The position numbers were made by a program, and so were the translations under genes. A model generated the notes under the pieces. That model ran no database searches, was not told the origin of the DNA, and worked only from the letters and a program-made list of their open reading frames with translations. This document shows, one piece after another, positions 1-64,000 of a stretch of 64,000 nucleotides of DNA (the first letter of the stretch is position 1; each line of letters opens with the position of its first letter). The stretch is from NCBI GenBank assembly GCA_030390025.1, contig CM059432.1, forward strand, positions 55,244,001-55,308,000. The letters are read 5' to 3'. The stretch is from Squalus acanthias. Taxonomy: Eukaryota.

Positions 1-491
1 AGCTCAGACTGATGGGGTGAAAGTTTCCTGAGTCAGCTGGCTGTAAGGGTCTAATGTGAAATGAGTTTGGGTAGTTTCAATACACTTCCTAGTGGGCATT
101 GGTCTACAATACAAACTGTCCCTAATCCGGCGCGAAATGGTAATTTCACTCAGGCTGGCTGATATGGAAAATGGAAAAAATGTTACACCAATGCAATAGG
201 GGTGCTCCTCTGGGTTTTCTGTGGCTCTTCCGCCCATGAGCGGGAGAACCCCTGCAGTAAATATTGTTGGACAGAATAGAAGGAGTTTTACTCTTCAGTT
301 AGCTGTGAAATACCTGGAAAATTTGGTGCTGATACTGGATGCCTTAAATGGAAAATGTTCCATTCCCCAGACTAAACCTTGCTCACTTGATGAGCACCAA
401 ATGAAAATAAAATTCTTTAAAATATGTGTTATGTTTTCTTGTACTACTTAAATATGCCTTCAGTAATTTCCTTATCTGTGTTTTCTTAAAG

Positions 492-628
492 GTTGTCCAC
501 CTAAATGGAAGAATTTTAAGGATAAATGTTACTATTTCTCCGTTGATCTTGTTGAATTTGAAGAAGGAAAAAATCTGTGCAAAAACATGTCATCCAACAT
601 GATTATAATTAATAACCGCGAAGAACAG
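492..628 (+). CDS. COLEC12-like: Collectin-12-like C-type lectin domain, exon A (137 bp)
   Basis: ttttcttaaag| acceptor and |gtacc donor. Translates (G)CPPKWKNFKDKCYYFSVDLVEFEEGKNLCKNMSSNMIIINNREEQ, which matches the start of the COLEC12 CTLD as I recall it (GCPPHWKNFTDKCYYFS...INTREEQ). Not in the ORF track. Confidence 0.93.
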
Positions 629-1124
629 GTACCAAAAAAAAATCAAAACTTAAAATACCTCAATATTATTTTACTCAAATTTGAAAAATTCTTATTTGCT
701 TCAGAAATATCAAAAGTAAAGGACTAGAGGTTAAGGCACACTTGGTTTACAACATTTTTCTTTAACCTTTATAAATTGGGTTCAAATGGGGCCAAACAGA
801 TACAAATGTCTTGTTCTCTGAAAACTATTCAATTTTATTATGCAGTATAAGAAATTAAGAAAGCATGGAATACGAAAAGGCTATTTGAACCATCAAGCCT
901 ACTCTTTATAGACATTTTGCATGGGCTCTACCCAACCCATTTAATCTTTGTGGTTCTGCAATGTTTCTCCCTGGCTACCAAGTGTTACTTAAGCAAAACT
1001 CGAGAATATCTCATTAATCTTGCATTGTAATTGTTCATCTTTACTAATTGCCTTTCCTGATGGCATTACCAAGGTTCAGCAGTTCAGAAGCTGTTATATT
1101 CCTTCTCTCTCTGGACCTAACTTT

Positions 1125-1700
1125 TTTTTAATTCATTTTTATGGGATGTGGGCGTCGCTGACAAGGCCAGCATTTATTGCCCATCCCTAATTGCCCTTGA
1201 GAAGGTGGTGGTGAGTCACCTTCTGGAACCGCTGCAGTCCGTGTGGTGAAGGTACTCCCACAGTGCTGTTAGGGAGGGAGTTCCAGGATTTTCACCCAGC
1301 GACGATGAAGGATCGGCGATATACTTTTAAGTCAGGATGGTGTGTGACTTGGAGGGGAACTTGGAGGTGGTGGTGTTCCTATGCGCCTGCTGCCCTTGTC
1401 CTTCTAGGTGGAAGAGGTCGCAGGTTTGGGAGGTGCTGCCAAAGAAGCCTTGGCGAGTTGCTGCAGTGCATCTTGTAGATGGTACACACTGCAGCCACGG
1501 TACGCCAGTGGTGGAGGGTGTGAATGTTTAAGGTGGTGGATGGGGTGCCAATCAAATGGGCTGCTTTGTCCTGGATGGTGTCAAGCTTCTTGAGTGTTGT
1601 TGCAGCTGCACTCATCCAGGCAAGTGGAGAGTATTCCATCACACTCCTTACTTGTGCCTTGTAGATGGTGGAAAGGCTTTGGGGAGTCAGGAGGTGACTC
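1125..1700 (-). mobile_element. 3' fragment of a CR1/L2-group LINE (family B)
   Basis: Minus-strand MEYSPLAWM...KKLDTIQDKAA C-terminus, the same family as 33687-35910. Tail is the reverse complement of ...cacatcccat(a)aaaaatgaat. Confidence 0.9.
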
Positions 1701-2392
1701 TCAATCTCATTCCTAATCAGGTTTTAATAAACAAAATATCGATACGGTATTTTAATTGAACTTGAAACAATGGGACACGATCCTAGTGGTTAGAATGGGA
1801 TTGCACTTGCCAGTGCCTTCCAGTACTGACCCCACCAGAGTTTGCAGGTCAGAGGCAGGGCACCTAATTTGCATGGGGCAGGCAAGCACATCTCCAGCAC
1901 CTGCCTGCCTCATGCAACCAGAAAATCAGGCAGTTGCCTGCGATTGAGGGGGGCGCGTATGGCCAGGCCTCTTCCCCTCAGACCCCAACCATGTTAACTG
2001 CCTGTAGAAAGGTCCATTCGAAATATTGTAAAGAAAAAAATTAGCATTCTTCAAGGGTCCAGGCTGCTCTCGGGGCCAAAATATGCAAGTCAAGAAAAGT
2101 CAATGGACATACTCTTGAAAATTTAATTTTTGGATTTCAAGTAGCCATGTCATTTCCATTGTCCAGACAATGTGGCAAAGCAATTATAACAACTAATTCT
2201 AGGATGAATAAAACAGTAGAATACAACTTTACAGCAGCTATGCTAAGACTTCACAATGCATTGGCCAAGCCACACTTAGAATACTTTGTTCGGTTTTGGT
2301 CACCATACCACAACAATGTACTTGTGTCAAAAGGCATAAAAAAAGCAGCAAAACTGAGACCTATGACTATGGCGAAGGATGAAAGAAACTTA

Positions 2393-4545
2393 GGGGGGAA
2401 AGTTAGTGTGCGCCACGAGAATTGCTGGCGTCACCGGCAACTCGAGTTAACAGCCGCTGAAAATGGCCGCAGCGCTACCGGCCAAAAATTTGCACTGGGG
2501 GTTGGTGATGTGGAGCACAGCGCTAACTTACCGTGCAACGCCCTCCTGGTGGCGTTAATGGAGGCCTCCGACCCGAAGCTCCCGTCCACAGTCGGTGTTA
2601 CAGCTTCTTACAGCCACTAGGAGCGAGGCTGTGGAGTTCACAAGGCATTGTGGGCAATTAAAGGGGCTGTGAATTAAAGGGGCAATGCATCTAAAACTAA
2701 TAAAAATTAAAATCAAGTGAAAAAATGCATTTCTCAGCCCTTACTACCTTTCAAAAAAAAATAAACATTAAAATTAATTCCCAAATGGCAGTCTTCAGCT
2801 CTTCAAGCTGAATTATCTTCCACACCTAAAAAAATGGTAAAAGTGCTTCAGCACTAACACAAATGGCTCAGCAAGCCAGGGAAGGGGCACCCAGCATCTC
2901 GCACGCAGCACTCCAGCTTTGTGCAGGGGGTCAACATTGGAAGAGAGGTCCTCTACCCACAGGGACAAGGAGGCCCTCCAGAAAGAATGATGTGCCACCA
3001 CATCACCGAGGCCGTCACTGCCAGCAGTGTCGCCCCCACCACCTGGCTCCAGTGCCCAAAGAAGCTTCATGACCTCAGACCACTAGTCAAGGTCAGTGAA
3101 TGCATCTTCAAAAGCAGTCTCCTACCAACTGCATCACTAGCCTCACGCACTGCTCAATGCACGACTCCCGCCACCGCCCCCCCCCCCCCCACCCCCCATC
3201 ACTCACCAACCAACAATCTGTATCAATCACAAGGCACATCTCCCATTCCTAGCCTCACCTCACCCCCTTGGAGGAGACGGTGTAGGCCATTCTTGGCAGG
3301 GGCATGGCTGAGCCCTTGGCCAGCAGCAGGGCTAAAACGATACAAGATGCTGGTATCCTCATACGTTATCCTCCTTCTTGCTTTCCCGCAGTCCCCTCAC
3401 CACAACTCCACCCTTGTGCCTTCCTCATTGCACACACCCAAGAAATGCAGCCTGCCCAGCCAGTGGGTGACCAAAAAGAGGGAGAGGAGAGTGAAGAAGA
3501 ACAAGAAGAAGAAGATTGATTTGACACTCCCAGCCACCAGCTCCTCAATGTCAACCAGCAAGGCCATTTGCAGTGTCCCACACTGAAAGTCAGCAGCCTT
3601 CCACCAGCCATGCTGCAGCCATTGGGGTAGCACTGCGTGACATCAGTAGGATAGGAAAAGCCACACACAAGACAGCCACTAAGAGAATGCCTAAGGGTGA
3701 TGAGTTGATTTTTTGATGTCATATTGGATGGATAGATATATAAAGTTGGATTGGAAAGTTTGCTTTGTGGTGGCTTTTATTTCAGCATTGTGGCCAAGAG
3801 GACACTGTGATGGTCAGTAACAGAGGGAAGGTAAGGTGTGGGAGAAATGTTGAAAGGGGAATTGGGGTTGTGGTCACTGGGACCACAGGCGGATGATTCC
3901 ATCCCAGCTAACCCGGCCACAAAGAGCTGTCTGGGAGGCATCCTTCCATCTGCGTCCTCCTCTTCTGCTTCCTCCTCTTCAGCTTCCTCTTCGGCTTCTT
4001 TTTCTGTGTTTTCCTCTTCCCTCTCCAAGCGGATGCTGTAAATCTTAAATGCCAGCATAAAATGCTGGAATTACTCAGCAGCTCAGGCAGTATCTCGAAC
4101 TGAGTTGTGAACTCTGTTTCTCTCTCCACGGATGTTGCCTGACCTGTATTTGCAGCATTTTCTGTTTCCTCAGAGGCCTTCCTTTACCATCCGAGGCCTT
4201 GAAAGCATCCAGCAGCACGCCCTACACAATTAAAAACTTTTTACATCTACTGCAGCAAGCCACTACTTCAATAAAAAATTTTTAAAACCCTGTCCAAAAG
4301 CTTAAATGCAAACTTACCTGAAAAATATGTGTGTCCCTTTAAGAGGTGCTGACAGCTTTACACGCTGAGTTTCCTTGGCGTGGTTATGACCCAGCGCTGA
4401 ACTCAGAGCTAGGGTCGAAGTTTGCCGTGGTGACATTAAGTTGGCATTGCATACCGACTGAGGTCACCAATCCGCCATTTTTTTGCAGGGCGCTAATACT
4501 TATCGGCAGCGCTACAGGGAGGACCAAAATAGAGGACACCATGGG
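2393..4545. mobile_element. Degenerate PIF/Harbinger deletion derivative (Myb/SANT remnants on +, transposase tail on -)
   Basis: tta|GGGGGGAAAGTT left terminus. REVLYPQG...TWLQCPKKLHDL Myb-like fragments with frameshifts. 3580-3900 is homologous to 46350-46620. Right boundary approximate. Confidence 0.8.
4058..4170. mobile_element. Penelope-like terminal fragment in inverted arrangement
   Basis: aaaatgctggaattactcagcag... followed by its degenerate reverse complement. Same sequence as the termini at ~42780 and ~63200. Confidence 0.75.
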
Positions 4546-5427
4546 ACCCGCCCTTAATCTTTATGGTTTAGAAAAAAGATAGTTAAAGTATTTAAATGTG
4601 AAGCATAGATAAAGTAAACCCAAATTAACAATTCAAAATATGCCAGGAAAATAGGATCAGAGATCATGAATAATGAAGAGTAAATTTAAAACATATTGGC
4701 CTGGATTTTGCAGTCAGCGGCGAAGTGACGGTGCACGCTGCTGACCTCGAAGAAAGCTGTCCACAAGATCTAGCGATCTCTGTGGCGTGAATTTCTCTTT
4801 TCCCGACATTAATTTCATTCTGGCGCCACCTATAGTGGATCTCCAGCATCCAGCATCAAGCAGGCTAAGCAGCCAATCACATTGAAGAATTTTCACAGCG
4901 GGAACCCGGAAGTAAAAAGCACTGATTATCCTTCGCTTTTTAATCATTTTACAGAGAGCGAAATAAAGATGAGGACATACACATGGGATTAAGGTAGAAG
5001 GTGAAATATCATAAACAAACTTCAATTTTTTTTATTATTTCAAAAATTCAAGGGAATTTGTATCATAATGGAGAAATTTGACAGTCCACAAATATAAAAT
5101 TTGTTTTTCAGGGCCAAAGAGGTTGTTCAGCAGTAATTATGACTTAGTATGCTGTTAAAAACCCAGTTACACCCCATTCAACAAGGCTTAACTTTTTGGG
5201 GCTTTTTACAGCAAGATGAGAGCGTAAAAGGTGGAAGTTCATGTCAATTCAAGTGATTTGTAAGATTTTCATCTGTGAGGACTTCAACAGCACACCATGT
5301 GGAGGAGCAGGAAATCACTGACAGCAACTTCTGGATTTCTGCGTTTAACTGCGCCTGTGTGGACGCCAGAAGTTGCTGTCAGTTTCACAAAGTAATAACG
5401 GCGAATGAATATTTTATATCTGTCACA

Positions 5428-5715
5428 AAATCACACAATGCAGATAGAGGCCATTTCGGCCCATCAAGCCTGCACCGACACATATCCCACCCTATCCCCG
5501 TAACCCCACGTATTTAATCCCCCTAACACTAAGGGTCAATTTATCACAGCCAAATCAACCTAACCCGCACATCTTTGGACTGTGGGAGGAGACCGGAGCA
5601 CCCGGAGGAAACCCACGCAGACACGGGGAGAATGTGCAAACTCCACACAGACAGTCACCCAGATCCCTGGTGCTGTGAGGCAACAGTGCTAACCACTATG
5701 CCACCGTGTTGCCCT
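5428..5715 (-). mobile_element. HE1-type V-SINE (tRNA head, V domain, CR1-derived tail)
   Basis: Reverse complement gives a GGGCAACACGGTGGCATAGTGGTTAGCACTG tRNA-like head and a GGGTTTCCTCCGGGTGCTCCGGT..CCTCCCACAGTCCAAAGA V-domain core. Confidence 0.9.
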
Positions 5716-7247
5716 GGCTTCACAGTAGAAAACACAAAAAACATACCAGAAATAGTGGGAAAGCGAGCGTCTAATGAGAGTGAGGAATTTAAAGTAATTA
5801 ATATTAGTAAAGAAAAAGTTCTGGAGAAATTAATGGGACTAAAAGCCGGCAAATCCCCTGGACCTGATGACCGACAACCTAGGGTTCTAAAAGAGGTGGT
5901 TACAGAGATAGTGGATGCATTGGTTGTGACCTTCCAAAATTCTCTAGATTCTGGAATGGTTCCACTGGATTGTAAGGTAACAAATGTAACACCACTATTC
6001 CAGAAAGGAGGGAGAGAGAAAACTACAGGCCAGTTAGCCTGACATCAGTCGTCGGGAAAATGCTGGAATCCATTATTAAGGAAATGGTAGCAGGACACTT
6101 AGAAAATCGTAATGTAATTAGGCAGCGTCAGCATGGTTTTATGAAAGGGAAATCGTGTTTGACAAATCTGTTTTAGAGTTTCTTGAGGATGTAACTAGCA
6201 GGGTAGATAAAGGGGAACCAGTGGATGTAGTATATTTGGATTTTCAAAAGGTATTCAATAAGGTGCCACACAATAGGTTGTTACACAAAATAAGGGCTCA
6301 TGGAGTTGGGGGTAATATATTAGCATGGATAGAGGATTGGTTAAAGGACAGAAAACAGAGAGTAGGAATAAATGGGTCATTTTCAGGTTGGCAGGCTGTG
6401 ACTAGTGGGGTGCCGCAAGGATCAGTGCTTGGGCCTCAGCTATTTACAATCTATATTAATGACTTAGATGAAGGGACCGAGTGTAATGTATCCAAGTTTG
6501 CTGACAATACAAAGCGAGGTGGGAAAGTAAGCTGTGAAGAGGACATCTACAAAGGGATGTAGACAGGTTAAGTGAGTGGGCAAGAAGGTGGCAGATGGAG
6601 GGAAAATGTGAGATTATTCACTTTGGTAGGAAGAATAGAAAAACAGAATATTTTTTAAATGGTGAGAAACTATTAAATGTTGGTGTCAGAGGGATTTGGG
6701 TGTCCTTGTACACAAATCACAGAAAGTTAACATGCAGGTACAGCAAGCAATTAGGAAGGCAAATTGTATGTTGGCCTTTATTGCAAGGGGGTTGGAGTAC
6801 AAGACTAAGGAAGTCCAGTTGCAATTGTACAGAGCTTCGGTGAGACTACACCTGGATTACTGTGTACAGTTTAGGTCTCCATACCTAAGGAAGGATATAC
6901 CTGCCTTAGAGGGGTGTAAAGAAGGTTCACTAGATTGATTCCTGGGATGAGAGGGTTGTCCTATGAGGAGAGATTGAGTAGATTGGGCCCATACTCTCTT
7001 AGAGTTTAGAAGAATGAGAGGTGAGCCCAGTGAAACATATAAGATTTTTAAAAGGCTTGACATGGTAGATGCTGAGAGGCTTTTTCCCCTGGCTGTGGAG
7101 TCTAGAACTAGGGGGCATAGCCTCAGGATAAGGGGTCGGCCATTTAGGACTGAGATGAGGAGAAGTTTCTTCACTCAGAGGGTTGTGAATCTTTGGTATT
7201 CTCTACCCAAGAAAGTTATGGATGCTCAGTTGTTGAATATATTCAAG

Positions 7248-7419
7248 ATGCGGAGATGCCGGTGTTGGACTGGGGTGGACAAAAGTGAGAAGTCGCACAA
7301 CACCAGGTTATAGTCCAACAGCTTTATTTGAAATCACAAGCTTTCGGAGCGCTGCTCCTTCGTCAGGTGATTTCTTGTGATTTCAAATAAAGCTGTTGGA
7401 CCATAACCTGGTGTTGTGC
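7248..7419 (-). mobile_element. Short Penelope-derived insertion with inverted repeat and 13-bp TSD
   Basis: Flanked by GAATATATTCAAG at 7235-7247 and 7420-7432. Contains 48-bp inverted arms (7293-7340 / 7374-7421, one mismatch). Confidence 0.85.
7330..7374 (-). ncRNA. Minimal type I hammerhead ribozyme
   Basis: Minus strand reads GAAAUCAC-CUGACGA-A-GGAGC-AGC-GCUCC-GAAA-GCUU-GUGAUUUC. It has an 8-bp stem I, an intact core, a 5-bp stem II, a palindromic AGCU stem III and a CUU triplet. Confidence 0.88.
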
Positions 7420-8067
7420 GAATATATTCAAGGCTGAGATCGATAGATTTTTGGACTCTAAGGGAATCAAGGGATATGGGGATTGGGCGGGAAAGTGGAG
7501 TTGAGGTCAAAGATCAGCCATGATCTTATTGAATGGCGGAGCAGGCTCGCGGGGCTGTATGGCCGACTCCTGCTCCTATTTCTTATGTTCTTATGACAGG
7601 TTCGCTGTGATTACAACTGCAAATTCTGGCTATAATGAAAGACTCCTTTGAAGAGTGCTAAATGTTTACAATGGTCTGCCATGAAGGCAAGTAGGGAAAA
7701 AGCATTGAGGTTATACAAGAAACACTCCAATGCTATAGTGAGAGAATTAGGGTTCTAGAGGTCTGGGCTTTGAGATCTGAGTGACATTTTTTCATCCCTA
7801 ACTTTTCTTACATTATCTTCTGTAATTATGTGGTCGGAATCATAGTTAAATAATCTGCTTGCATTACATTATACATTTGTCTAAGCACATTTAAAAAACA
7901 ACTTAATTCTCTTAGAATTATTTTCTCCAATGACAAAAGATGAGTTCTGAATCTCTCTTCATAACAAGGGCTCCAAATCCCACAAGTATCGTATTGGTTT
8001 TCTCTGAACCCTCTCCAATGTCTCAATATTCCTTTGAAAATAGGAGGCAGGATTTTTCTTTTCTTTA

Positions 8068-9962
8068 CTGTTCTGACAAAAGGGCATCGACCTGAAACGT
8101 TAGCCGGAATTTTGCTGGTGCTCAGCGGATGGGATCGGTGGCGGGTCAGCAGTTAAACGTGAATTGATTGACAGCCGGTTGGGAACTCGCTGTCACATCA
8201 CGCATACTTGCCTTTCCCGATGTTGGGTCCACCAGCGCTGAGCAGATCCGACAGGCAGAGGTGGGGAAGCCAATTTAAATGATTAGTGGCTTGTTTATAA
8301 CCACTTAACAATGGTTTTAAACTTACCTTTTGAATTTAACAGCGCGCTCATGGGTTTCACACTGTTGCTAGACCACGTCTGTGAAGCTGAGGCGGGAGGT
8401 CAGTGGCCATTGAATCAGCTGATGAGTTGACAGCTTTAAATGTCAAGTAAAAGCTCCCACCTTCCAGAAATATCTTCCCTCAGCCACAAGCTCTTCCTCA
8501 CTGCATTTCCACAACAGATTCACCATGCTGCAAGTCTTTAAACAAGTCTCCATCCAATCTGACCTCATTACCTCTCTCACCATTGACAGATCACTTCTGT
8601 CATCTCCACTGCACCTGCCATCTATTCCATCAGCATGGGTGGCCCTTTATACTCTCTCACCTTGATCCTCAGAATCCGACCACGATCAGCCCCAACACCA
8701 GCAGCACCAGGCACACCAGCAGCACCAACAACAACATCAACCTTCTCTGCAATCACCTGATGCTGCACAGGACACAGGGCATCAGCACCCGAGCACATTG
8801 CTGCCCGGGACACCAGGGATGGCCTCACCATGGCCACATTTACTTCACTTGACACTGCACACTCTGGGTGCCACATGATGCGGCAGGTTGGCACCACCCC
8901 ATACCAACAACATAAAGCATCCCTACAATGCCCAAGCCATTCCTTTCACACTCATCAGCATTGCGGGGGGTACAGTTATGTTTCACCATTAACTGCAACT
9001 CACTAAGCCACTTCCAAAGGTGCACACAAATCTGTCCAAGAATGCAAAGTGTTGAAAATAAAGTTTTCAATGTTTGACAGCACATTAACAGAAACTTTTC
9101 ACGAACATCGGCTAAAACACCCAAGTGCCTACCCTTGTGTGTTGTTAGTTGGTATGATTGCACTAGGATGAGGGTGTGTGTGAGGGGTGACTAGTGAGAT
9201 GGGGATGTGATAATGTAGATAGAGAGGGATAGGTGGAGGTGCAAGGTAAGTTGGTGTAAGGATGTGCAGGAGTAGGGTAGGGAAGGCAGAGTGATGGGGA
9301 TGTGATGAGTGGCACAGCAGGATGAGGTTGAGTGTGGCTTTGTACTAACGTTTCATGATCTAATGAGATCATTGAAAGGTTTGTGCCACTGCACCCAGGC
9401 CCTCCTGACAACATCCCTGCTTGTGCCCTCCTTTGCAATGTGCAACCAGGCTGTGTTGGTGTCCTGGGGAAGTGTCTTCTGCCCATAGGAAGGGAAGAGG
9501 ATCTCCCTGCGTGCTGTGACTCCCTTCATAAGCATATGGAGGGAGTCACGGGAGAGCCTGTGTGCAGCTCTGTGCCATTGTGCAGTGCTTGTCAGTGTTT
9601 GCAGCACCTCAATGCTGTAGAACACTGACAGCACAATTGTCAAAATCAATTTGTGCCTGGTCCCTTTAAGCAAACTGTCTGATGACGCATCATCAAATGA
9701 CATCACCAGACCCGCTTCCTCTAATTGGCCGGGAAATGCGCTGGGCGGGCTTAACAAGCCCAATCAACTGAAATTCATTTCAGACAGCGGGATGGAGACA
9801 GCAGCGGGGTCGGGATCCATCACGGACCCGCCAAGGTCAGCAAAATCGCGGCCGTTAACTCAGTTTCTCTCTCCGCAGATGCTGCCTGACCTGCTGAGTA
9901 TTTCCAGCATTTTCTGTTTTTATTTCAGATTTCCAGCATCTGAAGTATTTTGCTTTTGTTTT
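8068..9962 (+). mobile_element. Penelope terminus with a degenerate hammerhead, split by the Harbinger (pieces 8068-8101 and 9854-9962)
   Basis: GTT-CTGACAA-AAGGGCATCGACCT-GAAACGTT | insertion | GTTAACTCAGTTTCTCTCTCCGCAGATGCTGCCTGACC rejoins into the same terminus seen at 42780-42864. Confidence 0.85.
8102..9853. mobile_element. Non-autonomous Harbinger (double-deletion derivative)
   Basis: TIRs AGCCGGAATTTTGCTG / CAGCAAAATCGCGGCC with a 3-bp duplication (GTT). Transposase N- and C-terminal remnants on +, Myb exon 1 on - (9350-9600). Homologous to 26097-30009. Confidence 0.9.
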
Positions 9963-10655
9963 ATGGGATTTACCATAGTTTTGGGAGTCACGTTCTGTAA
10001 TTTTGTTCATTTTTCCATGAAAACCACAAATAATTAATACAAGGTTAGAATGAATTCTTTTCAGCTATAGTCCAACGCTTTTCCCAGTACGTGGCTACCT
10101 TTGTTGCTTCAACTTCATATTGACTGGATGCTTTCAGTGAATGGTAAATATTCCAACCTAAATCATTTTCCACTTCTGCCTTTGATAATGGACTCCATTC
10201 ATCATGGACATGTTTCACATTTTCATTTCCAATTATGTACCATTATTTAGCCCATTTGCCTAATTAGTCGAATCTTTCGGACCACGATGCTAGCGTGTGA
10301 TTGGCTTGCTGCGACAGGAGGTACTTAATCCAACAGCAGATTGATAAATCCACATGTTTGTGGGTTTAGAATACCTTGGACTTTTTATCGGTCAGCTTGT
10401 TTATGTTTACAAGTGCAACTGATGATGCCACACACCTCTCACCTGCATTCCTCTACGTTAAAAGCACTTTAAGAGCAAATATTGACTAACTGAAGCACAA
10501 CTTTAATGTAATAAAGTATTTCCGACAGAGTTTTAAGAAATGCTGCTATATTATACACTATTTTGCAAAATGTTGAAAATGCTAAGTCATTTTTTGATGT
10601 TCTACATAATATATATTTATTTACAGTGCTAATAATTTGTGTATTGATATTACAG

Positions 10656-10765
10656 CAATGGGTGAGAAAGCAAATGAATGGAATAAATTACTTTTGGATT
10701 GGTCTGTCAGACACTGAGCAACAAAATGTATGGAAATGGGTGGATGGAACCATTGCAGAATACAC
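10656..10765 (+). CDS. COLEC12-like: Collectin-12-like CTLD, exon B (110 bp)
   Basis: tattacag| ... |gtatgt. QWVRKQMNGINYFWIGLSDTEQQNVWKWVDGTIAEY(T) carries the WIGL and WKWxDG CTLD motifs. Phase 0 start fits exon A. Confidence 0.95.
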
Positions 10766-11836
10766 GTATGTGTACATTCTACTCTAAAATGTAATAATGC
10801 TAAGTAGGAATGATCATTTATTCATGTAAATCTAATCAACAACATTGTTCTACTTAAAGTTAAATATGTTCTGGTTTATGATATTCATACTATATACCAC
10901 AATTCTGCTCAAGTTATAATGACTTCCAGTAAAAAAAATGACAGGATCAGCATGTTTATCCAGTGAGTAGCTGAGCCAAAACAATAAATTTTATAATGCT
11001 CACACCACTGGCAGGGTCTTACGTGCAGCCAGTGCACATCAGAAAATCATGGGTAGCACAATTTTCTGGTAAGTGCTGTCTGCAGAGAGGTCCCACTAGC
11101 AGTGCAGGTCTTGCAAAATTTACCTTATAACACCAGGAAGGTTTGATCTCTGATTTGTGCTGAATTTCTGGCTCATGGTATGCCTCAGATGTGAAACCGA
11201 TTTCTCATGCAGTGAGCTCCTAATCTAATCCCCAGGTCTCCGAACAAGCAGAAGTGAGGTGCTTTCAACTAAAAGAGGGAAAATCAGTAATGGATCACAT
11301 GCAAGCTTTACTGCCAATTATATATTGACATTGTCAGACAGTACGTCATCACCTGACCCCTCAGATGAAGCTGAATAGAGAAAATATAGGCACAGCGGGA
11401 TGGAAGGGCAGCAAAATAAAGTAAAGTCAGATATGAGAAAATTTTGAGGGACTAAATGCCACAGTAGGTTACTATAATACCGCTCTTTCACCTATGGAAA
11501 CTAGATAAAAATCCCACCTCAGGCAGATAGAACAATAACCGAAAACTTCCATTATATGGTTCATGGGTAAATGCCCTGCACGGTGTAGCATTGAGCCATA
11601 CAGACTGGAAAGTTCCAGATTCAACCCCTTATCTGCAATGTTTAGTTTGTCTGAATCAGACCAGTGATGAGGCACTGCAACTGGCCACGAAAAAAAAATT
11701 AGAAGGAACATTGCTCGGGATACCCAACAGCTGAAGGGAGACGAGAACTGCTGGATCAGCAGGTAAGTGCTTTTCCAGCACTGCTTGTGGGCCAGGAGGA
11801 GCAGCAGTGCTTCCCCCCGGCCCCACAAGTTTATCT

Positions 11837-12235
11837 GCCGTGATTGGCCAAACCCCCGCCCCGTGATCGGCCAAACCCCCGCCCCGTGATCGGCCAAACC
11901 CCCGCCCCGTGATCGGCCAAACCCCCGCCCCGTGATCGGCCAAACCCCCGCCCCGTGATCGGCCAAACCCCCGCCCCGTGATCGGCCAAACCCCCGCCCC
12001 GTGATCGGCCAAACCCCCGCCCCGTGATCGGCCAAACCCCCGCCCCGTGATCGGCCAAACCCCCGCCCCGTGATCGGCCAAACCCCCGCCCCGTGATCGG
12101 CCAAACCCCCGCCCCGTGATCGGCCAAACCCCCGCCCCGTGATTGGCCAAACCCCCGCCCCGTGATCGGCCAAACCCCCGCCCCGTGATTGGCCAAACCC
12201 CCACCCCGTGATTGGTCAAACCCCCGCCCCTTGAT
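11837..12235. repeat. 23-bp GC-rich minisatellite, about 17 units
   Basis: Unit CCCCGTGATCGGCCAAACCCCCG, nearly invariant, with a few ATTGG variants. It produces the 23-aa periodic ORFs in all three minus frames. Confidence 0.97.
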
Positions 12236-13210
12236 CCAATCTTCAGGACTGGATTGAGCTACGATGTGATGTCCCTTCATGGTTAAGTAACCTGTTGACA
12301 TTAACGGGTCAATTACTTCTCCTCCCTGCCCCTGTCTGAGTGCATCCAAAGTGCTATCAGTCCGATGAGACCTTCACTTACTCACATTTGCCTGAGAGGA
12401 CTGCAGCAGTTGTAACAGCCAACAGCCTCGGGCCTTCTGACTGCTGTCCAAAGACCCGATACTGATCCTAATGGCCCTGAATTAAGAAGGAACTTAACCC
12501 TTTTGAAGCCTCCAGGAATTTACTGCCTGCCCATTCTCAGATCTCACATTCTGAGGTGGGCTGGGCAGAAGCATTTAGGCCAACTTTCTATGGACACCTC
12601 AGCATTCTGGCCATCATCAGCTGAAACCCAGGAAAATGAGGCATGTTGACATCACTCTCACCTCATTAACATCTGATTTACATGAAAACAAGATGGAAAC
12701 CTGACATCGTAGGTCTCTACCCTTTTTTCTTCTGTTGTGTCCATGGGAAATAAGTAAACCCTGGGTGCAAAGCAGAGGAAAATATGCTCCTAGCTGTTTA
12801 GACTCAGATGTGAACAATTAAGGTACAGAAAGATTGCTGGTCCCATGCAACTATTCACCTGCCTGAGTTAATGACTTTAAGCAGTGAAAATTAGGAGCAA
12901 AACAAAAGTTTCACTCCTTAGCAGTCTCGTCCCATATCTTGATGAAAACAAAACAAAAAGAAAGGTGTTTCAAATGAAATAGCTGCTATTGTAGTAATGG
13001 CCTGTCTGTAACAACAACCTTTGGGACTGAACATAAATGCTTGTTGTAAAGCGATTCCTGTATTCAGACTTTTCATTCATATTTATGACAATGGAATTAG
13101 GATTGTAAATAGCACTGACCGTGGCATCAGGATATTTTGCACATTCAGGGGACCTGTACAGGTTTTACTATGTATTGCAAACAATTGTAGCTTAAGCTAA
13201 CCAACACAAT

Positions 13211-13976
13211 GGGGGGAATTTTAACCTCCCAGGACAGGTGGGGGGTTTATATGCCTAAAAAATGGGAAAACCGTTACTAACCCGCCGCGAACACGCCCAC
13301 TTCCGTTTTAACCCGGACAGGTTGGGGGTCGGCGATTAACCTGCTCCCGAGAGGTGGGTCAGGAAGTATAATATTTAAATGAGGCTGTGTAACTCAGATT
13401 TTAGTAGCTATGTGGATTTAACAGCTGCGGGCTGGGTTTCCCAGGGCTCAGGACCAAAGTTCCCGCTAAGCTGCATAGATGCCTCTAGGTCACGTGCAGG
13501 CCGTTCACCAGCTTTTAAATGGAAGAAACCGCGCACGCGCGAAAATTTCAATGGGCCGCGCCGCCAATTAAAGGTACCGCACACAAAAAAAATAAAAGGG
13601 AACATTGCTCGGGACATCCAACAGCTGAGGGGAGACGAGAGCTGCAGGATCAGCAGGTAAGTGCTTTTCCAGCACTGCTTGTGGGCCAGGAGGAGCAGGA
13701 GTGCTTCCCCCCGCGATCCGATCTTCAGCCAACCCCGTGATCCGATGCTGACCCGTGATCTCTCCCCCCCTCGATCTCTCCCTCCCTCCTCTCCAGTTCC
13801 CGGCTGCAGCCTTCTACCGCAGGCCTTGCCGCCCAACAGCTGACCAGCCTCTCAATCTAGCCGGCTGCCAGGCAAGAAACGGAGAAAAATAATTCAAATT
13901 AAGTCCTGCCATTAAATTTGGCAGGACCTCCACATTCCCGTTTTTCCGGATTTCCTGGACACTAAAATTCACCCCC
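13211..13976. mobile_element. Harbinger-type MITE with a nested hAT-type MITE
   Basis: GGGGGGAATTTTA ... TAAAATTCACCCCC termini. Same family as 35917-36751. Confidence 0.8.
13455..13607. mobile_element. hAT-type MITE
   Basis: TIR CAAAGTTCCC / GGGAACATTG. 8-bp TSD CTCAGGAC / CTCGGGAC. Confidence 0.8.
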
Positions 13977-14124
13977 ATTCCCTCCCTCCCCACAGCTATC
14001 GGGGCTAGTGTCTCCAGCTTGCAAGTTGTGACTGGATTCATTCCAATTATCACTTAGCACCCACAACTCTTCAAACTCCTGTGGATGTTTTATGTAAATC
14101 ATGAACAGGGCATTCGTAATTGAT

Positions 14125-14290
14125 ATAACAACAGAAAATGCTGGAAACACTCAGCAGGCCAGGCAGCATCCGTGGAGAAAGAAACAGACTCTGTTTCTCT
14201 CTCCACAGATGCTGCCTGGCCTGCTGAGTGTTTCCAGCATTTTCTGTTGTTATTTCAGATTTCCAGCATCCGCAGTATTTTGCTATTGTA
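14125..14290. mobile_element. Palindromic Penelope terminal fragment
   Basis: 64-bp arms (14125-14188 / 14190-14253) with two mismatches and a 1-nt spacer. Sequence equals the PLE terminus. Confidence 0.88.
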
Positions 14291-14517
14291 CTCGTAATTT
14301 ATGCCTGGTTTTCCACACTTAATTTCAAAGGGGTGTTACGAACGATTTAAATCAGCTGTTCCAAACATTTCAAATTCATTTTTGTTAAATCAACATCTCA
14401 ACTAGACAGATGTTATTCTATTTGAGGTAACTGTAGTAATTCCAGATGATATATATATTGAAACCATTAACTTTTCGTTTGGCTTGTGCATTCATTTGTG
14501 TTGCTATTTTATTCAAG

Positions 14518-14660
14518 AAACTGGAGGCCCGGGCAGCCTGATAACTGGCAGCATGAAGTATTAACAGAAGATTGTGCAGGTCTTGCTCATAGTGCATTGT
14601 GGAACGACTTCTTCTGCACAGACCTCAATGGCTTCATTTGTGAGAAAAGTGTTGACAAAG
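14518..14660 (+). CDS. COLEC12-like: Collectin-12-like CTLD, exon C (143 bp), QPD/WND galactose-type site
   Basis: ttttattcaag| ... |gtgaat. NWRPGQPDNWQHEVLTEDCAGLAHSALWNDFFCTDLNGFICEKSVDK. The phase-2 junction with exon B gives ACA (Thr). Confidence 0.95.
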
Positions 14661-15023
14661 GTGAATATTACATTTGAATTTCTGCATTAAAAGATCTGGT
14701 TCTGTTGTGCAGCTAGACAATGCAATATGTTTCATAAAAAATGATCTCAGACCTCCCAAGTCACAATGTTATGTAGCTTATTTCCCTTATTTCACTTGGT
14801 GCCGCAGTGTGATAGGGTGAAGGTTTGGTATTCATGCTGTGCTGAAACAAGAACATTGTCCTTACTTTAGTGACCTGTCAGTTATCTTGGTCCTCAGTAT
14901 ACCTTCACCCTATCACACTACTTCATTTTAAGCATGGCCCCACTCACTGCACTGAGTGGGGAAGGCAGGCTCAGTGCAGCACTCACAACTAACAACAGCA
15001 GAATTCAGAGTTACAAACAGTAA

Positions 15024-15382
15024 GGGGGAAAAATTCAGTTGGTTGCGCCTCCCGTTAGCGCCTTAAGAGGGCGCTAATGGGGCACAAAGCATCTAGCGCC
15101 CAGGCGCGGCGAAGTTTGCGCCGCTCGCGAAATTAACTAGACATTTTGCGGCGGCGCTAAACACTACCGCCACGATCTCCTGCACCGGCAGATCGTGACG
15201 TCAGTCAAGTGCGCAACGCCCCGGAGCGGATATTGAGTGGCGCCCCCTGCCTTACCGCCTGACGCTAGCAACGACAGGTTGAGGGGAGCGTTCTCCAGTC
15301 ATGAAGGGAAAGGGGGAGCGCTATTTAAAGGTGACCGCTTCCTGCCTTTTATTGTTGGTGCCATTTTTGAACTACGCATTCT

Positions 15383-15413
<31 letters not shown>

Positions 15414-15915
15414 CTGGAGAGTTTCAACGTTGTGTGAAGGAGTTTTGGGTACTGAGCAGCACTTTGCAGGTTCATTTTGATTTGCCATTCCTTGTATCGA
15501 TTTAGAAGAGACTGTGGGGGCTGCACTCTGAGCTCTTTGCCTGGTACTCTCCATTGTTCTTTCCAGCAGATTTGATGTGCAGGTCTCTCCAGGCCGAGAT
15601 TCAAGGCTGCAATGAGCAGGATGTGGATGGAAAGCAAGATTAACCATCCCCTTTAAGAACTGGCCCGTGCCATTGTGTGTGTGTTCCATTGCTGACTGAC
15701 ATTACATGAGCTTCGCCAGCGCTCTGAGGTAGCGCCTCGCTCCTCGGCCTTTGCGCCTTAAGACAGGTGTGAAGCACCTGATTTAGCGCTCCAATCACCT
15801 CCAGGGGCGATAAAAGTCAAGTTTGCAGTCGGTGGCGATAATTAGCGGCAGGCGCTAATCTTTGCGCCCGGCCGATAATTGCGCCCCAAATGGGGCGAGA
15901 CTGAATTTCTCCCCC
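15024..15915. mobile_element. Tourist-like (PIF/Harbinger) MITE
   Basis: TAA|GGGGGAAAAATTCAG ... CTGAATTTCTCCCCC|TAA, with CpG-rich subterminal GGCGCTAA repeats. Confidence 0.92.
15383..15410. repeat. (GA)14 microsatellite
   Basis: Read directly from the sequence. Confidence 0.95.
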
Positions 15916-16194
15916 TAAGTATTTTGATCAAACTTCCCAGATGCACTCTTTATGCAACTCTTAAGTAACAGATAAAGTCTTATATTTGAGAACGAAATAG
16001 TTAATCAGCTACTGTATTGAATTGCATAGTCATAGTGTTGGTAAGTTTAGCTGTACATCCTAATTGACAATGCAGTCCTCTAATTTACTGCCGCACGCAT
16101 GAAAATTACCTATCCAAAACCAGCTATTATCAAAATTATCTTTGTTGGAGATCTGCCAGTTTTACAGAGCAAATCCAATATGGTATCAATCACA

Positions 16195-16640
16195 GAAATC
16201 CATCAGTGAAGAGATGCTTTCTGACATCACCCCTGAACTGCCTAGCTCTAGTTTTAAGGTTATGCCCCCTTATTCTGGACTCCTCCACCAGAGGAAATAG
16301 TTTCTCTCTATCTACCCTATCAACTCCTTTAATCATCTTAAACACCTCAATTACATCACCCCTTATGCAACCTGTCCTCATAATTTAACCTTTTCAGCTC
16401 CGGTAACATTCTGGTGAATCTGCGCTGCCCCCTCTCCGAGGCCAATATATCCTTCCTGAGGTGCAGTGCCCAGAACCGAACGCAGTATTTCAAATGCAGT
16501 CTAACCAGAGCTTTATACAACTGTAGCATAACTTCCATCCTTTGTATTCCAGCCCCCTGAGATAAAGGCCAACATCCAATTAGCATTTTTAATTATTCTT
16601 TGTACTTGTCCACTAGCTTTTAGTGATTTCTGTACATGCA
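16195..16640 (-). mobile_element. CR1 ORF2 3' fragment
   Basis: LYKALVRLHLKYCVRFW and ESRIRGHNLK motifs. Confidence 0.9.
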
Positions 16641-17059
16641 TTTCCTATTGTAATGATTTCCTATTATGGGCTGATTTTAATTCAATTGTTTTCATCTTTG
16701 TGCTAATTCACTACCTTGCTGAATCATTTAACTTCTGTTCCTTAATGAACTTATAAAGAGATCTGACTAATAGTTTGTATCTATACACATTGGCCTAACA
16801 ACGTGGTATTTTATGCCTTTTGGGAGAGAAAGGAGAACATGGCAGGCATCTCAGGTAGTCTCCAGTGAACTATATACTGCAATCAAAAATTAATTATTAA
16901 ACCTAGGCACACTAACCCCTGCACAGCGTGTATTAGGATGCAGGTTTTGGATCAGAATAAACTCAGTCTGCCTTTTTGTTGTGAGCACAAGTCAGAAGTG
17001 TTGGGTTAAAACCTTAACTATAATGCTGGCACTGTGGCTCATTAATCCTTCTCCTGCAG

Positions 17060-17740
17060 CTAGATGTATTCATACCATTGGTCTTTTCACATTGCAGATC
17101 AACTTTCAGGGTGATTGTCCTGATTGTCCTAAAGAGCACATCCAGAGGCATTTCCGGACCAGTATCGGAGGTGGACTTCAGTTTCAGGTCCCCGATTACC
17201 AAAGGAAGCTTCTGAATCGGAGTTAGATGACAGCTATTCACCTAACTTTCCAAACATCGTTTCCTCATGCTGGGCATCGGGACTTAAATCTTTGACCCTC
17301 CTTAACTTTTAATTTGAAGTTAGCCCAAAACTTTATTCTGTCAAGAATATCTATTATTTGATAACAATTATTGTTTATTAAAAGTGAAATAAGCAAGAAA
17401 ATATATTACAGAATCCATATGAACCCAATTTTTTATTTTATTTTCCATAAATACCTATGTCAGTATATGAAAATCTATATGTTAACACTTGTATTTAAAA
17501 ATATTTACCATTCTGCATAGTAACAGGCTTACAAAGTTTTCCAATTTTCAGGAATTTTTCCACTGAACCTTCTGCATCTGGTTTACAGTGCAATCAAGGA
17601 ATAATTATTCCACTGTTATATCAGCAAATAAAATACCAAATATAAGATGTAGGTATGGGGATGAAATTGGACCTTATTTTGTTACCTTCCAGCTGCTATA
17701 AAGATGATCTATTTTATACTTTATTACAATGAATAAGAGA
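17060..17740 (+). other. Region probably holding the short terminal coding exon and 3'UTR start of the COLEC12-like gene (unresolved)
   Basis: Several phase-1-compatible acceptors. 17098 gives DQLSG*, 17552 gives GIFPLNLLHLVYSAIKE*, 17693 gives AAIKMIYFILYYNE*, and 17060 gives a longer frame. AT-rich unique sequence with AATAAA motifs follows (~17627, ~19238). I cannot choose among them without RNA data. Confidence 0.3.
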
Positions 17741-20612
17741 AGAGCATTATTTTAATTAAGCAGATGGGCAGCCACACTGACAGTGTCCTCATGCTACCAA
17801 AATAATTTCACCTGGAAGCGGAGCTTGTTAAGTGGATATTTCCAAATACAATTGTTGCAATTCCAAATGGGAAGGAAAACGCTGAGTCTGCAGACCATGA
17901 AGTAACATTTTGACATCAGCAGCAAGTTTCATGCACATCTCAGAAGGTACCTCAAATGGGGACCTCTTCCTTTATCATCAAACAACGTCATTAAAATCAA
18001 AGAAACCATCTAACCACATAAGCTACTGCCCTCCACAACTAAAAGAAGTTGAAAGGATATTGGAAATCCCTTAAGATCCAATCTTAAGATCAGAAATGCC
18101 ACCCTTTAGAATTTTTTTCTTTTAATGAAGTACAACCTTTTATGGTTATGAACAATTCCATTTTAAACTCAACTGTTAACAGTAAAATCTTAGTTAAGAG
18201 TCTATTTAAGAGTCCATCTTGGCTGCAAATTAAGCCTTCAGCACATTTAATCAGTCAATATTTGCGAAATACTGTGTCAGTCATCAACTGCGTATTGACC
18301 CAGCAATGTAAACATGTAAGTGCAGACCCTTTTAACTCACATTTGCGAAAGTTTTATCAGCATAGTAACTGAACATAGTGCACCGACTTTTTTTTCATTA
18401 CCTTTGCACAATGGAGCCTGGATAAATTTACTTAACAGTGAATTTCAATATGTTATTCCTATTCACTCCCATTTTATAGAAGTTTTAATTGCAATCGTAA
18501 TTGCAATCCCTATCCAACATTTATATGAAAAAATTATTTTGTGTCCATCGAGATTTGACTGCATTAAAAAAAATCCCCAAAGCAGATTTTACTGTAATTA
18601 AGATCACTTGATTATAAATTGATTTAAAAATAGTTCTGCTGTAGCAATGACAATGGGCCAGTGAGTGCACTGGAATGAAAAACACATCACATCACAGAGT
18701 GGTGGAAAACGCTTTGTACCCACGGTTTTCTGATCTTAACCTAGCTGCCAAGCAGAGCACAGGCACTTTCCCATCGGGAGGGGAGGAAAATTCATTGATT
18801 TGGTTATCCTAGTCCACACTCACACAACCCTAACAACCAGCTACAGAGCAGCTCTGGCTCAGACCTAGGAGATCTCCAGCCCATTCACTTAGCCGAAGAA
18901 AGTACGTGAAAAAGGAGAAACAAGCATAAAATTAAAGAATAAAAGGCTTTGCTGCATCATTGCTTAAGTAATGGAACATTATTAATGTTGTGTCTAAGTA
19001 AAGTAAGCCAAATTTAACAAAATTAGGAAAGAAGTGTAATTCATTGCCCTCAAGTGCTCTTTTATGTGACAATTCTTTGAAACATTCCTTCGAGGGTGTC
19101 AAACAAAACTATGCACCATAGTCAATTTTTACTGTTATGTGTAGTTTCAGTGGGCTCAATAAGGGCATGTATTACATTATTGTCAAGCACATCTGTAATA
19201 TTGACTAAAGCCAAAACTAACCCACATGGAATTGTGAAATAAAAATAATTTTATTTAAACAGGGTGTGTGTTGATTAGTCCAAGTCTTAATTGGCTTCTA
19301 CTTAGAACTGCATAGAATTTTACAGCACAGAAGCAGGCCATTCGGCCCAACAGGTCTCTGCCGGTATTTATGCTCCACGCGAGCATCTTCCCACCTTACT
19401 TCATCTTGCCCAATCTAAGCATCAATACTACCTAATTTTATAAGTTGATATGCAGTGTACTTTCAAACAGAATAGATCTTTATAACTATTGATATTCGTA
19501 TTTTCTGTATAAGAGAAAATTAAATGTAATCTAGATTGCTTATAGGGAAGAAATGAAGCAAATAGACATGTCGAGTGGAAACATAGCGGCACGCCCATAG
19601 GGGGTACAATCCCTGCGCCTGAATAGTGAGGCCAGAGGAGTCCCCGATGTTGGGCCTCAGGCCTCATTTCCATCAAGCTGGTGTAGACATGAAACGGAGG
19701 CCAGGGAAGGTGATTGGAAGCTAGGGATGGTGGGGTGGGGGGAACAGAGGCCAGGGAAGGGGGAGATCAGAGGCCAGGGGTGATCAGCGGTCGGGGGAAT
19801 CGGAGGTCGGGGAGGGATCAGAGGTCGGGGGAATCAGAGGTCGGGGAGGGATCAAAGGTCAGGGAAATCAGAGGTCAGGGGAAATCGGTGATCAGGGGTG
19901 GAAAATCAGAGGTTGGGGAAAATGGGAGCCGGGGATCTCTGGGCAATCCAATCTTGCAGTTGGAGCCTCAAACAGGCGATAGGCTCCTTATTTGCAGATG
20001 CAAGGAGGTAAGGAGTTCCAGTATTTTGATGCCCTGGAAAGAGTGAGTTAGAGTAAACAGTGCAATGAATCTTGATTTCAACACAATAAAGATGCAAGGA
20101 GGAGGAAGGACATGTAAGATGGTGCATTTGCCAGTTAAGAGGGCACTGACCACAATGGCATTGATCAAATAGAGAGGGATGAGAAAATTTGCTAAAGAGA
20201 GAGAAGTAGGATGCTGGAAGTGAGAGACAGATTGGTTATCAGACAATGAGCTTTTTCTAAGAGTGGAATCATAGAACCATAGAAGCTTACATCACAGAAG
20301 GAGGCCATTCAGCCCATCGGGTCTGTGCTGGCTCTTTGCTGGAGCAATCGAAAAATAATCCCACTGCCCTGCTCTCTCCTATAGCTCAAGAGCTATGTAT
20401 GAACGAGGTGTTAGAAAAACCTCCCCAAATATGAAACCTATATACAAATCTTGGAAAGTCTTGCTCTTTATCGACAGCTAAGAATTGTTGAGGAGAAAAG
20501 AAGTGCTTGGCAGTAAAGGGGCATCTGAGCTTCTTGGAGAAAGTTTTCTCAATTCAGGAAATGTGGAAGTTCCAATGGAGGCCAAGAACATTGTTAGGTA
20601 AAGAAGGAGTAA

Positions 20613-20776
20613 TGATGTTCCCTTTAAGCGGTGTGGCTGGGCAGCGCTCTGAAGGTCCCGCACAGCCGTCTTGCTGGCTATTAAATGGAAAAATCGCACA
20701 TGCACGGTATTTTGAATGGGCCACGCAGCTCGTTAAAGGGGCCACATGGCCCCCCAAAAAATTACAGGGAACATTG
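20613..20776. mobile_element. hAT-type MITE (same family as 13455 and 47474)
   Basis: ATGTTCCC ... GGGAACATTG termini and a similar interior. TSD not evident. Confidence 0.65.
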
Positions 20777-20985
20777 GTGATGGGTATCAATTAGATGTGT
20801 TAGAAAAATGAAGCAACTAAAAGAAGAATTAAAAGAAAAATTCATTTAAGCCAAGAAGGAAATCTAGATGTTCTGATTCAGCAATTTTACTGCAAGTTGA
20901 ATAGAGGATGTGTGATCTGAAGAAAGCTGATGAATGCGGACTGGGATCATAAGCAAAACAATGGATAGGGCGGGATGCTGAAAAG

Positions 20986-21431
20986 AGCACACTTGTTTCT
21001 GATTAAGAAGGTTATGGGTTCACATCCCACTTCACAGACTTGAGCACAAAATCTAGGCTAACACTCCAGTTCAGTACTGAGGGAGTGATGCACTGTCGGA
21101 GGTGCCGTTTTTCAGATGAGACCTTAAACCAAGGCGCCATCTGCTCTCTCAGATGGACTTAAAAGATCCCAACACATTACTTCAATGAAGAGCAGGGGAG
21201 TTCTACCCAGTGTCCTGGCCAATATTTATCCCTCATCCAATATCACTAAAAAACATATTATCCAGTCACTATCTCATTGCTGTTTGTGGGAGCTTGCTTT
21301 GCACAAATTGGCTGCCGCATTTCCTACATTACAACAGTGACTACCATTCACAAGTACTATATTGGCTGTAAAGAGTTTTATGACGTCCTGAGGTCATGAA
21401 TGGCGCTATAGAATTGCAAGTCTTTCTTTTT
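20986..21431 (+). mobile_element. DeuSINE (SacSINE1/AmnSINE1-related)
   Basis: Deu domain (cagtactgagggagtg...gatgagac.ttaaacc...aaaagatccc...gaagagcaggggagtt...caatatttatccctca) plus an L2-like tail ending gcaagtctttcttt. Confidence 0.9.
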
Positions 21432-23310
21432 ACTTATTTAGAAATAGAGGAACACAAGGAATATTTTAATGAATGGTGCATAATCATACCCAAATTTTTA
21501 CTTTCGACCCATTCATGTTATGTATGTTTTATCTTTTGCATTGCAATATGCATTATCTTACATTATAAATATTTCTGACCCTTTACTCTTATATACAAAT
21601 ATATGAAAAAGACAGACAGATAAAGACCAGATCAAGTCTGTCCCATTCAGATGTGTTGCCACAAGGCAATATGACCCGCAATAATAACCACCCACCAATA
21701 GCCATTTGATCTCCTGGGAGAGGCAGAAAGACAGATTCAAAATCCCCTTGGCCAATTTAGAGAGAAAAGAATTCTGACCCTTGAAGGCAAATAAAAATGA
21801 GTTTGAGGGACAATGATCACAAAGTACATTACCCATCATCCCACCTGCCTTTTGTACGCAGCAATATCAGCCTCCTCCAGGAACTTTCGAATGTTTGCAG
21901 CAAACCTCCATCCACTGCATAAGCTGGCAACCTATTCCAAAGGTCAGTGACCCATTGGGAAAGGAAAAAAACCCTGACATCTAACCTAGTTTTATACTAG
22001 TTATGTAGCTTGTACACCTGTCCCCTCATTCTCCCTAACCTAGCTAACAGCAACAAAAACATAATTGTGATGAGTCCAGTTTCAATGCCAAGAGAGAAAA
22101 AATGTCATTGCTTTGGTTTGGTTCTATCACAGTGAAGAAAATTCAGACCAAATATTCATGGGTCCTGATAAGGTATCATCAGGACCTTGCTACAAAGGTT
22201 AATACCCTTAGTCTTGTGCTCAAACAACACTTCTTTTCTGTCTAAGCCTTATGACTATTTCTCAGCTGAGAGAATTATGTTTTCACTGGAAACTCTCAAT
22301 ATTCAGTGCCGAGGTTGCCTCTATCCCTTTATTCACTCAAATTCACTTTATGATGATCCAAACTGAATGCAATTCCCCCAGGGTGTTAGTGAGGGTTGCA
22401 CTGACTCCATGTACCAGCTGGTGTTAAAATAGCTGACTGTTCATTTACATTTTTAAAATCAGCGCACCTGTACTGTGAAGACTGTTCTTAAAGGAGCAGG
22501 AGACTCATTTCCAACTGGTTTAGGTGCTAAAATGTGGTAACACTGGCCTTCTGTGATTGGTTCAAAACTATTCACTCAGCATCATTAATGTTAGGCACTG
22601 TGTGGATTCTTCAAGGTTCAAAATGAATAAGGTTCATTAGAAGCTCACTCCCAGTGTCTCTTTAGCAGATACCTGCCCACTTACCCCCAAATCTTTGCTA
22701 ACAGTGAAAATAACCACATTGCAAATACTTACTTAATGACGGTACTGCTTAGTAGGAGGATTAAAAATCAAATGGACTACAATATAGTATACAGCGTATT
22801 TAAGTATAATAAAATAAATAAATTGATATGCTATGAAATGGTAAAATAAAAAAATAAGGCAATTATCCCAAAAGCCGCCCCCCCCCCCCCACCCGACTCC
22901 CAACCTCCCCAGCCCCAACTCCCTCTCCCCCTACCCCAGACTACTTTTCACACAGTCTCAAACAGACTAACCTAAATTGGCCACTCAGCTACCCATAGCT
23001 ACAGAGTGTGTGTGTTTGCGCACTGCTGAGATATGATCATTCTAATACCTTAAGATAAAAATATACAAAGAAACTTGAAAATACTTTGTTTACTTGGATC
23101 CTTTTGAGCTATTTAGGCAAAATAATATTGGGCTACTTTTGGGCTAGTATTTGGTTTACTTTGGACTACAAACATATTTTAATTTCTGGCAAATTTAACA
23201 GTTTGTGAGGTCTGCTGAAAGGACAGCTAATAAGATCCAGTCACATTACCTTAAGAAGATTGCCAACCAGACTATGCATACCTTCGCCTGATTCAATGTT
23301 AAGACACCAA

Positions 23311-24021
23311 GGGCTGGATTTTCATTGACCCGTGGAGGCGGGTTTGGAGGCGTTTGGGGGGTTAAAATTGCAAAAACTGGCGGGCGGGCACAAGTCCGCC
23401 TCCATCCCGCCTCCACACAATTTTCATTAAATCGTGTCTGCTGGTCCCGCCTCTGTCCCACCTCTAAGAGGCGGGATAGGCTGTGAAGGCCCTTAACAAG
23501 CACTAATTTGCCTCTATTATGCCATTTTGAAAGGCCTTTGTGATTTTAACCCTTTTTCTATGTGAAGCACGGCTGTTCTGAACCACGAATGTGATGGCCA
23601 GCCAGCTGGCCGGCTGGCTGGCTGGCTGGCTATGCATATATGGATGGCTATGGGGATGCATATATGGATGGCTATGGGGATGGATGTATATATGGATGGA
23701 GAGGAGACATATCTGGGAGTGGTGGTGTAAAAATATCTGGGAGCAGACTTAGGACTGCTGCTGCTCATTTTGCATCCAGGTCCTCTCACAGCAAAGGCCA
23801 GGCAGTCTCTGAAGACCTTCAATGCAGCAGCAATGATGACATCATCAGAGGCGACTTTCAGACTGAAAACGCTAATTGGTTCATGGGTTCCCACATGCTG
23901 GAACTCAATTGCCCAATTAGGTGAAAATTGCATCAATCTCCCACATCCAATTGCAGTCGGGTGGATAACACGAAAAGTGGATGACACGACCCCAACCCGC
24001 CCCAGTATCAAAATCCAGCCC
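23311..24021. mobile_element. Harbinger MITE
   Basis: CAA|GGGCTGGATTTT ... AAAATCCAGCCC|CAA: perfect 12-bp TIR and 3-bp TSD. Ends related to 58408-60168. Confidence 0.93.
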
Positions 24022-25090
24022 CAAGTGTTTTTGGCCCACTAGCCAGGAAAGAGATGTGTAATTTGTTATTTTTTTTATTCACATGAGGGAACGGAACTTA
24101 GTTGGAGTAAATTACATTTTGTTACATCTGTTACTCTATACATTCACTTGCTGTCTATGAAATAAAGCAGTTTAACGATTCGTATCCACTTCGTCTCATC
24201 GGGTATTTGTCAGTCCACGTGAGGGCATGTGCGAAGGACATGATTTCCAGTTCGAATTACATGGGGATCCTATTGTTACATCCCCAAATTACACGTCCAT
24301 GGAATTAGATTTTTGGACAGTATGAGCGCACTCTTAGACCGCTTGCAGGAGTGACCAGCACCACTGTACCCTTCAGAAAGTCTAAGGCAGACCCAAAACT
24401 TGCAAAAAGTGCTTGACAAGTAATGTTTTTTTTAAAAATCCATTTTTTTTCCCCCACCTGAGTGTGTGAGCAAGACTCAGATTTACAATAATAACCACCA
24501 GTCTTGCTTCCTTGTTTACTCATGTCTACTTTTTCATTAAAATTGACCATTGGAGGAAAATGTTGCTACAAAGACTGTTGGGAGACGTTGTTTGGGTGAG
24601 GTGTAAATTTGGTTGAGAGCAAAAGCTAGGTGAGAGCATGTTATACTTTTTGGTTGGTTACACACTCCTGTGGGAGTGAATACATTGGTCCTAAATCTGT
24701 TAATCCTGGCTCATGCTGTAATATTCCAGTAAAAGAACACTTGTGTCTTTCCCGTCAATAGAAAATAAATCTGCTTTGTTTGTTTAATTAAGTCATGTTG
24801 TATTTTGTCCTGCTCTCTGTGTATTTTGCATCATGTGGAAAGCTGGCAACCTATCAACAGGGTGTTGATGCATTCCTTGCTCCTGGTATACCACTGATGT
24901 GCCTGATTCAAATGATGATTTATAATTATGCATTTTAATATTTTGGCACATCATTTGAAGAAAACTTTACATGATTTCCCTAGCAGTTTAGGATTGCCTA
25001 TCCAAGTTAGGACAGCATGTTTTTTGGATTGACTGTCCAGATAATTTCTAAAATGTATTCCAAAAGTTTTTATAAATGATTTTCCCACTT

Positions 25091-25361
25091 AGAAACATAG
25101 AAACATAGAAACTAGGAGCAGGAGTAGGCCATTCGGCCCGTCGAGCCTGCTCCACCATTCAATACGATCATGGCTGATCATCCAAATCCAGTACCCTGTC
25201 CCTGCTTTCTCACACAGAATCCCCATCGAGCCTGCACCGACACATATCCCACCCTATCCCCGTAACCCCACGTATTTAATTCCCCCTAACATATCCCTTC
25301 CTATCCTATCCCCGTAACCCCACATATTTAATCCCCCCCTAACACTAAGGGTCAATTTATC
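25091..25361 (-). mobile_element. 5'-truncated HE1-type SINE with a replacement CR1 tail
   Basis: First ~115 bp match the CR1 3' end at 40103-40220. The remainder matches the HE1 body at 5460-5545, with an internal tandem duplication. Confidence 0.85.
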
Positions 25362-25631
25362 AACTTATCTCTAGCGACTGTAGTCCCAGCACTGTCTCAA
25401 AGTTCACTTCCACTCATCCAGCTCCATCCACTCCACAGTCATCCACTTCCTTCAGAGCACATGCTTCACTGACTTCCTCCATGTCTTTCAATGGGACAAT
25501 GAAAATTTAGTTTTCCAATTTTTAAAGTTTTTTTTTCCCCCTTTCCTACTACTTTCTCCTCTCTTCCTTTCTTGAAGGCATTGACTCCATGCTGGTGTAC
25601 AGTCCACAGGTTCTGGTTGCCGTCCTGTAGT

Positions 25632-26099
25632 TTCAATGTTTGACACCACATTAACAAAAACTTCACATAAACATTAGCTAAACCACACAAGTGCCTACCC
25701 CTGTGTGTTGTTAGTTGGTATGATTGGACTAGGATGAGTGTGAGTGTGAGGGGTGGCTAGTGAGATGGGGAAGTAATAATGTAGATAGAGAGGGATGGGT
25801 GGAGGTGCAAGGTAAGTTGGTGTGAGTAAGGATGTGCAGAAGTAAGGTATGGAAGGCAGAGTGATGGGGATGTGATGAGTGGCACAGCAGGATGAGGTTG
25901 AGTGTGGCTTTGCAGTAACGTTTCGTGATCTACTGAGATCATTGAATGGTTTGCGCCACTGCAGCCTGGTCGTCCTGACGACATCCCTGCTTGTGCCCTC
26001 CTGTGCAATGTGCAACCAGGCTGCGTAGGTCTCCTGGGGAGGTCTCTTCCGCCCATTGGAAGGGAAGAGAACCTCCCTGTGTGGTGTGATTCCCTTCAT
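25632..26099 (-). mobile_element. Fragment of the non-autonomous Harbinger family, fused head-to-head to the next element
   Basis: Colinear with 9064-9530, including the same internal deletion junction. Confidence 0.88.
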
Positions 26100-26119
26100 T
26101 GAGGTGCTGCAAACACTGA

Positions 26120-28017
26120 CAAGCACATCACAGAGGTGCACGGCTGCACCCAGGTTCTCCAATGACTCCCTCCATATGCTTGTGAAGGGAGTCAGAGCAC
26201 ACAGGGAGGTCCTCTTTCCTTCTAATGGGCGGAAGAGACCTCCCCAGGAGACCAAAAGAGCCTGGCTCCAAATTGCAGAGGAGGTCAATAGCAGGGAAGT
26301 CATCAGGAGGACCTGGGTGCAGTGGTGCAAACGTTTCAATGATCTTGTTAGATCAGGAAAGGTAAGTCCAAAGTCACACTCAACTTCATCCTGCTGTGCC
26401 TCTCATCACATCCCCATCACTCTGCCTTCCCAACCCTACTCCTGCACATCCTTACTCACACCAACTTACCTTGCACCTCCACCCATCCCTCTCTCTCTAC
26501 ATTATCACATCTCCATCTGACTAGCCACCCCTCACACTCACCCTCATCCTAATGCAATCAAACCAACTAACAACACACAAGGAGGCCACTTGGCTTTGGC
26601 ACCCCACTCCATCATAGTCACCCTCTAAAGATGTAACCCATTCATTCCTTACACTCATTCCATCACTCTCATTCAACGTACTCTTCGTTCCCTCCTTACA
26701 GGAAAAGAGAGCCCACAATAAGAGGGAGAGGGAGAGAACCGGAGGCGGAACGCCACCATTGGTGACCCTAACATCAGCAGCGGAGGCTGCCTTGAAAGTT
26801 TCTGGAGTCGCAGAGCAGCTGGAAGTGGGAGACAGAGAGAGGGGGCATCTCAGCAACCTGGTGACAGAATTACATATCATACAGCTAAGTGGCATACATC
26901 AGTCACTCATATGGGCACTGATGTCAGCAGCCACTGAATGGTCATCATGTGCATAATGGTATCTGTACCCATTCTTCATATGGCATATCTAACTCATCTC
27001 TTTACTCTCTCACAGGTCCATCAATAGCCCCCTGCCCCCACACCCCCACTGTCCAGGAGCAAGAGGAAGATGACTCCTCAGAGGAGCCTCCAGCCTCTGA
27101 GGGCGCACCGTCACCAGACAGAAGCGCACCCAGCACCAGCGCAGATACGCACACCTCCGTGGGTGCCACACGAATTAGAGTAGTGTTGTCACCTGGTGAC
27201 TCACAACTCACAAGTGAGCAAGAGCAGATGGTGGAGACAGGGACAGCAGTGGTGACTCCTGGCTGGAGGGGGCAGGACTCTCCCAGCTCTGCTCAGCTAC
27301 ATGCAGACACTGAGCCTCAGGGGCCATCCAGAAAGAGGGCGATCCTGGAGCTGCAGGAACAAGTGCAGGAGGCTTTGACAGGTTTTGCAAGCGTGATGTC
27401 TGCAAATGTGCAGAGAATGGAGGAGTCCATCTCCAACATGAGCACCACTGTGTTGCAGGCGATGATGACTGTAGGCTCGTCCATGGATAGGATGGCTACC
27501 TGCTTGGAGCAGCTAAGGTGCCACTCACAGGAGCACATGGTCTCTCGGAGATTAGATGGCTATCTATGGAGCATAGATGGCAGAGGCTCATAGACCTCCT
27601 GTCTAGGAGGGATGTCAGCGTAGACGTGGGTCCTCATGGCCCCACTGATGTGCAGTAAGGTGCTCTCCAGCTCCTTGCTAGCAGGGAAGTGCGGGTGGCC
27701 CATGAAAGGGATGATGGTGAGAGGGACATGGAAGCGGGGGCTCCTCTCAAAGCGCTCATACTTCTCCCCCGTTGCCATCCCCTCAGTCAGAGCCCCAGAT
27801 GCCTCCTCGGATCACGATGGTCGAGTCAGCCCCTGCACAGTCGCAGGAGGAGCAGACTTTGGCGGGGCCATCACAGGCTCCAAAACCCAGAGGACATCCA
27901 CCAAAAGTGTCTAAGCAGTCACAGCAGGGAATTGAGCAAGCTGCCTCTACCTCTGCTGAAGCCATAGGGGTAGCACCTCGTAGAAGCACGCGTAAGAGAA
28001 AGATGAAACACAAGTAG
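26120..28017 (+). pseudogene. Harbinger Myb/SANT-like DNA-binding protein, 3 exons (~26120-26361, 26702-26860, 27016-28017), disrupted
   Basis: APRFSNDSL..L..REVLF...AWLQIAEEV....RTWVQWCKRFNDL. GT-AG introns (aag|gtaagt, tacag|gaaaag, cacag|gtc). Basic C-terminal RRSTRKRK. Frameshifts in exons 2-3. Confidence 0.85.
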
Positions 28018-28306
28018 ATTCACAAGGGTAGCCACTTGGGTGTTTTGGTAAATGATTCTGTAAAGTTTCCGTTACTGTAATGTCACACATAAAAATCTTT
28101 ATTTGCACCACTTGGACAAATTTGTGTGCACCTTTGGAAGTGGCTTAGTGTGTTAGAGTGATAGGTGAGACATAACGTTACCTCCAGCAATGGTGGTCAG
28201 TTTGAAAGGAATGGCTTGGTCATGGTAGGGATGCGTTATGGTGTTGCTGTGGGGTAGTGCCAACCTGGTGCAGCATGTGGTTGCCATATGGGTGTAGTGC
28301 GTAAAT

Positions 28307-29488
28307 TTAAGTAAATCTGGCCATGCTGAGCCCATCCCTGGCCCCCCGGGCAGCAATGTGCTCGGGTGCTGGTGGGATCTGGACCACAGCTTCCTCCTGC
28401 TCTTCCTCCTCCTCCTCCTGCTCCTCTCTGAAGAGGTGGTGTGCTCAGTGCCTTGCTCCTCATGCAGTGCTAATCCTCGCTGCTGCACTATGTTGTGCAG
28501 GGCACAGCAGACCACGACAATTCTGGAGACCCTGGCTGGTGCGTACTGAAGGGCTCCTCCAGATCTGTCAAGGCATCTGAAGTGCATTTTCAGCATGCCT
28601 ATTGTCTGCTCTATGACACATCTGGTGGAAATGTGGCTTTCATTATATCTTTCCTGGGCCTCAGTACTTGGCCTCCTCAAGGGTGTCATGAGCCACGTCT
28701 TCAGTGGATAGCCCTTGTCTCCAAGCAGCCAGCCGGAAAGTCTGTTTCGAGGAGCGAAGAGCTGAGGGAGAGTGGACTGGTGAAGGGCAAAAGAGTCATG
28801 ACAGCTGCCAGGGAATTTGGTGCACACATGCATGTTGATCTTCCTATGGTTGCAGACGAGTTTCACATTGAGGGAGTGGAATCCCTTGTGGTTGACAAAG
28901 ACTTCTGGGTTATGATGGGGTGCCCTGATGGCCACATGTGTGCAGTCGATGACACCCTGCACCCATGGGAAGCCAGCCAGAGTGGCAAAGCTAAGCGCCC
29001 GCTTTGTAACACTGGCTTCATCAGTGGCAAAGCTGATATAATTGGCTGGCTTGTCAAACAGGGCATCAGTGACCTGTGTGATGCATCTGTTGGCGGCCGA
29101 TTGCAGGATGCCACAAATGTCTGCTGCAGATCCCTGGAAAAAGCCTGAGGTGAAGAAGTTGAGGGCACTGGTGACTTTGACAGCCACTCATAAGGTGTAT
29201 CCACCCGCTCCTCTGGTCTGCAGGTCTTGCTCCAGTAAAGTGCAAATATCTGCGATGACCTGGTTCGATAGCCTGAGCCTCCTTTGGCTCTGCTGCTCAG
29301 TCATGTTGAGGAAGCTCATCCTCTGCCTGTATACCCTGTGTTGGGGGTATCGCCTCCGGGGCGGTGCAGCCCTGCGCTGATGCCCTCTGTCCTGTGCAGC
29401 ATCAGGTGGTTGAGGAGAAGGTTGGTGTTGCTGCTGGTGTGCCTGGTGCTGCTGATGACCAAGGTGAGACAGTATAGAATGCACCCAT
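28307..29488 (-). pseudogene. Harbinger DDE transposase (HARBI1-like), disrupted
   Basis: GVIDCTH, GSCHDS, LLGDKGY, YNESH..TR.VIEQTIG.LK..FRCL motifs and an acidic tail. In-frame TGA at ~29189 plus frameshifts. Confidence 0.95.
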
Positions 29489-30925
29489 GCTGATGGAATA
29501 AATGGCAGGTCAAGTAGAGAAGACAGAAGCAATCTGTCAATGATGTGATAGGTTCTAACAATGAGGTGACACTGGATGGTGACTTTGCTGGAAACACTTG
29601 CAGCCTGTAGAAAGCTAAATCTGTGCTGGCAATACAGTCAGCAACAGCTTCTGCCTGAGAAAAGTGATCAGCTATGAGGTGGGGTTTTTTATTGTACTTT
29701 CCTTGCTGTGCACTAATGTCTCAGGTTGACAGACATGGTTCCTAAGCTGTGTGATTCCCGTGGTCATCCAGTGAAATTTGAAAGGTAGGATTAAAAAGAC
29801 TCATAAGGGTCTGACAAGTACCTAATAATTATTTAAATTAGCTCACCCACCTCTGCAGTTTGGGTCGCTGCAGCACCGGCAAACGCACCAGAGGGAAAGG
29901 TGCGTGGGGGCGGGATGATGGCGGGTACCCGACCCGCTGCAAGATATTTCAAAATTCCCACCCGACCTGCCTCCAATCGCGCCCGTACGGACCCCCATAA
30001 ATTCCGGCCATATCTTTTCCATTATAAATGTGGACATCAAAATTTATAATAGAAAAAGTTGACATGAAAGTGTGGCAAAAACATGGCAATGGAAAGTAAG
30101 GTTTTATAGACAGGAAATGCACACATATGTACGATATTTAATAAGATATAGATTTTTGTCCTTGAGCAATGTCATAGGAAATTAACTAGCTGATAAATAA
30201 AATAGAGAATGGTTGAATACTACTGAGGCTGACTAAGCTCCCTCCCAAAGAGGGAGCTGTCCGTGAGACGGGCTCCACTTAAACTGGGCTGGGACCAGTG
30301 CCCTGGCGAACCGAATAACTAGGACAATAGACAGGGCTTTAAACTAATGAAGAGGGGGTGGGAGGATTCAGGAAAGAGTAAATTTAAAAGCAGCGAGAGA
30401 AACGTCAAGACTCTAGAGCAGAGTAGAGTTTTGGGTAAAAATAAGCAGAGTGGGTCAGGAAGGGTCAGAGAGTAACAAAGCTAATAAGGCATCAGTGACT
30501 AAGGTGACATCAGGGAAAAATAGAAATAAGTCAAAGCTAAAGGCACTATATCTGAAAGCACAAAGCATTTGCAACAAAATAGATGAATTAATAACTCAGA
30601 TAGAAATGAACAGGTTTGATCTAATAGCCATAATGGAGACGTGGTTGCAAAGCGGCCAAGGTTGGGAACTAAATATTCCAGGATACTTAACTTTTAGATA
30701 GGCAAATGGAAAAGGAGGAGGGATAGCCCTGATAATAAAGGATGGGATAAAGTAGAGAGAAAGGATCTTAGCTCTGAAAATCAAGAAATTGAATCAGTTT
30801 GGGTGGAGCTAAGAAACAGCAAGGGGCAGAAAACATTGGTGGGAGTTGTTTATAGGCCCCGTAACAATAGTTGTAATATAGGGCAGAGTATAAATCAGGA
30901 AATTAGAGGCGCATGTAATAAGGGT

Positions 30926-31199
30926 AGAAACATAGAATCTAGGAGCAGGAGTAGGCCATTCGGCCCGTCGAGCCTGCTCCGCCATTCAATACGATCATGG
31001 CTGATCATCCAAATCCAGTACCCTGTCCCTGCTTTAATCCCCACAGTACACATATCCCACCCTACCCCCATAACCCCATGTATTTAATTCCCCCTAACAT
31101 ATCCCATCCTATCCCCATAACCCCACATATTTAATCCCCCCTAACACTAAGGGTCAATTTATCATAGCCAAATCAACCTAACCCACACATTTTTGGACT
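30926..31199 (-). mobile_element. Second HE1-type SINE with a replacement CR1 tail
   Basis: Same composite structure as 25091-25361, extending into the V domain (acccacacatttttggact). Confidence 0.85.
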
Positions 31200-31488
31200 A
31201 CAGTAATACATTAATCATGGGGGACTTTAATCTACGTATAGACTGGGCAAACCAAATTTGCAGTAATAGTATGGAGGACGAATTCATGGAATGTATGTAT
31301 GCAAGATAGTTTTCTAGATCAGTATGTTGAGGAACCAACTGGGGAAAAGGTTATTTTAGATCTAGTATTGTGCAATGAGAAAGGGTTAATTAATAACCTT
31401 GTAGTAAAGGGGCCTTTAGGGAAGAGTGACCATAATATGATAGAATTTTATATTGAGTTTGAAAGTGATTTAGTTAAATCGAAACTAG

Positions 31489-32831
31489 TGTGGCGGATCG
31501 CCACCTAAACGGGCGCAATCCACTTTTCCGTCCGTGGACAATAAATCGGGCACCTTGCCTTTAAGGCAGGAGAAAAGGAGTGGGCGGGTCCTCAGAACCT
31601 TTCAGAGAGTTGTGTTAGCAGCCATCTTAGCAGGCAGATGTATTAAAAAGCTTTTGTGTTTCACACATGGACTCGGCCTTAATTCGTGTTTCGCGGCAAC
31701 CACAACATTGGTGACCCCGACGCTCAGAACGTATTCCGAGCACTGCAATGGCGGACACGAACGCAGTTTCCGTGAAACTGCCGGAGTTTTGGGAAAACCA
31801 GCCCGAAGTCTGGTTCCTTCAAGCCAAGTCGCATTTCCGGCTGCGAAACATCACCACAGATGGGACGAAGTACGACTATCTCGTCACATCACTCGGTAGC
31901 TCCACAGTTACGAAGGTCTGGACAGCACTGCAGAACCCACCAGGGGAGGGCAAGTATGTACATCTTAAGGCCGCGCTCTTTAAAAAATTTACGGCCTCGG
32001 CATACCAGCGAAACTGCCACCTCCTTGAACTTCCAGGCCTCGGTGATGCCTCACCGTCAGACCTCCTCTCCTACATGCTCTCCCTCACTGACGAGAGCCC
32101 ACCCGGATCCCTCTTCCGCACGCTGTTCATCCGCCAGCTACCTCTCAGCATCCGCCCAGCGATCGTGGCGTCCGGCCTCACAGACCTGGAAGCCCTGGCC
32201 GAGGAAGCCGACAAGCTGCTGTCCGCTCACTCCAGCCGCGACGTCACTCCGGACCTGGCAGCCACCGCCCGGGCGCGCCCCTCACCGGCCACCACGCGGC
32301 CACATGGCCCAGCCACCGAGCTCACGGGGCCTTCGCGCCCCACTAACCCGGGCCACTGTTACTACCACGCACGGTTCGGCGCCAGGGCACAACGGTGCAC
32401 ACCTCCCTGCTCTTTCAAGTCCGCCCCCATACCAGCCCCCGCGATGGCCGTGGGCCACGCAGGCTCCCTGCTGTACGTCACGGATGACAAAACTGGCCGC
32501 CGGTTCCTGTGCGACACTGGAGCTCAGCACAGCATCATCTCGGCCTCCTCCCTCGACATCCAAAAGGGCAAACGAGGACCGGCGCTGGCTGCTGCTAACG
32601 GCTCGGACATTCGGATGTACGGCACCCGCACAGTCACCCTCGACCTCGCTGGTCGCCGCTACCGATGGGAGTTCATCACTGCCAAGGTGCTCTCCCCTCT
32701 CATCGGCGCAGATTTCCTGTGCGCCCACGGCCTACTGGTAGACATCCCTCGACACCGCCTCGTGGACATGAACACCATGTCCCCCATCCTGGGCGCCATG
32801 GCCCCCCGTCAACCCGCCGACATGGCATCAC
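31489..32831 (+). mobile_element. Ty3/Gypsy (CsRN1-like) LTR retrotransposon, 5' part: LTR, tRNA-Trp PBS, gag-protease
   Basis: LTR TGTGG...CCACA(ACA) at 31489-~31707. PBS TGGTGACCCCGACG (31709-31722) is complementary to the tRNA-Trp 3' end. ORF has KLPEFW..PEVWF, a CYYH-x9-C-x3-C knuckle and DTGA / IGADFL protease motifs. Confidence 0.93.
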
Positions 32832-33043
32832 ATAGGAAAAATAGAAAAGCAGAGTATTTTTTAAATGGTGAGAGATTGGGAAATGTTGGTGTTCAGAGGG
32901 ACCTGGGTGTCCTTGTACACGAATCACTGAAAGTTAACATGCAGGTACAGCAAACAATTAGGAAAGCAAATGGTATGTTGGCCTTTATTACAAGAGGATT
33001 TGAGTATAAGACGTCTTACTGCAATTATATAGGGCCCTGGTGA
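31748..33043 (+). CDS. Gag-protease ORF, continued in frame by ~70 codons of CR1 ORF2
   Basis: Uninterrupted 431-aa ORF. Switches from Gypsy to CR1 sequence at ...ADMASH|RKNRKAEYFLNG (~32831). Confidence 0.75.
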   Translation: MADTNAVSVKLPEFWENQPEVWFLQAKSHFRLRNITTDGTKYDYLVTSLGSSTVTKVWTALQNPPGEGKYVHLKAALFKKFTASAYQRNCHLLELPGLGDASPSDLLSYMLSLTDESPPGSLFRTLFIRQLPLSIRPAIVASGLTDLEALAEEADKLLSAHSSRDVTPDLAATARARPSPATTRPHGPATELTGPSRPTNPGHCYYHARFGARAQRCTPPCSFKSAPIPAPAMAVGHAGSLLYVTDDKTGRRFLCDTGAQHSIISASSLDIQKGKRGPALAAANGSDIRMYGTRTVTLDLAGRRYRWEFITAKVLSPLIGADFLCAHGLLVDIPRHRLVDMNTMSPILGAMAPRQPADMASHRKNRKAEYFLNGERLGNVGVQRDLGVLVHESLKVNMQVQQTIRKANGMLAFITRGFEYKTSYCNYIGPW

Positions 33044-33686
33044 GACCACAGCTGCGGTATTGTGTACAGTTTTGGTCTCCTTACCTAAGGAAGGATATAG
33101 TTGCCATAGAGGGAGTGCAACGAAGGTTCACCAGACTGGTTCCTGGGATGGGGGGATTGTCCTATGAGGACAGATTGAGTAGACTAGGCCTATATTCTCT
33201 GGAGTTTAGAAGAATGAGAGGTGATCTCATTGAAACATACAAAATTCTTACAGGGCTTGACAGGGTAGATGCAGGGAGGATGTTTCCCCTGGCTGGGGAG
33301 TCCAGAACCAGGGGTCACAGTCTCAGAATAAGGGGTCGGCCATTTAGGACTGAGATGAGGAGAAATTTCTTCACTCAGAGGGTGGTGAATCTTTGGAATT
33401 CTCTACCCCAGAGGGCTGTGGAGGCTCAGTCGTTGAGTATATTCAAGACAGAGATCGATAGATTTTTGAATATTAAGGGAATCAAGGGATATGGAGATAG
33501 TGCGGGAAGGTGGAGTTGAGGTAGAAGATCAGCCATGATCTTATTGAATGGTGGAGCAAGCTAGAAGGGCCAAATGGCCTACTACTGCTCCTATTTCTTA
33601 TGTTCTTATGTTAAGCATGTGGTGGCACAGTGCATTGGAAGTCCAATGTGATGCCTTCATGTTGAGTTCTCAGTCTGAATTATAAT

Positions 33687-35910
33687 AGCATTTGCAACCA
33701 TCTTCAGCCAGAAGTGCCAAGTGGATGATCCATATCGGCCTCCTCCTGAGGTCCCCACCATCACAGAAGCCAGTCTTCAGCCAATTCGATTCACTCCACG
33801 TGATATCAAGAAACAGCTGAGTGCACTGGATACAGAAAAGGCTATGGGTCCCGACAACATCCCTACTGTCATGCTAAAGTCTTGTGCTCCAGAACTAGCC
33901 GTGACTCTAGCCAAGCTGTTCCAGTACAGCTGCAACACTGGCATCTACCCGATAATATGAAAATCTGCTCAGGTATGTCCTGTCCACAAAAACCAGGACA
34001 AATCCAATCCGGCCAATTACCGCCCCATCAGTCTACTCTCAATCATCAGCAAAGTGATGGAAGGTGTCGTTGACAGTGCTATTGAGCAACACTTACTCAC
34101 CAATAGCCTGCTCACTGATGCTCAGTTTGGGTTTCGCCAGGACCACTCGGCTCCAGACCTCATTACAGCCTTGGTCCAAACATGGACAAAGGAGCTGAAT
34201 TCCAGAGGTGAGGCGAGAGTGTCTGCCCTTGACATCAAGGCAGCATTTGACTGGGTTTGGCATCAAGGAGCCCTAATAAAACTGAAGTCAATGGGAACCA
34301 GGGGTAACTCTCCACTGGCTGGAGTCATACCAACACAAAGGAAGATGGTTGTGGTTCTTGAAGGCCAATCATTTCAGCCCCAGGACATCACTGCAGGAGT
34401 TCCTCAGGGCAGTGTCCTAGGCCCAACCATCTTCAGCTGCTTCATCAATGATCTTCCCTCCATCATAAGGTCAGAAGTGGAGATGTTCACTGATGATTGC
34501 ACAGGTCCATTCGCAGCTCCTCAGATATTGAAGCAGTCCGTGTCCACATGCAGCAAGACCTGGACAACATTCAGGTTTGGGCTGATAAATAACAAGTAAC
34601 AATCGCGCCACACAAGTGCCAGGCAATGACCATCTCCAACAAGAGAGAGCCCAGCCACCTCCCCATGACATTCAACGGAATTACCATCGCCGAATCCCCC
34701 ACCATGAACATCCTGGGGGTTACCATTGACCAAAAACTTAACTGGACCAGCCACATAAATACTGTGGCTACAAGAGCAGGTCAGAGGCTGCATATTCTAT
34801 GGCGAGTGACTCACCTCTTAATTCCCCAAAGCCTTTCCACCACCTACAAGGCACAAGTTAGGATGGAATATTCTCCACTTGCCTGGATGAGTACAGCTCC
34901 AACAACACTCAAGAAGCTCGACACCATTGTCGAAGTTTCGACTCCCGAGTAAGACTCTTGAAACATAAAGTATCGTCAAAGACAGGCTTTATTATTTACT
35001 TGCAGCAAGGAGAATGCATGTAGTCAAAGGCTACGATGACACTCTAAAGTACATAAGAAAAAGCAGCATTTTTATACACTGAAAGCAACAGGCTTTTCTA
35101 TATCACATGACATAGCATTGAATCACAATTGATTACAGAGCACAAAGTCTGCAAAAAGAATAAGGAATGTTGTTTAAAGTAAGCTAAAAGACTAGCTAAT
35201 CTCTACAGTCATGGAGTCTGTCTGTTCTTCTTCTCCCACCAAGGCACCTGGAGTCAAAGGTTAATGTTTACTTCACTATGTCCTTGGTTATCTCAAGTTG
35301 ATTAGAGAAGACTCTTTGTTCTGTACTAGCTGCTGAGAAACAGCACAGTCTGTAAAACTTTAAATTCTCTCACCATGAGAAGCTATAAACAACTACTAAT
35401 CTTTTCTAGGCGAGCCATAGTGTAGGCAATTTTGTATCTCTTATTCTGTGTCTAGGAAGCCATTTTGTGTCCATGTAGAAAATACACTTCCACACCATCC
35501 AGGACAAAACAGCCCGCTTGATTGACACCCCATCCAGCACCTTAGCCACATTCACTCCCTCAACCACTGGCGCACTGTGCTGTAGTGTCTACCATCTACA
35601 AGATGCGCTGCAGCAACTCGCCAAGGCTTCTTCGACAGCACCTCCCAAACCAGCGATTTCTACCACCTAGAAGGACAAGAGCAGCAGACGCATGGGAGCA
35701 CCACCAACTGCAAGTTCCCTTCCAAGTCACACATCATCCTGACTTGGAAATATATTGCCTTTCTTTCATTGTCGCTGGGTCAAAATCCTGGAATCCCTCC
35801 CTAACAGCACTGTGGGAGTACCTTCACCACACGGACTGCAGTGGTTCAAGAAGGCGGCAATAAATGCTGCCCTTGCCAGCGATGCCCACATCCCATGAAT
35901 GAATAAAAAG
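33687..35910 (+). mobile_element. CR1/L2-group LINE (family B), 5'-truncated, interrupted by a solo LTR
   Basis: [41 protein letters not shown] and FTDD motifs. Tail cacatcccatgaatgaataaaaa. Confidence 0.93.
34928..35494 (-). mobile_element. Solo LTR (567 bp), ERV- or Gypsy-type
   Basis: CCAT|TGTCGAAGT ... ACTTCCACA|CCAT: TG..CA ends, 8/9 terminal inverted repeat and 4-bp TSD. Minus-strand TATAAAA (~35070-35076) precedes AATAAA (34988-34993). The LINE frame resumes (DTI-QDK) on removal. Confidence 0.9.
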
Positions 35911-35916
35911 AAATTA

Positions 35917-36751
35917 GGGGGAATTTTAACGCCAAAAAACGGATGGGTTGGTGTCAGGTGGGAGGTTAAAGTGTTAAAAAAACTGAAACCCGACCCCAAC
36001 CCATCGCCAACCCACCCACTTCCAGTTTTAACGGGTGGTGGGCAGCCAACCCGCTCCCAGAAGGTGGGTCTCCCATTTAAATATTATAATGAGGCTGGCG
36101 TGCCTCAGATTTAATCACCATTACAAATTTAACTCCGATCACCTTCCTGGACTCCCCCCTCCAGCCCCAATGCTCCTCTCACCCCGATCCTATACCCCCA
36201 ATGCTCCATCCCCAATCCTTCCCCCACCCCGCACCCCCCCCACCCCCCACCCCCTGCAAATGCTCCAGCCCCAATCCTTCCATCCCCGATGCGCCGGCCC
36301 TGATCCTTCCACCCATCCCCTACCCCAATTCTCCGGCTCCGTTCATCCCCCTCCCCCTGCTGATGCTCTGGCCCCGATCCTTCCCCCCCACCCTGATGAT
36401 CTGGCCCTGAACCTTCCACCCCACCCCCCGCCCCCCCCGATGCTCCGGCCCCAATACTTCCCCCCCCCGATGCTCTGCCCCCGATCCTTCCATCCTCCAC
36501 TGCTCTTCCAGCCGCAGATCACCCCCTGGCCCCCACTCGATCCCTCCCTTCCTCTCTGTGATCTAGTGCCGCAGGCTGGCTGGCTGCGGGTGGGAAATAG
36601 AGATATGAAATGCAAATCAGGCCCTGCTGTTAAATTCGGCAGGATCTGCAGGAAACCTGTTCTCCTAGATTTCCCGACTGCTTTCTAGCCCCCCCACCCC
36701 ACTCCACCCACCACCCCACCCCCCACCCCCCAACTTATTAAAATTCCAGCC
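35917..36751. mobile_element. Harbinger-type MITE with a C-rich degenerate internal repeat
   Basis: GGGGGAATTTTAA ... TTAAAATTCCAGCC termini. Homologous to 13211-13976. Confidence 0.82.
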
Positions 36752-37102
36752 ATTTTCTCCACACTTGTGGATGAGGAAAGTTGATGGACAAATCAGCTCA
36801 AGGCTCTTGAATACTTTTCTGAGCAGCTGGCTATATAGGGTAAGTTGCATGGTCTACTGATCTGTGTCGTGTACGTCTTGTTCTAAAAACAGTGCATCTT
36901 CTTTACTGTCTGGTGTACGACGTACTTTAGAAATTTCTCTGAAAGAAATGAACTTTTATCTGTCATTTCAGTGAGCAACAATTCAACCACTCTTTAATAG
37001 TAAAACAAATGTTGTAATCAAGTCTGGCAACAAAATAAGCCCTTTAATTTAAGTGCAGTTTGGAAAGTGAGGAAGAAAAGTTGCAGTTAGTGTGATGATA
37101 TC

Positions 37103-37154
37103 TCTCCAGTAGGTGGCATTTAAAGGCCTGAGTAAAGCCTTAAACCTATAAATA
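37103..37154 (+). promoter_or_regulatory. Candidate CTCF motif and TATA box upstream of the ABHD3-like ATG
   Basis: CCAGTAGGTGGCA (37106-37118) fits the CTCF core consensus. TATAAATA at 37147-37154 lies ~130 bp before the ATG. Motif match only. Confidence 0.4.
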
Positions 37155-37283
37155 GAAGCTGAAGAGGATTGTGCTAGTGTATGAGGGTTGGGCTGAAGGA
37201 TGCAAGCATCTGATGTTACAGCCTCTCAGCTTCTGGTGTAAAGTGCTGGTAGCCCGTTCTTATTTTATACCAGTAGTACAGCA

Positions 37284-37445
37284 ATGATTGATCTGATATG
37301 GAATGTGAACACATTGACCAGAGATCTGACAGTATATTTAGAAAATCAAGTCAAAGTCGATCTGTCAGGTTCAGGGGTAGGTTTGTCTCTTGTTTTAGGA
37401 TTCAGTGCTGCCTACATCTGTTATTACCTGAGCTCAGTTGCAAAG
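37284..37445 (+). CDS. ABHD3-like: ABHD3-like phospholipase (alpha/beta hydrolase), first coding exon (54 codons)
   Basis: MIDLIWNVNTLTRDLTVYLENQVKVDLSGSGVGLSLVLGFSAAYICYYLSSVAK|gtaagg. Closely resembles the mammalian ABHD3 N-terminus (LSRELSLYLEHQVRVGFFGSGVGLSLILGFSVAYAFYYLSSIAK). I did not find exon 2 downstream, implying an intron over 26 kb. Confidence 0.92.
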
Positions 37446-39012
37446 GTAAGGAAGAGGTTTATTGCATTTTATCTAACAGTTTTATATAAAATCTGCCTGG
37501 TGTCATGTTTCAAAAAGGCAATAGATGTTACTGTAAATCATTTGATGTTGCTTGTTTTCTCATTATCCACATTTTAAGCTGTGTCTGTTACTTTGCCAGG
37601 AAGAGGTTTGCAGCTAAATCGATTCCTGTATGGGATAAGATTAAGTGATTAAATCTCTGCTGCAGACATTGGTGTTGTTGCAACTATTTTAGGTTTATTT
37701 GAAAATCTCCAATCACAAGTTTCCACCACTGCACTGAATGGGTCAGAGTTGTCATTTCCAGATGTAACTGCATAATGCACATCTGTACTAAGGTCAGTAA
37801 CACCTTCTCATGCTCTATTTCATTCTTCTATTTTCTCACCCCAATGTGTCGTAAGTCCAGGGCCAGCCTGCCCAGCCTCATGTCTTCTGTTGTACTCTCT
37901 CCATTGCATTCTTTCAGTATTAATGTCTGTTCTTTTTTTCTTTGTCATTTACCCTTCCCTTTAATTATTATTAGCCTTAATTTAATTGCATTTTCCAAAA
38001 TCACGACTGCTTTCTATGCAATTAAACAGGCACCGTTGTTGTTTGGAGAAATTTCTAGCTGGCTTGGTTTCAGGAATTTCCTGCTCTGAGCACACACTTT
38101 ATCCTGGTCAGCAGGAAAGTTGGCACTGTGACAGTTACTGTATTGATACGAGTTTTGAGTGAATCTCTTTGGCTGTATCTTCCCTCTGCATGTCTTTGTA
38201 ATGATAAAGTAGATGTAAGTAGGCAGGTGATCACGACTCATAGAATGTGAATGTTAATGAACTTTTCTGCTTTTACTGCTACTCTAAGTCTTCCTCACAT
38301 GCTACGATGTGTTTTGCAGAAATTGTTCATTATTAATGACTGTTAAGGCTTTCTCAAAGACGGGTCATAAGAAAATTGAGTGATTAACTTGCTTGCAGAC
38401 TTGTAGGAGTGCAATATACTAATAACTGTGATTCTCATTTAAATTAAGTGTTTCAATAGAATACAAATAACTGCAATGTGTAACCAGCAATAAAAGATAA
38501 ACAATCAATAAATCTTTATCTCAAATCGACTGTACAGAACACATTGACTCCCTTTCACATAGAGCTGGTTTTAGATGCAATAGGGTAACTGTCTGGTGTT
38601 ACAGTTTCAGTGTCATTTGATTAAAGGTCAAGATCTGCTAGTAAATGTGGGCACTTAAAGGGTAATTTTCCAGCTTTGCTCTCCCAGCAAGGAGCTTTGC
38701 TTGTGGAAGCACACAATTACAAAATGAATTCTTTACTGCAAAAGGATGAAACATAATTTGCAAAAAAGAGTGAGTTTCTGATGTCATAGGATCGGTTCTT
38801 GTACAAGATTACGAGCAGATTCCAGAGCCTTCTGCGCAATAGGACTTTCACGCAAGAAGTTAATTGCCATTTGTAAGCGCTGCCCCGTCCTTTGTGAGTA
38901 GGTGATTCTCCATTGGTACAGAGCCAGTGTCTTGTGCGGTTCAGTCCCATCTCCTTTCATTCAGTCAACTTTATTTCTAACAAGACAACTGTATCTAGGT
39001 GCGTAATTATAA

Positions 39013-39502
39013 ACCGTGGTTCAGTGGGTAGCACTCTCAACTCTGAATCAGAAAGATATGGATTCAAATTCTACAATTCTATGATTCTAAGTTCCACTCC
39101 AGAGAATTGAGCACAAAAGTGTAGACTGACATTCCAGTGCAGTACTGAGGGAGTGTTACACTATAGTAGGTGCTGTCTTTTGGATGAGACGTTAAACTGA
39201 TGCCCCGTTTGTCCTCTCAGGTGGACGCAAAAGATCCCATGGCACTATTTCGAAGAAGAGCAGGGGAGTTATCGCGGTGTTCTGGACAATATTTATCCCT
39301 TAACCAACATCACTAAAACAGATTATTTGGTCATCATCACATTGCTGTTTGTGGGAGCTTGCTGTGTACAAATTGGCTGCCGCATTTCCTACATTACAAC
39401 AGTGACTACACTTCAAACGTACTTCATTGGCTGTAAAGTGCTTTGGGACATCCTGAGGTCATGAAGGGCACTATATAAATGCAAGTTCTTTCTTTCTTCC
39501 TT
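39013..39502 (+). mobile_element. DeuSINE, near full length
   Basis: tRNA-like head (ccgtggttcagtgggtagcact...), Deu domain and tail as at 20986-21431. Confidence 0.92.
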
Positions 39503-40102
39503 CTATAACTTTGAACAAAAATCGAATTTAGATATAATTCTACCAGAATAGAGAAATATTTATCAGAATGAAAACGTCTTTCAATTATTACAATAAATTA
39601 TGTTTTTCCCATTTTTAAAAGATTCAATAGGTGTATCTATATTAAATTATAATAAATGTCCAGAGGGCCCCACCTGGTGGTCCATGGTACGATCATGGCC
39701 TGAACCCCAGAAATTATAATTACTAGAATTACATATAATTTACAGCTCAGAAACCGGCCATTTGGCCATATGCCGGTGTTTATGCTCCACATGAGCCGCC
39801 TCCCATTCTAATGACTTCATCTCACCTATAAGCTGTGGATTTTTAAAAAGTTGTAAAGTGACCCTCTTTACAAAGGGGTCATGGGGGTACATATTTCCTC
39901 TTTCCAGGGGGTACTGACAACCCCAGACATCACATATCGTGGCCTCTGGGGTAGGCGAACACCCGAGATGAGCCCATTGCGGTATAGGCACCCGCCATTA
40001 GAATGCAAAATAGGATACCTCCCCCTGACCCCAGTAGCTCCACCAGGGTCAGCTGCAGAGACTCCTGGTGAATGGAATCCAGGCGTAATTGCTGAGCTTG
40101 AA

Positions 40103-42306
40103 GAAACATAGAAACATAGAAGATAGGAGCAGGAGTAGGCCATTCGGCCCCTCGAGCTTGCTCCGCCATTCAATGAGATCATGGCTGATCATCCAAATTC
40201 AGTACCCTGTCCCTGCCTTTTCCCCATATCCCTTGATCTCTTTAGCCTTAAGAAATATATCTAACTCCTTCTTGAATATATTTAATGAATTGGCCTCCAC
40301 TGCCTTCTGTGGTAGAGAATTCCACAGGTTCACCACTCTCTGGGTGAAGAAATTCCTCCTCATCTCAGTCCTAAATGGCTTACCCCTTATCTTTAGACTG
40401 TGACCCCTGGTTCTGGACTCCCCGACCATCGGGAACATTCTTCCTGCATCTAGTCTGTCTAGTCCTGTTAGAATTTTATACGTTTCAATGAGATCCCCTC
40501 TCATTCTTCTAAACTCCAGCGAGTATAAGCCCAATCGACCCAATCTCTCCTCATACGTCATTCCTGCCATCCCAGGTATCAGCCTGGTGAATCTTCGCTG
40601 CACTCCCTCCATGGCAAGAACATCCTTCCTCAGATAAGGCGACCAAAACTGCACACAATACTCAAGGTGTGGTCTCACCAAGGCCCTGTACAACTGCAGC
40701 AAGACATCCTTGTTCCTGTATTCGAACCCTCTTGCTACGAAGGCCAATATAGCATTTGCCTTCTTAACCGCCTGCTGCACCTGCATGCTTACCTTCAGCG
40801 ACTGGTGCACAAGGACACCCAGGTCTCGTTGCACTTCCCCTTCTCCCAATCTATTGCCATTCAGATAATAATCTGCCTTCCCGTTTTTGACACCAAAGTG
40901 GATAACCTCGCATTTATCCACATTATAATGCATCTGCCATGATTCTGCCCAATCACCCAACCTGTCCAAATCATACTGGAGTTTTTCGGCATCCTCCTCA
41001 CAGCACACACGCCCACCCAGCTTTGTGTCATCTGCAAACTTGGAGATATTACATCTAGTTCCCTCGTCTAGATCATTAATATATATTGTGAATAGCTGGG
41101 GTCCTAGGACCGATCCCTGCGGTACCCCACTAGTCACTGCCTGCCACTCGGAAAAAGACCCGTTTATTCCAACTCTTTGCCTTCTGTCTGCCAACCAGTT
41201 CTCTATCCAAGTCAATACCTTGCCCCCAATCCCATGTGCCTTAACTTTACACACTAATCTCTTATGCGGGACCTTAGCGAAAGCCTTCTGAAAGTCCAAA
41301 TACACCACATCCACTGGTTCTCCCTTATCTATTTTACCAGTTACATCTTCAAAAAATTCCAGTAGATTAGTCAAGCATGATTTACCTTTTGTAAATCCAT
41401 GTTGACTTTGTCCGATCCTGTCACTGTTTTCCAAGTGCTCTGCTATTACATCTTTTATAATGGACTCCAGCATTTTCCCCACTACCGATGTCAGGCTTAT
41501 CGGTCTATAATTCCCCGTTTTCTCTCTACCACCTTTTTTGAATAGTGGGGTAACATTAGCTACCCTCCAATCCATGGGAACTGTTCCAGAATCTATCGAA
41601 TTTTGGTAGATGACCAGCAATACATCTACTATTTCTAGGGCCACTTCCTTAAGTACCCTAGGATGTAGATTATCAGGCCCTGGGGATTTATCAGCCTTCA
41701 ATCCCGTCAATTTCGCTAACACCATTTCCCTGCAAATACTGATTTATTTCAGTTCCTCCCTCTCCTTAGACCCTATGTTCCCTGACATCTCTGGGAGGTT
41801 ATTTATGTCCTCCTTTGTGAAGACAGAACCAAAGTATGTATTTAATTGGTCTGCCATTTCTTTGTTCCCCATTATAAATTCCCCTGATTCTGACTGCAAG
41901 GGACCTACGTTTGACTTCACCAATCTTTTTCTCTTCACATATCTATAAACGTTTTTACAGTCAGTTTTTATGTTCCCTGCAAGTTTACTCTCATACTCTA
42001 TTTCCCCCTCTTAATTAATCCCTTTGTCCTCCTTTGCTGAATCCTAAACTGCTCCCAATCCTCAGGTTTACTGCTTTTTCTGGCCAATTTATATGTCCTC
42101 TCCTTGGATCTTATGCTATTCCTAATTTCCCTTGTTAGCCACGGTTGAGTCACCTTTTTTGTTTTATTTTTATGCCAAACTGGAATGAACAAATTCTGCA
42201 GTTCATCCATGCGATCTTTGAATGTTTGCCATTGCCTCTCCACCGTCAGCCCTTTGAGTAACATTCCCCAATCCATCCTACCCAACTCGCGCCTCATACC
42301 ATCGTG
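40103..42306 (-). mobile_element. Young 5'-truncated CR1 LINE with an intact RT reading frame (40199-41725)
   Basis: 508-aa uninterrupted ORF with [30 protein letters not shown] and FADD. (CTATGTTT)n tail. Confidence 0.97.
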
Positions 42307-42774
42307 TATTTTCACGTTCTTTATTTATTATCTTTATCTATTTATTGGGATTGTTGATAAGATAACTACAACATTTTGTTTTACATCTGAGACTTTGAAT
42401 TTACTTTTTTTTTAAGATGGTAAGGATGTTCTTCCATTGGTGGAAAAGCTCTTGAATAAGTTAAATCATATTATTTTCTTCCTAATACACATTACTGGGG
42501 GAATCGTGTTTGCCAAATACCAAATGGACAGGTTCGTTCGTCATAGCTGCAAAGTGTTGCAGACCGCCAGTTCATTCAGTGTTTCCCAGTTATAAATGAG
42601 TACAAAGCCAAAGGGCAGGCTGGCACTGATGTCATAATAGAATATGCTGAGTATTGTAAAAATAGGAAATTATAAGAATTGCAAATTCTAAGTGTGGAGT
42701 TTAGGCTTTTGGGCCCCCCGCAGAAACCACAGATAGAGCGCTCGGGCAAATTCAAAACTGTTAAAATGTTGAAA

Positions 42775-43872
42775 GAACAACAGAAAGCGCTGGAAAAACT
42801 CAGCAGGCCAGGCAGAGAGAGAAACAGAGTTAACGTTTCAGGTCGAAGACCCTTCGTCAGAACTGAGAAAAAAGCAGGAAATGAAACAGATGAAAAAGCA
42901 AGTTTGGAGGCTGGGGGAAGGAATAAAAGAACAAAAGGGGAGGTCTGTGAGAAGTAGAGACATTAAGAGATACTCAAGGTGAGACGAGATGGCAATAGGA
43001 CAGGTTAAGAAACAAAAGATGGCTCTAGAAGTGTGAAATGCGCTGGCAGAATGAGAGACAGCTGCCATGTGGGAGAGAGAAAAAAAAAGGGAAAAGGCAC
43101 AAACCAAAAGTGTGGATAAAAAAAATATATATATATATGGTAGGGGCCAAGGTTATGATCTGAAATTGTTGAACTCGATATTGAGTCCGGAAGGCTGTAA
43201 AGTGCCTAATCGGAAGATGAGATGCTGTTCCTCGAGCTTACGCTGAGCTTCTGTGGAACAATGCAAGAGGCCGAGGACGGTGAGGTCTGAGTGGGCGTGG
43301 AGCAGTGAGTTAAAGTGACAGGCGACCGGAAGCTCGGGGTCACCCTTACGGACTGAACGGAGGTGTTCCGCAAAGCGGTCACCCAATCTGCGTTTGGTCT
43401 CCCCAATGTAGAGGAGACCACATCGTGAGCAGCGAATACAGTATACTAGATTGCAAGAAGTACAAGTAAATCGCTGTTTCACCTGGAAGGGATGTTTGGG
43501 GCCCTGGACAGTGGGAAGGGGGGAGGTATAAGGGCAGGTGTTGCATCTCCTGCGCTTGCACGGGAAGGTGCCGGGCGAGGGGGAAGGGGTGCTGGGGGTG
43601 ATAGAGGAGTGGACTAGGGTGTCTCCGAGGGAGCGGTCCCTACGGAATGCTGAAAGGGGAGGTGAGGGGAAGATACGTTTGGTGGTGGGATCACGTTGGA
43701 GGTGGCAGAAATGGCGGAGGATGATCCGTTGAATGTGGAGGCTGGTGGGGTGAAAGGTGAGGACAAGGGGAACTCTATCGTGGTTCCGGGAGGGAGGGGC
43801 AGGGGTGAGGGCAGAAGTGCGGGAGATAGAACGGACTCGGTTGAGGGCCGTGTCAACCACGGTAGAGGGGAA
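42775..43872 (-). mobile_element. Penelope-like retroelement 3' part (Neptune-type Cys linker, GIY-YIG endonuclease, terminal repeat)
   Basis: ORF 43153-43860 has CKRRRCNTC, LVYCIRCSRCGLLYIGETKRRLGDRFAEH and RKLEEQHLI..L.TLQPSGLN. Confidence 0.95.
42828..42864 (-). ncRNA. Minimal type I hammerhead ribozyme in the PLE terminus
   Basis: AGUU-CUGACGA-A-GGGUC-UUC-GACCU-GAAA-CGUU-AACU. Palindromic ACGU stem III and GUU triplet. Same strand as the PLE ORF, ~290 nt after its stop. Confidence 0.88.
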
Positions 43873-44337
43873 TGTTGACTCTAGTCATACTTACCTACAC
43901 TTGTTCAGAAGGTAAGGCAGCTTTGAGGAGAACAGGGGAGCACGTTTTTGCTGTCAGCAGCAAAATACGCATAAGGTTAGTCTCTTCCTGAGCTCTGGAA
44001 ATTGCCCATGAGTTATCATTAATGGCACAACTCTCATGAGCCCAGGACATTTGAACTGGCTAAATTACCTTACTCCATATCACTCAAGAGCTTCTACCCG
44101 CGGCCCTTACCAAGCTCATACCCTCCGAGACCCACCACCTGTTACTGCAATCCTCTTCCCACTCAGAACCTAACTATGTAACTAGCCTTCCTTACTCCTA
44201 TTCTTGCAGACTTTGTAAATGGCTCTCTCTCTGCTTGGGCACTATTCCCCTTCACTTCAAAATTGCCACCATCACCCCTCTCCATAAGAAGTCTACCTTC
44301 AACTGCATTGTCTTCTCCAACTACAGCTAGATATCTA

Positions 44338-47300
44338 GGCCTAGAAATTAGATTGCCCCTGAAAACGGGCGTGGGGATCGCGATGCCGTATTCAACCTGA
44401 GCCCATTCAGAGGACTGCAGGAAGCATTTCATGCTGCCTGCTCATTTCCATGATTGTAGCATTCAGCCCAGCACTGAACGTGCTGCTGAGTGGCTGAACG
44501 CTCAGCAGGGGGCCCAAGTCCATGCGAGGCTAGCACCAATTAAAGCTAGCCTGCACTACTTAACGGCAGTCTGCACCTCTTAAAGGGGAGGTGCATTCTG
44601 CCTGCAGCAGACCATTGAACTAGTTGGGGAAGACAGTGGAAAAGAACAATTAATGATGGCACAATAGGGGAGAGAGCATGCACCAAGGTTCTATAATGCA
44701 GCACTGGAGGCCTTGAGGCAGGAGGTCAATAGGAGGAGAGAGGTCCTCTTTCCACAGGGGGCCAGGAGGCCCTCCAGGAAACAGAGCAAAGTGCTGTGGG
44801 AGCAGATAGCCACTGTGGTCAATGCCAGCAGTGTAGCACTGAGGACATGGACGCACTGCAGGAAGAAGTTTAATAACCTCACACGAGTGGTCAAGGTCAG
44901 TCAATTCATCTTTAAATACCATATCCCATCATCTGCACCACTAGCCTCACACACTACTCAATACACCACACCCCCATCACTCACCTAACAACAATCTCTA
45001 CCTTCACACAGTTACCGCTGCTGCAAGACTCACACCCACATCTCACAGCTTCCACACTCTATCAGCTATTCAACCATGACAGGCACATCACCCAAACACA
45101 TTGCACCACACTCACTGACACACTTCCCTTTCTCTTGCAGGAAAAGGTGGTGCATAATCGGCGCCAGCAGAACCTAACCAATGGGGGACCGGCTCGCCTG
45201 CATCACCACATCCCCACGGAGGAGACGTTGCTGGCAATTCTTGGGAGGGGCATGGCTGAGACCGTGGCCAGCAGCGGGGCTGAAAGAATACAAGATGTCA
45301 GTGTCCTCTGTTATCCTCCTTCTCACATCTCGCTTCTCCCTCATCCCACAATCTCTTCTGATTTACAAGCTGCACATGGTGTAAGCATCCACCTCTTGCT
45401 TTCCCCCCTCCCCTCACTACAACACTACCCTTGTGCCTTTCTCATTTCAGAGATTCAAGAAATCCAACCTGTCCAGCCAGTGGTTGAAGAAGAAGAGGGA
45501 GAGGAGAGTGATGAAGAAGAAGAAACACCGTCACTTGATCTGACACTCGCAGCCACCAGCTCAGGTACTGGCACCGCGCGGAATTTAGAGGGTAGCTTAG
45601 AGGCGGGATCAGCACGTGGTGAGTCACCAGGCACGAGTGGGCTGCAGCCAGGACAGGGGGAAAGGGTAGCACAGGTGCCAGTTCCCCGGAGGGCAAGGTC
45701 GCACACGAGTTCTACTGCAGTGGACTCAGATGAGGACTTCGATGGGACGGCCTACTGAAGAATGCTGATGGGTATGCACAATGAAATGTTTGGTGCATTG
45801 GCAGGCCTGCCAGAAAGCCTGAGTGCAATGTCAAAGAGCATGGAGGAGTCCGGCACCAACCATGCGCAGACCTTGGAGCCCATGATTTTCAGCATGAAAG
45901 GGGTGGGCAGATCCATTAGTGCACTTGTGGACCCAACCATGATGCAGCGTCTGATTGCCGATGTCTCAGCTTCCATTGCAGCACAAGCGGAAGTCACCCA
46001 ACGTCTGAGTGTTGCAGTGGAAGCTCAGACTTCTGTCATGCAAACTCAGACTGCTGCCATCGTAGCTGCATTTACCAGAGTGGAAAGGGGCTTCCAGGGT
46101 GTCACAGCAGTCTAGCAATCTGTCCTCCAACAGTTGGCTAGGAATGCTGAGGGAGTGGCAGTGGCTCCGTGGAGGAAGAACCTGCTGTTCTCTCTCAGGA
46201 TGATTGCATTCATTCTCCCACCACGGCCACTCTGCCAGTGCCCTTGCTGTTGCCAGTCAGTCAGTCAGCGAGCCCATGCTGAGGTGGTGCAGTCTGAAGA
46301 CAGCCTGTCTAGGCCCAGAGGTCATCCTGCAAGGTCATCTGCAGTCTTCCCCACTGAAAGTCAGCAGCCTTCCACCAGCCGTGCTGCAGCCACTTCGTAG
46401 GAGCACTGGGACAGGCAAAGGCACACACAAGACAGGCACTAAGGGAATGCACAAGGGTGATTTATTGACTTTGTTATGTAATATTGGATGGATTGATGGA
46501 TAAAGTTGGGTTTCTTTCGTGGTGGCTTTTATTGTAGCATAGTGGCCAAGAGGACGCTGTGCTGGTCAGTAACAGAGGGATGGTAAGGTGTGGGACTATT
46601 GTTGAAAGGGGAATTGGGGTTGCATTCACTCATACCGCAGTCAGATGAGTAGATCATGGACAGCCCAGGCAGAAAGGGGCTGTTTGAGTTGCCTCCTCCC
46701 TTCCGCTTCTCCTCTTCCACTTCCTCCTCTTCTGCTTCCTCCTCTTTCACTTCCTCCTCCTCAGCTGGTCGCTGTATGCCTGGTGGTAAGCGCTGTGCCC
46801 TCATGATGGTGAGGTTGTGGAGCATGCAACAGACTATGATGAATCTTGAGACGCACTCTGGTGAGTACTGCAGGGCTCCTCCAGAGTGCTCCAGGCAGCG
46901 GAGGCGTTGTTTAAGGACGCCAATGGTCTGCACTATCAGATTTTGTGTGGCAGCATGGCTCTCATTGTACGCATGCTGTCCCTGTGTGGTTGGGTTGCGG
47001 AGCGGAGTCATGAGCCAGGTGGTCAGTGGATAGCCTTTGTCGCCCAGTAGCCACCCTCTGCTTTATTTTGGTGGCTCAAAGACTGAGGGAACAGTGGACT
47101 GGCACAGAATAAAAGCATCATGACTGCTGCCGGGATATCGGGCATTCACCATCATGATGTGCTGAGTATGGTCGCACACCAACTGCACATTCAGCACATA
47201 CCATAACCTTTGCAGTTCCGGTACATCTCAGCATTTAGATGCGGCGCCTGCAAAGTCATGTGCGTGCAGTCGATGGCGCCCTGCAGAATGAGGAAGCCCG

Positions 47301-48491
47301 CTATCCTGGCCAAGCCACGTGCATGCTCTGCCTGCTTCACTCTGGTCAGAAAGAAGACAATGAACTCCCCTCTCCTGGCATAAAGTACATCTGTCACCTC
47401 TCTTATGCAGCAGTGGATGGCGAAATGTGAGATATTACAGATGTCGCCTGCTCCCGCCTGGAAGGATCCCGCCCAATGTTACTTTAAAGCTGTGCAGTTG
47501 TGCGTCCGCGTGGCCATGCAGCACTCTGCAGCTTCCGTGCAGCCGCTCTTAAATAGGAAAAACCACACCTGCGCAGTATTTTGAATGTGTCACGCAGCCC
47601 CTTAAAGGGGCCGCGCACCCAAAAAAAAATTAAAGGGAACATTGATCCCGCGCGAAGAAATTCAGGGCTATGGTCACCTTCACAGCCGCTGGTAGTGCTG
47701 TCCTTGCCCTGGTGTGAGGCTGCAGGTCTGGTTGCAGAGGTGACAGAGTTCTGTGAGCACCTCCTTCATAAAACGCAGGCGCCTCAGACACTGCTCCTGG
47801 CTCAGGTTGAGGTAAAAGAATTGCACTCGGAAGACCCTAGGTGGGTAAGGCCTCCTGCTGAAAGCCCTTCTCTCCCTCCTCTTCCACCCTCTGCGAGCAG
47901 TTTGACCTCTTCTTCGCTGCCTCTGCTCCATCTCCCTGTCATGCTGCAGGCCAAGGGGGGATGACAACTCCAGCATCCATGACTGGGAGCAAGTGGTCTG
48001 ACCAGAACCCTTGAAGTCAGAAGCAAGGCCTTCTCCACTTGCAGCACCACTCCCTGTCACCTCCCAACTTTAATCAACTCTGGAAAGCTCCAAACCCTTC
48101 CACAAACTTACACAGAGCCAGTAGAAATTAATCAGCAACTCATCTGAGAGTGGTTGACGATCCCTTTAAATATCGCTGGTAGGGGGTCCTTGCTGCTGCT
48201 CAATGCATGTTCAGTTGTGCAAGGTTAACACAAAGCATTAGTTCCAGCGATGACGACAAAAATAGCAGCGCTTGCGTCAAATCAACGTTGCACACTGATT
48301 GACGTCACGATCTGCCTACTCTACATACTTCTGGCATATGCTCCCAGTACCGATGTTAGCGCCCTCACCAAGATGGCGTGCAGCATGGCCCACACCACAA
48401 GTGTGCGCGTGCTGCTCGGATGCCATTTTCAACCCAAAATGGCACTTGTAGCGCCCAAACAACGGGTGCTACGGAATCAAATGTTTAGCTC
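44338..48491. mobile_element. Two-gene PIF/Harbinger transposon (second family), both ends present, decayed
   Basis: CTA TSD (44335-44337 / 48492-48494) with imperfect TIRs. Myb gene on + (44653-44895, 45141-~45297, 45451-~46460). Transposase on - (~46625-47980) with GAIDCTH, LGDKGY and YNESH motifs, disrupted. Confidence 0.92.
47474..47644. mobile_element. hAT-type MITE inserted in the Harbinger transposase
   Basis: CAATGTT...AACATTG TIR. 8-bp TSD ATCCCGCC / ATCCCGCG. Confidence 0.88.
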
Positions 48492-51400
48492 CTAATCTAC
48501 CTTTCCTAAGATCCTTGAAAATATTATCACCACTCACTTCTGTGCTGACTTCGTTCACATTTCCTTGTTCAAGTCATTCCAATTGAGCTTCCACTCTTCC
48601 CAAGCACTGAGGCTACCCTGGTCAGTCACTAATAACATCCTTTATAACTACAACCATGGCATGTTATCCCTCCTTGACCTCTCCAATACAATTGGATATT
48701 CCATCTTCTTCTAGCACCTCGCCTCTGTAGTTCACTTAGCTCATGGTCAAACAGAACATTGAGGTTGTGAACTATCTGGTTCAGCCTGAGGAAGCTGCAA
48801 GGGAGGGGGTGGACTGTTTTGCTTGTCTTCACTTCTACCTGTATCAGTTCGAAGGTAGCCATCACATTTTTTACAATAGCTTTTCCTCCCATCTGTGCAC
48901 GAATACCTCTGAAGTACCCAAGATTTCATCCTTGGTCATTTTGTTTTCCTCCTTTAGATGTTGTATATCAGCGATATTGTCCTTAAGCACAGGATATCTT
49001 TACACATGTGTCTAACGACACTCAGCTCTACCTCTCCACTGTCACTCTTGACTCCATGATCATCCCTGTGGTCAGATTACTTGTCTAACAGTAAGTTGTG
49101 GATGAGCCAGAACTCCCTTCAGCTCAATATCGGAAAGGTGGAAGTTATCGTATTTGGCTCCCAATGAAAAACTCCTCTCATATCATTGCCCTCGACTCTA
49201 ACCCCTTTCCTGGCTGCTTGCTCAGGCTGAACCAGATGGTTTGCATCCCCAGGGTTGCGTTCTAGCTGAATTTCAAACCCCATATCGTATCCATAAATGC
49301 TTAATTCCACTTTCACAACATTGTGCACCTCTACCTTTAGCTCACCCCTTATCCATCATTATCTCCAGAACAATATTCTTCTCCTTGGCCTGCCAATATC
49401 CATTCTACACAAACCTCCACGTACCCAAGACTCTGTTATCTGCATCTTGTTCCACAACAAGGGGGAGAATTTCCATGAAGTTCTCCTCTGCTTTCCTGCC
49501 ATTTTGGCGGAAACCCTGGAGAAGCCCCACAAACCCCCCATGGAAATTTCAGGTGGAAGAACCGCTCACCCAACACTCTTGCCATCATCAACCTTCATCG
49601 GCTCCCTATCCCCCAAAATATCGAGTTCCAAATCATTATCTTCATTTACAAATCCCTCTCTGGCTTTGCCCCACCTTGCCTCCAGCACTTCCTCCAGCCC
49701 TGTCCCAGTATGCACTCTTCAGTCCTCCAACTCGGACCTTCTGTGCATCCTACCATCCATTCAATCACCATTGGTGGCAGAGCCTGCAGCCACCTTGGCC
49801 CTATTCTCTGGAACCCTTTTCCTAAATCTCCCTCGCACTTTTTTCTTTCCTTTCAAAGGCCCTATTAAAAATCTCTTTTCAAACATGCATTTGATCACCA
49901 TTCTGTCCATTTCTGTCTGGTGTCCATTTTTACTCTGTGAAGCACCTTGGGACATTTTACGACATTAAAGGCACAACATAAATATAGATTGTTAATGTTT
50001 TGGTTACTGTTGCAATCTATTTACGGACGTCATCCCAACTTTATAAACATACAGATCCCAAAGCCATTAATCACTTAATAGCAAACAAGTGACACGTACT
50101 GCTGTATTTTTAGAATTATTAAACAGCTAGAACATGTGCAACATTGAGTCCATTGAGTGTTGTGTGATTGAAAAATAGAGTATATCCTGCTGCCAGAGGA
50201 ACATAATTTCAAACTGCAAGAACATGACCTCTTTTAGATGTAGGACTTCTTTCTTCAGCAAGACTGAGGCTTGTAGATAAATTGGCATTTTCTAAATTTC
50301 GTGAAACTATCACGCACAAGATTTAAGCGCTCCACAGCAGAATTACAGAAATGTTCATCAATTCTTCCTGTTAATTGATTTGTGACTTGGGAACTACGAA
50401 AAGATGCTTTTTAATTAGTTGCTTTACTTTTCCTTTATGCTAATGATTCTTATTGGACAAACTTGTTAGCAGCAAAATTGCATGCATTCAGTTCTTTCAA
50501 TTGGATCCATTAAAAACAATGAAAAAAGCACAAGTCATTCTTTATTCACAATGGGAGAAAAATACAGCCTTCAATTTTTTTTCAAAATAAGCTTTTGGAT
50601 AAGTATGATTTGTTTTGCAATTGGTAATGAGATGACACAGATGGACTAGATTTCACTCATCCATTGCCAATGGGTAGAAAATCTACAATTCCTTTATGTG
50701 ATTTACAAACTTGGCAAAATGACATGCAAGGAATGTTAGCAAGAGAACAGTATGTTTTTGAGGTGCGTGAGTAAATAAGTAGCTGGACTTGATAGTATGA
50801 TGTAAAAGATATGAAATCAGATCAGATACTAAAGGGCATTCAGCACTGAGTTCATTTTAAAGTGGCTTAGTGAGGTACAAAGGGCATTGAACATCTACAC
50901 GTGTATTTTGTTCTGCATGAATAGTTAAAGAAAATTATTTTACCAAACTGGGGTGGCTGAGAATGGCAGTTATTTACAAATAAGAAAAAGATACCCTTTC
51001 AATAATTGTTAATATTTTCTTTAATTTTACATGCAAAGCAAAATTAACTCAATTATTGTTTTTGAATTTTTTGGTGTAACTTAGCAGAATGAAATCCAAC
51101 TTGTGCAGGATTTCCTGATGTCTACCACCTGATGGCAGGATCTGCAGGGAGAGAACAAACCACCTGAAACAGCCAGTCACTTCATTTACACATCAATTTG
51201 GGAGGTCTTCGGCTGGCAAGCTAGTTTCTGCTGTCCGTGCATGTGGGGCACTTGGTGTTGAAGATACCCATATAAAATCAAATGCCCCGTATTGCTAGGT
51301 GGCGACAAAAAAGAAAATGTGTTTCAAGGGCCACAGTGGGTGCTTTTGAAATCCTTTCAAAAAGCTTATTCTCAGCTGAATTTCTTCATTTTTTTCACTT

Positions 51401-53001
51401 TCATCTATTTTTCTGCCTTCCGCTCTGAGGCTGCCATCTTTCCACTTCCCCCCCTCCCCATTCTAAAAGGAGGTGACAGTGAGCTTCTCCTTGCAAATAA
51501 CAACAACTTGCATTTATATAGCACCGCTAATGTCGTAAAATATCCCAAGGTGCTTCACAGGAGTGTTATCAAACTAATGATACCCCTGATTGTTGCTTTT
51601 TGGAAGGAGGAGCAAAGCAAGAAGGATAGGCTGGTGATTCAATCGCAACATTAACAGTTCCAAAAACAGAAAGCTTACAATTCTATTATCAGAGATCCTT
51701 ACTCTCAAATCTTAACTTCGCTACAGTTTTACAGTTCTTCGTCTTATTCAGGATATCCACCAAAATCAAATACAGTACCTTGATCCCCGAGATACAAAGA
51801 GTTGTAGGCTTATAGAGCCACCTCTGAAGCCTGAGAATTGCTTTGCCCCTTTACAGCGAATCTATTATCCCATTTGAAAGTTCAATATTTATACCCTTTT
51901 TCAGTGGTATTTCCTTTAAAGTTTTCTGCTGATGTAAGCTAATTATCTCAAGTCATTTTTCTGCTGACTTCTGCAATTCTTAGTCACCTCAGCTGGTAGC
52001 ATTACAGACTCGTGTCTCTCCTCTAGGTGTTCGAAGCTTACCATAAAAAACGGTGCAACAGCAGGTGCATTTCATTTGATGTCATTTTTACTAAGGCCTT
52101 CTGTTTGTGCCTCTCTACGAAGTGTAAATTAGAAAACCTTGTACGGGGTGTACCATTGTCTGCTCCCAAAGATTCAGACTGTTAGGAGCCTTTAACCTTC
52201 TGTTTCAATAAGGTTATTGATTCAGTGTCAACAACTATCTTATCTCTATAGCCAGAAAGCTGTAACAGTTTTAGATTGTTGAGGCTTCCAGATTTCCAAA
52301 CCCAGTTTGTCATGTTTTAATAAGGCCAGAATTCTTTCATAGAATGGTGTATTTTTCTGAATAGGTTATGTGGCTTATTCCTTCACACTATGTATACAAC
52401 TTCCTGTTTTGATACTCAGTAAAGGTGTATGTTTTAGATCTCCTATAAGTAATGTTGTTTAACTTCAGAAAGAGATTCCCAGCCATATCTTCAATGTTAA
52501 TTTTCAGGATTAAAATAATTATTCAGACCTCATTTAGACTGATAATAGATAAAGCTATTTTCCTTGTTATAGATGCATTATATTGTTTGTTGTGTTGTTC
52601 ATTTTTGAGTTGAAAGGACAGAATTGGTCACTGAAATCTGATAGATGTTCACTTTATTTAACTTTCATATTCAACTTCCCAAGTAATTAAAATGAAACTC
52701 CACCAACAAAAAAAAGTTTCCTCCACCAAAACGTACACAATATACATACATAGATCTTCTTTTAAGATGTGAAACAGGCTCCTGTGCCTGCTTTCACTAA
52801 CTGTAAAATTGTCGGACGTAGTTGTTGGGCAGTTGGTGGGCAATTAGCCCAACTCTACGCCAGCAATTAGTATTTCCCCGTCAGTGCGGATCATCCGTAC
52901 CCTGACAGATCGCAAGTTCGGGGGAAATTCCGAACTTGCAGGATATGTCAAAGGTCATACTCTGAGAGTATGCCGTCATACCCACCGCAAAATATGCCTC
53001 A

Positions 53002-53460
53002 TTAACTCTTGTTTCTCTCTCCATAGATGCTGTCTGACCTGCTGAGTATTTCCAGCATTTTCTGTTTTTATTACAGCATATCCTTCTTTTCTTCCTCGTG
53101 TGCTTATCTAGCTTCCAGTGAAATGCATCTATACTATTTGCCTCAAGCACTCCCTGTGGTAGCAAGTTTCACATTCTCACCACCCTCTGGGTAAAGAAGT
53201 CTCTCCTGAATTCCCTATTGGATTTATTAGTGACTATCTTATATTTATGGCCTCTATTTTTTGTCTCCCTCACAAGTGGAAACATCTTTTCTACGTCTAC
53301 CCTATTGAAACCTTTAATAATTTTAAAGACCTCTGTTGGGTCACCCCTCAGCCTTCTCTTTTCTAGAGAAAAGAGCTCCAGCCTGTTCAATCTTTCCTGA
53401 TAGGTATAACCTCTCAGTTCTGGTATCGTCCATGTAAATCTTTTTTGCACCTTCTCCAGT
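53002..53460. mobile_element. PLE terminal fragment (53002-53077, +) abutting a CR1 3' fragment (53078-53460, -)
   Basis: PLE terminus sequence, then LEKVQKRF...RLRGD...RGHKYK...FFTQRVV on the minus strand. Confidence 0.88.
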
Positions 53461-53585
53461 GGCTCGATACAGGTCATACTAAATCCAGCTGATAATTAAA
53501 ATTTAGTATTAAAGGTGAATCAGTTAGCACTGGAAATGAGTAAATAAATAAATAAGTTCTGCACAATAAATTAAAAGAACAGATA

Positions 53586-54340
53586 ATGGCAGCACAGGTT
53601 TTGTGTCAGGACTGCAGAATGTGGGAATTGGTGGACAGCGAGACTGTCCTGGATGACCACACCTATGGGAAATGTCTCTGGCTTGAGAGTTACTTCTGTT
53701 CACAGTTCTTGAGCTGGAGCGCGAGTTAGAGACACTCCGACACATAAGGGAGGGATGAGGAATTTCTGGATAGTTTACTCCAGAACACAATCACAAGAAG
53801 TAGAGAGATAGAGGTACAGAAAGAGGAGTGTGTGACTGACAGCAGCAGGGTAAAGTGGGGGGTTGGGGGGGAATCCTAGGGGAGGTAGAGAAGGAGGTCC
53901 CACAGACACTGGTCCTGTCCCAACAGGTACGATGAACACACAACCTGTGGGGATTAGGAAGGAGGCTGTGGGGAAGATGGCCAGAATGCTAACCATGGAA
54001 CTGTGGAGCAGGTGGGGAGGAACAGAATAGAAAGCTTGTAGTTATAGGGGATTCGTTAATTAGGGGGATAGAAAGTATCCTCCACAGTAACGATTGAGAG
54101 TCCAGGAAGGGTGTGTTGCCTACACATTGTGCCAGGGTAAAGGATATCTCAAAACGGCTGGAGAGGAACTTGGAAAGGAAGGGTGAAGATCCAGTTGTCG
54201 TGATCCATGTCGGAACCAAGGACATAGAAAAGAACAGGGAGGAGGTCCTGCTGAGGGAGTATCAGGAGCTAAATTAAAAAGCAGGACCTCAAGGGCAATC
54301 TGAGTCATGAGCTAATTAGCATAGGGACAATCAGATCAGG
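53586..54340 (+). pseudogene. CR1 ORF1 remnant (zinc finger/leucine zipper plus SGNH esterase)
   Basis: MAAQVLCQDCRMWE, ELERELETLRHIRE, VVIGDSLIRG and VVIHVGTKD motifs, with frameshifts. Confidence 0.85.
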
Positions 54341-56442
54341 AGCATAGTGGTTCTGTTGGATAAGGTAGCATGATGGTTATGTTACTAAGGTCCAGAGATG
54401 CGAGTTCACGGATAAAAAAATCTGGAATAAAAAGCTAGTATCAGTAATGGTGACCATGAAACTGTTGTTAAAAACCCATCTGGTTCACTTTAGGAAAGGA
54501 AATCTGCTGTCTTTACCCGGTCTGGCCTATATGTGACTCCAGACCCACTGCAATGTGGTTGACTCTAACTGCCCTCTGCAAGCCACTCAGTAGTAACACA
54601 CCGCTACGAAAAACAATAATAATAATAAAACCGGACGGACCACCCGGCATCGACCTAGTAACCGGCTTCGGACACGACAATGGCACACCCAGCCCAGTGG
54701 ACCCTGCAAAGTCCTCCTCACTAACATCTGGGGACTTGTGCCAAAATTGGGAGAGCTGTCCCACAGACTAGTCAAGCAATAGCCTGACACAGTCATACGC
54801 ACAGAATCATACCTTTCAGCCAATGTACCAGACTCCTCCGGCAGGACAGACCCACCAGAGGTGGTGGCACAGTGGTATACAGTTGGGAGGCAGTGGCCCT
54901 GGGAGTACTCAACATTGACTCTGGACCCTATGAAGTCTCATGGCTTCAGGTCAAGCATGAGCAAGGAAACCTCCTGCTGATTACCGCCCACCCTCAGCTG
55001 ATGAATCAGTACTCCTCCATGTTGAACACCACTTGGAAGAAGCACTGAGGGTAGCAAGGACACAGAATGTCCTCTGGGTGGGGACTTCAATGTCCATCAT
55101 CAAGCGTGGCTCGGTAGCACCACTACTGACCGAGCTGGTCGAGTTCGGAAGGACATAGCTGCCAGACTGGGCCTGCAGCAGGTGGTGTGAGAACCAACAT
55201 GAGGGAAATCCTACTTGACCTCATCCTCACCAATCTACCTGTCGCAGATTCATCTGTCCATGACAGTATTCGTAGCAGTACAGTCCTTGTGGAAATGAAG
55301 TCCCGTCTTCACACTGAGGACACCCTCCATCGTATTGTGTGGGACTACCACTGTGCTAAATGGGATAAATTCAGAACAGATCTAGCAGCTCAAAACTGGG
55401 CATCCATGAGGCGTTGTGGGCCATCAGCAGCAGCAGAATTACATTCCCACACAATCTGTAACCTCATAGCCCGGCATATCCCTCACTCTACCATTACCAT
55501 CAAGCCAGGGACCAACCCTGGTTCAGTGAGGAGTGTAGAAGAGCATGCCAGGAGCAGCACCAGGTGTACCTAAAAATGAGGTGCCAACCTCGGGAAGCTG
55601 AAACACAGCACTACATGCATGCTAAATGGAGGAAAAAGCATGCTGTAGACAGAGCTAAGCGATCCCACAACCAACGGATAAGATCAAAGGTCTGCAGTCC
55701 TGCCACATCCGGTCGTGAATGGTGCTGGACAATTAAACAACTAACGGGAGGAGGAGGCTCCATGAATATCCCCATCCTCAATGATGACGGAGCCCAGCAC
55801 ACGAGTGCAAAAGACAAGGCTGAAGCGTTTGCAATCATCTTCAGCTAGAAGTGCCGAGTGAATGATCCATCTCAGCCTCCTCCTGAGGTGCACACCATCA
55901 CAGCCAATTTAATTCACTCCACGTGATATCAAGAAACAGCTAAGCGCACTGGATACAGCAAAGGCTGTGGGCCCCGACAACATCCCAGCTGTCGTGCTGA
56001 AGACTTGTGCTCCAGAACTAGCCGTGCCTCTAGCCAAGCTGTTCCAGTACAGCTACAACACTGGCATCTACCCGACAATGTGGAAAACTGCCCAGGTATG
56101 TCTTGTCCACAAAAAGCAGGACAAATCCAATCCATCCAATTACCACCACATCTGTCTACTCTCAAATCATCAGCAAAGTGATGGAAGGTGTCGTCGACAA
56201 TGCTATCAAGCAGCACTTTCTCACCAATAACCTGCTCACCGATGCTCAGTTTGAGTTCCGCCAGGACCACTCAGCTCCAGACCTCATTACAGCCTTGGTC
56301 CAAACATGGACAAAAGAGCTGAATTCTAGAGGTGAGGTGAGAGTGACTGCCCTTGACATCAAGGCAGCATTTGACCGAGTGTGGCATCAAGGAGCCCTAG
56401 TAAAATTGAAGTCAATGGGAATTAGAGGGAAAACACTCCACT
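54340..56442 (+). mobile_element. CR1/L2-group LINE (family B), 5' part: UTR, APE endonuclease, RT start; 3' end missing
   Basis: APE-type motifs (TNIWGL, TESYL, GDFNVH, LDLILTN), then sequence colinear with 33687-34320. Confidence 0.9.
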
Positions 56443-57412
56443 GTACTTTTATTTTTCAGAGCTGTATAACATTATCTTTCTTACTGTACTTTATATGCAG
56501 CTCTATGTAAATCTCTTTAAAAATATTATCTTGCTTATCTCAATTTGAAACAATTTGTTTCAGTAAATAATTTAGTAATACTTTAGCAGTGGGACAATAT
56601 CAACCAGAAATTAATATGCCATAATTCAGCCAGTTTAAGAAAGAAAATAATTGTAAGAATAGAAAAGTGTATAGACAGCACTATACAGACGCTTCAACTG
56701 TAAGACTGCCTCCTGGGGCACACTGCTGTTTTTCTTTCCGCTGTCAAAGTCTGCTGTTCAGCTACATATTTAACTTGTTTTTCTGCATGCTTGGAGGATT
56801 TTGTATCAAGGTTAGGCTGAGTCACAGCCAAAACTGATGTGCTTTGAGATGCAGGACTATCACGGAAATGAAGCCTAACTATAGGGAGCTTTACACTGAG
56901 AGAATGCTATCAATCACAGATGTAAAATACTCCCACCATCAACGGCACTCTAATATAAATACCAACCTATCCACTACCAGCAGCAGCGAGACATTTTCAT
57001 GGACCTCATGAACTGCTGTCGTATTAAGCACCGAATCCACTTACCCGTTAAATGAGCAGAGCTGCTTCTATGCACCTGTGTACTTGCATCATGATCCTAC
57101 ACTGTGTCTGATGCAAGTACACAGGCACATGGCTCTATATTGATTCCCAGGCCAACCCTATATGCAATGTAATACTTACAATGCAATAAGCAATTTTAAG
57201 TAATATAGCAGGCAATAAATTGCAGCAAAAACCCCACTGCACTCGATTTGTGGCATGTTAATCAAAACGACTACTTCAAATAAAACTCAGAAACACTGCT
57301 AGTCATGATATTCCCCTGTTTGCACTTGTGGAAGCACAAAAATCATAGAACTGGCCTCCAAATGACTTACAGCAAGTGGTGGGGGTGGTGGACCACTGAT
57401 TGATTCCTAGGC

Positions 57413-58090
57413 TGAGATGTTTACCCTATGAGGAGAGATTGAGTAGAATGGGCCATTTTTCTCTGGAGTTCAGAAGAAGGAGAGGTGATCTCATTGAAAC
57501 GTATAAAATTCTTAGAAGGCTTGACAGGGTAGATGCTGAGTGGAAAGTCTAGAACTAGGGGTCATAGTCTCAGGATAAGGGGTCAACCATTTAGGACTGA
57601 GATGAGGAGAAATTTCTTGACTCAGAGGGTTGTGAATCTTTGAAATTCTCTACCCCAGAGGGTGAGGCTCCAAGCTGGAAGACAGCAATCTCAAGACTGT
57701 GATCGATAGATTTTTGGACACTACGGGAATCAAGGGATATGGGGTAAAAACAGAAAATGCTGGAAATACTCAGCAGGTCAGGCAGCATCTGTGGAGAGAG
57801 AAAGAGAGTTAACATTTCAGGTCTGTGACCTTTTCTCAGAACTGGAAAAAGTTAGAGATGTAACAGATTTTAAGCAAGTGCAGGGGCAGGGAAAGGGGGG
57901 AGGGGAGGAAAGAACAAAAGGGGAAACAGAAATCGATGAAGATGAACATGGTAAAAGACAAATGGGGGTTATGGGGGGTTGGGCGGGAAAGTGGAGTTGA
58001 GGTAGAAGATCAGCCATTATCTTATTGAATGGTGGAGCAGGCTTTAGGGGCCATATGGCCTACTCCTGCTCCTATTTTTTATGTTCTTAC
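57413..58090 (+). mobile_element. CR1 3' fragment with a PLE terminus inserted (~57745-57970, -)
   Basis: SRTRGHSLRIRG and CR1 tail. The insertion is flanked by TATGGGG repeats and carries a decayed hammerhead (57807-57843, core CUGAGAA). Confidence 0.85.
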
Positions 58091-58407
58091 GTTCTTATCA
58101 CAAAATATATCAGGGCTAGCTACATGCAGAGTGCTTCCAGGTCTTCATTTTAGTGCTGCACTCCTAAGACCAAATATTAAAGTAAAAGTGGCTAATATCT
58201 CTCTCAGTAGTTGACACGACATTCAATATTGCTTTAAGGTAGCAGATAAGAATACAGGACTAACTTATATCAAGATACTGCCCACATCTTCCTTTAAAAA
58301 AAAAATCATAGCCTAGAAATTACTGTTTGTGATATTAGCATACAAACTTTTATCACATTCATATGATGTTACTTGGTCTGCTATGTTAGTGGAGATGTTA
58401 ACCCATT

Positions 58408-60168
58408 GGGCTCGATTTTGCCAGGCCCGAGGAGGCAGGATTGGAGGCGCGAGGTGTTAAAAATCGCAAAAAATGGCAGGTAGCTCCGATCCCGCCTCCA
58501 GCCCGCCTCCGAGCAATTTTCCCAGAATCGGGGTTTCAGACCCCGTTTCCATCCCGCCTCCAAGAGGCGGGATAGGCCCTTAAGGCCCTTAACAACCAAT
58601 TAAGTGCCTCTATAATCCAATTTTAAGAGGTCTTTCTGAATTAAACACTTTTCCCCCATGCTGCACGTCTCCTCTGGAACACGCCAGTGAATCCTGGTGG
58701 CCTCAAGTGGATTGCTTACTAACAGCTGCAGCTCCACCATTAAAAAGGAGTTTTCAGCAATCATCATTTGCAGATGGCAAAACTTTGTTGTCTCAGGTCT
58801 GGGGGAACTTTTAGCAGGCCTACTCATTGTTGTGGAAGTTTGGCGCCGGAGACCCATCTCCAGTGTGACCTCCTGGGAAACCCCTCTCCCCACCTTGACT
58901 GAGCGCTTCCTCAACTGAGGCATATACCAGAAGAATGGGAACCATTTATTTCCTTTCCTCCTGGACAGTGGGGAGGGGGGCTGTCGCTGGTCCTGTTGGG
59001 GAGTAAAGGAAAGAGTTAGACATGTGAGATAAACGTTGCATGCACATTGAATTGTGCAGATGATCATAAGTCAATCTGTTAGAACATCAGAATCAATATC
59101 AGTCACTCATGCAATGTCAATGAGAGAGATGAAAAACTATTCTGTCACCAGCTTGCTCTGATGCGCCCGTCTGTCCGTCCCCCACTTGCGCATCCTCCTC
59201 GACTCCCACGATCTCCAGGGCCGCCTCCTCCGCAGTGGTGAGCTGGGCTATTGAGGGTGGCCCGCCTCCATGTCCTCGTCCTCTCCCTCTTATTGTGGGC
59301 TCTCTTTTCCTGCAATGAGGGACACAAGTGGAGTTTGAGTGAGAATGAAGGAGTGAGTGTAGAGAATCCATAGCATAGATGCTTAGAAGGACACAAAGAT
59401 GGAGTGAGGTGCCAAGACCAAGGGCCCTCCCTGTGTGTTGTAAGTTGTTGTCATAGCATCACAGTGATAGGGAGTGTGAGGGCTGCATAGTCGAATAGTT
59501 AAGTGAATGTAAACATACAGAGAGAGGGAATGGGTAAGGGTGCAGGGATGTAAGGGTGAAGTGGGATGTGGAGGAGGAGGTTGACAAAGCAGAGTGCTGG
59601 TGATGAGAGGCGATGGGGATCAGATTGAGGGTCATGGGGATGGAATACTCACTTTTCCTGTGCGGAGAAGATCATGAAACCTCTTTCGGCACTGCAGCCA
59701 GGTTCTGCTGCACATTGATATCGCATTCACCTCCTGTGCCACTTGCAGCCACACAGCTTTGGTCTGTTGTGGAGGCTTTTTCCTCCCTGAGGAAGGAAAG
59801 AGCACTTCCTTGTTTGCTCTTGCTCCCTCCAGAGCTTTGGAGGGAGGCCTCATCGAATCTGGGTGCATACTTTGGTCTGGTGCTGGACATAGTTGCAGTA
59901 GGAATCCCTCAGAAGTGTGTTGATAAAGTTGTAAGGCTGAAAAAGAACCATGGCTGCTTGCAGGCCTTAAATCCAGCTGCATAGATGACATCGGAGGCGA
60001 GTTTCAGTATCAAAAGACTCATTGGGCCAGGGGTTCCCACACGCTGGAAATCAAGTGCCCAATTAGGGCAAAATCGCACTTTTGTCCCGCCTCACATTGG
60101 AGGCGGGGTCCTGACACGCCGACCACCTGACACGCCCCCAGCCCGCCCCCAATGACAAAATCCAGCCC
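58408..60168 (-). mobile_element. Non-autonomous Harbinger retaining Myb exons (59653-59890, 59149-59309, ~58790-58992), no transposase
   Basis: ATT|GGGCTCGATTTTG ... CAAAATCCAGCCC|ATT. MSSTRPKYAPRF, EVLF, WLQVAQEV and RTWLQCRKRFHDL motifs; frameshifted. Confidence 0.92.
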
Positions 60169-60895
60169 ATTTAGTTCAAATGAGTAATGGCTTCCTTTAA
60201 ATAGCAGTTGAAGGGAAGTCACACAAACAAGTTAAGTATTTGCACATTAACATTGCAAACAGCAGTTTCTAAGCTAACAACTCCCATCTATTAGGAGATA
60301 TCCTCATTCTTATGAGGAATTGCTGTTTTGGATCTTCCCCACACCCCACCCCCAATGAAGGGGCTAAGCTGCACAAAGTGGGAGCAGCCCTGGACCAGGC
60401 TCCTCACTCCTTCCAATATGTGACCCATCAACCAGTCCAATGTGGCATAAGCAGTTGCAGCTGTCACATGCCAACCAAATTTACCTTCCAGCTCTTCCCC
60501 AAGCGACTGTACACATAGGCATGTATGGAACAAGAAGCCAATCAGAATTCTCTCCTAAAGTACCTCTTCACAAAGAATGCTGCACACACCAGGAGACCCA
60601 GACTACATGTCATGCCAAGTAGTTGAGTCAGAGATGGATCATCAGGTGAGTGGTCTGCAATATAATGACATAACTCAGATTGGGCATGCATTACATTGTC
60701 AATGTTTTCACTAGGGAGCAGTTGCTCCCATGCAGTTGGCACTTTAGCTCACAAAGTTTATTCCTTTTCTTCTCTGGCCTATCATTTCTAATTAGTGTCT
60801 CTGATCTTTCTCACATTTTCTCCCATTGCATTGTCAATGTTTTATTGATCTTGTGCTTCTCACAATGAGTATTCGAGGTTGTGAGAAGAGTATTA

Positions 60896-61608
60896 GGGGG
60901 AAAAATTCGGTGTCACTCCTTTTGGGGCGCTAACGTCGCCGGGGCACTAAAATTAGCGCCTCTCCGCCTGAAATTCAGTTGCAGTGCCCCAAGCAGGAGG
61001 CGGGACGCTACTGAAGCGCTCCATCTCCTTCTTGGGGCACTACAACTGAATATCGCGGTGCTACGTGCAGCAGCGCCACACGTGTTGGCACGTAGCGCCG
61101 CGTCATTGCAGGCCGCCCTCCACTGATTAAAGGGGAGGGGCCTAGCACTGTGCGCACCGGGGCGCTGCTGGACCACCGGGGTGCGGGGTGCCGTGAAAAC
61201 AGCCCGGCACTCAAGAGGAGTGCCCAGCTGAGCGATCGCGGCCGGCACCCCAAAGGAAATAGGGGAAGGGGGCAGGTGCTGGCTGTCGACCAAAAAAAAT
61301 GGCCACCCGACACCTGCCCTTTAAGTAGTGCCGCGGCGGCTGTAAAACTGCCACCCTGACCCTGTCGGACATATCGTCCGGCGATAGGTCAGGGGACGCA
61401 ACCCAAGTTTGCGGCCAGGGCGTGAGCAGGGCGCTGCACACGGTGATGATATCATTGCCGGTGGCGCAGCGCCACGGGGCACTACTGGCACCACTAACCT
61501 CCCGCTGGATTTCGCGGGAGACGTTAGCGGTACCATGCCCAGGCGCTAGGGGATTTGCATCCTCTGGGGGCGCTAACGAGAGGCGCAGATCAACCCAAAT
61601 TTTCCCCC
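60896..61608. mobile_element. Tourist-like MITE
   Basis: TTA|GGGGGAAAAATT ... AAATTTTCCCCC|TTA; CpG-rich. Confidence 0.92.
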
Positions 61609-61809
61609 TTAGTCTCTTCATGTTTCTACCATTCCCTCCACCTTTACACTGACATTCTCTCATTTCTCCCCAAAGCTGTGGCATTAGTCATTGTCTTCTT
61701 ATAATACACGGAATTTTTTTCTTGTAGCTTTCCTCACCTGAAGGCATTGATTCCTTGCTGTGGTTTGGCACCTTTCCAATTTCTTGCCCCAGTGGCTCTT
61801 ATTCATGTG

Positions 61810-62070
61810 TGAGTTTTGAGAGTGAGCGTCAGTTGGACATTGGATCTGGAGGGGCATTACAGCTGAGCTTGATCTAATCTTCCCCACGGTCCCGATACCC
61901 AAGCCCTTCCAGCAGGGGTCATTTCATAGTGATTAAGAGCTGAAAGTCAGGATGATTTTAGCTTCCCTAATCCAGAAGTACTGAAGTTAATCGTTGTGTC
62001 CCTACTTGATTTAACACAGACTGGAGACTGAACCTGGGACATTTCACCTGCTGACTGGATAAAGTCACTG
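61810..62070 (-). mobile_element. Degenerate LF-SINE-like element
   Basis: Reverse complement resembles LF-SINE as I recall it (gtcccaggttc...gtctgtg.t.a.t...tagggaa...aaaatca...tgacccctgctggaa). A similar + strand head is at ~11565-11690. Confidence 0.55.
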
Positions 62071-63157
62071 AGCCACTGGGAAGTCAGTAATGATTATTTT
62101 GTGCTTAAACTGAGGAGTTTCAGCATCAGTACCCCATGAAGAACATTAACAATCTTTACTTTCTTTTTGGTATTTCTGTTGAGATTTTTGAAGTGGAATG
62201 GGCTCTGGCTGTTTAACCCTAGAAATAAGTTTTTGTAAGAATATATGGGTTACCTGACTGGACCAGACAAATTGCCATTTGTTAGCTAATTAAATACACC
62301 ACTTTCCACTTTTCTATTAGTCAAAGGTAAAGGAATATTAAGAATATGGTGATATCCCTAATTATGTGTTCATATCTCTTGCCACTCCCTATTCCATTCT
62401 GCAATCTGCGTGCAATACTTTTCAAAGTCACCAATGGTATTCTGTGTAATTTCAATCACCTTTTTCTATCTCCAGAGCATTATCCACTGCCCCACGCCAT
62501 CTCCTCTCTCCTCTTTATCAAGTAATATTTGGTTTTTGCTGTCCCATCTTGGCCTCATCTGTCGTCAACAATATTGACCATTCCATTCATTTCCATTTTC
62601 CACCTCCAGGGCACCGCTCCTACCTGTCCCAAAGTACTCACAAGATTACAAGATAATTATGGATGAAAATGCTATTCCATTCACCTTGGTTCATCCATCC
62701 TAAAAGGCCTTAAAGTTCCCTATTGCAGCATCCAATTGTTTCTTAAATAATTCCAAGTTTTTCACCTCCATTATTCTATCTAGGAATCCATTTCATGTGT
62801 TAATCACACTCTCTGTGAAGAACTTCCTGATGTCTATCCTAAACTTGTCTCTCTCAATTTAGTTGAAATAGTTTTCCACATTTAGCTTTTTTCATACCCT
62901 TGACTATCTTATATTCCTTGAAGGAGATCACTTTTCAGATGCCTTCTTTCATGGCTGAAAAACCCAAGTCTCTCCTATTGTGCCTGTAGCTCTTTGCTAG
63001 AACAATCCATGACTCCTAGGTCTCACTGTATCTCGTCCAATTGGTTTTTCTTCCCTCCCAACAAAATGATCCAGTGGTGTGACTGTCTGTCCAACATCAA
63101 GTGCTGGATGAGCTGAAATTTCCTACAGCTCAACAAAGACAAGATTGAAACAATCTC

Positions 63158-64000
63158 AATAGCAAAATACTGCGGATGCTGGAAATCCGAAATAACAACA
63201 GAAAACGCTGGAAAAACTCAGCAGGTCAGGCAGCATCCGTGGAGAGAGAAACAGAGTTAACGTTTCAGGTCGAAGACCTTCCGTCAGAACTGGAAAAAAG
63301 CAGGAAATGAAATAGATTTTAAAGCAAGTTTAGGGCTGGGAAAAGGGGGAGGGGAGGAAAGAACAAAAGAGGTCAGTGATAGGATGGAAAGCAGAAGAGA
63401 TTAAGAGACATTGAGAGACATTAAGAGATATTCAAGGCAAGAGGAGGTGGTAATGGGACATGTTAAGGAACAAAGGATGGCTCTAGATGAAGTGTGAATT
63501 GCGCTGGCAGAATGAAGGACAGCTGCCATGTGGGAGGGAAGAAAAAAAGGCCAAACAAAAAAGTGTGGATAAAAAAAAATATATAAAATAAAAAATATAT
63601 ATATGTGATACGGGCCGGGGTTATGATCTGAAATTGTTGCACTCTATGTTGAGTCCAGAGGGCTGTAGAGTGCTTAATCGAAAGATGAGGTGCTGTTCCT
63701 CGAGCTTACGTTGAGCTTCCGTGGAACAATGCAAGAGGCCGAGGACGGTGAGATCTGAGTGGGAATGGAGCGGTGAATTAAAGTGACAGGCCACTAGGAG
63801 CTCGGGGTCACCCTTACGGACTGAACGGAGGTATTCCGCAAAGCGGTCTCCCAATCTGCATTTGGTCTCCCCAATGTAGAGGAGACCACATCGTGAGCAG
63901 TGAATACAGTATACTAAATTGCAGGAAGTACAAGTAAATCGCTGTTTCACCTGGAAGGGGTGTTTGGGGCCCAGGACAGTGGGAAGGGGGGAGGTATAAG
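63158..64000 (-). mobile_element. Second Penelope-like element 3' end (GIY-YIG), continuing past the window edge
   Basis: ORF ending at 63621 is nearly identical to 43153-43860. Terminal repeat carries a hammerhead variant at 63255-63291 (core CUGACGG). Confidence 0.95.

Follow-up and report, generated by a model that had tools for sequence, protein, structure and literature searches.

Since 2008-2013 Penelope-like elements (PLEs) have been known to leave complex insertions in which a head-to-head inverted copy lies beside the direct repeat, and the passages on such insertions in the work on Pen2a_Av of Adineta (PMC3846280), in a further account (PMC8557442) and in the work on the Penelope element of D. 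virilis (PMC2377424) furthermore describe an extension at one end, a short target site duplication (TSD), a palindrome at the junction and landing in a LINE. All of these features recur in the insert reported here, 172 bp of non-coding DNA at 7248-7419 of the window, by which we mean the whole stretch of 64 kb that was analysed. Inverted pLTRs with a tail and a 9-bp TSD have been reported to carry palindromes at the inverted junction, which were read as self-priming (PMC3846280), and the inverted repeats of D. virilis Penelope differ in size from copy to copy (PMC2377424). The insert departs from these published cases in that it has kept no ORF and measures only 172 bp, that its TSD is 13 bp rather than 8-10 bp and its overhang 45 nt rather than 31-40, and that its junction falls on helix I of a hammerhead motif, a feature that goes without mention in the passages on complex insertions.

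The hammerheads of metazoan PLEs (PMC4209133) share with the insert the CUGANGAH core, the G10.1-C11.1 pair and the AU-rich 3' flank; its palindromic 15.2/16.2 G-C pair followed by U-U is as given there for Chrysemys and Philodina, and the 4-bp helix I of its family is identical to that of the lamprey Poseidon motif in the supplement. The insert is unlike them in its helix II of 5 bp and in a helix I stretched to 8 bp by the junction. The same survey records pairs of motifs on opposite strands as well as truncated copies standing alone, it reports that minimal motifs do not cleave as monomers and cleave weakly as dimers, and the part of its supplement text that was searched names no cartilaginous fish. 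PAc, a Poseidon element of Anolis carolinensis (PMC11167929), likewise combines an AT-rich target with a hammerhead. In purified form its protein introduces a nick into each strand of AT-rich DNA and extends both, with reverse transcription beginning at two internal sites of the RNA; these sites define the tail and have the hammerhead upstream of them. Cleavage by the Anolis motif is described as requiring the element protein, and insertion by PAc in vitro as proceeding without any need for cleavage and with no reads ending at the cut. The ORF of PAc starts in the hammerhead, whereas all three sense frames of the insert stop after the core, one of them spanning 29 codons. Finally, animal non-LTR retrozymes (PMC7229834; bioRxiv 2026.07.22.740005) are, like the insert, short, non-coding, related to PLEs and furnished with a type I hammerhead, but they are described as head-to-tail arrays with mostly canonical motifs and circular RNA, whereas the insert is a solo head-to-head stump.

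We conclude that the insert is very probably the 5'-truncated end of a Penelope-like element with a head-to-head inverted copy, left by a single retrotransposition of a very high-copy PLE. The assignment to the PLEs rests on every structural feature that can be tested, the part of the element recovered being its terminal repeat.

The insert and its target site

The insert lies between two direct copies of the 13-mer GAATATATTCAAG that are identical at 13 of 13 positions, and its parts, together with the host, are as follows.

6122-7595, plus strand: host, the decayed 3' part of a LINE with an RT domain (RVT_1, E 1.2e-14), interrupted by the insert
7235-7247, plus strand: left TSD, 13 bp, 10 of 13 A+T, overlapping the 14-bp palindrome 7233-7246 of the host LINE
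7248-7370, minus strand: direct 5'-truncated copy of the terminal repeat of the family (pLTR-like), which begins with the 5' strand of helix I
7248-7292, minus strand: 3' overhang, present in the direct copy only, holding the 'tail' of the family (3' ends at 7247 versus 7276-7281)
7293-7340, plus strand: left arm of the inverted repeat, part of the direct copy
7334-7370, minus strand: minimal type I hammerhead motif with the 4-bp helix I of the family (UCAC/GUGA), predicted cut at 7338/7337
7371-7373, plus strand: junction filler TTT, 3 nt, not family sequence, which with C7374 lengthens helix I to 8 bp
7374-7419, plus strand: inverted partial copy, head-to-head, 46 bp, with a 2-nt overlap with the right TSD
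7420-7432, plus strand: right TSD, 13 bp, identical to the left TSD

The 172-bp insertion with a 13-bp TSD had been recognised in the original prediction and is confirmed, although the end given there, 7432, takes in the right TSD. By chance, an exact 13-mer recurs across a gap of 172 nt at 408 of 200,000 random window positions. G7247 also matches the end of the family, giving a 1-nt overlap, and family pieces as well as loose ends of sister copies begin at 7247. A duplication at an AT-rich target (13 bp, 10 of 13 A+T) is characteristic of endonuclease-positive PLE insertions. The palindrome that the target overlaps is itself perfect and AT-rich, and the TSD lies off-centre to it. The host LINE, which we take to be CR1-like, has paralogs in the window near 33435 and 40282 in which the 13-mer is present once each, and a third near 57691 that is rearranged at the equivalent of the target site. 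The insert is young, as judged from the identity of the TSD copies (13/13) and of the arms (47/48). Stops interrupt five of its six frames, the sixth being a 57-codon frame without a stop, and the open-frame list of the window holds no ORF of 120 aa at the insert.

The inverted repeat joins 7293-7340 to 7374-7421 over 48 nt with a single mismatch, private to the arm at 7402, which becomes a G.U pair on minus-strand RNA, so that the 48-bp repeat originally described is upheld, and 2 of its 48 bp fall inside the right TSD. The inverted copy begins 3 nt upstream of the predicted cut and stops 45 nt before the end of the tail. An adjacent, head-to-head inverted and 5'-truncated copy, a hammerhead inside the terminal repeat and an optional tail of 30-40 bp at one end are all marks of PLE insertions that the insert displays, the last of them seen in its family as two groups of 3' ends 29-34 nt apart. 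The outer end of the arm corresponds to 7293-7295, is 12-19 nt shorter than the main tail-less group and does not occur among the 24 loose-end rows listed, beside which there are 364 more. An arm ending at the standard tail boundary did not find support (7293-7295 versus 7276-7281), and for the insert an arm ending exactly at the cleavage site was rejected, the family bases upstream of helix I being without the three extra bases. The tail region carries on the minus strand (7270-7292) a pyrimidine run ending CAG that looks like a splice acceptor by sequence.

The hammerhead motif and its competing fold

On the minus strand, helix I of the insert is formed by 7374-7367 paired with 7337-7330 over 8 bp, and it encloses the core CUGACGA (7366-7360), an additional A (7359), a helix II of 5 bp with a 3-nt loop, GAAA (7345-7342), the palindrome AGCU (7342-7339) and the triplet CUU. 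The metazoan PLE consensus is matched in the CUGANGA core, the additional nucleotide before helix II, GAAA and an NUH triplet, and both the G10.1-C11.1 pair and the palindromic 15.2/16.2 positions, with helix III absent, are present; the short helix I (about 3-5 bp) of that consensus is 4 bp in the family, the 8 bp belonging to the insert copy only. The complete minimal hammerhead that had been proposed for the minus strand, with CUGACGA/GAAA and an AGCU palindrome, is thereby borne out and fits the published Penelope consensus. A descriptor search returned two motifs in the real window, that of the insert and one at 42860, and none in any of 200 shuffles; permitting G at position 9 added a third at 63287. 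No partner motif with the same palindrome is found elsewhere in the 64-kb window. The sequence supports a Penelope-type minimal type I hammerhead with predicted cleavage.

A short unit with such a motif could also be the monomer of a non-LTR retrozyme giving circular RNA, an origin that had been offered as one branch of the original prediction, and animal retrozymes are indeed reported to derive from PLE pLTRs and to include many monomers, while a 2026 preprint admits minimal motifs in retrozymes too (both bioRxiv 2026.07.22.740005). However, a retrozyme by definition consists of units in tandem, every one with its own hammerhead and most of these of canonical type, and at the locus the motif is single and minimal, the symmetry is head-to-head and no tandem partner occurs in 64 kb. 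In addition, no canonical motif with helix III is present, and Rfam gives no hammerhead match for the insert at E up to 1, its eight matches being hairpin matches below threshold. Without tandem units at the locus, and with a minimal instead of a canonical motif, the retrozyme-like branch is not borne out and such an origin is extremely improbable. A MIR396 match in Rfam at 7304-7411 (36.9 bits against a cut-off of 80) was rejected, since it reflects the hairpin only.

The whole insert RNA is predicted to fold as a 46-bp hairpin of -90.1 kcal/mol (z-score -13.96; 0 of 200 shuffles), and forcing the hammerhead fold would cost about 10.7 kcal/mol (fraction 3e-8). In the full insert the cleavage triplet is predicted to be paired with a probability above 0.99, the unpaired probabilities in the presence of the arm being 0.004 for C16.2, 0.002 for U16.1 and 0.001 for U17. 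In simulated synthesis the arm wins once the 3' strand of helix I has been made (0.65 at 7334, 0.94 at 7330), and without the arm the permissive fraction would be 0.14 with an 8-bp and 0.06 with a 4-bp helix I. The hammerhead fold can nonetheless form, with a bulge of 10 nt, while the 35 outermost base pairs of the hairpin stay in place, and since the two can coexist in this way they compete rather than strictly exclude each other; of the earlier claim, the overlap of the arm with stem I and the triplet is confirmed, but strict mutual exclusivity is not. The long hairpin furthermore abolishes the 3' stem formed by the direct copy alone and leaves the tail outside.

That the arm pairs C16.2, U16.1 and U17 and wins during simulated synthesis would be in agreement with a selected RNA switch, in which the outer arm had come, through evolution, to keep the ribozyme inactive up to the moment of unwinding. 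Any inverted copy reaching the triplet would however have the same effect, the arm and the long helix I are missing from nearly all sister copies, and the insert is a young one inside a dead LINE, which makes selection of this kind very improbable. As regards the built-in auto-inhibition previously suggested, the hairpin is indeed predicted to shut the ribozyme off, but a designed property is not supported, at least 99.4% of the family depth at helix I stopping before the arm, and the predicted shut-off (about 10.7 kcal/mol) is a side effect of the inverted insertion. On this reading the hammerhead is a passenger of the terminal repeat. Its orientation is opposite to that of the host LINE, a partner in cis is missing, and any transcript would have the motif masked by the hairpin, so that the insert copy is most likely silent.

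Sister copies and a second Penelope family

Parts of the stretch occur in twenty public sequencing runs, and sister copies were followed in contigs of four of the 21 runs listed (X1, X3, X9 and X11) aligned to 7222-7395, a span that leaves the outer 24 bp of the arm outside; X9 is an RNA run by guess only, the other three are DNA runs, and runs X19-X21, with their small shares, were left out of the contig alignment. The matching contigs number 17,318 of 21.7 million, 11,012 of 51.4 million, 3,461 of 39.3 million and 2,509 of 1.08 million per run, and these counts show the family to be very abundant, although contig depth does not equal copy number. Thousands of sister contigs part from the window sequence at 7370, and depth collapses beyond, that at 7384-7389 relative to 7366-7370 being 0.13, 0.56, 0.045 and 0.04% in the four runs, so that at most 0.6% of the family depth proceeds into the arm, and this in several junction spellings. 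The loose ends behind 7370 (67, 51, 79 and 14 contigs) every one begin AGTG and not TTTC. Since the sister contigs leave the window sequence after 7370, helix I of the family is 4 bp, and since the loose ends begin AGTG, the outer 4 bp of the 8-bp stem are products of the junction; the 8-bp stem I originally proposed is thus present in the insert copy but is not a family trait.

Besides the junction of the insert there are forms 5 nt shorter and 2 nt shorter (each in X1 and X3), one with an additional C (X9) and a strand switch at 7282/7370 in X3. The 5-nt-shorter junction occurs in single contigs of depth 368 and 938, versus 6-30 for most of the long contigs listed. By subtraction, depth of about 430 in X1, 470 in X3 and 356 in X11 continues past the junction unitemised, and this could be the insert copy's own spelling in perhaps 10-40 loci. 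Together with the high-depth 5-nt-shorter contigs, this unitemised depth indicates that identical junctions recur, some spellings probably in tens of loci. The inversion points, for which fixed and random positions had been set against each other, are consequently neither, being clustered at helix I in several spellings. The depth of 0.3-2.4% that remains at 7372 in the three DNA runs would fit a class keeping to helix I as far as about 7374 before it departs, presumably as simple fold-backs. Towards the opposite end, unrelated flanks are attached at 7247 in 105, 98, 21 and 16 contigs of the four runs and at 7276-7281 in 25, 46 and 65 contigs of X1 and 22 and 40 of X3, with further groups of 3' ends at 7243, 7252 and 7288; the offset of 29-34 nt between the two main groups resembles the PLE tail of 30-40 bp.

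No variant rows are listed at 7339-7349 or 7253-7283, which is not taken as conservation because clipping and filters may hide some. Position 7338 gives a CUC instead of a CUU triplet in about 10% (X1) and 26% (X3) of depth, and some sister copies have a 4-nt loop II. The 64-kb window holds no other copy of the insert family, and neither there nor in the contigs listed was an RT/GIY-YIG ORF found joined to its repeat. An exact 20-nt pattern had no matches in viral, metagenome and prokaryote collections, which is uninformative for a vertebrate repeat.

The clustering of junctions at helix I, the spellings that reach depths of 368-938 in single contigs, the unitemised depth, if it does represent the insert's spelling in tens of loci, and a tail that remains outside the hairpin might all be expected if a small palindromic unit, itself non-autonomous and always inverted at the same point, were transcribed and then retroposed whole by a PLE protein. 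Such a unit is however made improbable by the facts that no more than 0.6% of the family depth enters the arm and at least three other spellings exist, that among the pieces listed none spans the whole stretch, that the long hairpin abolishes the 3' stem of the direct copy, and that an unrelated second family in the window makes the same layout without a core. The short copies of this second family are the following.

4029-4166: older inverted pair, about 82% identity, with a 15-nt filler containing a 5-bp fold-back
14114-14299: stump lacking a hammerhead core, composed of an inverted arm of 68 bp and a direct copy with a tail of 32 nt, TSD 8 bp
53002-53083: short copy for which no TSD was found, its start at -2 nt relative to the predicted cut

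The best BLAST match between the two families is 10 nt (E 1.1), and helix I, palindrome and triplet all differ, which bears out the proposal that the insert belongs to a family distinct from that at 42.8 and 63 kb. Since the second family makes the layout of inverted copy and tail without a core, a ribozyme in the loop is not required. The branch of the original prediction in which the insert is an insertion by-product is supported. The direct copy of the stump starts at 14188, +1 nt from the predicted cut, and that of the older pair, which has no clear TSD, at 4110, exactly at the predicted cut; the inverted arms begin at +3 and +21 from it.

Longer copies of the second family lie at 42771-43884, 63150-64000 and 57745-57924, with minimal hammerheads at 42860 and 63287 and a degenerate one near 57838, and four longer copies retain the core. 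A remnant of a GIY-YIG domain occupies 43153-43884, where the Pfam match (E 1.9e-4) falls narrowly below the cut-off, and the open-frame translation contains a CX4CX2C linker, which has been tied to Neptune (PMC8557442). The longer copies also carry a pyrimidine run ending AG directly at the 5' strand of helix I, as read from the sequence, and in this they resemble D. virilis Penelope, for which an intron end at helix I is reported (PMC4209133). An insertion of about 1.75 kb, bounded by similar inverted ends, separates the two halves of one hammerhead repeat (8061-8102 and 9853-9958) at the triplet, and a 5-nt repeat marks the point of breakage; the piece at 9853, being the second half of a split copy, was left out of the count of 5' ends. 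The copy at 57745-57965 likewise sits within the 3' end of a LINE paralog, some 45 nt downstream of the position that matches the target of the insert.

Elsewhere the window contains an inverted repeat of 400 bp at 25699-26582 (88% complementary, 84 nt between the arms), a tandem repeat at 11470-12370 whose minus strand stays open over long repetitive frames, an open frame of 344 aa on the minus strand (28153-29187), which we take to resemble a Harbinger transposase, and one of 442 aa (31715-33043) that runs into LINE sequence and presumably resembles the gag-protease of an LTR retroelement.

Formation of the inverted junction and what it may record

With the insert taken as a truncated PLE end, its formation may be envisaged as follows. 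The PLE endonuclease would nick both strands of the AT-rich site 13 nt apart, and the top-strand end would prime cDNA at the end of the RNA tail, which would pass the hammerhead and stop after 123 nt at the 5' strand of helix I. The 46-bp inverted arm would come from a second cDNA of opposite direction, for which the primer was either the bottom-strand nick, at a more internal site of the RNA, or the first cDNA itself after snapping back. The four self-complementary nucleotides of helix I might then serve to join the two cDNAs, a short slip yielding the TTT filler and a 10-nt duplication, whereupon repair would complete the 13-bp duplication. Priming from two nicks is to be preferred, if by no great degree, for the second cDNA, and snap-back of the cDNA is the lesser yet substantial possibility; both would, we infer, use helix I as the joint. 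Snap-back pairing on helix I has a computed probability of 0.095 at 7370 and of 0.86 after three added nucleotides, and the filler matches the continuation of helix I, for which hand arithmetic gives a chance of 1 in 64. The filler and the 10-nt duplication at the junction may also be read as marks of repair synthesis, and the palindrome could in that case have formed after insertion, by DNA repair or replication template switching. This is however scarcely credible, since the TSD encloses both arms exactly and since the layout recurs in the second family and is the pattern described for PLEs.

It is a further question whether the hammerhead, rather than merely travelling along, works in vivo and shapes PLE insertions, helix I serving as the microhomology that joins opposite cDNAs and run-off of the reverse transcriptase on self-cleaved RNA producing ends at the cut site. 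Hints in this direction are that the junction of the insert lies on helix I, that 0.3-2.4% of the depth in three DNA runs keeps to helix I as far as about 7374, and that in the second family all three short direct copies begin at or within 2 nt of its predicted cut (offset 0 at 4110, +1 at 14188 and -2 at 53002), a sample of three that was defined post hoc. Against it speak the arm of the insert, which reads 3 nt past the cut, the +3 and +21 positions of the second-family arms, and the in vitro results reported for PAc (PMC11167929). We therefore consider a shaping role of the ribozyme doubtful. A link between helix I or the cut site of a hammerhead and inverted junctions was not found in the literature searched, which was mostly open-access.

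By itself the insert carries little weight, being one of very many stumps of a known class of element, and it calls for caution in that its 8-bp ribozyme stem and its apparent switch were both made by the insertion junction. The family is abundant and young enough for its 5' ends and inversion points to be counted across the genome and set against the hammerhead, and such a count bears on how the inverted repeats of PLEs are formed and on whether PLE hammerheads cut in vivo. If the ribozyme does shape the insertions, genomic stumps of this kind would constitute a fossil record of ribozyme cleavage in PLEs.
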